This document shows, one piece after another, positions 1 through 64,000 of a DNA stretch of 64,000 nt (positions within the stretch are counted from its first letter, which is position 1; each line of letters starts with the position of its first letter). The notes under the pieces were generated by a model. That model ran no database searches. It saw nothing but the letters and a program-made list of their open reading frames with translations, and was not told the DNA's origin. The position numbers and the translations under genes are program-made. Source of the DNA: Candidatus Multivorans sp. (GTDB lineage Bacteria; Acidobacteriota; Thermoanaerobaculia; Multivoradales; Multivoraceae); assembly GCA_965247095.1 (NCBI GenBank), contig OZ251997.1, positions 3,040,001 through 3,104,000 of the forward strand. Reading direction: 5' to 3'.

Positions 1-7
1 GATTCCG

Positions 8-727
8 TTGCACCAGGTGCCCGTGGTGCAGAAGCAGATCATTGAGAGCGGCTGGCGACACCTGCGTCCCGTGATCGTGGCAACCCAGATGCTGGAGTCG
101 ATGATCGAGCATCCGCGGCCGACCCGAGCCGAATCGTCGGACGTGGCGAACGCCGTGTTCGACGGCGCCGACGCGATGATGCTCTCCGGCGAGAGCGCCG
201 CCGGCCGCTATCCCCTGGAAGCGGTGCAGACGATGCACCGGATCATCGCCGAGTCGGAGCGTTACCAGCTCTCGAAGCACACCTCCCAGCCGGTTGGATT
301 CCACACGATGGAAGTCGGCCCCTACGACATCGAACCGCCGAACCGGTTGGGCGGGCTGGAGATCCCGGAGACGATCTCGGCCGCGGCCATCCTGTCGGCT
401 CGGCATCTGAGCGCGCAGGGAATCGTGGTCCTCAGCCAGGGCGGTTTCACGGCCCGTCAGGTCGGCTGCCGCCGGCCGTCGACGCCGGTGCTGGCCTTCA
501 CCCGCGATCCGCGGACGATGCGCGAACTCCAGCTCGTGTGGGGCGTTCAAGGTGTGCGGATGGACCAGGAGGTCTACCACCACGACGAGGTCGTCACGAT
601 GGTGGACCGGCAACTCCTCGCCGGCAGCCTGGCCCTGCCCGGCGACACGATCGTGCTGCTGATGGGTGACCCGATCCAGGATCGTCCGCCGACGAACCTG
701 GTGCGGATTCACCGCGTCCGGGCGTAG
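8..727 (+). CDS. pyk: Pyruvate kinase, C-terminal part (5' end outside window)
   Basis: PK motifs [40 protein letters not shown] and C-domain LVWGV. Confidence 0.95.
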
Positions 728-744
728 CGCTACGATCACGCGCC

Positions 745-1923
745 ATGACCGACAACGATCTTCAAATCTCAATCGAGCGGGATTACCCCTACCTCCGCGA
801 CCCGGTGCGCCGGATCTGCGAGCAGTTTCCGGGCGAGTACTGGCGGCGTCTAGATGCCGCGGCCGAGTATCCGACCGAGTTCGTGCAGGCGCTGACCGAA
901 CACGAGTACCTCGGCTGCCTGATTCCCGAGGAGTACGGCGGGTCCGGTCTGCCGCTGCGCGCCGCGTCCGTCGTCCTGGAGACGATCCACTCCTCCGGCT
1001 GCAACGCGGCCGCGTGCCACGCCCAGATGTACACGATGGGCACGATGCTCCGCCACGGCAGCGACGAGCAGAAGCAGGAGTACCTGCCGAAGATCGCCAG
1101 CGGGGAACTGCGGCTGCAGGCGTTCGGCGTCACCGAGCCGGTAACCGGTTCCGACACGACCCAGTTGCGGACCACCGCGGTCCGCGACGGCGACACCTAC
1201 GTCGTCAACGGCCAGAAGATCTGGACCAGCCGCGCGCTCCATTCCGACCTGATGGTCCTGCTCGCCCGCACCACGCCGGCGGACCAGGTCGAGAAGCGGT
1301 CGCGCGGCCTGTCCGTGTTCCTGGTCGATCTACGCGAGGCGCGCGGCAACGGTCTCGAGATCCAACCGATCGAGACGATGATCAACCACGGCACCACCCA
1401 GGTCTTCTTCGACAACTTGCGCATCCCGGTCAGCAGCCGGATCGGCGACGAGGGGCACGGTTTCAAGTACATCCTGAGCGGCATGAACGCGGAGCGCATC
1501 CTGCTCGCCTCCGAGGCGATCGGCGACGCCCGCTACTTCATTCGCCGCGCCGTGGAGTACGCGAACGAGCGCGAGGTCTTCGGCCGGCCGATCGGCCAGA
1601 ACCAGGGCATCCAATTCCCGATCGCCCGTGCCCACGCCGAGACCGACGCCGCCGAAATGATCGTCCGCAAGGCCGCCGCCCTCTACGACGCCGGCCGCGA
1701 ATGCGGCGCCGAAGCGAACAGCGCCAAGCTCCTCGCCTCCGAAGCCGCCTGGAACGCCGGCGACACCTGCTTCCAGACCTTCGGCGGCTTCGCCTTCGCC
1801 ACCGAGTACGACATCGAACGCAAGTGGCGCGAATGCCGCCTGTTCCAGACCGCCCCGATCTCGACCAACCTTGTCCTCACGTACCTCGCCCAGCACGTGC
1901 TGGGCCTGCCGCGGAGCTACTGA
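745..1923 (+). CDS. Acyl-CoA dehydrogenase family protein
   Basis: IPEEYGGSG, FGVTEPVTGSD, NGQKIWTS, REVFGRPIGQNQ, QTFGGF; 392 aa. Confidence 0.93.
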   Translation: MTDNDLQISIERDYPYLRDPVRRICEQFPGEYWRRLDAAAEYPTEFVQALTEHEYLGCLIPEEYGGSGLPLRAASVVLETIHSSGCNAAACHAQMYTMGTMLRHGSDEQKQEYLPKIASGELRLQAFGVTEPVTGSDTTQLRTTAVRDGDTYVVNGQKIWTSRALHSDLMVLLARTTPADQVEKRSRGLSVFLVDLREARGNGLEIQPIETMINHGTTQVFFDNLRIPVSSRIGDEGHGFKYILSGMNAERILLASEAIGDARYFIRRAVEYANEREVFGRPIGQNQGIQFPIARAHAETDAAEMIVRKAAALYDAGRECGAEANSAKLLASEAAWNAGDTCFQTFGGFAFATEYDIERKWRECRLFQTAPISTNLVLTYLAQHVLGLPRSY

Positions 1924-2000
1924 GCCGGGCTCGACTGCGGACCGTCGGCGGCGCGGGGCCGTCGGCTGGCGTGGCGGCGTCGAATGCACCCGCCTTCTCC

Positions 2001-2230
2001 GGGTCCGAAGGGGTAAGGTCCCAGCGGCCGCGCCATCCGTGCGCCCGATGACGGGCGCACGGACTGGTTCACGGATGGCGCGGACCGCGCCACCCGGGTT
2101 CGCACTTATCGGATGAATGGGAGGTGGGTGCTCGCTGCGGTCGGCTGCGCTCCGGTTGGTCGTCGGTTTCTGGAGGGGCCTGGGCCGTCGCTTGCCGACA
2201 GCCTCGCTGGGACCTCACCCCTTCGGACCC
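2001..2230. repeat. Intergenic element bounded by 26-bp inverted repeats with nested hairpins (MITE/REP-like or structured RNA)
   Basis: GGGTCCGAAGGGGTAAGGTCCCAGCG (2001-2026) vs CGCTGGGACCTCACCCCTTCGGACCC (2205-2230), 25/26 complementary; internal TCCGTGCGCCCG-ATGA-CGGGCGCACGGA hairpin. Confidence 0.65.
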
Positions 2231-2303
2231 TGCGCAGGCTGGAGGGCGTCGGGTAGCGAGAAGGCCCCGGTCCGGCCGGAGGTATGGCTAGTAGCGGCCC
2301 TAG

Positions 2304-4246
2304 CCCGAAGTTCTGCGGTCCGATGCGTGAAATTCCCTGTAATGACGGGGCAAACTTGGGATTTGGGAGTGTTGTCTACTGGGTACGGTTGGTCAAGGTC
2401 GGAGGTTGAGGAGGCTGAACGCCTTGGCCTGAAGGGGTGTGGGTGTGGCCAGGACGTCCACGGCGGCGTTTCCCTGGCCCTGCATTCGGACGCGATTTCG
2501 GGTCAGTGTGGAGAGGTCGTCGAGCAGTGTCTGGAAGCTGTGGACGGGTAGTCCTTCCGGTGTGCGCCTGCGGCTCGCCTTGGCGCGGGCTGCCTGGGAC
2601 CGTCGAGCCGGCTGGACGGGCGAGGAGCGTTCGTCCCTTGGGTCGTCGTCGTCGAAGAGCAAGGGAGCGAGAAGGCGTCGCATGTGCCACTCGACGTAGT
2701 AGGCGAGCATGCACAGAAAGACGTGGGCTCGCACTCTGTTGGCGAGGCGATGGTGGACGGGGCGGACCTTGAGGTCGACGCTCTTGTAGCTGCGGAAGGC
2801 GCGCTCGACGCGGCTGAGGCTCTTGTAGGCCCGGACCGCCTCCGGCGCCGGGAGGTCGGCCTCGGCCACGTTGGTGCGGATGACGTAGAAGCCGTCGAGG
2901 GCGGCCTCTTCGGCGATCTGCGCCAGCTTGCGGGAGTAGCGGAAGCCGTCTTCTTCGATCTCGGTGTCGAAGTGCTTGCCGACCTTGTGGGCGCGCAGGG
3001 CGCGGTCGGCGCGGGCGGCGATCTTGTCCTTGCCCCGCAGGGAGCGCTGTGAGCGCCTCGTCGCTTCGGCGACGGCCTCAAGCTTGCGCTCGGTGGCGTC
3101 GAGAAGCTCCTCGCGCTTGCGGCGCCGCCTGGCTGCCAGGAGCGGGTTCCGGCACACGATCAGCCGCTCTCCGGGGTACAGCTCGGGGGCGCTCACTTCG
3201 GCCATGTCCCGTTCGTCGAAGATCGACAGTTGCAGGTGGCCTTGCTGCACCAGCGTGCGGATCGCCGGCGCGCGCAGGGCGGTGATCCAGGACAGACCGC
3301 CGGGTTCGAGGTCCTCGCGGATGCGGGCGCTGGTGAGCAGGCCCCGATCGCCGACCATGATCATGCGGTCGAGCGAGAAGCGCTCCTTGAGCTTCTGCAC
3401 CTGGGCGCTCAACGTGCCGGGATCGGCGGTGTTGCCTTCGAAGACCTCGACCGCGACCGGGCATCCGTCCCGGTCGCAGAGCAGCGCGAAGACGATCTGG
3501 GGCTTGCCCGGCTTGCCGTCCTTGGAGTATCCGCGCCGGGCGAGGGCGCACTTCGCGCCCTCGAAGTAGACCGAAGTCACGTCGCACAAGACGAGGGAAC
3601 CGTCTTCGAGGTGCTGTTTGGCCAACCGTCGCTCGATGCGTTCCTGCCGCTTGAGCAGCCAGTCCATGGCGCTGTAGAGCTCGTCGGCGCCCGCCTCCTC
3701 GATTCCGACTTCCTCGCCGAGGGAGTGGGGCGAGGTCTCGCTTGAGAGTCCGCGGGCGGTGGCGAGCTTGGAGCCTGGTTCCAGGATGCGCGCGACGATC
3801 ATGGCGACCGCGAGCGTCCGCTCCCGTGAGGGTCGGCGGTCGAGCAGTGTCTGGAGGCCGCATTGTCGCGCGGCGCCGAGCGTGGCGGCGACATGACCGT
3901 GCGGCTTGGAACGCAGGATCTCGAAGGCCGAGTCCAGGGAAGGCAGTGCGACGCCGCCCTTGAGGAGAGTGCGAAGCCCCTCGACGAGATGATCGGGCCA
4001 CTTGGAGAGGTTCGCGAGCGTCCGTTTGCAGACTCTTCCGTCCTGTCGGTACGACTCGCGCAGGAGCACGGCGGGTGGCGAGTTGCGGTTGGGTACGCGT
4101 TCGATGTACATGGCTTCTATCTTAGCTCTACCATGTCTCCATGTCTACCACGATTGACTGTACGACATGGGTACATGGTGCGGCCCGGAAACCGTAAAGC
4201 CCTAGGCGCGGCAACGATCCGCGACGCTCAGGCCTCAGAACTTCGG
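2304..4246 (-). mobile_element. IS1634-family insertion sequence (ends approximate)
   Basis: Imperfect terminal IRs CCGAAGTTCTG (from 2305) and CAGAACTTCGG (4236-4246) around the transposase. Confidence 0.75.
2393..4111 (-). CDS. IS1634-family DDE transposase
   Basis: N-terminus MYIERVPNRNSPPAVLLRESYR; DDE segments LCDVTSVYFEG, MVGDRGLL, YKSLSRVERAFR; 572 aa, intact. Confidence 0.9.
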   Translation of the reverse strand: MYIERVPNRNSPPAVLLRESYRQDGRVCKRTLANLSKWPDHLVEGLRTLLKGGVALPSLDSAFEILRSKPHGHVAATLGAARQCGLQTLLDRRPSRERTLAVAMIVARILEPGSKLATARGLSSETSPHSLGEEVGIEEAGADELYSAMDWLLKRQERIERRLAKQHLEDGSLVLCDVTSVYFEGAKCALARRGYSKDGKPGKPQIVFALLCDRDGCPVAVEVFEGNTADPGTLSAQVQKLKERFSLDRMIMVGDRGLLTSARIREDLEPGGLSWITALRAPAIRTLVQQGHLQLSIFDERDMAEVSAPELYPGERLIVCRNPLLAARRRRKREELLDATERKLEAVAEATRRSQRSLRGKDKIAARADRALRAHKVGKHFDTEIEEDGFRYSRKLAQIAEEAALDGFYVIRTNVAEADLPAPEAVRAYKSLSRVERAFRSYKSVDLKVRPVHHRLANRVRAHVFLCMLAYYVEWHMRRLLAPLLFDDDDPRDERSSPVQPARRSQAARAKASRRRTPEGLPVHSFQTLLDDLSTLTRNRVRMQGQGNAAVDVLATPTPLQAKAFSLLNLRP

Positions 4247-4428
4247 CCTAAGGGACGTAAGCGCTGGGCTGGTCCTTTGGTTGCTGACGAGCTGGGTGGG
4301 GAACGGCCGATTGGGTGGAGGCATGGCTCGGAAACTGAGCCACCCAACGCTCGGAAAGTGATCCACCCTCGGCCCTGACACCGGTAGCTTGGTCTTGTTC
4401 AGTAGACCAACGCGATCGGAGGAAGGAC

Positions 4429-5870
4429 TTGCTGAGGATGGATCAGGTTCATGTTATTCGGCACCAGGTGCTGGTGGAGGGTCGGAGCCAGCGCTCGGTG
4501 GCTCGGGAGCACGGTGTGAGCCGCAACACGGTGCGCAAGTACCTGGATCAGAGCGAGCCGCGGCGGGTGGAGAGCAGGCCGCGGCGGCGGCTGGTGACGG
4601 AGCGTGTGGCTCCTCGTCTGGAGGAGTTGCTGAGGACGTGGTCTCGCCGGACGACGGCGAAGCAGCGTCTGACGGCGACGCGTCTGCATCGCCAGTTGCT
4701 GGAGGATGGCTACGAGGTCGGGATCACGACGATTCGCAGCTACGTTCGGGAGTGGAAGCGTCAGCGCCAGGAGACGTTCATTCCGCTGGTGCACCGTGCC
4801 GGCGAGTGCGGCCAGGTGGACTTCTTCGAGGTGACGGTGGAGGAGGACGGTGTGGCGCACCGGGTGTGGAAGTTCCTGCTGCACCTGCCGTACTCAGGCC
4901 GTTCGTTCGTGTGGCTGTACGACCGCTGCGACCAGGTGGCGTTCCTCGACGGCCACGTGCGGGCGTTCGCGCACTTCGGCGGCGTGCCGCTGCGTCTGGT
5001 CTACGACAATCTGAGTGCGGCGGTGCGTCGGCGGGTGGGCGGCGAGCGTCAGTTGACGGCTCGATTCCAAGCGCTGGTGAGCCACTACCTGTTCGAGCCT
5101 TGCTTCGCCCGCCCCGGCGAGGGGCACGACAAGGGCAGCGTGGAGTCGCGCGGCAAGGGAATCCGTCTGGCGCACATGAGTCCGGTGCCTCAAGGCCGCA
5201 CCCTGGAGGAGATCGCACGGGCGTGCTGGCTTCGGTCGACGCGGCACACAGTCAGCGCGCCCGGTGGCAGGAGGAGCAGGCAGCTCTGCGCGAGCTGCCG
5301 CCGACCGCGTTCGAGGCAAGGAAGCTCAGGATCGTGCGGGTGTCGCGCCAGGCGACGGTGCAGTTGGGCGGCGCGATCTACTCGGTTCCCTCGCGGTGGA
5401 AGAGCCTCCAGGTCCATGCCCGCGTCGGTACGGGCGACATCGTCTTCACCTGTCGCGACGCGGAGTACCGCTGCGCTCTGGTGCGGCCGGGACAGCGCCT
5501 GGTGCGCTACGCGCACTACTTCGAGGAGCTGTCCCGGAAGCCTCAGGCGGTGCGACAGGTGGCTCCGGAGCTGCTCGCGGAGCTTGGCCCGGCCTATCGC
5601 AAGCTATGGAGAATGCTGGAGTTGCGGCACGGCGCGCTGGAGACGGCGCGGCTCTTCGCCAAGCTGTTGAGCGTGGTCACAGACCACGGCAGCGAGGAGG
5701 TAGCCGCCGCACTCGAGGAGGCCCTGACCGCCGGTCGCTTCGACCTTCTGGGACTCGCCCTGCGGAGTCCCGCCTCCAAGATCGAGGTGCCGGAGCCGCT
5801 CCGCCGCCACGACATCGAGAGCGCTCGCGCCGCCGACTTCGACGTGCTGCTTCAGGAGGCGGCATCGTGA
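4429..5870 (+). pseudogene. istA: IstA transposase with a 1-bp frameshift near 5223 (real lesion or sequencing error)
   Basis: Frame 4429 gives HTH, GQVDF, VYDNL, DKGSVE up to EIAR; IstA-like sequence resumes in the 4389 frame (VLASVD...YSVPSRW...DFDVLL). Confidence 0.85.
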
Positions 5871-6619
5871 GCCGGGCGGCACGCAGAGCCGTCATCGCCG
5901 AGGGCCTCAAGATGCTCAAGATGCCTTCCGTGCTGCGCGACTACGAGCAGCGGGCGCGTCAGGCCCAGGACGCACAGTGGGACTACGAGGACTACCTGTG
6001 GCAACTGCTCGAGACCGAGATTCGGGACCGTGAGGCCCGCACCGTCGAGCGCCGGCTGCGCGCGGCCCGCTTCCCCGACCACAAGACCCTCGAGCAGATC
6101 GACTTCCAGGCGCTACAGGGAGTGTCCAAACCGAAGCTGCGCGAGCTGGCCTCCTGCGACTACATCGACCGCGGCGACGACGTCGTCCTCGTCGGACCCA
6201 TCGGCACCGGCAAGACGCATCTCGCGATCGCACTCGGCATCGAGGCCGCGAAGCGCCGCCGCCGGGTCTGGTTCCGCAAGGCCTCCGACCTCGTCCGCGA
6301 CCTGATCGAAGCCCGCGATCAGCGGGAGTTGGGGCGCCTGCAGCAGTGGCTACAGCGGGTGGATCTACTGATCTGCGACGAGCTCGGCTTCGTGCCATTC
6401 GACCGCGCCGGCGGCGAGTTGCTCTTCAACGTCTTCGCCGACCGTTACGAGCGCCGCTCGACCATCGTCACCTCCAACCTCGCCTTCTCCGAATGGGTCC
6501 GCGTATTCGGCGACGAAAAGCTCACCACGGCTCTGCTCGACCGCCTCTCCCACCACGCCCACATCCTCGCCACCAAGGGCTCCTCCTATCGGACTCGGCT
6601 GCGGAGAAGCCCTTCGTGA
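5867..6619 (+). CDS. istB: IstB AAA+ ATPase helper
   Basis: GTG overlaps istA stop; Walker A GPIGTGKTHLA, Walker B LLICDELG, TSNL, ALLDRL. Confidence 0.93.
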   Translation: MSRAARRAVIAEGLKMLKMPSVLRDYEQRARQAQDAQWDYEDYLWQLLETEIRDREARTVERRLRAARFPDHKTLEQIDFQALQGVSKPKLRELASCDYIDRGDDVVLVGPIGTGKTHLAIALGIEAAKRRRRVWFRKASDLVRDLIEARDQRELGRLQQWLQRVDLLICDELGFVPFDRAGGELLFNVFADRYERRSTIVTSNLAFSEWVRVFGDEKLTTALLDRLSHHAHILATKGSSYRTRLRRSPS

Positions 6620-7162
6620 ATCCGGATCGCACGACGCGCAACCGGACCGCCGCGGCGCCGCCGCTGAGAGCACCGCAACGGCCGCCGGCTGCGGAAGCTG
6701 CCGGCGCCGCGGAAAACGGCAGACCGTTTCCCGCACCGCCTTGGAAAACCGGCAGACCGGTTTCCCACAGCTACCGCAGCCGCTACGGCTACTGACTCAA
6801 GGGGACCGACGAGAGAAGACTCGCGTACACTCAACACGGCCGACGTGGCTCACTTTCCAAACGGTGGGTGGCTCACTTTCCGAGCGTTGCCAACAATTGG
6901 GAGCCAACGAGCCGTTCGTGAGGCCTCGAAAAGGCACCCCACCGTAGGTCTTGGGTCACGTGAGTGGCCGTATGTCCGAGAGTCGAACCTCCTCCAACTT
7001 CTTGTCTGGATCATACTCTCTTTCCGCGACGCGGAGAATGATCCTCTTGATCGTCTCTGTGAGAAACTGGGTTTCGCTGCTCGTGAGTTCCCAACGTACT
7101 CCTGCCGCCTTCCGGGCGTAGGTGCCACCCGCCTTCGACAACGACATCGGATGGTTTTCAGT

Positions 7163-8438
7163 CAGTGCTGTCCCACAAACTTCAGGCGAGCGCAAGTTGC
7201 GTTTGCGAGTTGGCCGTGTCCGGCGGTCCGTGAGTGGATTGGAAGAGCCCCAGGAGCGGTCTTCGCGCGAACAGGTTGAGTTGCAGGAGGCGCAGGATTT
7301 CGCTCATGGTCCAGGACATCTTGTTGGCGAACTTCAGGTAGGCGAGCAGGAGATGCACGCACATCGCGATCCAGATCTGGGTCATGACGGCATTGCGCGA
7401 AGTGCCGACGAAGCTCTTGATGCGCAGGTTCTGCTTGATCCACTTGAAGAAGGTCTCGATCTGCCAACGCTGCTTGTAGATGTTCGCGATGGTCTTCGGG
7501 ACGAGCTTGAAGTTGTTGGTCAGGAACGCGTAGAACTTCTTCGTGTCGGGGTCGCGATAGCCGACTCGACGCAGCGGAATCGGACACCGAGTGCGGCCTC
7601 TGACGCTGGTCAACTCGATGGTCTGGTCCGACGTCACGCCCGATCCAGGCGCGAACGACCGCCGCTCTCGAACCGCGTACTTGATCTTGCGCTTCAGCCG
7701 AGTGACCAGGAAAACCCCTTGTGCATCAAGGGATTTCAGCCACTCGAAGTCGAGGTACAGCCGGTCCGCAGCGACGATGCTTCCCTTCGGCAGACGAAGG
7801 GACCGCGCCACCTCAACGTCCGACCCCTTGCCGTCCGTGACTTGCAGGAACGCCGGCAGAAAGCCCTCGTGGTCCAGCCCCACGTGGAGCTTCAACGCCC
7901 CCTTCGTCTTGCGGTACTGCGCCCACGGAAACAGCTCCAGGCACAGGTCTACGTACGTGGCATCGAGCGAGAACAGCTTGTTGCGGAACCGGAACCCGTG
8001 CCCAGGCGCCGTCTTCCGGCATCGAGCCAGCAAACGACCGAACAACGCCTCGTAGAGACCGGAGGGCTGCTTCTCGTTCACCCGAGCCAGCGACGTTCGG
8101 GCCACCCGCCGAGCGCCGAGGTGATAGAGCTTCTCAGCCTGCGCGTCGAGATTCGACACGATGTCGCGAAGGCTGCATCGTCCCGAGAGCTGCGCCGTCG
8201 CCATCGCCACGAACTGGCTCCACCGGCTCATCGAACGCAGCTTGCGTCCCCTGTGGTGCCGCACGGCCTCCCGCTCGAACTCATGTCTCGACACCAACTT
8301 GAGGAACTGTCCGAGTACGGTACCATTGTGCGCCATGGGTCTGGATCTCCTTGCCGGCATTGGCGTTGTTGTGAAAACCAATCATACGACAAGGCTCGGT
8401 CCAGACCCATATTCATCCATGTTTGTGGGACAGCACTG
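7163..8438 (-). mobile_element. IS4-family insertion sequence, perfect 18-bp IRs, 9-bp target duplication
   Basis: CAGTGCTGTCCCACAAAC (7163-7180) and its reverse complement (8421-8438); GTTTTCAGT at 7154-7162 and 8439-8447. Confidence 0.93.
7182..8336 (-). CDS. IS4-family transposase (DUF4372-like N-terminus)
   Basis: SLDAT, ADRLY and YREK-type signature YKQRWQIETFFKWIKQNL; C-terminal QLAL resembles a clamp-binding motif. Confidence 0.9.
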   Translation of the reverse strand: MAHNGTVLGQFLKLVSRHEFEREAVRHHRGRKLRSMSRWSQFVAMATAQLSGRCSLRDIVSNLDAQAEKLYHLGARRVARTSLARVNEKQPSGLYEALFGRLLARCRKTAPGHGFRFRNKLFSLDATYVDLCLELFPWAQYRKTKGALKLHVGLDHEGFLPAFLQVTDGKGSDVEVARSLRLPKGSIVAADRLYLDFEWLKSLDAQGVFLVTRLKRKIKYAVRERRSFAPGSGVTSDQTIELTSVRGRTRCPIPLRRVGYRDPDTKKFYAFLTNNFKLVPKTIANIYKQRWQIETFFKWIKQNLRIKSFVGTSRNAVMTQIWIAMCVHLLLAYLKFANKMSWTMSEILRLLQLNLFARRPLLGLFQSTHGPPDTANSQTQLALA

Positions 8439-8721
8439 GTTTTCAGTACTTTGCGAGCGATCCCATACTTGTTCACGGCGGCTTGTTGAAGATTGCCGTG
8501 TTGCGTCAACTCTCCGGGTCGACCATGTACTCAAGGAACGTGGCGCCGAAGTACGCCATGCTGGTCAGAGGCTCCTTGCCCTTGCGATAGCCGAGAAATC
8601 GTTCGAGGACCTCGCACGCGAATGGGCTGTGCAGGATCGAAGTCACGATCGGAAGCGCGGACGTGCCGACAACTCCTCGGGTCGCGGTTCCCGTCAGATA
8701 GCCGGGCGGGATAAGCGGCCG

Positions 8722-10650
8722 TTAGTGCGTCGCGTCGCGCATGAAGCGCGGCATGATCGAGTGGTCGCCGCGGATCATCTCCGACATCTCGGCGAGATCG
8801 TCAGCGAAAGTACTGCGGGTGACCGTCAGGTAGCGCCAAGCCGAGAACCATCCGCTCTGTTCCCGAATGCTCGCGGTCGACTGGGATGCCGACCACTCGG
8901 CGGCATCGGTGTTGCCCACGGCCCACTGAGCCAGAGCCAGACATTGGTGGTAGTTCGCATTTGGCTCTTTCCTGGGCTCGGAATGGTCAAGTTCGACTAC
9001 TCTGGCGAATGGCTCAGAAGAAATCTCTTGTTGCTCAGCCCAGCAGGCCATACCGTAGTTGAACGCGGACTGGATTTGCATGTCTTCCAACCTGGCCTCT
9101 TGGCACCGGATGACGGCCAGTGCTTCTGAGAAGCGCCGTAGTGCCAGAAGAGTCAAGACAAGACCTTGCCGGGCCATGCTCAGTTCCTCTTGCTTGAGGT
9201 CTGACTCTCTCAACAGGGACTGAAGAACCGTGGCGGCGACGTTGGCTTCCTCACGGCTTCGCGTCAAGTTGTTGGCCAAGGAGATCTTCCCGACGTTCGG
9301 TAGTTGCTCCATTGCGGGCGAGCCTGGTACGAAATTCAGGTGTTCTGGGAGTAGCATCAAGAGCGCACGCCTCAGATCACCGTATGAAGCGGAATGAACG
9401 CTAAGAACAGCGAGAGCGTCCTGGCTAGCCCCCTCACGGTCGTTGAACTGTGCTCGGCGGAGTTCGCCTCGTGCAAGGTGGACAGCTGCCTCGCTGTAGC
9501 CAACGTCGATGGACCGGTCGAACAAGTCAATGGAGTTCTCTGGGCCGTCGTAGTCCAGCTTCCCAAGCCGGAACAGCACCTCTCCATCGGTGGAATGATG
9601 TGTTTGGATTCGGTTCAGTCGATTCTTTAGTGTCTCTAGCTGCTCTGAACCACCAGGAAGGCGGAAGACTGCTCGTCGCCGTTCCAGCCACTCAATGTAG
9701 TCGAGTGCCCCGGCGCGGTCTTCGGGATTCGCACGGGCGAGCTCTGACACTAGAGTCCGGTACTCGCGAGCGAGGCGGCTCCGCGGGCGGTCCTTCGTGA
9801 AAACCGTCTGGTTTAGTAGAGATAGACTGTTGTATCGATGGATTGCGAGGGGTTCTCGGCGGAACCCGAGGCTTCCCTGGAAGGACGCGATGATGTTCTC
9901 GAGGATCGCAGCCTCGTCGTCGAGGTCTGGTACGTTCGACAGAACGAAATGAAGGTCGATCGCCTTGTGGCGGGGTCCACTCTCCTCCGCACGAATGTCG
10001 CTAACGACCTTCTTGAGACCCCTTAGGTTCTGTTGATTGGGGAAGAACAGGAGTACGACGGCGTCCGGGAGCTGTCGCGTACAAATGCCGCCGACGTCTG
10101 TGTAGCCTGTGCGGGAATCGATAAGGACGTAGTCGGGGTTCAGGTCGGCTCGCCACTGTTCCTTCAGGTCCTCGAACAGTAGGTACCCGTCGAAGTGCTC
10201 GTAGAGAAGGCCCCAGTCGATCCTGTTTAGTCTATTAGCGTAGCTCTGGTCTTGGGATCCGGACGGCATGATCCAGAGGCTACCTTGCGGGCTTGAAGGA
10301 CCACCATGGCCCTCGAGATCCAGGGGGTCTTGGTCAGTCGAGAGCGGCTCAGCATCCTGCTGTGCGGGCTGTGTTGCCTTCCGCTTCCAGCAGTACTCGG
10401 GCGCTTCGAAACGGAACTCTTTGGCGTCCGGTGCCTGATTAGTTGATAGGTACGATTCGACAAAGTCGACCATCCCGGGTGTCGACCCGGCCTTGGGGCC
10501 GAGACTGAAAGTGTCGAGGCCCGGTGCCTCTAGATCAAAGTCGACGGCGAGAACTCGCGAGCCCCTGTTGGCTAGCTCGACGGCGACGTTGACAAGGGCC
10601 ATCGTGCGGCCCACTCCTCCTTTGAAGGAGTAGAAGGTCGTGATGTACAT
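8722..10650 (-). CDS. KGGVGR-motif ParA/MinD-like ATPase with C-terminal helical (TPR-like) domain
   Basis: TFYSFKGGVGRTMAL (Arg in place of Walker A Lys), VDFDLEAPGL, YVLIDSRTG; helical repeats in residues ~310-640. Confidence 0.8.
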   Translation of the reverse strand: MYITTFYSFKGGVGRTMALVNVAVELANRGSRVLAVDFDLEAPGLDTFSLGPKAGSTPGMVDFVESYLSTNQAPDAKEFRFEAPEYCWKRKATQPAQQDAEPLSTDQDPLDLEGHGGPSSPQGSLWIMPSGSQDQSYANRLNRIDWGLLYEHFDGYLLFEDLKEQWRADLNPDYVLIDSRTGYTDVGGICTRQLPDAVVLLFFPNQQNLRGLKKVVSDIRAEESGPRHKAIDLHFVLSNVPDLDDEAAILENIIASFQGSLGFRREPLAIHRYNSLSLLNQTVFTKDRPRSRLAREYRTLVSELARANPEDRAGALDYIEWLERRRAVFRLPGGSEQLETLKNRLNRIQTHHSTDGEVLFRLGKLDYDGPENSIDLFDRSIDVGYSEAAVHLARGELRRAQFNDREGASQDALAVLSVHSASYGDLRRALLMLLPEHLNFVPGSPAMEQLPNVGKISLANNLTRSREEANVAATVLQSLLRESDLKQEELSMARQGLVLTLLALRRFSEALAVIRCQEARLEDMQIQSAFNYGMACWAEQQEISSEPFARVVELDHSEPRKEPNANYHQCLALAQWAVGNTDAAEWSASQSTASIREQSGWFSAWRYLTVTRSTFADDLAEMSEMIRGDHSIMPRFMRDATH

Positions 10651-10656
10651 CTGCCG

Positions 10657-11226
10657 CTAGGCAGCCACAGGCCGCAGCAGGAATCCGGCCTGCCCGGCCT
10701 GGAGAGCATCCGGCTGCTTGAGGCGACGGAATCTGGGCGGACCGGTGGGACCTGAGGCCTCTGAGGATGGGCGCGCGCTTAGTGCCGCCACCAGCTTCCC
10801 GAGCATGGCCCAGCCTAGGTCGGTGCCGAGCAGCCGCAGGTAGTGGTCATTGGCGCGGTTTTGGGCGACGGCGCCGGTTTCCCAGCGCTTGATGGTGGCT
10901 TCGCCGAGCCCCGTGATCTGCGCGAATGCTGTGCGGCTCAGCTTCCGACGTTCGCGGATCGTTCGGATCTGCCAAGGAGTCAACAGGCCGTGGTAGCGGT
11001 AGATAGCCTCGGTCTCGATTCGCGCTCCTACGTGGTCGACGAACTGGAGGTCGCAGTCGGAACATGCCCTGACGGGCATCGTGATGGCGATCTCGCGGTC
11101 GCCGAACTCGACCGTGTCGTCTTCGATCGACGTCGTCGCGGGCCCTTCGCACCTAGGGCAGATCGCCGTGGTGCGGCTTGGGTCGTCCGCCGCCACTTCG
11201 TCCTTGGGCCTTCTGTAGTCGATCAT
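10657..11226 (-). CDS. MqsA-like antitoxin (Zn ribbon + Cro/XRE HTH) with C-terminal extension
   Basis: CPRC...CSDC; LLTPWQIRTIRERRKLSRTAFAQITGLGEATIKRWETG; GGAGG RBS. Confidence 0.85.
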   Translation of the reverse strand: MIDYRRPKDEVAADDPSRTTAICPRCEGPATTSIEDDTVEFGDREIAITMPVRACSDCDLQFVDHVGARIETEAIYRYHGLLTPWQIRTIRERRKLSRTAFAQITGLGEATIKRWETGAVAQNRANDHYLRLLGTDLGWAMLGKLVAALSARPSSEASGPTGPPRFRRLKQPDALQAGQAGFLLRPVAA

Positions 11227-11274
11227 CGTGCTGTCCTCCGGTTTAGCGTTTCGTTCGCGTTGTCAGCGGGCAAA

Positions 11275-11637
11275 CTAGTAGTGGAAGCTGCGGCCGTGGA
11301 CCAATCGTCGATTCCTGCTCAGCTCCAGCTTCACATACAGTGTCTGTGGGTTTCCCTCTAGTTCCACCTTGAGCACGTAACCGACTCGGGCGGGCGGTTC
11401 ATCGAGCGGAACGATCTCTACAGGGTGACCTTCCTCCAGCTTCTCGGCCACGAAGTCCCACGCCGAATGGCGCGTGAAGGTAGGGAAAAAGCCGCCTCTT
11501 GGATCGCGGACTGTCGTTGGTCGCCACTCCGTAGGTCGCTTTCGAGTCCATGTGTCATCTCGAGTCCTCTCGGAACGGGCCAACTTGGCCAGCAGCCTCC
11601 GGGTTTCTCGGTCGATCTGGTCTCCAGGCACGGCCAT
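11275..11637 (-). CDS. Putative MqsR-like (RelE-fold) toxin
   Basis: 120 aa, upstream of the MqsA-like gene (toxin-first order as in mqsRA); C-terminal LYVKL...SFHY pattern. Confidence 0.55.
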   Translation of the reverse strand: MAVPGDQIDRETRRLLAKLARSERTRDDTWTRKRPTEWRPTTVRDPRGGFFPTFTRHSAWDFVAEKLEEGHPVEIVPLDEPPARVGYVLKVELEGNPQTLYVKLELSRNRRLVHGRSFHY

Positions 11638-11663
11638 CGGTTGCCCTACGGCCAGCGCATGGA

Positions 11664-11730
11664 GGATCGTATGATCCCTATGGAGAACTTGTCAAGCTTG
11701 TCGGGGTCGTGGCAGGGGATCATGTGATCC
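11664..11730 (-). promoter_or_regulatory. Sigma70-type promoter TTGACA-N18-TACGAT with two GGATC-N4-GATCC palindromes
   Basis: -35 at 11690-11695, -10 at 11666-11671 (minus strand); palindromes at 11664-11677 and 11717-11730. Confidence 0.65.
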
Positions 11731-11763
11731 GATCCTCGCGTCGGCTTAGTGGAAGGCGGGATG

Positions 11764-11779
11764 ACACACACACACACAC
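11764..11779. repeat. (AC)8 dinucleotide microsatellite
   Basis: ACACACACACACACAC read directly. Confidence 0.9.
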
Positions 11780-11842
11780 CACGGGTTGCCGATGCAGCAC
11801 GCCGGCGTCTCGTACCGGTGGTTCCCCCAGGACTTGCGCGCC

Positions 11843-12694
11843 CTACGAGGCCCGGTCGCGAGCCGCCGCTAGCGCGCGCTTGCCGTAGACCTTGCCGACG
11901 TGGACGCGGTAGTCGCCGGAGGCGAAGATGTCGCCGATCGGGTCTTCGGTGTCGAGGCCGGCAGCGGCTGCTGCGATCGCTTCGTCGGAGAGATCGCTGC
12001 CGACGAGGGAGGACACGTCGACCGCGGTCGGCACGGCGCCGACTCCGCCGACGACGAGGCCGGCTGCGGTGCAGCGGCCGTGATGGACGGTGACGGAAGC
12101 CGCGGCGCCGACGACGGCGTAGCCGGAGGCCGGGTGCTCGAACTTGAGGTAGGCGGCGCCGGTGCCGGCGCCCAGGGCGGGGACGTCGACGTGGGTCAGG
12201 ATCTCGTCCTCACCGACGTCGGTCATGAGCAGGTCCTGGAAGAAGTCGCCGGCGGCGACGGAGCGGGTGCCGGACGGGGACTGCAGGTGGACCTGAGCGC
12301 CGAGCAGGACGAGCACCGGCGGCAGGTCGGAGCCGGGGTCGGCGTGGGCGATGTTGCCGCCGATCGTGCCGCGGTTGCGGACCTGGGCGTCGCCGATGTG
12401 GCCAGCCGCTTCGGCGAGGACCGGGCAACGGGCGGCGAGCAGGTCGGAGGCCGCGATCTCGGCGTGGGTGGTCAGGGCGCCGATCCGGACCGAGCCGTTC
12501 GCGGCGGAGATCCCCTTCAGTTCGTCGAGGCGGCCGATGTCGATGACCACGGGCGGCTGCGCGAGGCGCAGCTTCATCATCGGGATCAGGCTGTGGCCGC
12601 CGGCCATCAGCTTGGCGTCTTCGTGCTCCTGCAGCAGGCCGAGTGCTTCATCGACCGATCCGGCGCGGCGGTAATCGAATTGGGCTGGGTACAT
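11843..12694 (-). CDS. coxM: Xanthine dehydrogenase/CODH-family FAD subunit (CoxM-like)
   Basis: MYPAQFDY, AGGHSLIPMMKLR, QVRNRGTIGGN, ADPGSD. Confidence 0.9.
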   Translation of the reverse strand: MYPAQFDYRRAGSVDEALGLLQEHEDAKLMAGGHSLIPMMKLRLAQPPVVIDIGRLDELKGISAANGSVRIGALTTHAEIAASDLLAARCPVLAEAAGHIGDAQVRNRGTIGGNIAHADPGSDLPPVLVLLGAQVHLQSPSGTRSVAAGDFFQDLLMTDVGEDEILTHVDVPALGAGTGAAYLKFEHPASGYAVVGAAASVTVHHGRCTAAGLVVGGVGAVPTAVDVSSLVGSDLSDEAIAAAAAGLDTEDPIGDIFASGDYRVHVGKVYGKRALAAARDRAS

Positions 12695-12852
12695 ATCGGT
12701 GCTCCTGATTCGGCAGCTTCGGTGGTTCGGCTGCGGAGTCTAGAAGACTGCGCGACAGAACGATACGAAGTGAGGTCGGTCGTGCAGCATTCTAGTGAGG
12801 TGGGGATGGGGCCAAACTCCGAGTCAGCGAGGCGTTTGGCGGCGCTAGGCGG

Positions 12853-15207
12853 TTATCCGGCGTTCACGGCCCGCCACACCTTCTCGGGCGTGAGCGGCAT
12901 GTCGATGTGAGTGACGCCGAACGGCGCCAGCGCGTCGACGACGGCGTTGACCACGGCCGGGGGCGAGGCGATGGCGCCGGCTTCGCCGACGCCCTTGACC
13001 CCCAGCGGATTGTGCGGGCAGGGCGTGGTCGTGCGGTCGAGTTCGAACGGGATCAGGTTGTGGATCTTGGGCAGCGCGTAGTCCATCAACGAGCCCGTGA
13101 CGAGTTGTCCGCTCTCGTCGTAGACCGCGTTCTCCCACAGCGCCTGCCCGATGCCCTGGGCCAAACCCCCGTGGAGCTGCCCGTCGACGATCATCGGGTT
13201 GATCACGTTGCCGACGTCGTCGACCGCGGCGTAGCGCAGCAGTTCGATGGCGCCGGTCTCCGTGTCGACCTCCACCACACAGATGTGGGTGCCGAACGGA
13301 TAGGTGAAGTTGGCGGGGTCGTAGAACGTGGTGGCGGAGAGGCCCGGTTCCAGGTCGTCGGGGTAGTTGTGCGCCAGGTACGCCTGGAGCGCCACGTCGC
13401 CGAGACCGAGCGCGCGGTCGGGCGAGCCGGCGACCCGGAAACTGCCGTCCTCGTACTCGAGGTCCTCGGCGGATGCTTCGAGCAGGTGGGCGGCGATCTT
13501 CTTGCCCTTCTCGATGATCTTGTCGACGCTCCCCGCGATCGCCGAGCCGCCGACGGCGGCGCTGCGGCTGCCGTAGGTGCCCATGCCGAACTGGACCAGG
13601 TCGGTGTCGCCGTGGATGACCTCGACCGCCTCCGGAGCGACGCCGAGCCGGTCGGCGACGATCTGGGAGAACGTCGTCTCGTGGCCCTGGCCGTGGGACG
13701 AGGAGCCGGTGTAGACGGTGACGGAACCGGTGGGGTGGACGCGCACGTCGGCGCTCTCCCACAGTCCGGCCTGAGCGCCGAGCGAGCCGACGACCGCCGA
13801 GGGCGCGAGGCCGCAGGCCTCGATGTAGGACGAGAAACCGATCCCTAGCTGCCGGCGGCCGTTGCCGTTGGCGCGGCGGGACGCCTGCTCGCGGCGCAGG
13901 TCGTCGTAGCCGACCATCTCGAGCGCGCGGTCCATCGCCGGCGCGTAGTTGCCCGAGTCGTACGCGAGCGCGACCTGGGTCTGGTACGGGAAGGCGTCCG
14001 GCGGCACGAAGTTCCGCTTGCGAACTTCGACCGGCCCCAGACCAGTCGCGTCGCCGGCGAGGTGCATCAGCCGCTCGACGACGAAGGTCGCTTCCGGGCG
14101 TCCGGCGCCGCGGTAGGCGTCGACGGGCGCGGTGTGGGTGAAGACGCCGGTGACGTGGCAGTGGATCGCCGGGATGTCGTACTGGCCGGACATCAGCGTG
14201 CCGTAGAGACAGGTCGGCACGGAGGGCGCGAAGGTCGAGAGGTAGGCGCCCATGGCGGCCTTGGTGTCGACCCGCAGGCCGATGATGCGGCCGTCGCCGT
14301 CGAACGCCATTGCGCAGTGGGTCGAGTGGTCGCGGCCGTGGGCGTCGGTGAGGTTCGTCTCGGTGCGCGTCGCGGCCCACTTCACCGGGCGGTCGAGCTT
14401 CATCGAGCACAGGCCCACGATCGCCTCGTCGGCGTAGTGGTGGATCTTGCTGCCGAAGCCGCCGCCGACCTCGGGCGCGACGATCCGCACCTTGTGCTCG
14501 GGCATGCCGAGCGACGCGAGCGTCATCAGCAGGCGATGGACGTGCGGATTCTGGGTCGTCATGTGGATCGTCATGTGGCCGGTCGACGAGTCGTAGGAGG
14601 CGAGCACCGCGCGTGCCTCGATCGCGTGAGGGATGAGCCGGTTGTTGCGGAGATCGAGCTCCACCGTCTGGGCGGCCTGCGCGAAGGCGGCGTCGACCGC
14701 ATCCTTGTCGCCGATCTCCCAGTCGAAGGCGACGTTGCCGGGCGCGTCCTCGTGGACGGTGGGCGCTCCGTCCTCGAGCGCGGCGACGACATCGGCCACC
14801 GCGTCGAGCGGTTCATAGTCGACCGCGACCCGGTCGGCGGCGTCGCGGGCGATGTAGCGGTCCTCAGCCACGACCACGGCCACCGCGTCGCCGACGTGGC
14901 GGACGGTGTCGACCGCGATCATCGGATGGGCGGGCGTCTTGAGGCCGGGCAGGAGCCAGCCCACGGGGACCACGCCGGGAATGCCGGCCGCCGCGACGTC
15001 GCGGGCCGTGAGCACGGCGAGGACGCAGGGATATGCCTCCGCGGCGGAGGTGTCGATGCCGCGGATCCGGGCGTGGGCGTAGGGGCTGCGCACCATCGCG
15101 GCGTGCGTCATGCCTTCGACCTTCAGGTCGTCGGTGTACTTGCCGCGGCCGGTGATGAGGGCCGGGTCCTCCCGGCGCTTGATCGAGGTGCCGAGTACGC
15201 GCGCCAT
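12853..15207 (-). CDS. coxL: Molybdopterin large subunit, CoxL form II-like
   Basis: [18 protein letters not shown], active-site loop [22 protein letters not shown]. Confidence 0.88.
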
Positions 15208-15208
15208 C

Positions 15209-15676
15209 TCAGCTCATCCTCTCGGCGGCGTACTTCACGGCCTCCACGATGTTGTGGTAGCCGGTGCATCGGCAGATGTTGCCCTTCAGCCCCTCGCGGA
15301 TCTCCTCGTCGCTCGGGCTCGGGTTCTGCGCCAGCAGGTAGTTCGCGGACAGGATCATGCCCGGTGTGCAGTAGCCGCACTGCAGGCCGTGCTTCTCCCA
15401 GAAGGCGTCCTGCAGGGGATGCAACTCGCCGTTCTGGGCCAGGCCCTCGATTGTCTGGACCGCCGCGCCGTCCGCCTGTACCGCAAGCACGGTGCAGGAC
15501 TTGACCGCCTGGCCGTCGATCAGAATCGTGCAGGCGCCGCAGAGACTGGTCTCGCAGCCGATGTTGGCGCCCGTGAGGCCCAGATCTTCCCGCAGGAAGT
15601 GGACCAGCAGGCGCCGCGGCTCGACCTCGGCCTGTACCGCCTTGCCGTTGACTTCGAGTTGTATGGACACGGTCAT
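15209..15676 (-). CDS. coxS: 2Fe-2S small subunit (CoxS-like)
   Basis: [11 protein letters not shown]...KSC and QCGYCTPG...CRCTGY; start at MTVSIQ after an AGGAG RBS. Confidence 0.92.
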
Positions 15677-15782
15677 CTCTGGAGTGTCTCCTTTCCTGGG
15701 CTGCTTTGGCGAGGATAGATCACGATCGCCTACCCTGATGGACGAAGGTGTGGAATTGGACGAAGCATTGATCGTGATCCTC

Positions 15783-16385
15783 CTACGAGCAAGCGCGAAG
15801 TGAAACGGCGATGGCGGCAAGAACGATCAGGGCGCCGCCGGCAAGGTATGGCCAGAGTTCCTTGGCCAGACCGGCAGCGAACCGGCCGGCGAAGGCGGCC
15901 TGGGACGGCGTTTCGGCACCGGCAGCCGCCGCCGCTGCAGCCGCTCGCGCCTCGAGCTGCCTGTCCAGGCCCTGGAGGCCCTGGCGGGTCAACACCTTGG
16001 CCGAGCTGTCGAGCAGCCGCTGGCCGACCGCGGCGATGCGGCCACCGACCCGGGCGTCGATGTCGTAGTGGAGCATAGTGCCGCCGTCTTCGGAGTCCTC
16101 GAGGCGAATGGAGCCGGTACCGGTGACGAAGCCCGGCGCCCCCTTGCCGTCCATCTTCAGGTTGTAGCCGTTCTGTGGGTCGAGGTCGAGAAGTTCGACG
16201 CCGCCCTCGAACAGCCCCTGCACGGGGCCGACCTTCATCTTCAGCTTGCCGCGAAACTGGTTGTTTCCGACCGGCGCCATGTCCTCGCAGCCGGGCAGGG
16301 TGCGAGACAGGACCTCCGGGTCGAGGATCGCTTCCCAGACGACATCGCGCGGCACGGCGAGGGCGTGCTTGCCTGTGATCTTCAC
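15783..16385 (-). CDS. coxG: CoxG/SRPBCC-family accessory protein with C-terminal membrane anchor
   Basis: [32 protein letters not shown], hydrophobic C-terminus. Confidence 0.85.
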
Positions 16386-16502
16386 GTTCCGTGGCGGCGG
16401 GACCGGCTGCCTGACAGCGAACCGCGATGGGAAGTGGGCGCGACAGTGAACATGAGCGCGAGCAGAGGGAGATCTACCACAGGCGCGGGGCTGTTTGGGC
16501 CG

Positions 16503-17558
16503 CTACGCCCGCACGTAGCGAACCACCGGGTCTTGCTCGGACTCCAGTTCGCCCACGTTCTCGGCCACGAGTTCGCCGCGCTGGTAGAGGTACTCCACGT
16601 GCGCGCCGGCCTCTTCCAGGGCGAGGAGCACGGTGTAGCCGCGGACGGCGCCGAACAGGGTGCGGCTGATGTCGGCGGTGGTCTGCGACGCCCGGCAGGT
16701 GTCGACGATCTGTTCGAGCCGTTCGTGGTGGGAGTGGCGGATCTCTCCGACTCTCAAGGTCACGTCCTCGATCGGCTCTTCGTGGCCGCCCAGTCCGATC
16801 TGGATGCCGTCGAGCGTCTCGACCTTGCCCAGCGCCTCCAGGTAGTGGCCGAGGCCCATGTTCAGGGTCAGCGACTCGGGCGACTGGTGGGGCGTGATGC
16901 GCGCCAGGACATGATCGGCGGTCAGCAGGATGTCGTCGACTCGGAGGCACACCTGGCCGGGACAGTGGCCCGGGACGTGCAGGACCTCGATGTCGAGATC
17001 TCCGCCGTCCGCATCCGGGACGGGTTGGCCCTCGTCGAGCAGGAACTGGACCGGCACCGAGCCGTAGCGCGCCTTGGGCGCCGTGTACATCATCATCAAC
17101 TGGTCGCACTTGCCGGCCGATAGGCCGGCGCGGTTCAGGAATACCCGAAGCTGGTGCGAGGCGACCACGACCCGTTCCTCGTAGTGGGTCAGCACGCGGC
17201 GGTCGAGGACGTGGATGCCTACCGGCGCCTCGGTGTGGCGGCGGACGAACTGAAGGCCGCCGAAGTGGTCCATGTGGCCGTGGGTGATCAGGATGACGTC
17301 GATGTCGGCGAGGCCGATGCGAGTTCCGAAGCGGTCCTCGACCGAGGCCAGGCCGCGCACCAGGTTGTCGTTGGAGAAGTCCATGCCCGATCCGCAGTCG
17401 ACCAGGGTGCGGCGGGCGCCGTCGTCGATCACGTAGACGTTGCCGAAGAAGTTCGGGAAGACCTCCATGTTCAGGGCGTACACGACCCTCCCGGCGGCGC
17501 TCACGAAACGTCGCGGCGACTCGAGCTGCTTCTTGGCGCTTGAGGTACTTGCCCGCAT
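16503..17558 (-). CDS. MBL-fold metallo-hydrolase
   Basis: THGHMDHFGG (HxHxDH), PGHCPG, ADH, GGH. Confidence 0.88.
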   Translation of the reverse strand: MRASTSSAKKQLESPRRFVSAAGRVVYALNMEVFPNFFGNVYVIDDGARRTLVDCGSGMDFSNDNLVRGLASVEDRFGTRIGLADIDVILITHGHMDHFGGLQFVRRHTEAPVGIHVLDRRVLTHYEERVVVASHQLRVFLNRAGLSAGKCDQLMMMYTAPKARYGSVPVQFLLDEGQPVPDADGGDLDIEVLHVPGHCPGQVCLRVDDILLTADHVLARITPHQSPESLTLNMGLGHYLEALGKVETLDGIQIGLGGHEEPIEDVTLRVGEIRHSHHERLEQIVDTCRASQTTADISRTLFGAVRGYTVLLALEEAGAHVEYLYQRGELVAENVGELESEQDPVVRYVRA

Positions 17559-17604
17559 GGGCCTGCTCAGCTAGCTCTCAGCCGGACCGGCGCTTCGTGC
17601 TGGA

Positions 17605-18120
17605 TCAGTTGGTCAGCGCGGAGACGAGTGCGTCGACGGCCTGGTCGGCGATCTCGCCCATCTCGTCGTCCGTGCGGTCCTGGATCGGGTGCCGCACGTA
17701 GACGACCTCCGGCGAGGAGCCGAGCGACTTCGACTGCGACTCGGCCGCGTCCTGGAACTCGCACGAGGCGACGAACACGGACGGCAGCCCCATCTCTTCC
17801 AACTGGGTCGTGTCGTGCACACTGCACGACGTGCAGGACCCTCAGTCGGCCAGCGCTTCGATCACCGCGTCGCAACGCTGGGCGATCTCGGCGCGCAGGT
17901 CGGCCGGCGCCACCTTGGAGAAGGTGGGCTTGGTAAAGCGGAGCACCGACGCGCCGCGGCTCTCGATTCGTTCCTCGACGCGGCCGAGGAAGATGTCGCC
18001 GCGCGCCTTGGAGATGTCGAGCAGGGCGATCGTCTTGCCGTTGATGGAGTCGAGTCGCGGCGCCGCAGTGCGCGCTGCGGGGGCCGCCTCGTTCGTCGGG
18101 TCGATCAGAGTCTGGACCAT
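17605..18120 (-). CDS. UGSC-family selenoprotein, 171 aa, Sec at TGA 17842-17844
   Basis: ORFs 17842-18120 and 17605-17820 are in frame and joined by TGA-GGG-TCC-TGC-ACG-TCG-TGC-AGT (U-G-S-C-T-S-C-S). Confidence 0.85.
17812..17830 (-). promoter_or_regulatory. Putative bacterial SECIS hairpin
   Basis: GUCGUGCA-GUG-UGCACGAC perfect 8-bp stem, starting after an 11-nt spacer 3' of the UGA, G in the loop. Confidence 0.65.
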
Positions 18121-18180
18121 GGGTTGTCTCCTCGGTGAGCCCCGAACGATACACGACCCACGCTGCTATCGTCGCCTGCC

Positions 18181-19638
18181 ATGGTCGCATCGTCTTCCGT
18201 CTCCGCCCCGGCGCTTCCGGGCTTCGATCAAGGCCTGGTGGCGGTGGTCAAGAAGGACTGTCCGACCTGCCAGTTGGTCGAACCCGTGCTGGACGAAGTC
18301 CGACGCCACCGGCCGGTCCTGGTCGTGACCCAGGACGATCCGGCCTTTCCGGCCTCGGGAGATCCCATCCACGACGCGGATCTCGTTCTCTCGCACCGGC
18401 TGGGGATCGAGATCGTGCCGACGCTGCTGTCGCGCGACGGCGGCGCCACGGTGGGCACGGCGATCGGCTGGAACCGGGAGCAGTGGCAGGACGTGAGCGG
18501 CCTGGACGGGCTGGGAACGGATCTGCCGCCGAGCCGTCCGGGCTGCGGCGCCCTGAACGTGGAACCGCGGCACGCCGAGCGGCTCGCGGCGCGGTTCGCG
18601 GGCGGCGGTTCGCGCCGGGTCGAGCTCGGCGACCAGGAAGACGATGTCGAGGCCTGCTTCGCGCGCGGCTGGACGGACGGTCTGCCGGTGGTGCCGCCGA
18701 CGCCCGAGCGGGTCGAGCGGATGCTTGCCGGCACGCGGCGCGGCCGCTCGGACATCCTCGGACTCGTGGCGCCCGACTACGGCGAATGCACGGTGGAGAA
18801 GGTCGCCGTCAACGCGGTGATGGCCGGCTGCCGTCCCGAGTACATGCCGGTGGTTCTGGCCGCGGTCGAGGCGGCGTTGACCGAAGAGTTCAACTGGCAC
18901 GGCCTGGCGGCCACGACGTATTTCGCCGGCCCCGTCGTCGTGGTGAACGGTCCGGTGACCTCCGCCATCGGCATGAACTCGAAGATGAACGTCCTGGGGC
19001 AGGGCAACCGGGCCAATTCGACCATCGGCCGCGCGCTTCAGCTCGTGCTGCGCAACGTCGGCGGCGCCCGGCCGGGCGAAGTGGATCGGGCCACGCTCGG
19101 CAATCCCGGCAAGCTCAGCTTCTGCTTCGCCGAGCGGGAGGACGACTCGCCCTGGGAGTCGCTGGCGGTGGAGCGGGGCATCCCTGAGGGCGCCTCCGCC
19201 GTGACCCTGTTCGCCGGCGAGGGACCCCGCGGCGTGGTCGATCAGTTGTCCCGCAGGCCGGAATCGTTGACCCGCTCGCTGGCGACGGCGCTTCTGAGCG
19301 TCGCCCACCACAAGCTGGTCGTCGGCTTCGACGCGATGCTGGTGGTGGGAGCGGAGCATGGCAATGTCTTCCGGCGGGCGGGCTGGGACAAGGCCAGGCT
19401 GCGCCGCGAACTCGACGGTCTCCTGGTGCGATCGGGCGCCGACCTGGTGCGCGGCGCCGGCGACTGCGACGAGGGGCTGCCCGAGAAGATGGCCGGCGCC
19501 CAGGTGCCGAAGTTTCGCAAGGGCGGGCTGCAACTGGTTCACGCCGGCGGCAACGCGGGACTGTTCTCCGCGGTGGTCGGCGGTTGGGTGAGCGGTCCGG
19601 TCGGCAGCCAGCCGGTCACGTGCACCGTGGGTGACTGA
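18181..19638 (+). CDS. Thioredoxin-like (CPTC) domain fused to a DGLPVVPPT-motif domain; UGSC-associated protein
   Basis: KKDCPTC, PGCG, GWTDGLPVVPPT, AVMAGC, NRANSTIGRAL; divergent from the UGSC gene with a 60-bp gap. Confidence 0.75.
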   Translation: MVASSSVSAPALPGFDQGLVAVVKKDCPTCQLVEPVLDEVRRHRPVLVVTQDDPAFPASGDPIHDADLVLSHRLGIEIVPTLLSRDGGATVGTAIGWNREQWQDVSGLDGLGTDLPPSRPGCGALNVEPRHAERLAARFAGGGSRRVELGDQEDDVEACFARGWTDGLPVVPPTPERVERMLAGTRRGRSDILGLVAPDYGECTVEKVAVNAVMAGCRPEYMPVVLAAVEAALTEEFNWHGLAATTYFAGPVVVVNGPVTSAIGMNSKMNVLGQGNRANSTIGRALQLVLRNVGGARPGEVDRATLGNPGKLSFCFAEREDDSPWESLAVERGIPEGASAVTLFAGEGPRGVVDQLSRRPESLTRSLATALLSVAHHKLVVGFDAMLVVGAEHGNVFRRAGWDKARLRRELDGLLVRSGADLVRGAGDCDEGLPEKMAGAQVPKFRKGGLQLVHAGGNAGLFSAVVGGWVSGPVGSQPVTCTVGD

Positions 19639-20314
19639 GCCGCCTCCGGGCTCTGATGTCGTGTCCACGCTGCTGATGGTTCGGCATGGCGAGAGCACGG
19701 CCAATCTCGCGCTCCGCTACACTTGGCACGACGATGAGCCGCTGACCGAACTGGGGCGCCGGCAGGCCCGCGAAACCGGCCGCCGACTCGCCGCGCGGTA
19801 CAGGCCCGCGCACCTGTACTGCAGCCGCTTTCACCGCGCCCGCCAGACCGCGGACGGAATCGCCGCCGAGGTCGGTCTGCCCGTGGTGGAGATCGACGGC
19901 ATCGAGGAGCGCTACTTCGGCGAACTCCGCGGCAAGCCCTGGACGGTCTACCGGGAGGTCGTGGCCGCTCTCGAGATCGAGCAGCTCTGGCATCACCGGG
20001 CGCCCGGCGGCGAGTCGCTCGTCGATGTCGCGGCGCGGGTCGCGCCGGTCGTATCCGGGTTGGCCGATCGCCACCCCGGAGAACAGGTGATCGTGGTTTC
20101 GCACGGCGGCGTAATGGCCGCGCTGCGGGCCTGGATCGCCGGAACCCAGGCGGCGCGTCCCGCGCCGGCTGTGAACCAACGCGCGCGCCCCGGGGGCGCA
20201 TGCGTTGGAACCTGGAAGAACCGGCCGACGCCGACGAAGAACGCGGACGGCTTCCGGCTCGACCGCGACGGCGCCGGGTGGTGTCCCCCGAAACCCCTCT
20301 TCGACGCACCCTGA
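19631..20314 (+). CDS. Histidine phosphatase (phosphoglycerate mutase family)
   Basis: VRHGES, RARQTA, PGGES, VSHGG; overlaps upstream gene. Confidence 0.88.
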   Translation: MTEPPPGSDVVSTLLMVRHGESTANLALRYTWHDDEPLTELGRRQARETGRRLAARYRPAHLYCSRFHRARQTADGIAAEVGLPVVEIDGIEERYFGELRGKPWTVYREVVAALEIEQLWHHRAPGGESLVDVAARVAPVVSGLADRHPGEQVIVVSHGGVMAALRAWIAGTQAARPAPAVNQRARPGGACVGTWKNRPTPTKNADGFRLDRDGAGWCPPKPLFDAP

Positions 20315-20490
20315 GGATGCCCCTACGGAATGCTCGACCTTGACACGATTCCAAGGGCTGCGCTAGAACAGACGGTTCCACTGTACGATTCGAGACCTTA
20401 CTTCTGCCGAATCGCGTGAGGCGCCCCCAAAGAGGGGGGCCGCATCGATTCGGTGACATCGCCGGCTGATGGAGAATCTGGAGGATAAGC

Positions 20491-21843
20491 TTGCGTACAC
20501 GAACCCTTGTGCTGCTCGGAGCCCTGTGCCTGCTGCCGGTGGTCGGTTGCGGTCCCGAGGTCCCCACCGTCAACATCACCACGATCGTGCCGCTGACGGG
20601 CGCCGCGGCCGTCTACGGCAAGGAGATCGCGAACGGCGTCCAGTTGCGCCACGAGCGGCTGATGGCCGGCGATGAAGGTCTCGGCTACAACGTGGTCCTC
20701 GAAACCGTCGACTCCGAGGGTGACCCGGCACAGGCTGCGGCGCTGCTGGAAACGGCGTTCGCCTCTTCGCTGGCAGCGATCGGCGGGGTCACGAGTGACG
20801 AGGCCTTGGCCATGGTGCCGATCGCCGACGACGCGGGGCGGGTTCTGGTCTCGCCCTCCGCATCGAGCCCCGAGCTGACCGGTGCTTCGGAGTTCTTCTA
20901 CCGGCTGTTCCCTAGCGCCGAAATTGAGGCGTCGACGATGGCCACCTTCCTCCGCGACCGGCTGAACGTGCGGCGGCTCGCCGTGGTGGCGGAGGACTCG
21001 GCCTTCGGCAGGTCGCTGGCCGATTCGGTGGAAGCGGTGTGGGGGACCGAACTCGCGGGCAGGGTGACCTTCACCCCCTCTTCCGATCAGAACGTGATGG
21101 TGCAAGATGCCCTGAGCTACGAGGCGGACGGAATCTACGTCGCGGCCTCCGGTTTGGCGCTTGCCGAAGCGATCCAGGCCCTGCGCCTCGCGGGCTTCGA
21201 GGGCCGTGGCAAGAGGCTTGCCACGAGTTCCTCGTTGAGCGTCAAGGCGGTGCTCGACGCAGCCGGCCCGGCGGCAAACGGCGTTTACCTCACGGCGCCG
21301 GTGTTCGACCCTGAGAGTCCGGACGAGCCGATGGCCTCGTTCGTTGCTGAGTACCGCGAGAAGTACACGGATGCAGCCGTCTGGACCAGCTACCAGGCAG
21401 CGCTGGCCGAAAACGAGCGCGCGAAGACGGCATTGGATGGCATGGACCTCCGCAGCGAGGGCCTGGGGGCCGCGAGGAGCGAGGCCGAGGCGGCGACCGA
21501 GGCGTTGACTGCGGCGGAAGAAACAGTGAACACCCCGAGCTACTTCGCCGGTCTCGGCTACGACGCCATGTCGGTCCTCATCGAGGCCCTCTCCGAGGTC
21601 GAGGTGATTGCCGTCCCGAGCGACTTCCTCAAGGGTATGAGGGCGGTGCGCGAACTCCAGGGCGTGGCCGGCAACATCCAGTTCCGGGAGACTGGGGACG
21701 TGCAGAAGTTCACCCGCATCTACGAAATCGTCGACGGCAAACCGGTCGACTTTGAGAAGTACTGGGAGAAGATTCGCCAGGAGCGGGTGCGGGAGTTGGA
21801 ACGGCTTCAGCAGCAGATCGAACGGATGAACAGGAACCAGTAG
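20491..21843 (+). CDS. Lipoprotein, LivK-type periplasmic binding protein family
   Basis: Lipobox-like VVGC, PLTGAAAVYG, SPSASSPELT, GYDAM; no adjacent permease. Confidence 0.8.
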   Translation: MRTRTLVLLGALCLLPVVGCGPEVPTVNITTIVPLTGAAAVYGKEIANGVQLRHERLMAGDEGLGYNVVLETVDSEGDPAQAAALLETAFASSLAAIGGVTSDEALAMVPIADDAGRVLVSPSASSPELTGASEFFYRLFPSAEIEASTMATFLRDRLNVRRLAVVAEDSAFGRSLADSVEAVWGTELAGRVTFTPSSDQNVMVQDALSYEADGIYVAASGLALAEAIQALRLAGFEGRGKRLATSSSLSVKAVLDAAGPAANGVYLTAPVFDPESPDEPMASFVAEYREKYTDAAVWTSYQAALAENERAKTALDGMDLRSEGLGAARSEAEAATEALTAAEETVNTPSYFAGLGYDAMSVLIEALSEVEVIAVPSDFLKGMRAVRELQGVAGNIQFRETGDVQKFTRIYEIVDGKPVDFEKYWEKIRQERVRELERLQQQIERMNRNQ

Positions 21844-21945
21844 GGGTCCTGAGGGGAACCAACTCCGATCGCTGCTAAACTGCGCCCCTCTCACCTACCG
21901 ACCGGTCGGCAGACAACTTTCTCGTAGACCAGGAGACCCGCTTTC

Positions 21946-23337
21946 ATGTCCGGAATCGTTCGTTACGGCAGCTACGTACCGTTCTTTCGCATCCAGCGGT
22001 CGGCCATGGGCGGCGGTCGCGGAGAGCGCGCTGCCGCGAGCTACGACGAAGACTCGGCCTCGATGGCGGTCGAGGCCTCGCGTGAGGCGCTGCGCGAGTT
22101 GCCCGACGGGGCCGCGGTGGACACCGTGGCGTTCGCCTCGACCAGCGCCCCGTACAGCGAAAAGCTGAACGCGGCGACGCTCCAGGCCGCAACGAACCTG
22201 CCCAAGTCGGTTGCGGCGCTCGATTTCGGCGGTTCGAGTCGCGCCGGGCTGTCGGCCCTGTTGGCGGGCCTGGACATGGCGGCGGCCGGTCGCACCGTCC
22301 TGGTGGCTGCCAGCGACGTGGTCGTCGGCGCCCCGAGCGGTCCGCGGGAGTCGGGCGGCGGCGACGCGGCGGCGGCCTTCGTCCTGGGCGGCGGCGAGCC
22401 GATCGCCCGCCTGATCGGCCGGGCTTCCTGCACCGAAGAGGTGCTCGACGTGTGGCAGAGCCCCGGCATGCCCTTCGCCAAGCAGTGGGAGGAGCGCTTC
22501 GGCGCCAGCATCTTCACGCCCCTGCTGGTCGACACGTTCGCCAGCGCTATCGCCTCTGCCGGAATGGCGGCCTCCGATCTCTCCAAGGTCGTGCTCGACG
22601 GCACGAACGCTCGCGTCTTCCGCGGTTTCATGCGCCCCTCCGGACTCGCTCCCACGCAGCTCGTCGACGGCATGGCGGGTACGGTGGGCCGCGCGGGCGC
22701 CGCCCACGCCGGTCTGGTGCTGGCGAGCGCGCTCGACGGTGCGTCGGCCGGCGACAAGATCGCCGTGGCCTGCGTTGCCGACGGAGTGGATGTGGCCGTG
22801 TTCGAGGTCACCGACGCGATCGACGACGGCCGGCCCAAGCACACCGTGGCGTCCTGGCTCGAGTCCAAGCGCGACGACCTCGCCTACACGGCGTACCTCA
22901 AGTGGCGCGACGTGCTGCCCTTCGAGCCGCCGCGGCGCCCCGATCCCGATCGGCCGGCGGCGCCGCCGATGCAGCGCGCCGAACGCTGGAAGTTCGGTTT
23001 CCTGGGCTCGCGCTGCAATCGCTGCGGCAACACGAACCTGCCGCCGCAGCGCGTGTGCGTCGTCTGCCAGGCGGTCGATGATTCCACGATCGAGTCCTAC
23101 GCCGACGGCGAATGCCGGATCAGCACCTACACGCTGGACCGGCTCGCCTACTCCCTGCAGCCGCCCGTCGTCGGTGCGGTGGTCGACTTCGACAAGGGCG
23201 GCAGGATGCTCTGCCAGCTCACCGACGTCGATCCGGACAAGGTGGCGATCGGTGACGAGTTGGAAATGACATTCCGCCGCCTGTACACTGCTGGGGGCGT
23301 ACACAACTACTTCTGGAAGGCGCGCCCGAGGCGCTGA
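21946..23337 (+). CDS. HMG-CoA-synthase-like domain fused to DUF35 (Zn ribbon + OB fold)
   Basis: YGSYVP, DEDSASMAVEA, GGDAAAAF; C-terminal CNRC...CVVC and FRRL...YFWKARP. Confidence 0.85.
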   Translation: MSGIVRYGSYVPFFRIQRSAMGGGRGERAAASYDEDSASMAVEASREALRELPDGAAVDTVAFASTSAPYSEKLNAATLQAATNLPKSVAALDFGGSSRAGLSALLAGLDMAAAGRTVLVAASDVVVGAPSGPRESGGGDAAAAFVLGGGEPIARLIGRASCTEEVLDVWQSPGMPFAKQWEERFGASIFTPLLVDTFASAIASAGMAASDLSKVVLDGTNARVFRGFMRPSGLAPTQLVDGMAGTVGRAGAAHAGLVLASALDGASAGDKIAVACVADGVDVAVFEVTDAIDDGRPKHTVASWLESKRDDLAYTAYLKWRDVLPFEPPRRPDPDRPAAPPMQRAERWKFGFLGSRCNRCGNTNLPPQRVCVVCQAVDDSTIESYADGECRISTYTLDRLAYSLQPPVVGAVVDFDKGGRMLCQLTDVDPDKVAIGDELEMTFRRLYTAGGVHNYFWKARPRR

Positions 23338-23388
23338 AGATTCGATACGGAGAGACGGACCCGTTCGAGGAACGACCAAGGAGCACCA

Positions 23389-24564
23389 ATGGCCAGCAAG
23401 GGAATCTGTGATCGCGTAGCCATCGTCGGTATGGGCTGCACCAAGTTCGGCGAACACTGGGACCGCAGCACCAGCGATCTGCTGGTCGATGCCGTGCAGG
23501 ATGCCTACGGCTCCGGCGGGGTCGAGCCCGACAACGTCGACGCCTACTGGCTCGGCACCACCGGCAGCGGCATCTCCGGCCTGACCCTGTCCGAGCCGCT
23601 CAAGATCCAGTACAAGCCGGTGACCCGGCTTGAGAACATGTGCGCCACCGGCAGCGAGGCGATGCGCAACGCCGCCTACGCCGTTGCTTCGGGCGCCTAC
23701 GACCTGGTCATGGCGGTCGGCGTCGAGAAGCTGAAGGACTCCGGGTTCTCCGGTCTCACCGGCAGTGCCCCTCCGGGCGACGGCACCGAGTCCGGTATGA
23801 CCGCGCCGGCGAACTTCTCGCTCCTGGCGCCCGCGTACGCCGAGAAGTACGGCGTCGACCTGGAGACGATGCGCGACGTGCTCACCCGCATCGCCTACAA
23901 GAACCACTACAACGGCGCCCGCAACGAGAAGGCGCAGTACCAGCGGGAAGTGCCGGTCGAGAAGATCAACTCCTCGCCGAAGATCGCCGGCATGCTGGGC
24001 ATCATGGACTGCTCGGGTGTCTCCGACGGCGCCGCGGCGGCGGTGATCTGCCGCGCCGAGGATGCCCACAAGTACAACGACAACCCGATCTTCATCAAGG
24101 CGCTGTCGTTCGTGGCCGGTCCGGCCGAGGGCGCCAAGCGGCAGGACTACGACTTCACCACCTTCCCCGAGGTCGTCGAGAGCGCCCGGGACGCCTACGA
24201 GCAGGCCGGCATCCAGGATGCGCGCGAGCAGATCAGCATGGCGGAGGTCCACGACTGCTTCACGCCGACCGAGCTGGTGCTCATGGAGGACCTCGGGTTC
24301 TCGCCGCGCGGCCAGGCGTGGAAGGACACGATGGACGGCCGCTTCGATCTCGACGGCGACCAGCCGGTCAATCCGGACGGGGGCCTCAAGAGCTTCGGCC
24401 ATCCGATCGGCGCCTCCGGCCTGCGGATGATGTACGAAATGTGGCTGCAGCTCCGCGGCGAGGCCGGTGAGCGTCAGATCGCCGATCCCAAGCTCGGCCT
24501 GACCCACAACCTCGGCGGCGCCCCTGGCCGCTGCGTCAGCTTCGTCTCGGTGGTCGGCTTGTAA
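23389..24564 (+). CDS. Thiolase, SCP2/PhlC-type
   Basis: ENMCATGS catalytic Cys, EVHDCF, GHPIGASG, HNLGG. Confidence 0.9.
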   Translation: MASKGICDRVAIVGMGCTKFGEHWDRSTSDLLVDAVQDAYGSGGVEPDNVDAYWLGTTGSGISGLTLSEPLKIQYKPVTRLENMCATGSEAMRNAAYAVASGAYDLVMAVGVEKLKDSGFSGLTGSAPPGDGTESGMTAPANFSLLAPAYAEKYGVDLETMRDVLTRIAYKNHYNGARNEKAQYQREVPVEKINSSPKIAGMLGIMDCSGVSDGAAAAVICRAEDAHKYNDNPIFIKALSFVAGPAEGAKRQDYDFTTFPEVVESARDAYEQAGIQDAREQISMAEVHDCFTPTELVLMEDLGFSPRGQAWKDTMDGRFDLDGDQPVNPDGGLKSFGHPIGASGLRMMYEMWLQLRGEAGERQIADPKLGLTHNLGGAPGRCVSFVSVVGL

Positions 24565-24600
24565 GGCCCGTTGCAGAGACGACCCCGTGGGTTGAAACAC

Positions 24601-24637
24601 AACGACCCCGCCGGTTTTTCGGCGGGGTCGTTTGTGT
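24601..24637. terminator. Intrinsic terminator hairpin after thiolase
   Basis: AACGACCCCGCCG-GTTTTT-CGGCGGGGTCGTT 13-bp stem followed by T-rich TGTGTCTT. Confidence 0.8.
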
Positions 24638-24716
24638 CTTGGTGACTCCTGCGCGGGCGCTGGTACCCTCAGTCATACAGCCGTTGTGTGCGGCTCAACG
24701 ATCTGGAGTAACGACC

Positions 24717-25679
24717 ATGGCGCGCAGTGATCTCCTCCTAGCGCTCGTGAAGGCGAGTTCGCAGGGCGACCAGGTGCGTGCTCAAGCAGCCGTTGAGGCG
24801 ATCATCGCCGAAGAGAGGGCTAAGCGCCATCACGTCCTCGCGGACCGGTTGGAGGCGGTGCTCCGAGCCAACGGCCACCGGGGCGCTGCCAAGTTCCTGT
24901 CCGGTGGTCGTCAGGTGCATCGGTGCCTAATCGAGCTTGCACCTCGGCGCCGGCTCTCTGACCTCGTGCTCTCGGGTCCGAACCGTCGTGCCTGCCGAGA
25001 ACTCATTGAAGAACAGCACCGAGCATCGGTGCTGCGCGCCCACTCGATCGAGCCTCGCCACCGAGTCCTCTTGGTCGGCCCCCCGGGCAACGGCAAGACG
25101 TCCCTCGCTGAGGCCATCGCGGAGGCGCTTGCCGTTCCCTTCCTCGTCGTCCGCTACGAAGGTCTGATAGGTAGCTTCCTGGGCGAGACCGCCGCGCGTC
25201 TGAAGCACGTCTTCGAGTCCGCCCGGACCACACCGTGCGTCCTTTTCTTTGACGAGTTCGATGCTATTGGTAAGGAACGAGGCGACACCCATGAAACGGG
25301 AGAGATCAAGCGCGTCGTGTCTACCTTGCTGATGCAGACGGACGAGTTACCCAGCTACACCGTGGTTGTGGCCGCTTCGAACCATGCCGAACTCCTCGAC
25401 CGCGCTGCTTGGCGGCGATTTCAGCTCCGCCTTAGCCTAGACCCCCCCACGCCCAAAGCCCTCGCCGGGTACATCGCGCGCTTCGCCTCTTCTCTGCCCG
25501 AGCCCTTGGGCTACACCCCAGAGACACTGGCTCAGGAGCTCGGCCCAGTCAGCTACGCCGAAGCCGAGGAGTTCTGCCGTGACATTCGGCGGCGGCAGGT
25601 TCTCGCCATGGGCGAAGTCTCTGCCCAGGAGATTGTCAGAGAGCGCCTCGGTCAATGGCGTGAGCGGGCGAACGCGTAG
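24717..25679 (+). CDS. AAA+ ATPase, IetA-like
   Basis: MARSDLLLALVKA...EERAKRH N-terminus; GPPGNGKTSLA, FFDEFD, ASNH, LDRAAWRRF. Confidence 0.85.
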   Translation: MARSDLLLALVKASSQGDQVRAQAAVEAIIAEERAKRHHVLADRLEAVLRANGHRGAAKFLSGGRQVHRCLIELAPRRRLSDLVLSGPNRRACRELIEEQHRASVLRAHSIEPRHRVLLVGPPGNGKTSLAEAIAEALAVPFLVVRYEGLIGSFLGETAARLKHVFESARTTPCVLFFDEFDAIGKERGDTHETGEIKRVVSTLLMQTDELPSYTVVVAASNHAELLDRAAWRRFQLRLSLDPPTPKALAGYIARFASSLPEPLGYTPETLAQELGPVSYAEAEEFCRDIRRRQVLAMGEVSAQEIVRERLGQWRERANA

Positions 25680-25699
25680 TCGGAAGGCGGGGACACGGT

Positions 25700-28282
25700 G
25701 TGACTGACTTCCCGCTGCTGCCTATTCCTGCGCCTGCGCACAGGGAGCGTAGGGGAAGAGGGTTTGTTGGCGATGCCATCCGCCTGCCTGACCGGCGGCG
25801 GCAGGGAGAGCGGCTAGGACCGATCTTCCAGCGCCTACGGGATGCAATGGACCCCGACCACCCCCATACGTTCGGCGAGGATCCCGCAGGTATAGCGCCA
25901 GAGCGGGCGCTCGTCTTCGAGATCGCCGGATCGGTCACAGGTTTTCGTCGAGCGGTGGCCAAGGTCGACGGGTTTGAGTTTCTCGGTGACGAAGACACGG
26001 AGTCAGCGGGCGACGAGGACTTCGCCGTCATCGACCAGCGAAGGGGACGGGAAGGGCAGGATCGGGACGACAAGCAGGTGAGCGGGCGAATGTACCTAGC
26101 GATGCCCGACCTGCAAGCGCTTCAGCAACTTCTCTCGCTTTGGCGTCGATACCAAGCGGGCGAACCGGCTGCGACAGGATTCGCTCCTTGGTGGCGCGTC
26201 TTTGAGCGCCTTCGCGTGCTTCGCGCTTGGGGACCGGAGGACCGAATACCGGAGGACACGATCGGGTGGATCAGGCAGACGCTTGCAGACAAACCAGACG
26301 CGTCGCAGCGCATCGAAGTCGAGTTGTTGAACTGCGTCACTCCGGGGAAACGGGCGGCGGTGCGCCGCAGCTTCGACAACGTGCTTCGTGAGGCTGGGGG
26401 ACGGCTGATCGACAGTGCCTCGATACCGCAAGTCGCCTACGAGGCGGCGCTCATTGACCTTCCTTCGCATGCACTGAGGAATCTGATCACTCGCCGGGAT
26501 GTAATCGCGCTCTCCAATGCCGTGATGGTCGTGAGGCCGCAATCCAGAGTTAGCTTCCCAATCGCCTCGGTGGAAGCTGAGGTTGGTTCCTCCCTGGCAC
26601 CCGGAGTTGAGATTCGGGGACAAGCGGTTGCCGCCGTGTTCGACGGTGTGCCAGTGCAGCGGCACTCTCTACTAGATGGCCGGCTGAGGATTGACGATCC
26701 CGACGAGTTGGAGCTGCGTAGCGACGTGGCTTTGCGCCACCACGGCACTGCGATGGCTTCGTTGGTCATTCACGGTGACCGGAATCGCGAGGAACTGCCG
26801 TTGACTAGGCAGGTCTACTTTCGACCGGTCCTCATTCCCAATGACGACGGTTCGTGGGAGGAGTTTCCTGGCGACCGGCTGTTGATCGACACAATCTACG
26901 GTGCCGTCAAGCGGATGAAGGAAGGCGATGCGGAGGGTGCGGCTACGGCGCCCGCGGTCTTCCTCGTGAACCTGTCCCTAGGCGATCCAAGGCGGCCGTT
27001 CGCAGGGCCGATTAGTCCATGGGCTCGCTTGTTGGATCATCTAGCCGCGCGCTATGGCATTTTGTTTCTCGTGAGTGCGGGGAATGTCACCGGTTCGCTC
27101 CCGGTGCCAGCCTACCGATCAATGACGGAGATAGAAACGGCGACGCCGTCGAAACAACGTCAAGCGGTTCTCGATGCGCTTGGCCGCGAGTTCTCGCAAC
27201 GAACCCTGCTCTCGCCAGCGGAAGCTCTCAATGTGCTGACCGTAGGAGCATGGCACGAAGACGCCGCTACGACGGAACCCCCAGACCACCTTGTCGCACC
27301 ACTGGGCGACGGGGCTGGCCCAAACATCACATCGGCCATGGGGCTCGGCTATCGCAAGGTCGTCAAGCCGGACATCATGATGCCGGCCGGCCGGGAGTTG
27401 GTGAGGATGACGACACTGGGAGGGGAACCTGCCTTGGCGGCCACGGAAGCCGGCCGATTCTTCGGACTAAGGGCGGCGGCGCCCGGGGAGGGCGGAGACC
27501 TCACGCGAGAAGGCTCAACGGGTGGAACGAGCGCGGCCGCAGCGCTGGCTACGCGATCGGCACACCGCCTGTTTGAGGCCCTGATGGATGAAGAGAACGG
27601 CGGAATTCTCGCGGGAGCCGATCCGGCGTTCTACGGTGTTGTCGTCACACTCTTGGTCCATCGGGCTCGTTGGGGTGAAGAGGGGGAAGAGCTGGGGACC
27701 CTTTACGGGCCGAATGGCCAGGGCAAGCACGTACAGCGATTGGACAACGTCGCGCGGGTCATCGGCTACGGTTGTCCGAACATAGAAGAGGCCCTCACCT
27801 GCGCTTCGAACCGCGCGACCCTTCTTGGCTTCGGCGAGGTCTCGGCTGACCGGGTTGTGGCGGACTATCGCGTTCCCCTGCCGCGGAGCTTGGAGCGGTT
27901 GGAGCAACCGCGGTCGGTTACTTGCACACTCGCGTGGTTCTCGCCGGTAGATGTACGCCACCGGATGTATCGTCGCGCGAAGCTGGACCTTGAGAGAGGA
28001 CCCAACCTTCGGACAGGAGACGGTTTTGTAGAGCGGGCGAAGCTGCAGCCGTCCGTCCCCTCGGTGAGGCGCGGTTCGCTGCTGCACGTCCACTTCGAAG
28101 GGCAGAGAGCGGCATCCTTCGTCGAGGATGGCGAACTCCGCTTCACCGTCTTCTGCAGCGCTCCTGCTGGCAACCTCGATGAGTCGGTCCGCTATGGGTT
28201 GGCGGTCACGATTGAGGCTGGCGAGGGGATTCCCGTCTACGAAGAAGTGCGCCAACAACTGGTAGTGCAGCCGAGGGTTTAG
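25700..28282 (+). CDS. S8 subtilase-family protease, IetS-like
   Basis: Triad motifs AVFDGVP, HGTAMAS, GGTSAAA and oxyanion SAGN; no signal peptide; 20 bp after the ATPase. Confidence 0.85.
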   Translation: MTDFPLLPIPAPAHRERRGRGFVGDAIRLPDRRRQGERLGPIFQRLRDAMDPDHPHTFGEDPAGIAPERALVFEIAGSVTGFRRAVAKVDGFEFLGDEDTESAGDEDFAVIDQRRGREGQDRDDKQVSGRMYLAMPDLQALQQLLSLWRRYQAGEPAATGFAPWWRVFERLRVLRAWGPEDRIPEDTIGWIRQTLADKPDASQRIEVELLNCVTPGKRAAVRRSFDNVLREAGGRLIDSASIPQVAYEAALIDLPSHALRNLITRRDVIALSNAVMVVRPQSRVSFPIASVEAEVGSSLAPGVEIRGQAVAAVFDGVPVQRHSLLDGRLRIDDPDELELRSDVALRHHGTAMASLVIHGDRNREELPLTRQVYFRPVLIPNDDGSWEEFPGDRLLIDTIYGAVKRMKEGDAEGAATAPAVFLVNLSLGDPRRPFAGPISPWARLLDHLAARYGILFLVSAGNVTGSLPVPAYRSMTEIETATPSKQRQAVLDALGREFSQRTLLSPAEALNVLTVGAWHEDAATTEPPDHLVAPLGDGAGPNITSAMGLGYRKVVKPDIMMPAGRELVRMTTLGGEPALAATEAGRFFGLRAAAPGEGGDLTREGSTGGTSAAAALATRSAHRLFEALMDEENGGILAGADPAFYGVVVTLLVHRARWGEEGEELGTLYGPNGQGKHVQRLDNVARVIGYGCPNIEEALTCASNRATLLGFGEVSADRVVADYRVPLPRSLERLEQPRSVTCTLAWFSPVDVRHRMYRRAKLDLERGPNLRTGDGFVERAKLQPSVPSVRRGSLLHVHFEGQRAASFVEDGELRFTVFCSAPAGNLDESVRYGLAVTIEAGEGIPVYEEVRQQLVVQPRV

Positions 28283-28448
28283 GGGAGGCCATAGCTCCGG
28301 CGGAGATCGGGTTCGTCCATCGGCAAGACTGCCGGCATTCTCGGCTTCGTGTGCTCTGCGGCGGGGTCGTGTGCGTTCAGAACCAAGGTAGTAGCGCCTC
28401 CGTCCTGGGGCCGCGGCAGTTTCGTCGCATTCGGGACGTAGCCCTCCC

Positions 28449-29831
28449 CTACCTCGCCGCCCGCGTCAGCGCCTCGTCCATCGCCGCGAGCGCGAAGTCG
28501 ACATCGGCATCCGTCAGGCAGAGCGGCGGCTTGATCCGCAGCACGTTGCCGGAGAGTCCGCCCTTTCCGACCAGGGCGCCGAGGTTCTTCAACTTGTCTA
28601 GCGCCCTGGCCGTGAAGGCCGTAGCGGGTGTCTTCGAACGCCGGTCGGTGACGAGTTCGACGCCGATCATCAGGCCCTGGCCGCGGATGTCGCCCACCGC
28701 TTCGTGGCGCTCGGCCAGCGCTCGCAGACCGGCGATCAGCCGGCTGCCGAGGACCTGTGCGTTCTGCTGGAGTCCCTCCTCCTCGATCACCTCGAGGACG
28801 GCCAGACCGGCCGCGGAGACGAGCGGATTGCCGCCGAAGGTGTTGATGTGGAGATTCTGCGCCAGCGTGGCGGCGATGTCCGAGGTCGTCACCACGGCCG
28901 CCAGGGGCAGGCCGTTGCCGATGCCCTTGGCCATGGTCACGATCTCGGGCACGACGCCGGAGCGCTCGAAGCCCCAGTAGTGGTCGCCGGTGCGGGTGAA
29001 GCCGGTCTGCACCTCGTCGGCGATGCAGACGCCGCCGCTGGCGCGGACGATGTCGTAGACCTCGGCGAGGTAGTTCGGCGCTCCCATCGTGACGCCGCCG
29101 GCGCCCTGGATGGGTTCGGAGATGAAGGCGGCGACCTGCCCCGGGGTGGAGTACCGGATCAGTTCCGCGACATCCTCGGCGCACTGGCTTGCGATCTGCT
29201 CCGGCGTGCCGGAGAACGGGTTGCGGTAGGGATCGGGGTTGATCGCGTGGTGAACGGGTCCGCCGCGCTGCGCCCAGGACTTCCAGGTGTGGATCGCGGT
29301 CAGGGCGCCGGTCGGGGCGCTGCCGCCGTGGTAGGCGTTGCGGATGCCGACGATGTCGGAGTGGCCGGTGTGCAGCCGCGCCATCTGCACAGCCAGGTCG
29401 TTCGCCTCGCTGCCGCTGTTGACGAAGTAGACGCGGTCGAGCTCGGGCGGCAGCTTGGCCAGCAGCGCCTCCGCGAAGCGGGGCATGTTGGGATGCAGGA
29501 ATGCGGTCGAGCTATGGGCGAGGAGCGCCATCTGCTCCTGGACCGCGGCGACGATCTTGGGGTGCGAGTGGCCGCAGGCGACGGTGCAGATGCCGGCGAA
29601 CAGGTCGAGGTAGCGCCGACCGCTGTCGTCCCAGACGTACTGGCGCTGGCCTTCGACCAGCATCACGGGTTCGCTGTACAGGGTGAAGAGGGCCGGATTC
29701 ACGTGCTGCCGGCGCAGGGCGAGGATCTCCTCGCGGGTGGCGCCCGCGTACGGTCGGGGCCGGTGGCTGCACGGGGGCAGTTCCAGGGATTGCGACCCCG
29801 TCGGGGTCGCGACGTCAAGTGCCACGGTCAT
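28449..29831 (-). CDS. Class-III PLP aminotransferase (AGXT2-like)
   Basis: RYLDLFAGI, NSGSEAND, IADEVQTGF, TMAKGIGNG; start at MTVALD. Confidence 0.9.
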   Translation of the reverse strand: MTVALDVATPTGSQSLELPPCSHRPRPYAGATREEILALRRQHVNPALFTLYSEPVMLVEGQRQYVWDDSGRRYLDLFAGICTVACGHSHPKIVAAVQEQMALLAHSSTAFLHPNMPRFAEALLAKLPPELDRVYFVNSGSEANDLAVQMARLHTGHSDIVGIRNAYHGGSAPTGALTAIHTWKSWAQRGGPVHHAINPDPYRNPFSGTPEQIASQCAEDVAELIRYSTPGQVAAFISEPIQGAGGVTMGAPNYLAEVYDIVRASGGVCIADEVQTGFTRTGDHYWGFERSGVVPEIVTMAKGIGNGLPLAAVVTTSDIAATLAQNLHINTFGGNPLVSAAGLAVLEVIEEEGLQQNAQVLGSRLIAGLRALAERHEAVGDIRGQGLMIGVELVTDRRSKTPATAFTARALDKLKNLGALVGKGGLSGNVLRIKPPLCLTDADVDFALAAMDEALTRAAR

Positions 29832-29920
29832 GGTTGCAGTTCCTCGGTGGCCCGTTCCTGAGGCCGGCTGTGTGGTTCGCTGTTCGGCCGCTCGCTGTCG
29901 CGGCGGCGTGACGATCAACA

Positions 29921-31237
29921 CTAGCCCAACAGATCGACGATCGTGAGCGCCATGACCTGTGTGGACTCTGTGATGTCGGACAGCGCGCAGCGTTCGTCGG
30001 GTTGATGGGCCTGCTCCAGTTCGCCCGGGCCGTAGGCGACGCACTGCCCGATCCCGCCGATGCGCTGAAAGTGCTTGTGGTCGTAGGTGCCCGGGCTTGC
30101 CACGAGGTCGGCGGACTGCCCGGTCGCCGCTTCGATGCCTCGGCTCAGGGACTCGACCAGGCGGCAGTCGTCGGGCGTATGCGTCGGCTTGACGCTGAGC
30201 ACTTCCTCGATCTCGAAACGAACGCCGGGCCGGCGGGCCTCCACCGCATCGAGCACCCCCTGGACCTCGGCGCGCACCGCGTCGGCGCCCTCCTCGAGCA
30301 GGTAGCGCCGGTCGACGACCAGTTCGCACTGGTCGGCGACGCAGGGTGACGGCAGGCCCTGGCCGTGGCCGTCCAGGAAGGCAGATTCCCCCAGCCCCTC
30401 GATGACCTGGCCGCCCGCGATCGAGTTCACGTTCAGGGTCGGCCGGCGGGCGCCCTCCGGAACCACGGGCAGCTCGGTGACGAGATCGCCGAGCGCCTCC
30501 CGGAGCCCGAGCGCCGCTTCGGCCGCCGCGTCGATTGCCGAGACGCCGAGAAAGGGCATGGAACCGTGGGCGATGCGGCCGTGGGCGAGGATCCGGAACC
30601 AGAGCACACCACGGTGACCGATGCAGATCCGCGTCGGGCTGAAGGGCTCGGGGATGATCACGTAGTCCGTCGTTCGGCTCGTAACGCGGCCGATCCGGGC
30701 CAGGTGCGCGACACCGGCCAGACCGCCGCTCTCTTCGTCGACCGTGCCGCTGATCTCGATCGTTCCGCGCAGGCTGACCCCGCTGCGCCGGACCGCTTCG
30801 GCGGCGAACACCGCGGCGGCAAGGCCGGCCTTCATGTCCGCCGAGCCGCGGCCGTAGAGCCAGCCGCCCTTGATCTCGCCGCCGAAGGGGTCGACCGTCC
30901 ATCCGGCCCCCGGCGGCACGACATCGATGTGACCGTTCAGGTGAAGTGCCGGGCGCGCGTCGCGTCCCCGGCGCCGGGCGAGTACGTTGACCTTCGGGCG
31001 CTTCGGATCGGTGCCGGGACCCTCGACGTACTCGGTCTCGAAACCGTCCGCCTCGAGCCGCACGCCGAGCAACTCGGCGCACTCACGGTAGGCGTCGCCG
31101 GGCGGGTTGACCGTCGGCACGCGGATCAGCTCGGCCGAGAAGTGCGCGGCTTCCTCGCCGCAGATGGCCGCCTCGGAGAGGACACGGTCCACGACCTCGG
31201 CGCGCAACCGGGCGAGTCCGCTAGCGTCTGACGTCAT
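29921..31237 (-). CDS. M20 metallohydrolase, ArgE/DapE family
   Basis: NGHIDVVP, GRGSADMKAG, DEESGG, AHQPDE. Confidence 0.9.
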   Translation of the reverse strand: MTSDASGLARLRAEVVDRVLSEAAICGEEAAHFSAELIRVPTVNPPGDAYRECAELLGVRLEADGFETEYVEGPGTDPKRPKVNVLARRRGRDARPALHLNGHIDVVPPGAGWTVDPFGGEIKGGWLYGRGSADMKAGLAAAVFAAEAVRRSGVSLRGTIEISGTVDEESGGLAGVAHLARIGRVTSRTTDYVIIPEPFSPTRICIGHRGVLWFRILAHGRIAHGSMPFLGVSAIDAAAEAALGLREALGDLVTELPVVPEGARRPTLNVNSIAGGQVIEGLGESAFLDGHGQGLPSPCVADQCELVVDRRYLLEEGADAVRAEVQGVLDAVEARRPGVRFEIEEVLSVKPTHTPDDCRLVESLSRGIEAATGQSADLVASPGTYDHKHFQRIGGIGQCVAYGPGELEQAHQPDERCALSDITESTQVMALTIVDLLG

Positions 31238-31401
31238 GGGCGGTGAGGCTCCCGGTGGTTGCGAGTTTGCGGTGGGGATGGACTCTTGTCACAATGATCG
31301 CGCCGCTTGTGCCGGTCGGCGGGACGGCGGCCGACGAGGGCCGTCACCGACGCTGTTGGCGGCCGGGCAGGCACCGCCGCGAATGGCAGGAGAGATGATC
31401 T

Positions 31402-32508
31402 ATGGCGAGAATCTTAGCCTTGACCCAACGGAGATGGCAGTCGGCGTGGCTGGGACTCGGGCTGCTCGCGCTCGTGGCCGGGGGTCCAGGCTTGGCTGAG
31501 GCCGCCGCGGACGATCCCGGCCTGACCGCGGTCGAGGGGCTGCGGGTAGGTCAGATCACCTACGAGGAGCGCCCGACCGGCTGCACGGTCGTGCTGGCGC
31601 TCGGCGGCGCGGTTGGCGGCGTCGATGTCCGGGGCGGCGCTCCGGCGACCCGCGAGACGGATCTCCTGCGCCCCCACAACATGATTCAGGAGCTCCACGC
31701 CGTCGTGCTCACCGGTGGCAGCGCCTACGGTCTCGATGCGGCGGGGGGCGTCATGCGCTACCTCGAGGAGCAGGACGTCGGCTACCGGGTCGGCGCCGGA
31801 GTGGTGCCGATCGTGGTCGGCGCTTCGTTGATGGACCTCGGCATGGGCGGCAGCAGCAAGCCCCGTCCGGACGCCGAGTGCGGCTACCGGGCCTCGGAGG
31901 CGGCGACGACCGGCCCGGTGGCGCAGGGCAACGTGGGTGCCGGCGCGGGCGCCACGGTGGGAAAGATGGGCGGCCGCGGATCGCGGATGAAGGGCGGCCT
32001 GGGCAGCGCGTCGCACCGGCTCGAGCAGGGCCCTTCGGCGGGTTTGGTGGTCGCGGCGCTGGTCGCGGTCAACGCGGTGGGCGATGTGATCGATCCGGCT
32101 ACAGGTCAGGTCGTCGCGGGCGTGCGCGGCCCGAACAACGAACTGCTCGACGCCCGCAAGCTGCTTCGCAGCGGCCTCGGGCGCGACCGCCGCGCCAGTC
32201 GACGGGAGGCCGCCAACCGCGAGAACACGACGATCGCCGTGGTCGCGACCAACGCCACCCTGAACCAGGCCGAGGCGACCCGGGTGGCGCAGATGGCCCA
32301 CGATGGTCTCGCCCGCTCGATCGTCCCGTCCCACACCCCGGGCGACGGCGACACCGTGTTCGCGATCGCCACCGGCGTTCTCGAAGGGCCGGCCGACGTC
32401 AGCCGGATCGGCGCCCTCGCGGCCGAGGTGCTGGCCGACGCGGTCCTCAACAGCGTGCGGCATGCCGAGTCGCTTCCCGGCATCCTCGCCGTCCGCGACC
32501 TGCCGTGA
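31402..32508 (+). CDS. P1/DmpA-family peptidase with signal peptide
   Basis: DVRGGAPATRETD, GGSAYGL, ENTTIAVVATNA, DGDTVFA. Confidence 0.88.
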   Translation: MARILALTQRRWQSAWLGLGLLALVAGGPGLAEAAADDPGLTAVEGLRVGQITYEERPTGCTVVLALGGAVGGVDVRGGAPATRETDLLRPHNMIQELHAVVLTGGSAYGLDAAGGVMRYLEEQDVGYRVGAGVVPIVVGASLMDLGMGGSSKPRPDAECGYRASEAATTGPVAQGNVGAGAGATVGKMGGRGSRMKGGLGSASHRLEQGPSAGLVVAALVAVNAVGDVIDPATGQVVAGVRGPNNELLDARKLLRSGLGRDRRASRREAANRENTTIAVVATNATLNQAEATRVAQMAHDGLARSIVPSHTPGDGDTVFAIATGVLEGPADVSRIGALAAEVLADAVLNSVRHAESLPGILAVRDLP

Positions 32509-32512
32509 GGCG

Positions 32513-33295
32513 ATGACGGTGTCACAGAATCCGTTTCGTCTCGACGGCAGCACTGTCGCCGTGATCGGCGCCGGCTCCGGCATCGGTGAGGGCGCGGCCG
32601 AGGCCTGCGGCCGCCAGGGGGCGCTGGTCGCGTGCTTCGATGTGAATCTGCCAGCCGCGCAGGCGACGGCCGACCGGATCGTCTCGGCCGGCGGCCAGGC
32701 CGAAGCGGCCGAACTCGACATCCTCGATCCCGCGGCGATGGCGTCGGCGTTCGAGGCGCTGAGCGATCTGCGGGGCGTGGTGGCGACGCCCGGAGTCAAT
32801 GTCCGCAAGCGCCTGCTCGACTACCAGCCCGAAGAGTTCGACCGGGTCATCACACTCAACCTTGGTGGCGCGATGTGCGTGTTGCAGGTCGCGGGAGGGC
32901 TGCTGTCGGCCGCCGGCGGCGGCAGCATCGTGCTGCTGTCTTCGATCCGTTCCCTGGTCGTTGAGCCGGGTCAGGGCGTCTACGCCGCGACCAAGGCCGG
33001 CATCGTTCAACTCGCGCGCGCCGCCGCGGCCGAACTCGGCGGCGCCGGGGTGCGGGTGAACGCGCTGGCGCCGGGGGTGGTGGACACGCCGTTGACCAAG
33101 CCGATCCAGCAGAACGAGGACTGGAACCGCGCCTACGCCGAGAAGACGGCGCTGGGCCGGTGGGGCCGTCCGGACGAGATCGGCAACGCGGCGGCGTTCC
33201 TGGTCTCGGACGCCGCCAGCTACATGACGGGCGCCGTGCTCTTCGTCGACGGCGGCTGGACCGCGATCGACGGGCGGTTCGAGCCTCCGGCCTGA
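32513..33295 (+). CDS. SDR-family oxidoreductase
   Basis: GAGSGIG, SS...YAATK, NALAPG, VDGG; 260 aa. Confidence 0.9.
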   Translation: MTVSQNPFRLDGSTVAVIGAGSGIGEGAAEACGRQGALVACFDVNLPAAQATADRIVSAGGQAEAAELDILDPAAMASAFEALSDLRGVVATPGVNVRKRLLDYQPEEFDRVITLNLGGAMCVLQVAGGLLSAAGGGSIVLLSSIRSLVVEPGQGVYAATKAGIVQLARAAAAELGGAGVRVNALAPGVVDTPLTKPIQQNEDWNRAYAEKTALGRWGRPDEIGNAAAFLVSDAASYMTGAVLFVDGGWTAIDGRFEPPA

Positions 33296-33355
33296 ACCAA
33301 CTGCGGGCATCGATGCCCGCGTGCCATCCGCGCCGCAAGTAGACTCGGCGCCGCG

Positions 33356-33919
33356 ATGAACCAGGCTGGCGATCTCTTCCGACTCGACGGCAAGACGGCG
33401 GTGGTGACCGGCGCTTCGTCGGGCCTGGGCGTGGTCTTCGCGCACGCGCTGGCCGGCGCCGGCGCCTCGGTCGTCGTTTCGGCGCGACGGCTCGAACGGC
33501 TGGAGGCGCTCGCTGGGGAGATCGAGGCTGCCGGCGGAGAGGCCCTGGCGGTTTCCTGCGACGTCAGCAGCGAGGACGGTGTGGAGGCCCTGGCCGCAGC
33601 CGCCGTCGATCGGATCCCCCAGGCGTCCTACACCGCCTCCAAGGGCGGCGTCGTCAACCTGACGCGTGAGCTCGCGGCACAGTGGTCGCGCCGCGGCGTG
33701 CGCGTGAACGCGATTGCGCCGGGCTGGTTCGCATCGGAGATGACCGAGGGAATGTTCGCGTCCGATCAGGGAGTCCGCTGGATCCGGCGCAAGACGCCGA
33801 TGGGCCGGCCCGGCGAGGGTGAGGAACTGGCTGGTCCGGTCCTGTTCCTCGCCTCGGACGCATCGAGCTACGTAACCGGCCAGACACTCGCCGTCGACGG
33901 CGGCTGGACTGTGATCTGA
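33356..33919 (+). pseudogene. SDR oxidoreductase with an in-frame internal deletion (NNAG region and catalytic Ser missing)
   Basis: TGASSGLG and YTASK present, but AVDR joins directly to IPQASY; 187 aa. Confidence 0.75.
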
Positions 33920-33923
33920 CGGT

Positions 33924-36269
33924 TTGACCCTCGAGATTGCATTCCTGCTCGCGGTCCTGGCGGGCATGGTCGTCCTGTTTCTGACCGAGAAACTGCCGAT
34001 CGACCTGACCGCCTTCCTCGGTCTGACGCTGCTGATCTTCACCGGCTACGTCGCCGTCGATCAGGCGTTCACCGGCTTCGCGTCGTCGGCGGTGATCACG
34101 ATGCTGTCGATCTTCATCGTCAGCGCCGGGCTGATGCAGACCGGCGTGGCGGATCTGGTCGGCGGCGCCATCCATCGCTTCGTCGGCAGCCGCGAGACGC
34201 CGTTGATGATCGCCGTGATGCTGGTCGCCGGTGTGCTCTCGATGTTCATGAACAACATCGCGGCGACCGCGGTGCTGATGCCGGCGGTGGCGAGTCTCGG
34301 TCGGCGCGCGCACCTGCCGCCGTCCCGGTTGTTCCTGCCGCTGGCCTTCGGCGCCATCCTGGGGGGCACCGCGACCCTGGTCGGGACGCCGCCGAACATC
34401 CTGGCGGCGGCGATGTTGCGCGACCGCGGACTCGAGCCCTTCAGCCTCTTCGACTTCACGCCCTTCGGCGCGGTACTGCTCCTGGGCGGCATCGTCTACA
34501 TGCTCACCCTGGGGCGCCGGCTCCTGCCGGGTCGCAGAGCCGCGGCCCCCGGCCGCGGTCAATCGGAACTCGCGGATCTCTACGGCCTCCATGAGGGACT
34601 GTTCTCGATCCGCATACCGGCGGCTTCGCAGCTCGACGGGGCGACCCTGCGCGAGACCCGGTTGGGGACCACCCTGGGAGTGCAGCTTCTCGGCATCGCG
34701 CGCGGCGAGGACTGGCAGTTGGCGCCCAAGGACGACGCGCGGCTGCTGGCCGGGGACGAACTGGTCGTCCAGGGCGACGCGGACCAGGTGCGGCAGATGC
34801 TGCGGCTCCAGGGCGTCGACCTCGGCACGGCCACGACGCTCGGCACGGCCACCACGGGGGAGACCGGCGCGCCGGACGTGGGCGTGACCGCGCTCAGGGC
34901 GCGGGTGCCCGCCGGGTCGCCCCTGGCCGGGAGCACGCTGGCGGCGACGAGCTTCCGCGAGCGTTGGCGCGTGTTCGTGATCGCGGTGGAACGAGACGGC
35001 GAAGTTCACGTCGACCGGCTCGGCAACCTGCCGCTCGAGAAGGGAGACCTGCTCTACGGTCTGTTCGGAGACGACGCGCCGGAGATCGACTCCGGCGTGC
35101 TGGAGATCGAAGAGAGCGGCCCCGCCGCGCTGGACCGGCTCGAGGATCAACCCCTGCTTGTCATCCGGGTGCCGGAGAACTCGGCGCTTCTCGCCAGCGG
35201 CGCGGGCGTCGGGTGGATGGGCCGGCTGATGGAACTCACGGTCGTCGGGGTCGAACGGGCCGGCGAGGTGCTCTGGGGCCCCGGACCCGAGCTCGAGTTC
35301 GAGGCCGGAGACCGGCTCTTCGTCAAGGGCAAGGAGCGTCGCCTGCGCGCCCTGCTGCGCATGGGCGGCGTCGAGTTGACGTCGGGGATTGCCGCGCCTG
35401 CGTTCGAGTCGGAGGAGGTGGGCATGGCCGAGGCCACGCTGGCGCCCCGGTCCGGTCTCGCGGGGCGAAGCCTGGAGGAGATCGAGTTCCGCGATCGGTA
35501 CGGCGTGCAGGTGCTCGCGATCTGGCGCGAGGGCAGGGCCATTCGCAGCGGCCTGGCCCAGCTTGCGCTACGGGTCGGCGACGCGCTGCTGCTGCAGGGC
35601 CGCCGGGGCCGGCTCGGTCTGCTCTCCCGGGAGCGGGATCTGTTGATGCTCTCGGATGTCGCGGACGAGCCCCGTCGCCTGAACAAGGCGCCCTACGCCG
35701 TCGGCTGCCTGGCCTTGATGATTGGTCTGGTGGTGACGGGGTTTGCACCAATTCAGGTCGGGGCGTTCGCTTCCGCGAGCCTGATCGTGCTGTGCGGCGC
35801 GCTGACCATGGAGGAGGCCTACCGCGCGGTCGAGTGGCGGGCGATCTTCCTGGTCGCGGCGATCCTGCCGGTGGGAGCGGCGATGGAGAGCAGCGGTACC
35901 GCGGCTCTGCTGGCGAGCAGCGTGATGGACCTGGCCGGCCCGGTCGGACCGTATGCGGTGCTGGCGTCGCTGGTCCTGCTCTCGAGCCTGCTCAGCCAGT
36001 GTCTCGACGGTGCGCCGGCGGTGGTCCTGCTGACGCCGGTTGTACTTGAAGCGGCATCGGGCCTCGATCTTTCTCCCTATCCGTTGATGATGGGGGTGGC
36101 GCTCGCGGCCTCCGCGGCCTTCATGACGCCGTTCAGCCACAAGGCGAACCTGCTGGTCATGGGCGCGGGCGGCTATCGCAGCATGGACTACCTGAAGGTC
36201 GGCACGCCGCTGACCGTGGTGCTGCTTGCCGTGATCGTCTGGATGGTGCCGCTCTTCTTCCCGTTCTAG
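33924..36269 (+). CDS. SLC13/CitMHS permease with multiple TrkA-C (RCK_C) domains
   Basis: MNNIAA, GTPPN, FMTPFSHKANL; long soluble middle with RCK_C-like repeats. Confidence 0.88.
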   Translation: MTLEIAFLLAVLAGMVVLFLTEKLPIDLTAFLGLTLLIFTGYVAVDQAFTGFASSAVITMLSIFIVSAGLMQTGVADLVGGAIHRFVGSRETPLMIAVMLVAGVLSMFMNNIAATAVLMPAVASLGRRAHLPPSRLFLPLAFGAILGGTATLVGTPPNILAAAMLRDRGLEPFSLFDFTPFGAVLLLGGIVYMLTLGRRLLPGRRAAAPGRGQSELADLYGLHEGLFSIRIPAASQLDGATLRETRLGTTLGVQLLGIARGEDWQLAPKDDARLLAGDELVVQGDADQVRQMLRLQGVDLGTATTLGTATTGETGAPDVGVTALRARVPAGSPLAGSTLAATSFRERWRVFVIAVERDGEVHVDRLGNLPLEKGDLLYGLFGDDAPEIDSGVLEIEESGPAALDRLEDQPLLVIRVPENSALLASGAGVGWMGRLMELTVVGVERAGEVLWGPGPELEFEAGDRLFVKGKERRLRALLRMGGVELTSGIAAPAFESEEVGMAEATLAPRSGLAGRSLEEIEFRDRYGVQVLAIWREGRAIRSGLAQLALRVGDALLLQGRRGRLGLLSRERDLLMLSDVADEPRRLNKAPYAVGCLALMIGLVVTGFAPIQVGAFASASLIVLCGALTMEEAYRAVEWRAIFLVAAILPVGAAMESSGTAALLASSVMDLAGPVGPYAVLASLVLLSSLLSQCLDGAPAVVLLTPVVLEAASGLDLSPYPLMMGVALAASAAFMTPFSHKANLLVMGAGGYRSMDYLKVGTPLTVVLLAVIVWMVPLFFPF

Positions 36270-36337
36270 GGTCGCGGTGCGGTAACATCCGCTCTTTCGC
36301 AGACCGTGAAGATCCAGCGAACGTTGGGAGATCGCCG

Positions 36338-39109
36338 ATGTCACCCGCACTGCACCGCGCCAGCCGAGTTCTGACCCTGACCGCACCCCTTCTGGTGCTG
36401 GCGGCCGCCGCCGCCGCCCAGACCACGGGCGATATCCGCGGTGAGGTGCGCGACGCGAACGGCGATGCTCTGCCCGGCGTCACGGTCACGGCGACGATCG
36501 AGAATCGCGGCCTGTCGCGGGCCACGATCGCCGGCGCCGGCGGCCGCTTCGTGATGTCGTCGCTTCCGGTCGACGACTACGTCGTGACCGTGACCCTGGA
36601 CGGCTTCCGGGAGCATCGGGTCGAAAATGTCCGGGTGGGCATCAGCGCCACGGTCAACCTGGACATCGAACTCGCCCTCGAGACGGTGGAGGAGGAAGTC
36701 ACGGTGACCGCGTCGCCGATCCTTGACGTGACGAGTTCCAGCGTGGGCAGCAGCTACACCGCCGACTTCATCGACGACCTGCCGACCGACCGGAACTTCT
36801 GGGACCTGGTCGCGGTGTCGCCGGGGATCAGCGTGAGTTCCGAGGGCGACACCGACATGTCTGCCTTCGGCTCGAGCACGGCGTCGAACTCGTGGCGGAT
36901 CGACGGACTGGACACGACCTCGTCCGACACCGGCAATTCGTACTGGTGGTTGAACCCGGCGATCATCGATGAGGTCCAGGTGCTCGGAATCGGCGCGCCG
37001 GCGGAGTACGGCAGCATGTCCGGCGCGGCGTTCAACGTGGTGACCAAGTCCGGTTCGAACGAGTTCAGCGGCACGATCGACTGGTACCACCAGAACAGCG
37101 GCCTGACGGAGGAGAACGCCGAAATCGATGGCATTCCGTTCCATCGCGAGGAGTTCGACGACACGACGGGCACGTTGGGCGGCCCGTTCGCGCGCGACAA
37201 GGTGTGGTTCTTCGGCTCCGTCCAGTACGCGCGGGATGCCTTCACCGAGGCGGGCGTCGACCCCAGCTTCCCGACGGCCTACCCGTCCGACCGCTACGAC
37301 ATGAAGATCAACGCAGCGTTCAACGACAGCAACCTGATGGAGGCGAAGTACCACTACGAGGACTTCAGCTTCACCTACGCCGCCGCGAACACGACGCCCG
37401 ACGCCATCAGCAACCAGTCCGGGACCAATCCGGCGTGGGGCCTCCAGTTCCAGTCCGTCCTGAGTCCGAACGACTACCTGGAAGTGATGTACGCCGGCTA
37501 CAGCGGCAAGGACAACCTGCTCTCGGCGACGGGCAGCGAGGCGGCGCCCTACACGGACTACTCGCCGGTGGACGGCGGCCCCGCCCAGTCCAGCGGCAGC
37601 CCCGGCTACACCTACCGGTGGACGCTTGGCCGTGACCAGTTGGACGTCAAGCTCTCACACCACGCCGACGACCTGCTGAACGGCGACCACGACTTCAAGT
37701 TCGGCATCTCCTACGGCATGGGCACCGGCGATACCCGTACCGGCGGCGGCCCGAACGGCGTTTACTTCTACCGCTACGAGTACTACCCGGGCTACCCCTA
37801 CTACTACCGGGTGACGGCGCGGCCGTTCCACTACGGCGCCGACACCAAGGCGGTTTCGGCGTTCATCGACGACTCGTGGCAGGTCGGCTCGAACCTGACG
37901 CTCAACGTCGGCGTGCGGTACGACAAGCACAACGGCGAGATCGCCGACTTTCCGCGGCTGAACCAGGACTGGAGCCCGAGTTCGGACGTCATCCCGGGTG
38001 TTGCGGACGTGATCGACTGGACACTGATCTCGCCGCGCATCGGCATGGCCTACCAGATCGGTGACCGGCAGGTCTTCCGCGCCTTCTACGGCAAGTTCTA
38101 CGACGCCGACGTGACCGGCAACTGGTACGCGCCGCCGCCGGACCCGCCCGCGTACCTCACCGAGTCCGGGCCCTCGCTTGAAGGTCCCTGGACCTACTCG
38201 TCCAGCTTCGAGTACCACGGAAACCTGTTCCATCCCGATCTGAAGGCGCCGGAGACCGACCAGTTCACGGTGGGTTGGGAGCGTCGATTGGGCGACAACT
38301 TCACCCTCGGCATCCAGGGCGTCTACAAGGAGGCGAAGAACCTGATCGGCTGGGAGATCCTGGACGACGGGGTCTTCGGGCGCGTGCCGTGGACGAACCC
38401 GTTCACGGGCGAAACGGAGCAGTTGATCAGCGTCATCGAGCAGCCGACGACGCGCAAGGGCAACGGCCCGGGCCCGGGCTCGGCGGCGCCGGGCGCCAGC
38501 TTTAACCAGCAGTACGAAGGCGTGGTCATCTCCTTCAACAAGCGCTACAGCGACGGCTGGAGCATGCAGTCTTCGTACACCTGGTCCGACTCGGCCGGCT
38601 TCATCCCGCGGCCGCTGCTGCAGTCCCAGGGTAGCCCGTTCTATACCGACACCGACGGCCGCGACCCGAACAACTGGATCAACGCCGACCAGGCCCTTCA
38701 GAACGACCGCGAGCACGTGTTCCAGTTCCAGGGCAGTTTCGAGTTGCCCTGGAAACTCATCGGCACCGCCACCTACAGCTTCATGTCGGGCAAGCCGTAC
38801 AGCCGCCAATTGCGGGTCGGTCTAGCTTCGTCGGCGTCGCCGCTCCCTCAGGGCGGGGTGACAGTGATCGCCGTCCCCGCCAGCGACGACACGCGGTTGC
38901 CTAGCCAGAACAACTTCGATCTCTCCTTCGGCCGGCGCTTCGACGTCGGCAAGGTCGAGATCAAAGTGGACCTCCAGTTGTTCAATGTGTTCAACGAAGA
39001 CACCCACGACTGGTGGGAGACCCTCCAGGTGCCCGCGGACGAGCAGTATGTGCCCAGCGGCTACCTCTTCCCGAGGCGGGTCATGCTGCGCTTCGGGCTC
39101 GAGTTCTAG
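36338..39109 (+). CDS. TonB-dependent receptor (Oar-like) with N-terminal carboxypeptidase-regulatory domain
   Basis: Signal peptide, LPGVTVT, EEVTVTA, AEYG...NVVTKSGSN, C-terminal Phe (GLEF). Confidence 0.9.
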   Translation: MSPALHRASRVLTLTAPLLVLAAAAAAQTTGDIRGEVRDANGDALPGVTVTATIENRGLSRATIAGAGGRFVMSSLPVDDYVVTVTLDGFREHRVENVRVGISATVNLDIELALETVEEEVTVTASPILDVTSSSVGSSYTADFIDDLPTDRNFWDLVAVSPGISVSSEGDTDMSAFGSSTASNSWRIDGLDTTSSDTGNSYWWLNPAIIDEVQVLGIGAPAEYGSMSGAAFNVVTKSGSNEFSGTIDWYHQNSGLTEENAEIDGIPFHREEFDDTTGTLGGPFARDKVWFFGSVQYARDAFTEAGVDPSFPTAYPSDRYDMKINAAFNDSNLMEAKYHYEDFSFTYAAANTTPDAISNQSGTNPAWGLQFQSVLSPNDYLEVMYAGYSGKDNLLSATGSEAAPYTDYSPVDGGPAQSSGSPGYTYRWTLGRDQLDVKLSHHADDLLNGDHDFKFGISYGMGTGDTRTGGGPNGVYFYRYEYYPGYPYYYRVTARPFHYGADTKAVSAFIDDSWQVGSNLTLNVGVRYDKHNGEIADFPRLNQDWSPSSDVIPGVADVIDWTLISPRIGMAYQIGDRQVFRAFYGKFYDADVTGNWYAPPPDPPAYLTESGPSLEGPWTYSSSFEYHGNLFHPDLKAPETDQFTVGWERRLGDNFTLGIQGVYKEAKNLIGWEILDDGVFGRVPWTNPFTGETEQLISVIEQPTTRKGNGPGPGSAAPGASFNQQYEGVVISFNKRYSDGWSMQSSYTWSDSAGFIPRPLLQSQGSPFYTDTDGRDPNNWINADQALQNDREHVFQFQGSFELPWKLIGTATYSFMSGKPYSRQLRVGLASSASPLPQGGVTVIAVPASDDTRLPSQNNFDLSFGRRFDVGKVEIKVDLQLFNVFNEDTHDWWETLQVPADEQYVPSGYLFPRRVMLRFGLEF

Positions 39110-39212
39110 GCACCGGGAGGCCGCGCCGCCGACCCGTCGGCGCCAGCACCCTCCCACCGGCCCCTGGACGGGCTGGACGGCGTCGGGCGTCGAGTAACGG
39201 TCGGCGAACCTG

Positions 39213-39790
39213 TCAATCGTCTTCTACGGGGCGGACGAACTTCCCGGCCGCCTTGATGGAACCATCAGGCTCAAGTGCAATGCCGAAACAATGGTCGGCT
39301 CGGTCAAGAATTCCGCGGCAGTCCGCTTGCAAGAGAGCCTCGGCCCGCTCTCTTGGGAGGCGATTGCAGTGGACTGTCAACGCCGTTCCAGCATCGCCGA
39401 CACCGAAGGCAAACCTGTACGGATTGCCGTCAGTTGCAGCACCTTTCAGGATCTTCTCGAACTCTTGGTTGAGTCTCCGAATGGTCTCCTCGCTCCGCTC
39501 TAGGAGGAACAGTCCGAGGTCAATGGCCATTGGGTGGGGCTGATCGTCGGCCTGGGCGAGGATGTTGAAGACAGGGTGAAGATGTCCGTCACGACGGGCG
39601 CCACGATCTCCTCGGTGGTCTTCGCGTCGAGAAACTGGCGAGACTGAAACGAGAGGGCGTGGTAGTGGTCTGTCAGGAGTGTCACGGGAAAGATGGTTCG
39701 CGGCCGGTTGGCTAGTGAAACCGGTGACCCGTCCCGGGTGTGAAGCGTCACGGTGCGGTCGAGAAGTGATGTAGCGCAGGAGAACGAAGG
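39213..39790 (-). pseudogene. Fragmented remnant, tentatively of a NERD/SEC-C-type protein
   Basis: Two out-of-frame protein-like blocks (IFPVTLLTDHYHALSFQSRQFL; LTVHCN...CFGIAL), no N-terminus; family recalled, not searched. Confidence 0.4.
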
Positions 39791-39906
39791 TCGTCGAAGA
39801 TCGCTTGCTCGGAGCGCATTGGCGGGTGACCTGGGTGCCGAAACTTTAGCGGTGCGTGCTGGGAGGACTGTGCGGCGACTGGGGCCGGTTCGACAGCCGT
39901 GCTCGA

Positions 39907-40299
39907 TCAGGTTTCGCGGTCGAGGCGTGATCGGACTTGCTGCATCAGCTCTTGTATCCGGGCGATCGTCTTCTCCCGGTTCAGCTTGGGAGCGTCGGGG
40001 ACGCGGCCTGCATAGCGGAAACGGACGGCGTAGGGGGTCAGTTCGACAAGTCCGCCGAGATCGATCTTTGGAGGCTGTTGGGCGGTCAGGACCTCAAGCA
40101 GTTGCGCGATGTCGTGAGTGATCGGGTACTTCTCACCGAGCAACGCGATCCAGGCCTTGACGAGTTTCTCGGTTGCCTGCTGAGCGAGGAATCCCGCGAT
40201 CTCGTCCGCGAACACTTCCGAGTCGGTCATGCCGCGGAGAGCAGCGAGATCGCGCTCCGCCGCCTCAAGGAGAACGCGGGCGGACTTAGTGTCGCTCAT
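39907..40299 (-). CDS. HEPN-domain protein
   Basis: FLAQQATEKLVKA, THDI, YAVRFRY; overlaps the MNT gene. Confidence 0.85.
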   Translation of the reverse strand: MSDTKSARVLLEAAERDLAALRGMTDSEVFADEIAGFLAQQATEKLVKAWIALLGEKYPITHDIAQLLEVLTAQQPPKIDLGGLVELTPYAVRFRYAGRVPDAPKLNREKTIARIQELMQQVRSRLDRET

Positions 40300-40621
40300 A
40301 GAGGACCTTGCCCTCACGCAGCGCCCGCGCGACGACGTGGTTCAGCGAATCTCGCCAGTAGTCGACTTCATCGCGGCCGTAGAGCAAGATGTCCGTCGGC
40401 ACGGAGAAGCGCGCCAGTTGCCTGCTCAGGCGAACCGACTGCGCGTCGCGCTTTCCGACCTTCTTGAAGGGTTCCGACTGGATGACCAAGAGGTCGATGT
40501 CGGACTCCTCTCCGTGATCGCCCCGGGCCTGGGATCCGAAGAGAATCACCTGTTCGGGATCGACCTCGGCGACGATGGCATCGACCATCTCTGCGAGTAC
40601 CTCTTGCGTTGGGTAACTCAT
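40286..40621 (-). CDS. Minimal nucleotidyltransferase (MNT)
   Basis: LFGSQARGDHGEESDIDLL (GS-x10-DxD). Confidence 0.9.
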   Translation of the reverse strand: MSYPTQEVLAEMVDAIVAEVDPEQVILFGSQARGDHGEESDIDLLVIQSEPFKKVGKRDAQSVRLSRQLARFSVPTDILLYGRDEVDYWRDSLNHVVARALREGKVLYERH

Positions 40622-40630
40622 GGTTGCCGG

Positions 40631-41125
40631 CTAGCGCCCGTGGTAGAGCGTCGCGTCCTCGGTGTGCAGGCCGCGGGGGTCGTCGCGCTTCGACTCGTAG
40701 AGGCCGCCCTCGGCGTCGACGAGGTCGTCCGTGAAGATGGACTCGTCGACGGGAATCTCGCTCGGGCAGGAAATCTCGATCAGGTTGCCCGCGGGGTCGC
40801 GGATGAACATCTGCATGGCGCCGTCGGGCAGCCGTCGGACCTTGCCCCAGGGTGAGGTGTCGATGGCGCCGAGTTCGCGCATGCGGAAGAAGATCGAGTC
40901 GAAGTCGTCGACCTGCAGGCAGAGGTGCCCGCGGAAGGAGGCCTGGTCCTCCCACTCGGTGACGTGAAGCTGCTGCTCCTCGTTGATCTTGAAGAACTGG
41001 GCCGGGAAGTCGAGGTTGAAGGTCGGCAGCGCCTCGAGCCCGAGCTCGTGCTCGTAGAAGGCGCAGGCCTTCTCCAGGTCGTCGACGACGACGGTCGCGT
41101 GTTGAATTTGCAGGATCTTCGCCAT
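40631..41125 (-). CDS. VOC/glyoxalase-family protein
   Basis: HATVVVDDL, FYEHELGL, HLCLQVDD, FIRDPAGNLIE. Confidence 0.88.
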   Translation of the reverse strand: MAKILQIQHATVVVDDLEKACAFYEHELGLEALPTFNLDFPAQFFKINEEQQLHVTEWEDQASFRGHLCLQVDDFDSIFFRMRELGAIDTSPWGKVRRLPDGAMQMFIRDPAGNLIEISCPSEIPVDESIFTDDLVDAEGGLYESKRDDPRGLHTEDATLYHGR

Positions 41126-41291
41126 GAGCGCGGGTCCTCTTCTGGTTGAGTGCGGCGGCTGAGGCGCGAACAATGCACCGATGCGTAGCCGCCTGCCGAG
41201 GCTATCGGAGCGGTGCGAGCGGATGGGGACTTGACCGCGGCTTGGCGTCGTTCGAGCCGCGATGTGAGTGCGATGGCATACTGCTGAGGCG

Positions 41292-41558
41292 ATGTCTGAA
41301 CCGGTCATGCCTGTCACGGTCCGATTCGGCGCCCAGGGCCGTCTGGTGGTACCGGCGCCGATGCGCGAGGCCCTCGGTTTCAAGACGGGCGACCCTCTCG
41401 TCGTCCGCGTACAGGACGGCCGGTTGGTCGTCGAGGGCAGGGAATCGGTGGTTCGACGGGTGCAGGAACAGTTCGGCGTACCAGGCCGGAACCTCGTCGA
41501 CGAGTTCATCGCCGAGCGTCGTCAGGAAGCCCGGCGGGAGGAAGAACTGATCCGCTGA
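41292..41558 (+). CDS. AbrB/MazE/SpoVT-family DNA-binding protein (antitoxin-like, no adjacent toxin)
   Basis: QGRLVVPAPMREALGFKTGD; C-terminal LVDEFIAERRQEA. Confidence 0.82.
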   Translation: MSEPVMPVTVRFGAQGRLVVPAPMREALGFKTGDPLVVRVQDGRLVVEGRESVVRRVQEQFGVPGRNLVDEFIAERRQEARREEELIR

Positions 41559-41588
41559 CGGGTCGCCCCCTGCCGACCGACCGGCTTC

Positions 41589-42476
41589 CTAGCTGATGAG
41601 CGGCAGCAGTTCCTCGGCCGAACGCCGGGTGAGCATCGTGTAGAACTCGTCGCTCAGCAGGTTGCTGCCGTGGTCTTCGATGAACTTCTTCTGCTCCGGC
41701 GTGATGTCGGTCGGTTCGGTTTCGACTGCCTCCGGGTAGCGGTTGGCCGGCGTGCGGTCGATCGGCGCCACGAACTCGACGGTCAGGGCGCCGTTGTAGC
41801 CGACCTCGCGTAGCGTCTCGACGATCGCCGCCCAGTCGAGCGCGCCCATGCCGGGGGCCATCCGGTTGCTGTCGGCGACGTGGAAGTCGACGAGACGGTT
41901 GCCTGCCTTGCGGATCGATCCCAGGAGGTCGTCGTCCTCCATGTTCATGTGGAAGGCGTCGAGGCAGACGCCGCAGTCCGGTCCCGTCGCTTCGGCGAGC
42001 GCCAGCGCCTGGTCGCCGCGGTTGATGAAGTAGGTTTCGAAGCGGTTGATCGGTTCGATCGCGATCAGCACGCCCGCGGCCTGACTGTGTTCGTAGATCT
42101 CGCGCATGCTCTCGACCGCCCACCGCCACTCGTTCTCGGGCGTCGAGTCGGGGTCGACCTTGCCGACCGTCCCGGGAACGACCGACATCTCGTGGCCGTC
42201 GAGTTCCTTGACCATCGTGATGCAGTCCTTGACGTACTGGATGGAGCTGGCGCGCTCGGCCTCGTCCCTGGCGATCAGGCTGCGGCCCTCCATCATCAGG
42301 GTCACGGAGCCCCAGCAGCGAATGCCGTAGCGCTTCAGCAGGGCGCCGACCTCGGCCGTCTCGTAGAGCTCGGGCTCCCCGCTGATCTCGAGCGACTCGT
42401 AGCCGAACTGCCGCAGACGCGCGAGGGTGTTCTCGAGCGGTTCCGCGCGCATCCAGTTGTGCATGGACAGGTGCAT
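41589..42476 (-). CDS. Sugar phosphate isomerase/epimerase (xylose-isomerase-like TIM barrel)
   Basis: EPINRFE, DAFHMN, HVADSNR, LTVE metal ligands. Confidence 0.88.
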   Translation of the reverse strand: MHLSMHNWMRAEPLENTLARLRQFGYESLEISGEPELYETAEVGALLKRYGIRCWGSVTLMMEGRSLIARDEAERASSIQYVKDCITMVKELDGHEMSVVPGTVGKVDPDSTPENEWRWAVESMREIYEHSQAAGVLIAIEPINRFETYFINRGDQALALAEATGPDCGVCLDAFHMNMEDDDLLGSIRKAGNRLVDFHVADSNRMAPGMGALDWAAIVETLREVGYNGALTVEFVAPIDRTPANRYPEAVETEPTDITPEQKKFIEDHGSNLLSDEFYTMLTRRSAEELLPLIS

Positions 42477-42640
42477 GGCAGGTCTCCCGTTGGTGCGGGG
42501 GAAGATAGCAGCGTCACGGGAATCCTGGGCGGCAGCCAAGGATTGGCTCTCCCCGTGCGTCATACCCGTGAATGAGGATGGGAGACGCGGTGCATGTGGC
42601 CGTCGAAACCAGATGGGGTTCCCCTGCGGCGTGGTCTAGT

Positions 42641-43183
42641 GTGAAGGCCACTGTGAGAGGTGACGACGAGCTGGTTCGGGCGGCTGTGGCTGGCGACCGC
42701 GACGCCTTTGGCCACCTCCTGGAGCTCCACTACGACCGGATCTTCCGGTTCTGCTTCCGGCTGACCGGGCGCCGGGAGGAGGCAGAAGACCTTACGCAGG
42801 AAATCTGCCTCGCCCTGCCCGCGAAGCTTCAGAACTTCCGGGGCAAGGCCAAGCTGACGACCTGGCTCTATCGGATCGCCGCGAATGCGGCTCACGACCG
42901 TCGGCGCCGTGCCGCCAGCAGCGCCAAGGCTGCCGAGGGTTGGGGGGACTGGGAGGTGAACCGCCGTGCGGCGGCAACGGACAGGGCCGCGGATCTCGAC
43001 TGGCTGCGCCGCTCGATGACGGTCCTGCCGGACGATCTGCGCGACACGGCCGCGCTGACGCTCGACGGCGAGATGACCCATGCGGAAGCCGCCGAGGTGC
43101 TCGGAATCTCCGAAGGCACCGTCAGTTGGCGGCTGTCGGAAGTCCGCAAGCGCCTGCGCGCGATGCGGCAAGAGGAAGGATGA
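42641..43183 (+). CDS. ECF sigma-70 factor (start uncertain)
   Basis: GDRDAFGHL, AEDLTQE, TWLYRIAAN, EAAEVLGISEGTVSWRL. Confidence 0.9.
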   Translation: MKATVRGDDELVRAAVAGDRDAFGHLLELHYDRIFRFCFRLTGRREEAEDLTQEICLALPAKLQNFRGKAKLTTWLYRIAANAAHDRRRRAASSAKAAEGWGDWEVNRRAAATDRAADLDWLRRSMTVLPDDLRDTAALTLDGEMTHAEAAEVLGISEGTVSWRLSEVRKRLRAMRQEEG

Positions 43184-45375
43184 CGATGACCGATCCACTC
43201 GACGATCTGAAACGTGCGTTGGACCGTGCGACGCCCGAGCCCGATGCCGAACGGCGGAAGGCGAACATGGCCCGCGCGATGGAGCTCTTCGACCAGTCCC
43301 AAGAATCAGCGGCCGAGCCGCGTCGTACTCATGACCGCCTCACTACCTGGGCGGGTATCGGACATGGAGTACGACACATGCTTTCCACACTGACTTCTCG
43401 CCCCGCTGTGATCGCCGCTGCTGGCCTGGCCGCGGTCGGCTTCGCTGCTCTCTTCGTGGTCTTGAGCCGAGAGACCACGCCGCGCCCGGCCGAGGTTGTA
43501 GCAGAGGCCGACGCCTCGCCACCGGGCCCCTTGCCCTATGAACCGGAGTCGCTCCGCCTCCAGGAGCGGGAAGAGTTGGAGGTTGCGGAGATCGACATTC
43601 CGGAGGTCGACGATCTGGACCTGTTCGATCTTGCCCCTACCGAGCCGTCGCCCGCTCCCGTCGCTCCAGTCGAGGCGCTCCGCCGCCGACTCCAACCCGC
43701 TCCTGCGCCTCCTCCTCCTCCCGCGGCCGAGCCCCTGGAGGGAGCGATTACGGTGACCGCAGAGAGGCCCTTGGTCGATAGGTTCTCGGTGACCGCGGGG
43801 TCGCCGGTGGAGACTGAAACGCTGCCGCCGCCTGCGCCTGAACCCATGCAGCCAAGGCCTCGGCCGAGTGCCCTTTCCTCGCGTATGAAAGCGCTGGTTG
43901 CGGCGGACCCGTTCGTCGCGGGCGAGCTGGTAGTTCGAGCAGCTCCCCAACCGCGCAGCACAGAAGCCTTCGCCAACGAGCCGGCCAGCCCGCTCAAGAT
44001 TGCTGGCGAGGAACCCGTTTCGACCTTCTCGATCGACGTTGACACGGCCAGTTACTCCGTCGTCCGCTCTTCGTTGATGACCGGCTATCTGCCTGTGGCG
44101 GAGGCCGTGCGCGTCGAGGAGATGCTCAACTACTTCCCCTACGCGTATCCCGCGCCCGAGGCCGGCGGGGCGCCGTTCAGGCCGACCGTCACGGTGGCGC
44201 AGACGCCGTGGAACCCGGACACGCTGTTGATGCACATCGGCCTCCAGGGCCGGTTGCCGGCAACGGACGACCGGCCGCCGCTCAACCTCGTGTTCCTGAT
44301 CGACACGTCGGGCTCGATGAACCGGCCCAACAAGCTGCCGCTCCTGAAGCAGTCCTTCCGTCTGATGCTGGGCCAACTGCGGCCCGAGGACGAGGTTGCG
44401 ATCGTCACCTACGCCGGCAGCGCGGGTCGCCCGCTCGACGCGATTTCCGCCACCGAAAGGGGCGAGATCCTGAGTGCACTGGACCTCCTCAACGCCGGCG
44501 GGTCGACTGCCGGGGCGGCGGGCATCCAGTTGGCTTACCAGACGGCCGCGGGAATGGCGGCGGAGGGCGAGGTCACCCGCGTGATCCTGGCCACGGACGG
44601 CGACTTCAACGTCGGCATCTCGGACCCCGAGCAACTCAAGGACTTCATCGCCCGGCAGCGGGAGAACGGCATCTACCTCTCCGTCCTCGGCTTCGGCCGC
44701 GGCAATCTGGACGACGCGACGATGCAGGCCCTGGCCCAGAACGGCAACGGTCAAGCGTCGTACATCGACACGCTCGCGGAGGCCCAGAAGGTGCTGGTCG
44801 ACCAGCTCACCGGCACCCTGTTCCCGATCGCGGACGACGTGAAGATCCAGGTCGAGTTCAACCCTGCCGCGGTGGCCGAGTACCGGCTGATCGGGTACGA
44901 GACCCGCGCGCTGAGGCGCGAGGACTTCAACAACGACCGGGTCGACGCGGGCGAGATCGGGGCCGGCCACTCGGTGACCGCGATCTACGAAGTGACGCCG
45001 GTCGGTTCGCCTGCCGTGCTTCACGATCCTCTGCGCTACGCGGCGCCCGCGGCGGAGCCCCCGGGCGCCGGCGCGGACTCGCGGAGGTCCGGGGAGTTCG
45101 CCTTCCTCCGCCTGCGCTACAAGGCGCCGGGCGAGGACACGAGTCGCCTGATCGAAGTGGCGATCAACCGCGAGGCGGGCAATGCCGGCGCCGACCAGCG
45201 CTTTGCCGCCGCCATCGCCGGATTCGGCCAGCTCTTGCGGGGCGGCGTCTACACCGGCGACTGGTCTTACGCGGACGCGATTGCGCTAGCCGAGGCGAAC
45301 ACCGGCGGCGACCGGTACGGCTACCGCCGCGAGGCCGTGACCCTGATGCGTCTGGCCGAGAGTCTGAGCGAGTAG
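43180..45375 (+). CDS. Membrane-anchored vWA protein (YfbK/DUF3520 type), probable anti-sigma partner
   Basis: ATGA overlap with sigma; TM helix; PVSTFSIDVDTASY, MIDAS DTSGSM, ATDGDFNVG, YRLIGYETR. Confidence 0.85.
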   Translation: MTMTDPLDDLKRALDRATPEPDAERRKANMARAMELFDQSQESAAEPRRTHDRLTTWAGIGHGVRHMLSTLTSRPAVIAAAGLAAVGFAALFVVLSRETTPRPAEVVAEADASPPGPLPYEPESLRLQEREELEVAEIDIPEVDDLDLFDLAPTEPSPAPVAPVEALRRRLQPAPAPPPPPAAEPLEGAITVTAERPLVDRFSVTAGSPVETETLPPPAPEPMQPRPRPSALSSRMKALVAADPFVAGELVVRAAPQPRSTEAFANEPASPLKIAGEEPVSTFSIDVDTASYSVVRSSLMTGYLPVAEAVRVEEMLNYFPYAYPAPEAGGAPFRPTVTVAQTPWNPDTLLMHIGLQGRLPATDDRPPLNLVFLIDTSGSMNRPNKLPLLKQSFRLMLGQLRPEDEVAIVTYAGSAGRPLDAISATERGEILSALDLLNAGGSTAGAAGIQLAYQTAAGMAAEGEVTRVILATDGDFNVGISDPEQLKDFIARQRENGIYLSVLGFGRGNLDDATMQALAQNGNGQASYIDTLAEAQKVLVDQLTGTLFPIADDVKIQVEFNPAAVAEYRLIGYETRALRREDFNNDRVDAGEIGAGHSVTAIYEVTPVGSPAVLHDPLRYAAPAAEPPGAGADSRRSGEFAFLRLRYKAPGEDTSRLIEVAINREAGNAGADQRFAAAIAGFGQLLRGGVYTGDWSYADAIALAEANTGGDRYGYRREAVTLMRLAESLSE

Positions 45376-45447
45376 GGCCGCGGCAGCGCGGCAGAAACTG
45401 GGTGCGCCCGCGTCCCCGCCGGCCTCCGGTAGTGCTGCCGCGCCAGG

Positions 45448-46272
45448 TCAGTTCGCGCCGAGGAAACGGCGCAGACAGCGGGTGACGGCGCCCGGGGTTT
45501 CGGCCATCAGCATGTGGCCGGCGTCCGCCACCGTCTCAAAGGCGGCGCCGCCATTGCCGTTCTGGATCCGGTCGGCAAGCGCGCGGCCGGCTCTTGGCGG
45601 CGTCATCCGGTCCTTTGTCCCCGAGACCACGAGCGTGGGACAGTTGACGCCGGGGGCGCTCTCGCTGCCTTCCCACTCGTTGCAGGCGGCGAAGTCGCGG
45701 TGGAGCACTTCCGGAGCGCAGCGGTCGAGCAGGGCCATCGTCGCGCCGAGCATCCACAGCCCCGGCGATTCGGCGCCGCCGAAGTGGGCGCCGGCGCCGT
45801 GGCCGAACGCGGCGATGAAGCGGTGGGCGTTGAGCGGTCTCTTCAGTGTGTCGGCGAGCAGGCCGGGGTTCACGCGCAGCGTCTCGCCGGCGCCGAACAG
45901 GGCGACCCGGTTGGCGGGTCCGTTCAGCCTGGCCGCGGCGTCGACCGCGATGCAGGCGCCCATCGAGTGGCCGACGATCGCAAGCTCCTCGCTGCCTGCC
46001 CGTTCCGCGGCTTCGGCGGCGAAGTCGGCGATCCAGGCCGCGTAGTCGGCGATCGTGGAGATGCCGTCGAGGTCGTCCGACATCCCGTGGCCCGGCAGGT
46101 CGGGCGCGGCGACATTCCAGCCGTGCTGGGCCAGAGACCTCGCCTGCAGGGCCCACACCGTATGGTCGCAGCCGGCGCCGTGGAGAAGCAGGGCGAGCGG
46201 CCGCCCCGGCTTCCAGGAGGCGCCGCCGGTGCCGCAGTAGACCTTGCGGCCACGCGTTTCGAGTTCGGGCAT
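45448..46272 (-). CDS. Alpha/beta hydrolase
   Basis: LHGAG, PDLPGHG, GHSMG, DRMTP, AGHML. Confidence 0.88.
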   Translation of the reverse strand: MPELETRGRKVYCGTGGASWKPGRPLALLLHGAGCDHTVWALQARSLAQHGWNVAAPDLPGHGMSDDLDGISTIADYAAWIADFAAEAAERAGSEELAIVGHSMGACIAVDAAARLNGPANRVALFGAGETLRVNPGLLADTLKRPLNAHRFIAAFGHGAGAHFGGAESPGLWMLGATMALLDRCAPEVLHRDFAACNEWEGSESAPGVNCPTLVVSGTKDRMTPPRAGRALADRIQNGNGGAAFETVADAGHMLMAETPGAVTRCLRRFLGAN

Positions 46273-46286
46273 GCTTGGTCTCCCGC

Positions 46287-47609
46287 TCAGGAAGCGACGG
46301 CTCGAAGCCGCTGCACCTGCTTCTGGGAGCGCTTCAGGGCACGGTCGAGATCGGCCGTGAGGTCTTCGGGGTCTTCCAGACCGACGGACAGCCGCACCAT
46401 CTCCTGAGTGACCCCGGACTCGGCCAGTTCCTCCGCCGTCATCTGCTGGTGGGTCGTGCTCGCGGGGTGGATGACCAGGCTCTTCGCGTCGCCGACGTTG
46501 GCCAGGTGGGACCAGAGCTCCAGGCTCTCGATGAAGGCGACGCCGGCTTCCAGCCCGCCGCGGATACCGAAGGTCATCAAGGCGCCGCTGCCCTTGGGAA
46601 GCAGCTTCTGCGCGAGTTCGTGTTGGGGGTGGCTCGCCAGACCGGGATAGCTCACCCACAAGGCGGCGTCGTGCTGTTCGAGGAAGGCGGCGACGACGGC
46701 GGCGTTCTCGACATGGCGTTTGATCCGCAGCGGCAGGGTCTCAAGCCCCTGCAGCAGGTAGAACGCCGCCTGCGGGTTGAGGCAGGCGCCGAAGTCGCGA
46801 AGCCCTTCGAGCCGCGCCTTGAGGATGAAGGCGGGCGGACCGTAGTGCTCGGCGAAGGCGATGCCGTGGTAGCCGGGGCAGGGCTCGGTCATGATGGGGA
46901 AGCGGCCGGAAGCGGCCCAGTCGAACTTGCCGCTGTCGACCAGGACGCCGCCCAGGGTGACGCCGTGACCGCCGATGAACTTGGTTGCCGAATGCATCAC
47001 GATGTCCGCGCCGAGATCGATCGGCCGGGACAGGAACGGGGTGGCGAAGGTGCTGTCGATCATGAGCGGCACACCGATGTCGTGTGCGAACCCGGCGACG
47101 GCGGGAATGTCCAGCACGTCGATCCGCGGGTTGCCGATCGTCTCGCCGAAGAACAGCTTCGTGTTCGGCCGCGCCGCGCGCTGAAAGTTCCGCGGGTCGG
47201 TCGGCTCGACGAAGGTGGTCTCGATGCCGAAGCGCCGCAGCGTGTGGTTCAGCAGGTTGTGGGTGCCGCCGTAGATCGCGGCCGAGGACACGACGTGGTC
47301 GCCAGCGGAGAGGATCGTCGCCGCGGCGAGGTGGAAGGCGGCCTGGCCGGAGGCGGTGGCGACCGCGCCGACGCCGCCCTCGAGCGCCGCGATCCGCTCC
47401 TCGAACACGGCGACCGTCGGGTTCGAGATCCGCGAGTAGATGTGCCCGGCTTCCTCCAGGTTGAACAACCCCGCGGCGTGGTCCGTGTCGCGGAACACGT
47501 AGGACGTCGAGTTGTAGACCGGCACCGCGCGCGCCCCGGTGGCGGCGTCGGGCCGCTGGCCGGCGTGAAGCGAAAGCGTGTCGAACTTGTAGAACCAGTC
47601 GCTGCTCAT
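46287..47609 (-). CDS. metY: O-acetylhomoserine aminocarboxypropyltransferase/sulfhydrylase
   Basis: [47 protein letters not shown]. Confidence 0.88.
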
Positions 47610-47709
47610 GGCTGCTGCCTCCCGGTTGCGTCCTGCCTGAGGCGGACCGCGAGTGTAGCCGGACCAGGCTTCGCGGTGTGTGGCAGAGTGGCGCTTCGAG
47701 GGGGAGCAG

Positions 47710-48636
47710 ATGGGGATTGTTGAAGAGTGGCATGAGTGCATGGACCGGGGTGAGGTTCTTCTTCTCGACGGTGGCACCGGGACGGAGCTGGAGCGCCGGG
47801 GGGTGCCGATGGACTCGGCGGCCTGGTGCGGAACAGCGGCGCTCGATCACAAAGACGCGATCCGAGACCTTCATGAGGAGTACATCCGGTGCGGCGCCGA
47901 CGCGATCATCACGAACACCTTCGCCACCCACCGGCCTCTGCTCGAAGCGGCGGGTCTTGGCGACCAGGTCGGGGTGATCGTGCGGCGGGCGGTGGAGGCG
48001 GCTCTTGAAGCACGGGAGCGGGCCGGTTGTCCCGGCGTGCTCGTTGCCGGTTCGCTGTCGACGATGCCGGCGAGCAACATTCGGGGCGGCTACGCACCGC
48101 TGGACGAACAGTCCGCGGCCTACCGGGAGCAGTGCCAGCTTCTGGCCGAAGCAGGAGTCGACGTCATCGCGCTCGAGATGATGCAGAATGGGGAGCGCTC
48201 TTCGCTCGCCTTCGAGGCGGCGAAGGAGACCGGCCTGCCGGTGTGGCTCGGCGTCAGCGCGCGCAAGGACTCAGGTACGGGCGCCATCACGCCGTTCGAT
48301 TGGCCGAACGAGTCGTTCGAGGCGTTGCTCGATGCGCTGATTCCGCTGGGTCCAAAGGTAGTGCATGTGATGCACACGGAGATCGCGGCGGTTCCCGAGG
48401 CGGTGGCGATGGTGCAGGAGCGTTGGCAGGGGCCGGTCGGCGTCTATCCCGAGTCGGGTTACTTCACGATGCCGAACTGGAACTTCGTCGAAGTGATCGA
48501 ACCGGCGGACCTGCTTGCGGAGGCCCGCGGCTGGGTGGCGGAAGGCGTTCAGATCGTGGGAGGCTGCTGCGGCCTGGGGCCGGAACACATCCGCGCGCTC
48601 GGAGCGCTGCGCGGGGCGGACGCCGGGGCGGCCTGA
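47710..48636 (+). CDS. Homocysteine S-methyltransferase family protein
   Basis: LLDGGTGTELE, ITNTF, GGCCG. Confidence 0.85.
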   Translation: MGIVEEWHECMDRGEVLLLDGGTGTELERRGVPMDSAAWCGTAALDHKDAIRDLHEEYIRCGADAIITNTFATHRPLLEAAGLGDQVGVIVRRAVEAALEARERAGCPGVLVAGSLSTMPASNIRGGYAPLDEQSAAYREQCQLLAEAGVDVIALEMMQNGERSSLAFEAAKETGLPVWLGVSARKDSGTGAITPFDWPNESFEALLDALIPLGPKVVHVMHTEIAAVPEAVAMVQERWQGPVGVYPESGYFTMPNWNFVEVIEPADLLAEARGWVAEGVQIVGGCCGLGPEHIRALGALRGADAGAA

Positions 48637-49121
48637 TGGCAGCGGCAAAGGGCGAATCGGACCGGGCGCGGACGGCCTTCGAGCCGCCGCTGCTCATCCT
48701 CGCCAGCCTGCTTGTTTCCTTTGGGCTGTCGCGCTTCTTGCCGCTTCCCCTCTGGCCCGGCAGCCTCTCGAGGTTCGGCGAGGTCGCGGGCGTCGTGATG
48801 ATTCTCGGCAGCGTGGTGCTGATGACCTGGGCCGGTCTTTCGATGATGCGCGGCGGCGGCTCGCTGGCGGTGCACACTCCGACGGCGCGCCTGGTCGTGC
48901 GCGGCCCCTACCGCTTGACCCGGAACCCGATCTACACCGGCATGGTGTTGCTGCTTCTGGGCATCGGATTCGCCAGGGACAGTTGGTGGTACCTGGTCAT
49001 TGCCGTTGCCACGGCGATACTGCTCCGCTGGGGCGTGATCCTGCGCGAGGAGGCCTACCTGGAAGGCAAGTTCGGCGACGAGTACCGCGAGTATGCGAAC
49101 CGCGTCCGGCGCTGGCTCTAG
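48636..49121 (+). CDS. Isoprenylcysteine carboxyl methyltransferase-family membrane protein
   Basis: GPYRLTRNPIY, REEAYL...FGDEY...VRRWL. Confidence 0.88.
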   Translation: MAAAKGESDRARTAFEPPLLILASLLVSFGLSRFLPLPLWPGSLSRFGEVAGVVMILGSVVLMTWAGLSMMRGGGSLAVHTPTARLVVRGPYRLTRNPIYTGMVLLLLGIGFARDSWWYLVIAVATAILLRWGVILREEAYLEGKFGDEYREYANRVRRWL

Positions 49122-51489
49122 CCGTCGGCGTCTTCTGCTGGCGGCCATCGTGGCCTCGGGTCTGGCCGCTTGCGCCCCCGAACCGGAGGACGCGTCGCCC
49201 ACACCGGTTCAGGCGGACACTGCGCGCCTCCTCGCGGGCGCCTCGACGGCCCACCCGTCGGTCATCCTGATCACGATCGACACCCTGCGCGCCGACCGGC
49301 TGTCGAGCTACGGTTCCGATCGGGTTGCAACGCCTCACATCGACCGGCTGGGCGCCGAGGGCATTCGCTTCGCCAACGCGTCGTCGACGGTGCCGTTCAC
49401 GTTGCCGGCCCATAGCTCGATCATGACCGGGCTCTACCCGCCGTCCCACGGCGTGCGGGAGAACGTCGGCTACGTGTTGGGCGCGGATCGGACCACTCTC
49501 GCGGAGCGTTTCCGGGACGCCGGTTACAGCACCGGCGGCTTCGTCAGCGCCTTCGTGCTCGATGCGCGCTGGGGGATCGGCCGCGGCTTCGATACCTACG
49601 TCGACGATTTCGATCTCGACTCGATGGCCGGCGCGAACCTGGGCTCGGTCCAGCGCTCCGGGCCGGAGACGATCGCCCACGCGCTGGAGTGGCTGGACGG
49701 AGCGGTCTCTTCCGGCGACGGCGGCGCTGCCGGCGACACGAGCGGGCCGCCACCCTTCTTCCTGTGGCTGCACCTGTTTGATCCGCACGATCCGTACGAG
49801 CCGCCCGAACCGTTCCGGACCGAATACGAGGGACGGCCCTACGACGGCGAGGTGGCGTACACGGACTCGCTGATCGGCGACTTCCGGGCCGCGCTCGAAC
49901 AGCGCGGGTTGTTCGACGAGTCGGTCGTCGTCCTGACGGCGGACCACGGGGAGGGCCTCGGCGATCACGGCGAGAGCTACCACGGCTTCTTCGTCTACGA
50001 CTCCACCGTGCACGTTCCCCTGATCGTGCGGCTGCCCGGTGGGCTGGAAGACGGACGGGTAGTGGCTGACGTCGTGAGCCACGTCGACATCGCGCCGACG
50101 CTGGCCGAACTCATGGGCCTCGAGGGGGCCGGCGCCGGGCAGGGGCGGAGTCTGCTCCTGTCGATAGAGGGGCTGGAGGACCCGGCCACCGAGCGCGGCG
50201 TCTACGCCGAGTCGTTCTACGCCCTCGACCACTACGGCTGGGCGCCGCTTCGCTCGCTGCGCACGGTGGACTACAAGTACATCGAGACGCCCGACCCGGA
50301 GCTCTACGCCCTGCTGGAGGATCCGGGGGAACTGACGAACGTCCTGTTCGAACGGCGCGACACCTCCCGCGAACTGAGGGCCGCCGCCCTGGAACTGGCT
50401 GCCGAACTCGACCGCGGGGCGCCGGATGCAACGCCCGAGCCCGATCTGGACGAGCAGGCCCTGGCGCAGTTGCGTGCCCTCGGGTATCTCGCCGGCCGCG
50501 GCACAGCCGAAAGGCGGGAGGCGGAAGGGCCGCGCGCCGATGCCAAGACGAAGGCGCATCTCCACCGCGCGATCATGAGGGCGCAGAGCGCCTTCGGCGG
50601 CGGCGACGACGAGGCCGCGAACGCGGAACTGCGAGCGGCGCTCGCCGAGGACGACGGACTGCTCGACGCGCACCAGCTTCTGGGCACGATCACCCTTCTT
50701 GCCGGCGATCCGGCGCCGGCGGCTTCGCACTTCCAGCGCGCGCTGGCGCTCGACCCCGAGCACCGGCAGTCTCTGCTCGGGCTGGCCAACGCCTACCACG
50801 AGCTGGGCCGCATCGATGAGGCGATGGTCGGCTACCGGCGCCTGCTTGAGGTCGCGGGCCAGGACTCGAAGGCGACGATGGCCCTGGCTCGCATCCATGT
50901 TGAGCGCGGCGAGTTGAGCGAAGCCGAGGAAGTGCTCGCCGCTGCTGCCGAAGGTCGCGAGCCGCCGCCGGTGGTCACGAACAAGCTGGGCGAAGTGATG
51001 GCGCTCACGGGCCGGAGCGGCGAGGCGGAGGCGAAGTTTCGGCAGGCCATCGCCTCGAACCCGGAACTCGGCGAAGCGCACTACAACCTCGCGGTCTTGC
51101 TCGACGAGGCGGGGAAACCGTTCGAGGCGGTGGAAACGTACCGGCGGGCGGCGGAACTTCGGCCGCGGGACCATCGCCCGCGTTTCAATCTCGGCCGTCT
51201 CTACGGACGGTTGAACCGGCCCCTCGACCAGATCGAAGCCTATCGGGACGCGGTCGAGGCGGCGCCGGACTTCGTGCGCGGCTACTTCCATCTGGCAAAG
51301 GCCCTGATGGACCTTGACCTCGACCTGACCGAAGCGGAGGCGATCGCCCGCCGGGGTCTCGATCTGGCGCCGGCCGGCGAGGATGGCGCGCTCGGCTACT
51401 TCGTGCTCGCCGACATTCTGAGCCGGCTCGGCCGACCCGGTGAGGAGCGGCAGGCGCTGGCGCGCGGCCAGGAGCTGCTACAGCGCTAA
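49093..51489 (+). CDS. Sulfatase-like hydrolase with C-terminal TPR repeats, lipoprotein
   Basis: LAAC lipobox, ITIDTLRAD, TLPAH, DPH, ADHGE; TPRs such as AHYNLA. Confidence 0.88.
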   Translation: MRTASGAGSSRRRLLLAAIVASGLAACAPEPEDASPTPVQADTARLLAGASTAHPSVILITIDTLRADRLSSYGSDRVATPHIDRLGAEGIRFANASSTVPFTLPAHSSIMTGLYPPSHGVRENVGYVLGADRTTLAERFRDAGYSTGGFVSAFVLDARWGIGRGFDTYVDDFDLDSMAGANLGSVQRSGPETIAHALEWLDGAVSSGDGGAAGDTSGPPPFFLWLHLFDPHDPYEPPEPFRTEYEGRPYDGEVAYTDSLIGDFRAALEQRGLFDESVVVLTADHGEGLGDHGESYHGFFVYDSTVHVPLIVRLPGGLEDGRVVADVVSHVDIAPTLAELMGLEGAGAGQGRSLLLSIEGLEDPATERGVYAESFYALDHYGWAPLRSLRTVDYKYIETPDPELYALLEDPGELTNVLFERRDTSRELRAAALELAAELDRGAPDATPEPDLDEQALAQLRALGYLAGRGTAERREAEGPRADAKTKAHLHRAIMRAQSAFGGGDDEAANAELRAALAEDDGLLDAHQLLGTITLLAGDPAPAASHFQRALALDPEHRQSLLGLANAYHELGRIDEAMVGYRRLLEVAGQDSKATMALARIHVERGELSEAEEVLAAAAEGREPPPVVTNKLGEVMALTGRSGEAEAKFRQAIASNPELGEAHYNLAVLLDEAGKPFEAVETYRRAAELRPRDHRPRFNLGRLYGRLNRPLDQIEAYRDAVEAAPDFVRGYFHLAKALMDLDLDLTEAEAIARRGLDLAPAGEDGALGYFVLADILSRLGRPGEERQALARGQELLQR

Positions 51490-52346
51490 TCGCCCGCCAG
51501 CGCCCGGGCCGTCAACTCCGCCAAGCGCCGCGGGTTCTCCAGCGGCCCGAGATGATCGAGGTCCTCGACCTCCAGGAAGTTGACGTTCGGCAGTTCGTTA
51601 ACAATCGCCTCGGCCCAGTACGCGGGCCCGGGCGTGAGCACGGCGCCGCGCATCAGGGCGACCGGGCAGTGCACTTCGGTCAGGGTATCCCAGGCGAGGT
51701 GGTGGGGCCCCATCAGGTAGAGCTGGGCTTCGACATCGGGCCGGCACTTGATCTCGACCGTGCCGTCAGGCCGGTCGGCGAAGCCGTGCCGGACGTAGGC
51801 CTCCAGGGCGGCCGGGTCGAACAGCGAGTAGGGCATCTTCGACGCGAAGTTGGCGATGGCGGCCTCGAACGAGTCGAAGCGGCTGCGACGGTTCCTGGTT
51901 CGTGCGACCCAGACGTCCAGGCGCGCGTCGTCGTCCGTCACGCCCGGCGGATAGATCACCGGCTCGTAGCAGACCAAGCCGGCGAAGAGGCCCGGTCGTC
52001 GCGGCTCAGCCATCAGCAGGGCGGCCGCGCCCATGGAGTGGCCGAAGCCGAACAGCGGTTCTTCGGTATCCAGTTCGAGCGTGTCGACTACGGCCAGCAG
52101 ATCGTCGGCGCAGCTCTCCCAGCGGTAGTCCAGACCGTCCGGGGCGGGCGCGTCGCCGTGGCCCCGAAGATCGACGCTGATCCGGCGATAGCCGTCGAGC
52201 CGAGCGAGCATGGGGTCGTACACCCGTCCATGGAACCCGGTCGCATGGCCGGCAAGGAGGGTCGGTCCGTCGCCGCCGTAGTCGTAGACGGCGAGTTCGA
52301 CGCCGTCGGTCGACGGGACACGGTGGACGGAGACCGGTTCGAGCAT
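51486..52346 (-). CDS. Alpha/beta hydrolase
   Basis: HATGF, DLRGHG, GHSMG, HLGPLE. Confidence 0.85.
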   Translation of the reverse strand: MLEPVSVHRVPSTDGVELAVYDYGGDGPTLLAGHATGFHGRVYDPMLARLDGYRRISVDLRGHGDAPAPDGLDYRWESCADDLLAVVDTLELDTEEPLFGFGHSMGAAALLMAEPRRPGLFAGLVCYEPVIYPPGVTDDDARLDVWVARTRNRRSRFDSFEAAIANFASKMPYSLFDPAALEAYVRHGFADRPDGTVEIKCRPDVEAQLYLMGPHHLAWDTLTEVHCPVALMRGAVLTPGPAYWAEAIVNELPNVNFLEVEDLDHLGPLENPRRLAELTARALAGD

Positions 52347-52410
52347 GGTGGGGGAACCTAACACCGGCAGCAGCCCGCGGTAGCGGAGCGTTCGTAGCAG
52401 AATAGGGCCG

Positions 52411-53553
52411 ATGCCGAAACGGTTTCCCTGGTTTGGACTGAGCGCTTCTTCGTCGGCGGAGAGCCTGCGCGTCCGGCGACTCCAGGTCGGCTTTCTGCTT
52501 CTGCTGACCATCACCGCGGTTCAGGTCGTCTGGTGGTTGGTCGACCAGTCGCTGCTCGCCGGCAGGATCGCCGCGGACAGGGTGGCGAGCTACGAGGTGG
52601 ACCGCTCGGCTGGCGAGGCATCGGTTCTGGCCGGGCAACCCCTCGATGGGCTACGCGCCTTCTACCCGCACCTGGAGATCGATGCCCAGGGCGCGCAGAT
52701 CCGGCCCTCCGCCCTGCAGGCGATCGAAACGGAACGCCGTAGCCACCTCAGCCAGTACCGGTGGGAGGGTTCGTTCTTCCTGCTCGTCCTCGCCGGCGGC
52801 ATTCTCGTCCTGTGGCGGGTGCTGCGCCGGGAGGCCGACCTCCTGAACCGTCAGCAGAACTTCCTGGCCGCCGTGTCGCACGAACTGCGGAGTCCGCTGG
52901 CGAGTCTGCGGTTGACGACGGAGACCCTGCTGCTGCGCGACCTGGCGGCGACGGATCGCCGCGGGCTCCTGGAGCGCAACCTCGAGGATCTGCGGCGGTT
53001 GGAACGTCTGGTGGGCAACCTGCTGGAGACCACGCGTCTGGAGGAGCGCCGGGCGGTACCGCGCCGGGCGCCGGTCGACCTGTCGGAAGCCGTCTCGCTG
53101 GCGTTCGCCGAACTCGGGCACCGGGCCGCCGGTACCGAGGGAATCGATATCGAAGTCCGGGTGGAGCCTGGTCTGGGCTTGCAGGCCGATCCGGTGGGCC
53201 TTGGCACGGTGCTGCGGAACCTGATCGGCAACGCAATCGAGTCGGCGCAGGCAGCCGGCACCAGGGTGGAGGTCTCCGCCAGGCGGCTCGGTTCGGCGAT
53301 CGAGCTTCAGGTTCTCGACGACGGGGTCGGCTTCGAGCCCGCCGAGGGCCGCCGGTTGTTCGAGAAGTTCTACCGGCCCGGCAGTGAGTTGCGACGCAAC
53401 AAGAAGGGCAGTGGCCTGGGCCTCTACCTGGTGCGCGGCTTCGTCGCCCTGGAAGGCGGTGAGGTCGAGGCAAGCAGCGAGGGTCCGGGCCGCGGCGCTA
53501 CCTTCCGAGTCACCTGGCCGGTCGGTGAGCCTGCCGCGGCGCCGGCGTCGTGA
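52411..53553 (+). CDS. Sensor histidine kinase
   Basis: Two TM helices, VSHELRSPL H-box, NLIGNA, DDGVG, GSGLGL. Confidence 0.92.
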   Translation: MPKRFPWFGLSASSSAESLRVRRLQVGFLLLLTITAVQVVWWLVDQSLLAGRIAADRVASYEVDRSAGEASVLAGQPLDGLRAFYPHLEIDAQGAQIRPSALQAIETERRSHLSQYRWEGSFFLLVLAGGILVLWRVLRREADLLNRQQNFLAAVSHELRSPLASLRLTTETLLLRDLAATDRRGLLERNLEDLRRLERLVGNLLETTRLEERRAVPRRAPVDLSEAVSLAFAELGHRAAGTEGIDIEVRVEPGLGLQADPVGLGTVLRNLIGNAIESAQAAGTRVEVSARRLGSAIELQVLDDGVGFEPAEGRRLFEKFYRPGSELRRNKKGSGLGLYLVRGFVALEGGEVEASSEGPGRGATFRVTWPVGEPAAAPAS

Positions 53554-54266
53554 GAACCGCGGCCGAGGGGGCGGCCCGGGTGCTCCTGATCGAGGACGAG
53601 GAGAACCTGGCCGCGGGCATCCGGTTCAACCTCGAAGCGGAGGGTCTCGACGTCGACTGGGTCGGCGACGGCGAGGAGGCTCTGGAGCGGATTCGTGATC
53701 CGCGCTATCAGCTCGTGATCCTCGACGTGATGCTTCCGGGTGTGGACGGCTTCACCCTGTGCGAGGAGGCGAGGCGGAACGGTGTCGATACACCGGTGCT
53801 GTTCCTGACCGCGAAGGCCTCGGTCGACGATCGCATTCGCGGCCTCGAAGCCGGCGGCGACGACTACCTCGCCAAGCCGTTCCATCTGACCGAGCTGCTA
53901 CTGCGGGTGCAGGCGATCCTGCGGCGGCGCGCCTGGGGGGCGGCGGAGGGGAGTCCCGATGTGGTGCGTTTCGGCGACAACCACTTCGATTTCACCGCCT
54001 TCTCGGGCGCGTCCTGGGACGGCCAGCCCCAGCAGTTGACGCAGAAGGAAGCGATGATCCTCAAGACCCTGGCGGAGCGGGAAGGCGAGGTCGTCTCGCG
54101 CGAGGACATTCTGGACCGCGTCTGGGGCTACGAGGCGTTCCCGTCGTCCCGGACGATCGACAACTTCGTCCTCCGGCTACGCAAGCGATTCGAACCCGAC
54201 CCCGAACGGCCGCGCCATTTCCACACCGTCCGCGGCGTCGGCTACCGCTTCACCGCCGGACGCTAG
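53550..54266 (+). CDS. OmpR-family response regulator
   Basis: IEDE, LDVMLP, FLTA, KPF, TVRGVGY. Confidence 0.93.
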   Translation: MRTAAEGAARVLLIEDEENLAAGIRFNLEAEGLDVDWVGDGEEALERIRDPRYQLVILDVMLPGVDGFTLCEEARRNGVDTPVLFLTAKASVDDRIRGLEAGGDDYLAKPFHLTELLLRVQAILRRRAWGAAEGSPDVVRFGDNHFDFTAFSGASWDGQPQQLTQKEAMILKTLAEREGEVVSREDILDRVWGYEAFPSSRTIDNFVLRLRKRFEPDPERPRHFHTVRGVGYRFTAGR

Positions 54267-54272
54267 CTATAG

Positions 54273-55001
54273 CTACTGAACTTCCAGCAGCTCGACCTCG
54301 AAGATCAGGGCAGCGCCCGGAGGGATGGCGGGCGGCGAGCCGTGGTTGCCGTAGCCGAGATCGGCGGGGATGAAGATCTCCCACACAGCACCCGGTTTCA
54401 TCAGTTGCAGCGCCTCTGTCCAGCCGGGGATGACGCCGCCGACCGGGAAGGTTGCCGCTTGGTCGCGGTCGTAGCTGCTGTCGAACTGCGTGCCGTCGAG
54501 CAGGGTGCCGCGATAGTGCACCGTCACTGCCTGGTCGGCCGTGGGACTTTCGCCGTCGCCGGCGCGGAGTTCGCGGTAGAGGAGTCCTGAGTCCGTCTTG
54601 ACGACGCCGTCCTCATTCGCCTTGGTGGCCAGGAAGGCGGCGCTGCGGGCCGTGTTTTCGAGCATCGCGGCCTGACGCTGGCGATCCGTGTGTTCTTGCA
54701 TTTTCGTCCCCAGTTCGCTTAGCACGGTGTCAACTACTTCGGAATCCAGGGCCTCGTTGCCTTCCACTCCGTCCCTGAAGCCGCGCAGAAGCAGCTCGAC
54801 GTCGAGTTCCAGGTCGTCCGGTCCCAGGTTGCTGCCGATGTTCAGCCCGAGCGCGTAGGAGGCCTTCTGGTCCCAGGTCTCCGTGAGCGGCGGCTCGTCG
54901 TCGGCCGTGGCGCCGGCCTCTTCATGGGCGCAGGCGGGCGTCGCGGCAAGGAGAGCAAGGGTTGCGGCAACCAAGCTGAGGTGGCTGTGTGGCTTCTTCA
55001 T
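54273..55001 (-). CDS. FKBP-type peptidyl-prolyl isomerase (FkpA/Mip-like), exported
   Basis: SYALG, VHYRGTL, FDSS, VIPGW, FEVELL. Confidence 0.92.
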   Translation of the reverse strand: MKKPHSHLSLVAATLALLAATPACAHEEAGATADDEPPLTETWDQKASYALGLNIGSNLGPDDLELDVELLLRGFRDGVEGNEALDSEVVDTVLSELGTKMQEHTDRQRQAAMLENTARSAAFLATKANEDGVVKTDSGLLYRELRAGDGESPTADQAVTVHYRGTLLDGTQFDSSYDRDQAATFPVGGVIPGWTEALQLMKPGAVWEIFIPADLGYGNHGSPPAIPPGAALIFEVELLEVQ

Positions 55002-55059
55002 GGCGCGCATCGTATCCGCATCCGGCGGGCGCGTTCTGCCGCTTCGCTATCCTCGCTGC

Positions 55060-55857
55060 GTGGGCCCCCTGCAGTTGATTCTCGTGGCCTTGGTGCAGGG
55101 GCTGACCGAGTACCTGCCGATCAGCTCGACGGCGCACCTGATCCTGTTGCCGCGGCTGTTCGGCTGGCCGGACCAGGGACTGGCGGTCGATGTGGCGGCG
55201 AACACGGGCACACTGTTGGCGGTCGTCGCCTACTTCCGGAAGGACCTTGCGGGCTACGTCCGGGCCCTTCGGCAGAACGGCGCCGCAGGTGGCGATTCGG
55301 CGCAGCGGCGGATGCTTCCGTTGCTGGCGCTGGCGTCGCTACCGGTTCTAGTCGTCGGCATGGCGACCGAGGGCTGGGTCGCCGGCGACGCGCGCAATCC
55401 TGGCGTGATCGCCTGGGCGACGATCGGCTTCGGCCTCGTGCTCGGCGTGGCGGACCGCTGGGGGAAGCAGGGTCGCCGTCTCGACCAGGTGACCTGGTGG
55501 CACGCGTTGCTGTTCGGCGTGGCTCAGGCCACCGCGCTGATTCCGGGCGCGTCCCGGGCCGGCGTCACCATCAGCGCCGGCCGGTTGCTCGGCTTCGACC
55601 GCGAATCGTCGGCGCGTTTCGCCTTCCTGATGGCGATCCCGCCCGGCGTCTTCGTCGCCGGCAAGAACAGTCTCGATCTTCTGAGCGGGGCGCTGCCGGT
55701 ATCGCAACTACCGGCGATGCTTCTGGTGGTCGTGCTGTCGGCGGTCGTCGGCTACCTGGTGATCGGTTTCCTGCTCGCCTGGGTCCGTCGCCGGAGCCTG
55801 CAGATCTTCGTCGCGTACCGGCTGGTGTTGGGCGTCGTGCTGCTGATCCTCTTCTAG
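55060..55857 (+). CDS. uppP: Undecaprenyl-diphosphate phosphatase (BacA)
   Basis: QGLTEYLPISSTAH, PGASRAGVT, ARFAFL. Confidence 0.9.
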   Translation: MGPLQLILVALVQGLTEYLPISSTAHLILLPRLFGWPDQGLAVDVAANTGTLLAVVAYFRKDLAGYVRALRQNGAAGGDSAQRRMLPLLALASLPVLVVGMATEGWVAGDARNPGVIAWATIGFGLVLGVADRWGKQGRRLDQVTWWHALLFGVAQATALIPGASRAGVTISAGRLLGFDRESSARFAFLMAIPPGVFVAGKNSLDLLSGALPVSQLPAMLLVVVLSAVVGYLVIGFLLAWVRRRSLQIFVAYRLVLGVVLLILF

Positions 55858-55899
55858 TCCGGCAGCGCCGGCCTGGATTCGCAGTTCTGGCAGACGCAG

Positions 55900-56229
55900 T
55901 CAGGACGCCTGGAGCTTCTCCGCAACGGCAGTTCCCATTTCCGTCGTCGACACCGCCTGCTGGCCCGCGGGCACCAGGTCGGCTGTGCGGAACCCTTCGT
56001 CCAGGACCGCGGCGACCGCCGCTTCGACCTGAGCCGCCTCCGCTTCGAGGTCGAGGCTGTGGCGGAGCAGCATCGCGGCGCTCAGGATCGCGCCGATGGG
56101 GTTGGCGAACAGGCCCATCTCCGCCCGCAGGTCGAGCAGCCCCTGCTCGGGACGGAGTTCGGCGGTCGGGTCGGACCACTTCGGCCCGCCGACGGCGCCC
56201 AGCAACACGGCATCGGCATTCTTGCAGGC
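55900..56229 (-). pseudogene. leuB: Truncated, internally deleted second copy of leuB
   Basis: [18 protein letters not shown]...GLFAN joined to [16 protein letters not shown]...; matches two separate parts of leuB at 59081-60151. Confidence 0.9.
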
Positions 56230-56645
56230 GCGCTATACTGATGGTTCACATTCACATGGTTGGAGGAACCGGTTGAGCTTTGTTCTCGTTGCGGTCCTTG
56301 GAGTCGCAGGCGTGGAGTTGTTCGTGACAAGCAGCACGGCAGGCCGATCTGCGTCCCGGTCGGCGGGTGCGGCAGTCGCCCCGCTGCGGGTCGAGCGGAC
56401 CGAGCGGACCTCGAACCGGGGCCGATTCTGACGCTTGCGGAGGCGATGGACGACCGCGAGGGAGATCCGACGCTGCGTCCGACCGGCGCTTGCATCCCGG
56501 TGCCCACCGCCGTCGCAACCTGTTCGATAACGAACGGGCAATCGAGCCTGGTGGGTTGCAAGGCGCCTTGGGAGAGCGGGAGCAGGATTCGGCAAGGCGC
56601 TCCTGCCGAACGTGACTTGGCGGTGCCGACGGCGGGCCCCTGAAC

Positions 56646-59000
56646 TTGCGACTCGATCCCAAGAGGATTGCGATCGGGTCGACGATCCTGATCACAACCT
56701 TGGCTTTGCCGGGCACGCTTCCGGCAGAGGAGATCGTCATCTCGGTCGCGGCGGGGCAGTTGGCGCCGGAAGCGGCCGCTACGATCACGCTGGTCTCCGT
56801 GGACGGGGACGGCGGAGTGGTTCGAGAGCTGGGCGCGCCGGGCGCGACTCCGGTCCGCGCTGCGGTTGAGGGTCTTGAGTACGTTTCCTGCCGCGGTCGC
56901 CTGATCTGGTGTCCTCGGGTTGGCGTGGGTGCTTCGATGGCGAGCGTCGTCGACGGCGAGGCGCCACCGGTTCGGGTTGTCAATCTGACCGCCTACACGT
57001 TGGCTGACCTCGCTGTGCCTCTTGTTCTGCCTTCCGGTGAGAGCCTCGGAAGTGGAACTCCATTGGTCGAAGGCTGGCTCGAAGTCGCGTCGGGAACGCT
57101 CCACTTCCTGGAACCTGCCACTCTGGACGGGAACCTTCTGCGTTGGCGCGGGCCGGCTGGCCGCACGGACTATCGGATAGCGGTGGAGGGCTGGGCGCCT
57201 AGCTATCTCTTCGACCGAGACATCGGGGCTGGCATGAGGCAACTCGAACCGCTTCGGCTTGTCAGGGGATCCTCCGTGTCACTCCATGCGGTGGAACAGA
57301 ATTCGGGCCTGCCCGTCGCCGGCGCCGCGGTGAGGGCCGAGCCGTACCCGCCGCTTGCGGAAGACGGAAACGGACCGGTGCCCGCGCGGGCAGTGACGAG
57401 CGAAGACGGCTTCGCGCAGCTCGTGGGGCTTGACGGAGAGTACTACTCCCTGATCGTCGAGAGCGAGGGTCGGCCGCCTACCCGGATCAACGGCGTGCGG
57501 CTGGCGCCGGACGCCGAAACGCGGCTTGCGGAAGTCCTCCTGAGGGAGTTTGCCGAGGTACGGGTCTTCATCTCGCCGCAGGCGCCTGGCACGGGCAGGT
57601 GGCGAGTCGCGGCGCAGAGGCTCGATCAGAGTGCGGCGCCTCGGATGGCCGAGGCGGATCCCGACGGCGTCGCGACCCTTCATGGTCTGCCGACGGGCTC
57701 GTACTTTCTGGACCTGCAGACTCCGGACGGCGACGTGCTCCATTCGGAGCAGATGCAAGTAGCGGGCAACGCAGCCGTGGCCATCGATCTGGACTTCGTC
57801 GAGGTGCGCGGTCAGGTGCGTCTCGACGGCAACGGCGTTCAGGCCCGGGTGGCGCTCAGCCGCGGGGCTGGCGACCGCGTACCATTCGTCACGAACGAAG
57901 ACGGCGAGTTCGGCGGCCAGATGCCGAGGCCGACAGGCGATGTGGTCGCCGCCGCCGTGGAAACGGCCGGCGGACTCCGTCGGATGTTCAAGGTCAGCGC
58001 ACGCGCGGACAACGATGTTCTGAGCCTGCGATTCGACCTGGGCGACCGAACGGTACGTGGCGTCGTCCTCGATGGCTCAACGCTTGAGCCGCTCCCCGGC
58101 GCCTCGGTGAGCATCGAGAGAGCGGACGAGGGGGACGGGAACGACGATGACGATATGGAAGCGTTCGTTTCTCTGCCAGTCGTGTCCGACCAGGAGGGCC
58201 GTTTCGCGTTCGACGGGCTCGAGGAAGGCCGGTATCGCCTGTGGGCCTGGTTCGACGGATTCACCCAGGGGAGGGCCGAGGTTCCTTCCTCGCCGTTGGA
58301 GGACTGGGTAGTAGACGACGTTCGGACAGTGCGCCTGCGCCTCCAACCTGGCGACCCACTCGACCTGCTCCTGACGAGAGCGGGAAGTCCCTTGCCGGCT
58401 GCGATGGTCGAGGTCGTTGCGCGAAGCCGATCGGGGGCCGTCGGCGCTGGCTTCGGTGCGACGGACCGCTCGGGCCGAACCAGGGTCCTCGTTCCTCGCG
58501 GCGGCGTCGGACCGGCTTCGGTGGTCGTCAAGGCGCCGCCCCACCTGCTGTGGTCGGGTTGCGTGTCGCTGCCATCGCCGGGCGAGCCCGTTCTGCGACT
58601 CGACCTGATGGACGAACCGGTCGGCACGGTCGTGCTGCGCAACACGGTCGGCGACCGTGCCGGAGGTCTCTCCGAGCCGGTCCTCGTGACGCCGCACGGA
58701 GGCGTACTGTTAATGAGCGACCTGCTCGCCTGGAGCAGCCGTGCCGGCGGGGCGGGCGTGGACCTGGCGACCGGCAGTGTGATCGACAGGATCGAACTGC
58801 CGGGACTTTCCGCCGGTCGCTACTGGGTTGTCGAATCGGCGGCCTTCGACTATTGGCTCTATGTGAACGCCTGCGCGGGCGCGCTCAACGCAAGCGCCGG
58901 CGCCGGGAGCGTGCTCGTGCCTGGGGGGCGGGTGGAGTTCGAGGTCGACCTCGGGTTCGGTTCCGACGAGCCGGTGCTGTTTTTTCCAGCGGATCTCTGA
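56646..59000 (+). CDS. Secreted beta-rich protein with carboxypeptidase-regulatory-like repeats
   Basis: Signal-like N-terminus; repeated PVAGAAV / PLPGASV...SDQEGRFAFDGLEEGRY patterns. Confidence 0.7.
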   Translation: MRLDPKRIAIGSTILITTLALPGTLPAEEIVISVAAGQLAPEAAATITLVSVDGDGGVVRELGAPGATPVRAAVEGLEYVSCRGRLIWCPRVGVGASMASVVDGEAPPVRVVNLTAYTLADLAVPLVLPSGESLGSGTPLVEGWLEVASGTLHFLEPATLDGNLLRWRGPAGRTDYRIAVEGWAPSYLFDRDIGAGMRQLEPLRLVRGSSVSLHAVEQNSGLPVAGAAVRAEPYPPLAEDGNGPVPARAVTSEDGFAQLVGLDGEYYSLIVESEGRPPTRINGVRLAPDAETRLAEVLLREFAEVRVFISPQAPGTGRWRVAAQRLDQSAAPRMAEADPDGVATLHGLPTGSYFLDLQTPDGDVLHSEQMQVAGNAAVAIDLDFVEVRGQVRLDGNGVQARVALSRGAGDRVPFVTNEDGEFGGQMPRPTGDVVAAAVETAGGLRRMFKVSARADNDVLSLRFDLGDRTVRGVVLDGSTLEPLPGASVSIERADEGDGNDDDDMEAFVSLPVVSDQEGRFAFDGLEEGRYRLWAWFDGFTQGRAEVPSSPLEDWVVDDVRTVRLRLQPGDPLDLLLTRAGSPLPAAMVEVVARSRSGAVGAGFGATDRSGRTRVLVPRGGVGPASVVVKAPPHLLWSGCVSLPSPGEPVLRLDLMDEPVGTVVLRNTVGDRAGGLSEPVLVTPHGGVLLMSDLLAWSSRAGGAGVDLATGSVIDRIELPGLSAGRYWVVESAAFDYWLYVNACAGALNASAGAGSVLVPGGRVEFEVDLGFGSDEPVLFFPADL

Positions 59001-59080
59001 TCTCGGGAGCGAGCAGTCGATTTTCGGCGGGCGGACCGCCGGCGGCGCGAGCCTGCAGAGTCAGAGGAACGCCAGCGGGT

Positions 59081-60151
59081 TCAGGCGCCGCCGATCCTGG
59101 CGGCGATCGCCAGGCCCATCTCCGTTGTGGATACTGCCGGCTGCCCTTCGGGCGCCAGATCGGCAGTCCGGCGCCCGTCGTCCAGGACCGCGGCGACCGC
59201 CGCCTCGACCTGAACCGCCTCCGCTTCCAGGCCGAGGCTGTGGCGGAGCAGCATCGCGGCGCTGAGGATGGCGCCGATCGGGTTCGCGATGCCCCGTCCC
59301 GCGATGTCGGGCGCCGAACCGTGGACCGGTTCGTAGAGGCCCTGACGCCCGGCGCCGAGGGACGCGGAGGGCAACATGCCGAGCGAGCCGGCGAGAATCG
59401 CCGCTTCATCGCTCAGGATGTCGCCGAACATGTTGCCGGCCAGGATCACGTCGTAGTCCTTGGGCGAGCGCATCAACTGCATCGCGAAGGCGTCGACGAG
59501 GTGGTGTGTCACTTCGACATCGGGGTAGGCGCCGGCAACCTCGGTCACGGCGCGGCGCCACAGCCGCATCGAGGCCAGCACGTTGGCCTTGTCGATCGAG
59601 GCCAGCTTCCCGCTCCGACCCCGGGCCGCGCGCAGCGCCACGCGGGCGACTCGCTCGACCTCGGCGGTCGAGTAGACGAGGGTGTCGTGGGCCACATCGC
59701 CGTCGCCCTGTTCCTGGCGGGGGCCGAAGTAGATGCCGCCGGTCAGTTCGCGAACGAACAGGAGGTCGACGCCGCGCAGCAGCTCGGGCTTGAGCGGCGC
59801 GAACTCGACGAGGGACTCGAACACCGGCACCGGGCGCAGGTTGGCGAACAGCCCGAGATCGGCCCGCAGGTCGAGTAGCCCCTGCTCGGGTCGGAGTTCG
59901 GCCGTGGGGTCGGACCACTTCGGCCCGCCGACCGCGCCCAGCAGCACCGCGTCCGCGTCCCTGCACGCCGCCAGCGTGCCGGGCGGCAGTGGATTCTGGA
60001 AGTCGTCGATCGCGTTCCCGCCCATCGGGTGGGAGTCGAGTTGGAACTCGTGCCCGCCGAGGTCGGCGACCGCTCGGAGGACGCGCGCCGCTTCGGCTGT
60101 GACTTCAGGCCCGATGCCGTCGCCGGGAAGGAGGACGATGTTCGCTTGCAT
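59081..60151 (-). CDS. leuB: 3-isopropylmalate dehydrogenase
   Basis: [37 protein letters not shown]. Confidence 0.96.
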
Positions 60152-60215
60152 GAGATGGGCACTCCGTTGCCGAACCCTTTCGGCGACGTTGCTTGCGGGA
60201 CTGGGAGATCTTGAA

Positions 60216-60377
60216 TCAGCCCGGGATGTGGCGGAAAAGGAGAATCATCACCAGGGTTGTCGTGGCTGCGGAGACCGTGAGGAATGCTGCCAGGAGCCAG
60301 ATGACGATCGTCAGCCGGCGATGCACTGGGTCGGTAACTCCGCGGAGGCTTATCAGTTTGACGAACGCTTCGGCCAT
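60216..60377 (-). CDS. Small membrane peptide (53 aa) similar to the C-terminus of the upstream gene
   Basis: [29 protein letters not shown] vs RTKLIVWLLGAGLTLYTGTVVSLMFLLFR. Confidence 0.5.
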
Positions 60378-60412
60378 ATGCCGATTGTAGCTGGCGCTCT
60401 TCCGGCTGGTGC

Positions 60413-60907
60413 TCAGGCCACGACGCTCCGGAACAGGAGGAACATCAACGAAACCACCGTGCCTGTGTAGAGCGTCAGCCCCGCTCCCAGCAGCCACACG
60501 ATCAGCTTCGTCCGATCGTCCTGTCCCTTTGCGGTTGCTTTGGCCTCGAGCCGAAGCGCCTCGACATGACCCCGGATTTCGGTGCAGAGCGTGGCGATTT
60601 CGCCCCGGACGCTTGCGATCTCGTTCTTGACGCGCCCTTCGGACGCCTCAATGCGGGCTGCGACCTCGTCCCGGAAGCTGTCGAACCGCTCGTTGAGTGA
60701 CGCAGTCTGCTGCTTGAGTACAGCGACGTCCTGCTTCAAGACGGTGACGTCCCGCCTCAACTCGGCCAGGTCCGTCCGGAGCGTGAGCCATTCGCCGCTG
60801 GTGCTTGTCACCTCGATTACCGCTCGAGCTTGTTCGTCATCGAAGCCTGCCTCCAGGAGCCTTCGCCTCGCCGATTCCGCAACGGATTCTACTGCGATCC
60901 TCTGCAT
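60413..60907 (-). CDS. Coiled-coil protein with C-terminal TM anchor (DUF1640/CCDC90-like)
   Basis: LLEAGFDDEQARAV head, heptads LRRDVTVLKQDVAVLKQ, C-terminal TM helix. Confidence 0.7.
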   Translation of the reverse strand: MQRIAVESVAESARRRLLEAGFDDEQARAVIEVTSTSGEWLTLRTDLAELRRDVTVLKQDVAVLKQQTASLNERFDSFRDEVAARIEASEGRVKNEIASVRGEIATLCTEIRGHVEALRLEAKATAKGQDDRTKLIVWLLGAGLTLYTGTVVSLMFLLFRSVVA

Positions 60908-61006
60908 TGACTCTGAACTCCGTCCTGTAGTCCATGGCGCCGGGTCTTGCTCCGGCCCCCTAAGGGACTCAGACGGAATTCGGGACTGGAAGAGGGATCG
61001 GCCCGC

Positions 61007-61626
61007 TCAGCTTGCCCGCGTGTCGAGCCGCGAGGGATGGCCGGCCTCGAACGCCTGGATCGCCGGCGCCTGCTGCAGCAGGTAGCCGAGCTGGTCGGTG
61101 CCGTCGAGCAGGCAACGGCGGGCGAATGGGTCGACATCGAACGTCGCTTCGCCGCCGCCGGGCAGGCTGAGTGTCCGCGCTTTCAGGTCGATCGTGACTT
61201 CGGTTGCCGGATCGGCGGCGACGGCGTCGAACAGGGCCGCGGAGACGTCCTCCGACACCGGCACGACCACGAGGCCGTTCTTCAGCGCGTTGCTGCGGAA
61301 GATGTCGGCGAAGGAGGTGCTGATCACGGCGCGGAAGCCATAGCCGACCAGCGCCCACGGCGCGTGCTCGCGGGAGCTGCCGCAGCCGAAGTTGTCGCCG
61401 GCGAGCAGGACGCGGGCGTCCTGATGCTGCGGCTGGTTCAGGACGAAGCCTTCGATCGGTTCGCCCTCCGGGGTGCCGTCGCGATAGCGCCAGCGGCAGA
61501 AGAGGCCGGAGGCCAGCCCCGAGCGGTCGGTGACCTTGAGGTAGGACGCCGGGATGATCTGGTCAGTGTCGATGTTCTGGTTAGGCAGCGGCGCCATCGT
61601 GCCGGTATAGCGGTCGAAGCGGACGC

Positions 61627-61630
<4 letters not shown>
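61007..61630 (-). CDS. leuD: 3-isopropylmalate dehydratase small subunit
   Basis: [33 protein letters not shown]. Confidence 0.95.
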
Positions 61631-63044
<1,414 letters not shown>

Positions 63045-63048
<4 letters not shown>

Positions 63049-64000
63049 GCTTTCACCGGTTGGGGGCTCGACACTCCGAGTGTTGCCGGACTGCCTTCGC
63101 CGGCGGTGTACTTGGTCCCGATGGCGGTCACCATCCGGTTCAGGGCGGCTACGTACGCCTTGGCCGACGCGACGATGACGTCCGTGTCGGCGCCGTAGCC
63201 GCCGAAGACGCGGCCCTTGCCGCGGCCGCCCGTTGGGCTCTTGATCCGTACCGTGACTTCGCCCATCGCGTCGATGCCCTCCGTGACGCTGTGGACGTTG
63301 TACTCGAGCAGCGTGTTCCTGGCCTCGACGACGGCGTCGATGGCGCGGAAGGTGGCGTCGACCGGGCCGGTGCCGACACCGGGCGAGACGTACTCCTGGC
63401 CGTTCGGACCGACCAGGCGGGCCGTCGCGGTCGGCATGCCGGGCCGCCCGCAGGAGATCTGCAACTCCGTCAGCGTGAAGATCTCCGTGGGCGCCAGGAT
63501 CTTTTGGTTCGCCAGCGCCTGGAGGTCGGCGTCGGTGATGTCCTTCTTCTGATCGGCGAGCTGCTTGAAGCGGCGGAACGCCTCGCCCAGCTCCTCCCGG
63601 CTGAGCTCGAAGCCGAGTTCCTCCATGCGCATCCGGAGCGCGTGCTTGCCGGAGTGCTTGCCCAGGACCAGCCTGCTCTGCGTCAGCCCGACGGTCTGCG
63701 GCGTCATGATCTCGTAGGTGCGCTGATCCTGGAGCATGCCGTGCTGGTGGATCCCGGCCTCGTGCGCGAACGCGTTCTCGCCGACGATCGCCTTGTTCCG
63801 GGGCACCGCGATGCCGGTGTAGTGGGCCACCAGGCGGCTGGTCCGCACCAGTTCGGTCGTGTTCAGGCGGGTGCCGACGCCGTAGATCTGGGGTCGGGTG
63901 TGAAGCGCCATGACGACTTCTTCGAGGGAGGTGTTGCCGGCTCGCTCGCCGATGCCGTTGATCGTCACTTCGACCTGGCGCACGCCGGCCTGGATCGCCG
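63045..64000 (-). CDS. leuA: 2-isopropylmalate synthase, C-terminal part (5' end outside window)
   Basis: [33 protein letters not shown], regulatory domain GPVDA. Confidence 0.95.

Follow-up and report, generated by a model that had tools for sequence, protein, structure and literature searches.

Ternary toxin-antitoxin systems with a ParA-like third component (TA-ParA) have been defined, by computation only, by Li, Burroughs and Aravind (bioRxiv 10.64898/2026.10.19.760177, 22 Oct 2026). According to the available passages of the preprint, this class includes MqsR-MqsA-type pairs with ParA-TPR proteins, for which a sensor-switch role is proposed. The ParA proteins are of the ConB2 clade, marked by an arginine in place of the second Walker A lysine and by a PG motif after the DxD sensor/sensor-1, and the sensor region, most commonly TPRs, is fused C-terminally to ParA. 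Other related systems are the MqsR-MqsA pair of E. coli, the toxin-antitoxin-chaperone (TAC) systems HigBA-SecB and MqsRAC, the MqsR:PanA pair (NetFlax, PMC10440598), and the candidate system PDC-M28 of PADLOC with its components A, B and C.

The locus described here lies in the window, that is, the whole 64-kb stretch of DNA analyzed. It is an operon of three intact minus-strand genes in the order T-A-P, where T is a putative toxin, A an MqsA-type antitoxin with a tail, and P a ParA-like ATPase with a TPR-like C-terminal half. T and A are separated by 48 bp, A and P by 6 bp, in agreement with the preliminary description. The features of the locus and its surroundings are:

11717..11730, no strand: upstream operator-like palindrome, GGATCATGTGATCC (pattern count against shuffles)
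11666..11695, minus strand: sigma-70-like promoter TTGACA-18-TACGAT, 10 of 12 consensus positions matched (-35 TTGACA at 11695-11690, 18-nt spacer, -10 TACGAT at 11671-11666)
11664..11677, no strand: GGATCGTATGATCC, the other operator-like palindrome, which overlaps the -10 hexamer (pattern count against shuffles)
11275..11637, minus strand: T, ORF of 120 aa
10657..11226, minus strand: A, ORF of 189 aa
10825..11226, minus strand: A core, residues 1-134, MqsA-type CxxC...CxxC zinc-binding domain (C23, C26, C55, C58), then HTH
10657..10824, minus strand: A tail (residues 135-189 and the stop codon), in which a variable linker precedes the conserved C-terminal motif RF(R)xL ... F-x-L-R-x-A-A
8722..10650, minus strand: P, ORF of 642 aa
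9706..10650, minus strand: P N-terminal domain, residues ~1-315, ParA/MinD-like ATPase (NF047398)
8722..9705, minus strand: P C-terminal half (residues ~316-642 and the stop codon), a fast-evolving region of TPR-like helical repeats
7152..8436, minus strand: IS element flanking the operon, with a DDE_Tnp_1+DUF4372 transposase ORF at 7182-8381 (Pfam)
4389-6619: IS21-type IstA-like and IstB (Pfam)
2393-4111: DDE_Tnp_1 transposase (Pfam)

By description, the locus resembles the BECR-toxin subtype of TA-ParA, with which it shares a TA pair with an HTH antitoxin, a ConB2 ParA with TPRs, the ternary operon and the predicted switch. Both ConB2 marks are present in P (the arginine of KGGVGR and the PG of VDFDLEAPG), C-terminal TPRs are found in P homologues and in the family profile, and T, A and P are contiguous, as in an operon built on a type II pair of a BECR toxin and an HTH antitoxin. 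The preliminary description knew of no system with such a composition; this claim has to be withdrawn because the TA-ParA class, as defined in the passages of the preprint (10.64898/2026.10.19.760177) mentioned above, covers MqsR-MqsA with ParA-TPR. The composition is already described in silico, and the coupling of the tail with P is the added, testable point: those passages make no mention of a tail motif that goes with ParA, of core/tail cassette exchange or of operator palindromes.

The three genes form a conserved module. Among 73 loci centered on P homologues, A is found upstream in 72 and T in 70, and T-A-P is contiguous in 68; these loci span many phyla and have otherwise unrelated flanks, with no other neighbor cluster common to more than 15 of them. 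In the T-centered set of 21 metagenome loci, P is present in 12 and absent from 5, the remaining 4 being uninformative (12 of 17 informative loci), and in a phylum sample, where the T-centered search matched 8 of 401 genomes, all 8 have A and P. Thus, the neighborhood survey bears out both the proposal that the three genes form one module and the expectation that the ATPase accompanies this TA pair elsewhere.

The sequence of A places it in the MqsA antitoxin family, with a tail added, as originally proposed. It matches TIGR03830 (71 bits, cutoff 61.8), its core matches Pfam HTH_31, and the A-family profile matches E. coli MqsA in the PDB along the full length (3gn5, chain residues 3-130, E 4.6e-5); the score against the Pfam MqsA_antitoxin model is 16.4 bits, below the cutoff of 30. 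In the alignment, the four cysteines are invariant and RWE is conserved; within the extension of ~55 residues beyond MqsA, F166 is near-invariant and F182 and L184 are invariant. As in E. coli MqsR-MqsA, the toxin gene comes first, the antitoxin combines an N-terminal CxxC zinc-binding pair with an HTH at the C-terminus, the promoter contains palindromic operators, and the toxin is small and ends in a conserved Y-x-K ... S-F-(K/H) region. In contrast to the E. coli pair, A has the 55-residue tail and there is a conserved third gene; furthermore, T fails the MqsR model, is ~22 residues longer, and its profile similarity is weak. In passages on MqsR:PanA (PMC10440598), an MqsA-type ZBD-HTH antitoxin likewise carries a C-terminal extension, proposed to sense or regulate, not to neutralize; there, the extension is a Panacea domain, whereas here a short tail is combined with a separate ParA-TPR protein as the presumed sensor.

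T itself has no match in Pfam, NCBIfam, PADLOC or PHROGs, and 131 members of its family, which comprises roughly 490 clusters at 50% identity, gave nothing credible in Pfam or NCBIfam. The MqsR model PF15723 matches neither T nor, at E<=1, any of the 131 members, and no MqsR was found when the T profile was compared with the PDB. The near-invariant residues in the family alignment are W38, P40, A59-W60, P81, Y101, K103 and G115-R-S-F-H119. A weak hhalign match of T to 40 MqsR sequences (probability 4.4%, 18 columns) pairs Y101, K103, S117, F118 and H119 of T with Y81, K83, S94, F95 and K96 of MqsR. The ESM Atlas model (pTM 0.82) of P0038, a homologue 49% identical to T, matches a cluster that is 98% PF15723 MqsR_toxin with TM scores of 0.67/0.76 over 101 residues, and a second cluster, 26% MqsR, with TM scores of 0.73/0.76; this comparison uses the database model of the homologue, not of T, and such structural matches rank as leads. 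From the predicted fold of P0038 and the weak hhalign match, which together form the basis for assigning T to the BECR fold, we infer that T is an RNase toxin, divergent but MqsR-like in its BECR fold. The earlier label of an MqsR-like toxin accordingly stands in part, in agreement with the fold predicted for the homologue and with the weak profile match, and no family model matches T. The T family would be an addition, a toxin family modeled by no domain library.

The third gene encodes a KGGVGR ATPase, as had been recognized: P matches NF047398 (AAA_KGGVGR) at 169 bits, against a cutoff of 90, and the family matches of its N-terminal domain are ParA/MinD/ParF-like. The motifs include the Walker A sequence FYSFKGGVGRT with the Lys-to-Arg change, VDFDLEAPG, and the Walker B sequence DYVLIDSRTG. 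K10, G11-G14, D37, D39, P43 and G44 are invariant in 35 of the 35 aligned homologues and R15 is kept in at least 90% of these; given this arginine, P may bind ATP and hydrolyze it poorly or not at all. The copy in the window has an insert of ~36 residues at residues ~86-121. The TPR label of the preliminary description holds at the level of the family but not of the window copy, which has no Pfam TPR match at E<=0.01: TPR_14 and TPR_2 are found in 19 and 18, respectively, of 35 full-length homologues, and positions 320-390 of the family profile match solved consensus TPR proteins (E 6e-14).

TAC systems also consist of three genes and likewise have an antitoxin extended at its C-terminus where the third gene is present. 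Here, however, the position of the SecB-like chaperone is taken by a ParA-like ATPase with TPRs, and the tail has a short C-terminal motif that is conserved, not a chaperone-addiction segment that has been tested. Membership in TAC was rejected on the ground of the third gene: only ParA/MinD-type families, and no chaperone family, were found for P. PDC-M28 was also considered, PDC-M28B being the same type of KGGVGR ATPase. P matches PDC-M28B at 2e-30 (104 bits), mainly in the ATPase domain and in two stretches, the best being 4-69; the genome's true PDC-M28B scores 178 bits. Membership in this set was rejected as well because only P matches (component B), whereas T and A match neither PDC-M28A nor PDC-M28C. 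The complete PDC-M28 A/B/C set of this genome (G000:C1, ~849.4-853.4 kb), whose ATPase is of the same clade as P, lies between pglX and pglZ, nested in a BREX-like locus.

The analogy with the chaperone slot predicts that the tail goes with the ATPase, and this is what we found: 77 loci contain both the tail motif and P, and all 5 loci that have room for P but lack it also lack the tail F-x-L motif. Exchange of the two together was observed between the window and L048, a locus from the same genus. The DNA is 96.5% identical from the flank through T to residue ~135 of A; past this residue, the tail is unalignable and P is 69-75% identical, with the recombination breakpoint at window position 10821. 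Thus, the tail and P were swapped as a cassette between the window and L048. The A tail and the TPR half of P evolve fastest, with mean pairwise distances of 0.70 and 0.60, compared with 0.40 for the A core and 0.31 for the ATPase half of P. By partial correlation of pairwise distances, the tail follows T (0.32) more closely than either half of P (0.14-0.15), a point against the explanation favored below. In 11 loci, P is truncated to 284-456 aa, ending within or ahead of the TPR region, and the tail motif is kept, which argues against the TPR as the only dock, unless these copies are decaying.

About 29 nt separate the promoter from the start codon of T. Taken by itself, the match lacks significance because shuffles average 0.8 such sites, against the 1 found in 8300-12000, but the call gains weight from the spacing relative to the T start and from the palindrome GGATCNNNTGATCC, which occurs twice, at 11664-11677, where it covers the -10, and at 11717-11730; the near-consensus promoter noted originally can thus be retained. 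In the whole window, the palindrome pattern has 3 matches at 2 sites, against 0.05 expected, and 3 matches were reached in none of 100 shuffles. About 16 other loci have palindromes of a similar type, (G)ATCA-N2-4-TGAT(C), upstream of T.

The operon is mobile. Three IS elements adjoin it, in line with the IS cluster reported initially, and the GC profile agrees with the claimed A/T-richness: GC is 0.57-0.65 across 8500-11750, compared with 0.66-0.75 in the right flank (12000-15000) and 0.68-0.70 in 4500-6500. The IS element at 7152..8436 is missing from two public runs, X5 and X6, whose contigs carry an almost identical locus with 7151 connected directly to 8437, 1285 nt being skipped. The site of the operon is a variable hotspot in the genus, with flanks 2.2-28 kb apart in 5 relatives. 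A defence-island context is only weakly indicated: the neighbors of the operon in the window are IS elements and metabolic genes, and PADLOC matched a handful of 117 sampled neighbor proteins. No relatives of T were found in viral contigs.

We consider it probable that the locus is a ternary TA-ParA module in which the sensor P holds A via the tail and an invader signal frees T. By analogy with E. coli MqsA, the zinc-binding domain of A would neutralize T, while the two GGATC-N3-4-GATCC palindromes bracketing the promoter would be the sites at which the HTH of A represses the operon. P, presumably translationally coupled to A, would act as a ParA-like ATP switch of the Walker-A Lys-to-Arg clade fused to a fast-evolving TPR sensor, and could hold A through the conserved C-terminal tail, with either the TPR groove or the ATPase domain as the dock. 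On sensing an invader-derived signal through its TPR part, P would change its nucleotide or dimer state and release or expose A; the freed T would then cut RNA, and the infected cell would be arrested or killed. Toxicity, RNase activity, protein contacts, the trigger and the defence role are all inferred here. Beyond this scheme, we tentatively suggest, as a possibility of somewhat less than even standing, that the tail motif RFRxL ... F-x-L-R-x-A-A is a dedicated docking peptide for P, and that the tail and ParA-TPR make up an exchangeable sensor cassette that recombination can graft onto an otherwise self-sufficient MqsRA-like pair.

Several other readings have to be weighed against the sensor module. 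P could be a constitutive holdase or stabilizer of an unstable tailed A, like SecB, so that T is freed once synthesis of P or A stops and the island is maintained by post-segregational or stress-linked addiction. The co-occurrence of the antitoxin extension with the third gene, the tight A-P coupling in most loci (a gap of 3-6 bp or a 4-bp overlap), the position of the module in a variable hotspot with adjoining IS elements and the TAC precedent (PMC5105189, PMC6377645) all speak for such addiction without sensing. We nevertheless regard it as unlikely: P is not SecB-like and matches no chaperone family, its architecture combines a nucleotide switch and a repeat sensor, and the rate of evolution in the C-terminal half is about double that of the ATPase half, as is usual for sensors; moreover, the ParA architecture and TAC are argued to be separate themes in available passages of the preprint (10.64898/2026.10.19.760177). 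Quite improbable, in our estimate, is stabilization of a mobile element by partition, with P as the ParA-type ATPase, A as a ParB/ParG-like adaptor whose basic flexible tail stimulates the ATPase at the palindromes, and T adding addiction. The tails of ParG and ParB activate their ParA partners, and P has a ParA/MinD/ParF-like domain, A is a small site-specific DNA binder with Arg/Phe motifs in a flexible tail, and P copies without TPRs keep the tail motif in A. However, all loci examined are chromosomal or on contigs, with unrelated neighbors and no shared plasmid or ICE genes, and there are two operator-type palindromes but no centromere-like array. The Lys-to-Arg clade, of which P is a member, is assigned to conflict systems, not to partition, in the same passages of the preprint, and a TPR half of more than 300 residues would have no role in partition. 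A ParABS-type system was rejected given the chromosomal contexts, the mere two palindromes and the lack of a conserved ParB-like neighbor among the P-centered loci.

Marginally less probable still is that T is not a toxin but a small MqsR-shaped protein that modulates the HTH protein A, with P in unrelated signaling, even though no toxin model matches T and its profile similarity to MqsR is weak. Against this, the only hhalign match pairs the conserved Y101, K103 and S117-F118-H119 with residues conserved near the C-terminus of MqsR, the toxin-first order with an MqsA-type partner is that of E. coli mqsRA, and T-A pairs occur also without P, once beside an AbiEi/AbiEii pair. T is also the gene that is missing or split in L027, L060, L061 and L066, and toxin genes are often lost by breakage or deletion. 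Finally, functional independence of P from the T-A pair is highly implausible: contiguity in 68 of the 73 P-centered loci, with unrelated flanks in many phyla and with the T-centered searches in agreement, already refutes chance adjacency at the level of gene linkage.

How infection triggers type II TA modules is mostly unknown in the field; here, the trigger apparatus, a nucleotide switch with a fast-evolving repeat sensor, is apparently encoded next door, and the A tail is apparently present only with P and swapped together with it. The TA-ParA class, going by the preprint passages, so far rests on comparative genomics alone, and the present locus is a compact three-gene system with clear mutants, namely, deletion of the tail, changes in Walker A and deletion of the TPRs. 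If the proposed docking is correct, the grafted cassette would make invaders the trigger of an otherwise plain TA module, and the tail would be the first defined physical link, within the TA-ParA class, between a type II antitoxin and a dedicated sensor.

The putative toxin (T), the MqsA-like antitoxin (A) with its C-terminal tail and the KGGVGR ParA-like ATPase (P) are encoded by three intact, co-oriented genes with gaps of 48 bp (T to A) and 6 bp (A to P), exactly as read in the preliminary description. In most homologous loci, the distance from the A stop to the P start is 3-6 bp, or the two genes overlap by 4 bp.

Features of the operon and of the insertion sequences (IS) to its left (window positions)
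2393-4111, left of the operon: IS, DDE transposase (Pfam)
4389-6619, left of the operon: IS, IS21-type IstA/IstB (Pfam)
7182-8381, left of the operon: IS, DDE_Tnp_1+DUF4372 transposase (Pfam)
8722-10650, minus strand: P, intact ORF, 642 aa
10657-11226, minus strand: A, intact ORF, 189 aa
11275-11637, minus strand: T, intact ORF, 120 aa
11664-11677, unstranded: 14-nt palindrome GGATC-N3-TGATCC, first copy, overlying the -10 hexamer
11695..11666, minus strand: promoter-like site TTGACA-18-TACGAT (motif search)
11717-11730, unstranded: 14-nt palindrome GGATC-N3-TGATCC, second copy (pattern search)

The near-consensus promoter noticed earlier is present, but the match by itself proves little, with one occurrence in 3.7 kb against 0.8 expected from shuffles. 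It is flanked on either side by the two palindrome copies, a pattern that yields three strand matches in the 64-kb window, at these two sites only (0.05 expected), and that reached at least three matches in none of 100 shuffles. Upstream of their T gene, about 16 other loci of various lineages have comparable (G)ATCA-N2-4-TGAT(C) palindromes. Together, the palindromes and the promoter look like those of an autoregulated TA operon. The operon is indeed richer in A/T than its flanks (GC 0.57-0.65 versus 0.66-0.75) and adjoins an IS cluster, consisting of the three elements on its left; its right neighbours are CO-dehydrogenase/xanthine-dehydrogenase-type genes.

Relatives of T are numerous (69 close ones and, clustered at 50% identity, 491 representatives with E<=1e-3), with none found in viral contigs by the T scan. 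T itself matches no model of Pfam, NCBIfam, PADLOC or PHROGs, 131 members of its family gave no credible match to Pfam or NCBIfam, and the T profile retrieved nothing credible from PDB sequences. A search for PF15723 was uninformative, with hits in 0 of 61 related genomes and likewise in 0 of 14 control genomes. The conserved positions of the family are W38, P40, A59-W60, P81, Y101, K103 and G115-R-S-F-H119. When the family profile was compared using hhalign with 40 MqsR sequences, gathered with mqsR of E. coli K-12 as the starting point, one weak match was obtained (probability 4.4%, E 0.009, 18 columns), which pairs Y101, K103, S117, F118 and H119 of T with Y81, K83, S94, F95 and K96 of MqsR, the first three of these being invariant and the other two near-invariant in the MqsR alignment; against the lone E. 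coli MqsR sequence, the probability was 0.4%. The ESM Atlas model (pTM 0.82) of P0038, a homologue that aligns with T end to end at 49% identity, has among its structural neighbours a cluster that is 98% PF15723 MqsR_toxin (TM 0.67/0.76 over 101 residues) and a second one that is 26% MqsR (TM 0.73/0.76). Thus, the label "MqsR-like", which no family model supports for T, draws on the predicted fold of the homologue and on the weak profile match, from which T is quite probably a divergent MqsR-like toxin.

The antitoxin assignment, tail included, is supported. A passes the NCBIfam MqsA-family model TIGR03830 (71 bits, cutoff 61.8), matches Pfam HTH_31 and, as a profile, aligns with chain residues 3-130 of the solved E. 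coli MqsA (E 4.6e-5); an alignment of 34 homologues contains the HTH and four invariant cysteines (C23, C26, C55, C58). Past the MqsA core, A extends for ~55 residues, first a linker of variable sequence and then a conserved end in which RF(R)xL precedes the C-terminal F-x-L-R-x-A-A. In the same alignment, F182 and L184 never vary and F166 hardly does.

P was correctly recognized as a KGGVGR ATPase: it passes the domain model NF047398 of NCBIfam, "KGGVGR-motif variant AAA ATPase" (169 bits, cutoff 90), and matches Pfam families of the ParA/MinD type, and the motifs FYSFKGGVGR(T/S), VDFDLEAPG and DYVLIDSRTG show little or no variation among 35 full-length homologues. Given the conservation of the Walker A motif KGGVGR, an arginine stands in for the classical P-loop lysine. 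The TPR label holds for the family rather than for the window protein, whose C-terminal half has no TPR match: among the 35 homologues, TPR_14 is found in 19, TPR_2 in 18 and TPR_12 in 17, and positions 320-390 of the family profile match consensus TPR proteins (E 6e-14). The window protein also carries an acidic/polar insert of ~36 residues (residues ~86-121, window 10290-10400) after the FEAPE segment, common to only two of the 34 other aligned homologues (L041 and L070).

A search of one genome per species with P yielded 73 loci, with titles naming Acidobacteria, Terriglobia, Bryobacterales, Vicinamibacterales, Binatia, Spirochaetia, Latescibacterota, Gamma-, Alpha- and Deltaproteobacteria, Thermodesulfobacteriota, Entotheonella and a Sphingomonas. 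Upstream of P, on the same strand, there is a relative of A in 72 and a relative of T in 70 of these loci, and T-A-P are contiguous in 68. The five exceptions are two loci with insertions (L027, L039), two without T (L060, L066) and one with a P fragment only (L072). In L027, ~1.3 kb separate T from A and an extra T fragment is present, and the respective genome (G447) has two T-like pieces 3.4 kb apart; in L039, ~1.4 kb lie between A and P. Clustering of flanking ORFs across the 73 loci revealed no other conserved neighbours, the next-largest clusters (15 loci at most) being antisense artefacts or lineage synteny.

In the T-centred survey, a metagenome scan giving 21 loci, P is present in 12 (nine whole, three ending at the contig end) and absent despite sufficient room in five (L083-L085, L088, L098), the other four being too short to judge. 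L083-L085 are one sequence, so the T-A pairs without P amount to three distinct sequences. In L083 (2219-3873), the pair, which lacks the tail motif as well, has an AbiEi_4/AbiEii type IV TA pair directly after it. Among 401 sampled genomes of the window's phylum, T occurs in eight, with A and P adjoining it in all eight; in the phylum of the genome G448, the T profile hit one of 301 genomes, G448 itself. The neighbourhood survey proposed for this operon therefore shows that the ATPase accompanies the TA pair elsewhere.

Within the genus, four of the eight other genomes sampled carry the module, and the differing chromosomal positions, along with 47-69% identity of T to that of the window, point to probable independent acquisitions. 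The site itself is a variable hotspot, as indicated by the spacing of the operon flanks, ~9.9 kb in the window and 2.2, 3.1, 3.5, 6.3 and 27.8 kb in five genomes of the genus that lack the module. In L048, which is this chromosomal site in another member of the genus, the hotspot additionally holds, in 7462-10887, a RuvB-like protein and what look like the remains of an older T-A-P cassette. The RuvB-like protein (612 aa) has RuvB_N, lid and RuvB_C domains behind an N-terminal extension of ~290 residues; the putative remains are a second A-like gene without the tail motif (9313-9858), an ORF joining a T-like N-terminus with an A-like zinc finger (10051-10437) and a P fragment (10552-10887).

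Contigs of two public sequencing runs from a second study (X5 and X6) contain the operon at ~98% identity (56 differences and four gaps over 3186 nt) without the adjoining DDE_Tnp_1+DUF4372 IS (7152-8436): position 7151 is joined to 8437, skipping 1285 nt, and 11 letters fit both sides. In the same contigs, 25 other letters stand in place of 12737-12853. Stretches of ~70-150 nt at ~2030-2255 and ~12740-12850 of the window have dozens of counterparts, 75-97% identical, in every one of five same-genus genomes and resemble dispersed repeats of the MITE or REP type. PADLOC, applied to 117 of the 325 neighbour cluster representatives, gave scattered matches only (mad2, two; Type I MTase, ZacB, SIR2, Type II MTase and HEC-05, one each); the defence-island context is weak, and we do not claim enrichment.

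The tail of A travels with P. In 77 loci, P is accompanied by the F-x-L motif close to the C-terminal end of A, and the five loci with room for P but without it lack the motif too, their A (~157 aa) stopping soon past the HTH. Where motif and P otherwise disagree, the cause is a variant of the motif (FVL at the very end, YQLRAA, FQIR), a truncated gene or a contig end. The comparison of L048 with the window makes the same point and reads as a natural swap: starting in the CO-dehydrogenase flank and running on across the promoter, T and the MqsA core of A, the two are 96.5% identical at the DNA level. This stretch stops at 10821, where the core ends (A residue ~135); past it, the tail cannot be aligned and P is only 69-75% identical. 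Similarly, L079 and L051 differ by 4% in T and by 1% in the A core, whereas in P the difference is 26-54%; identity is reduced over the final ~56 nt of A and declines steadily from ~100 nt into P.

Across 52 complete systems, the mean pairwise distance is 0.41 for T, 0.40 for the A core, 0.70 for the A tail, 0.31 for the ATPase half of P and 0.60 for its TPR half, so that the tail and the repeat region of P are the fast-evolving parts. The distance matrices of all operon segments correlate highly (0.60-0.88), and the partial correlations are 0.32 for tail and T, 0.14-0.15 for tail and the halves of P, and -0.01 for tail and A core; being confounded by shared descent, these values do not place the partner of the tail.

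TPR grooves frequently bind C-terminal peptides. At eleven loci in species-level genomes, mostly sharing synteny, P is shortened in or before the TPR region, and all of these keep the tail motif: in L059-L064 the ATPase domain alone is left (284-358 aa), and in L048, L049, L054, L055 and L069 the protein ends within the TPR region (409-456 aa). This retention would argue against the TPR region as the docking site; however, T or A is damaged as well in several of these loci, which may just be in decay.

On the question of whether the system is already assigned in PADLOC, P does match PDC-M28B (2e-30, 104 bits, domain level only), but T and A match neither PDC-M28A nor PDC-M28C. A complete PDC-M28 set lies elsewhere in the same genome, outside the window (L120, G000:C1:846000-856000), nested between PglX (467-4081) and PglZ (7500-9872) of a BREX-like locus.

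The PDC-M28 set of L120 (positions within the locus)
within 3385-4503: PDC-M28A matches
4503-5840: PDC-M28B, a 445-aa KGGVGR-type ParA-like ATPase
5841-7361: PDC-M28C, AAA_16-like

The true B component scores 178 bits, compared with 104 for P, and A and C have no counterpart in T and A; we thus rejected PDC-M28 as the identity of the operon. The BREX-nested set does show that ATPases of the KGGVGR clade can occur in a defence context. Toxin-antitoxin-chaperone (TAC) systems were likewise rejected, there being no SecB.

The claim that no system of this composition had been described did not survive. In a computational preprint of 22 Oct 2026, Li, Burroughs and Aravind (bioRxiv 10.64898/2026.10.19.760177) define, in its passages on these systems, a ParA assemblage, ConB2, by an arginine replacing the Walker A lysine and a PG motif past sensor-1, both of which P has. 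Within ConB2, the same passages place TA-ParA ternary systems, comprising a type II TA pair and a ParA with a C-terminal sensor, mostly TPRs, with one subtype combining BECR RNase toxins and HTH antitoxins such as MqsR-MqsA, and set them apart from the SecB-type TAC. The authors propose that the sensor detects an invader, whereupon a ParA switch reorganises the toxin-antitoxin interaction. No antitoxin tail motif was met in passages of the preprint on "antitoxin", "tail" or "TA-ParA"; its supplements or figures may list the family or take up antitoxin tails. Literature searches found no experimental study of such systems, the preprint being the only description found.

For this operon, we infer a role in defence along the following lines. 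On the model of E. coli MqsRA, T would act as a toxic RNase kept inactive by the zinc-binding domain of A, and the HTH of A would repress the operon at both palindromes. Translational coupling would match the synthesis of P to that of A, and P would grip A by the tail. The TPR half of P would sense an invader-derived signal, upon which the ParA domain would change its nucleotide or dimer state, freeing or exposing A and, in turn, releasing T. The analysis establishes the anatomy of the operon, the families of its proteins, the linkage of the genes, the joint presence of tail and P and the exchange of cassettes; the toxicity of T, every protein contact, the trigger and the role in defence are inferred.

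Among the alternatives, P could act as a constitutive holdase of the TAC kind, a reading that the co-occurrence of tail and P would fit and that the lack of SecB does not favour; we regard it as unlikely. A partition-like role, with A as the adaptor, appears very unlikely, although it has on its side the ParA/MinD-type domain of P. It is likewise very unlikely that T is not a toxin, a reading that its lack of a match to any toxin model would fit. Chance adjacency of P and T-A has next to no probability and is refuted by the gene linkage. The ternary toxin-antitoxin-ParA reading is retained, and the preliminary interpretation was largely right in substance, although the system had already been described. 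The locus is a clean, compact and widely spread example of a class known from in silico work, to which it adds a testable feature, a tail of the antitoxin that travels with the ParA-TPR gene.
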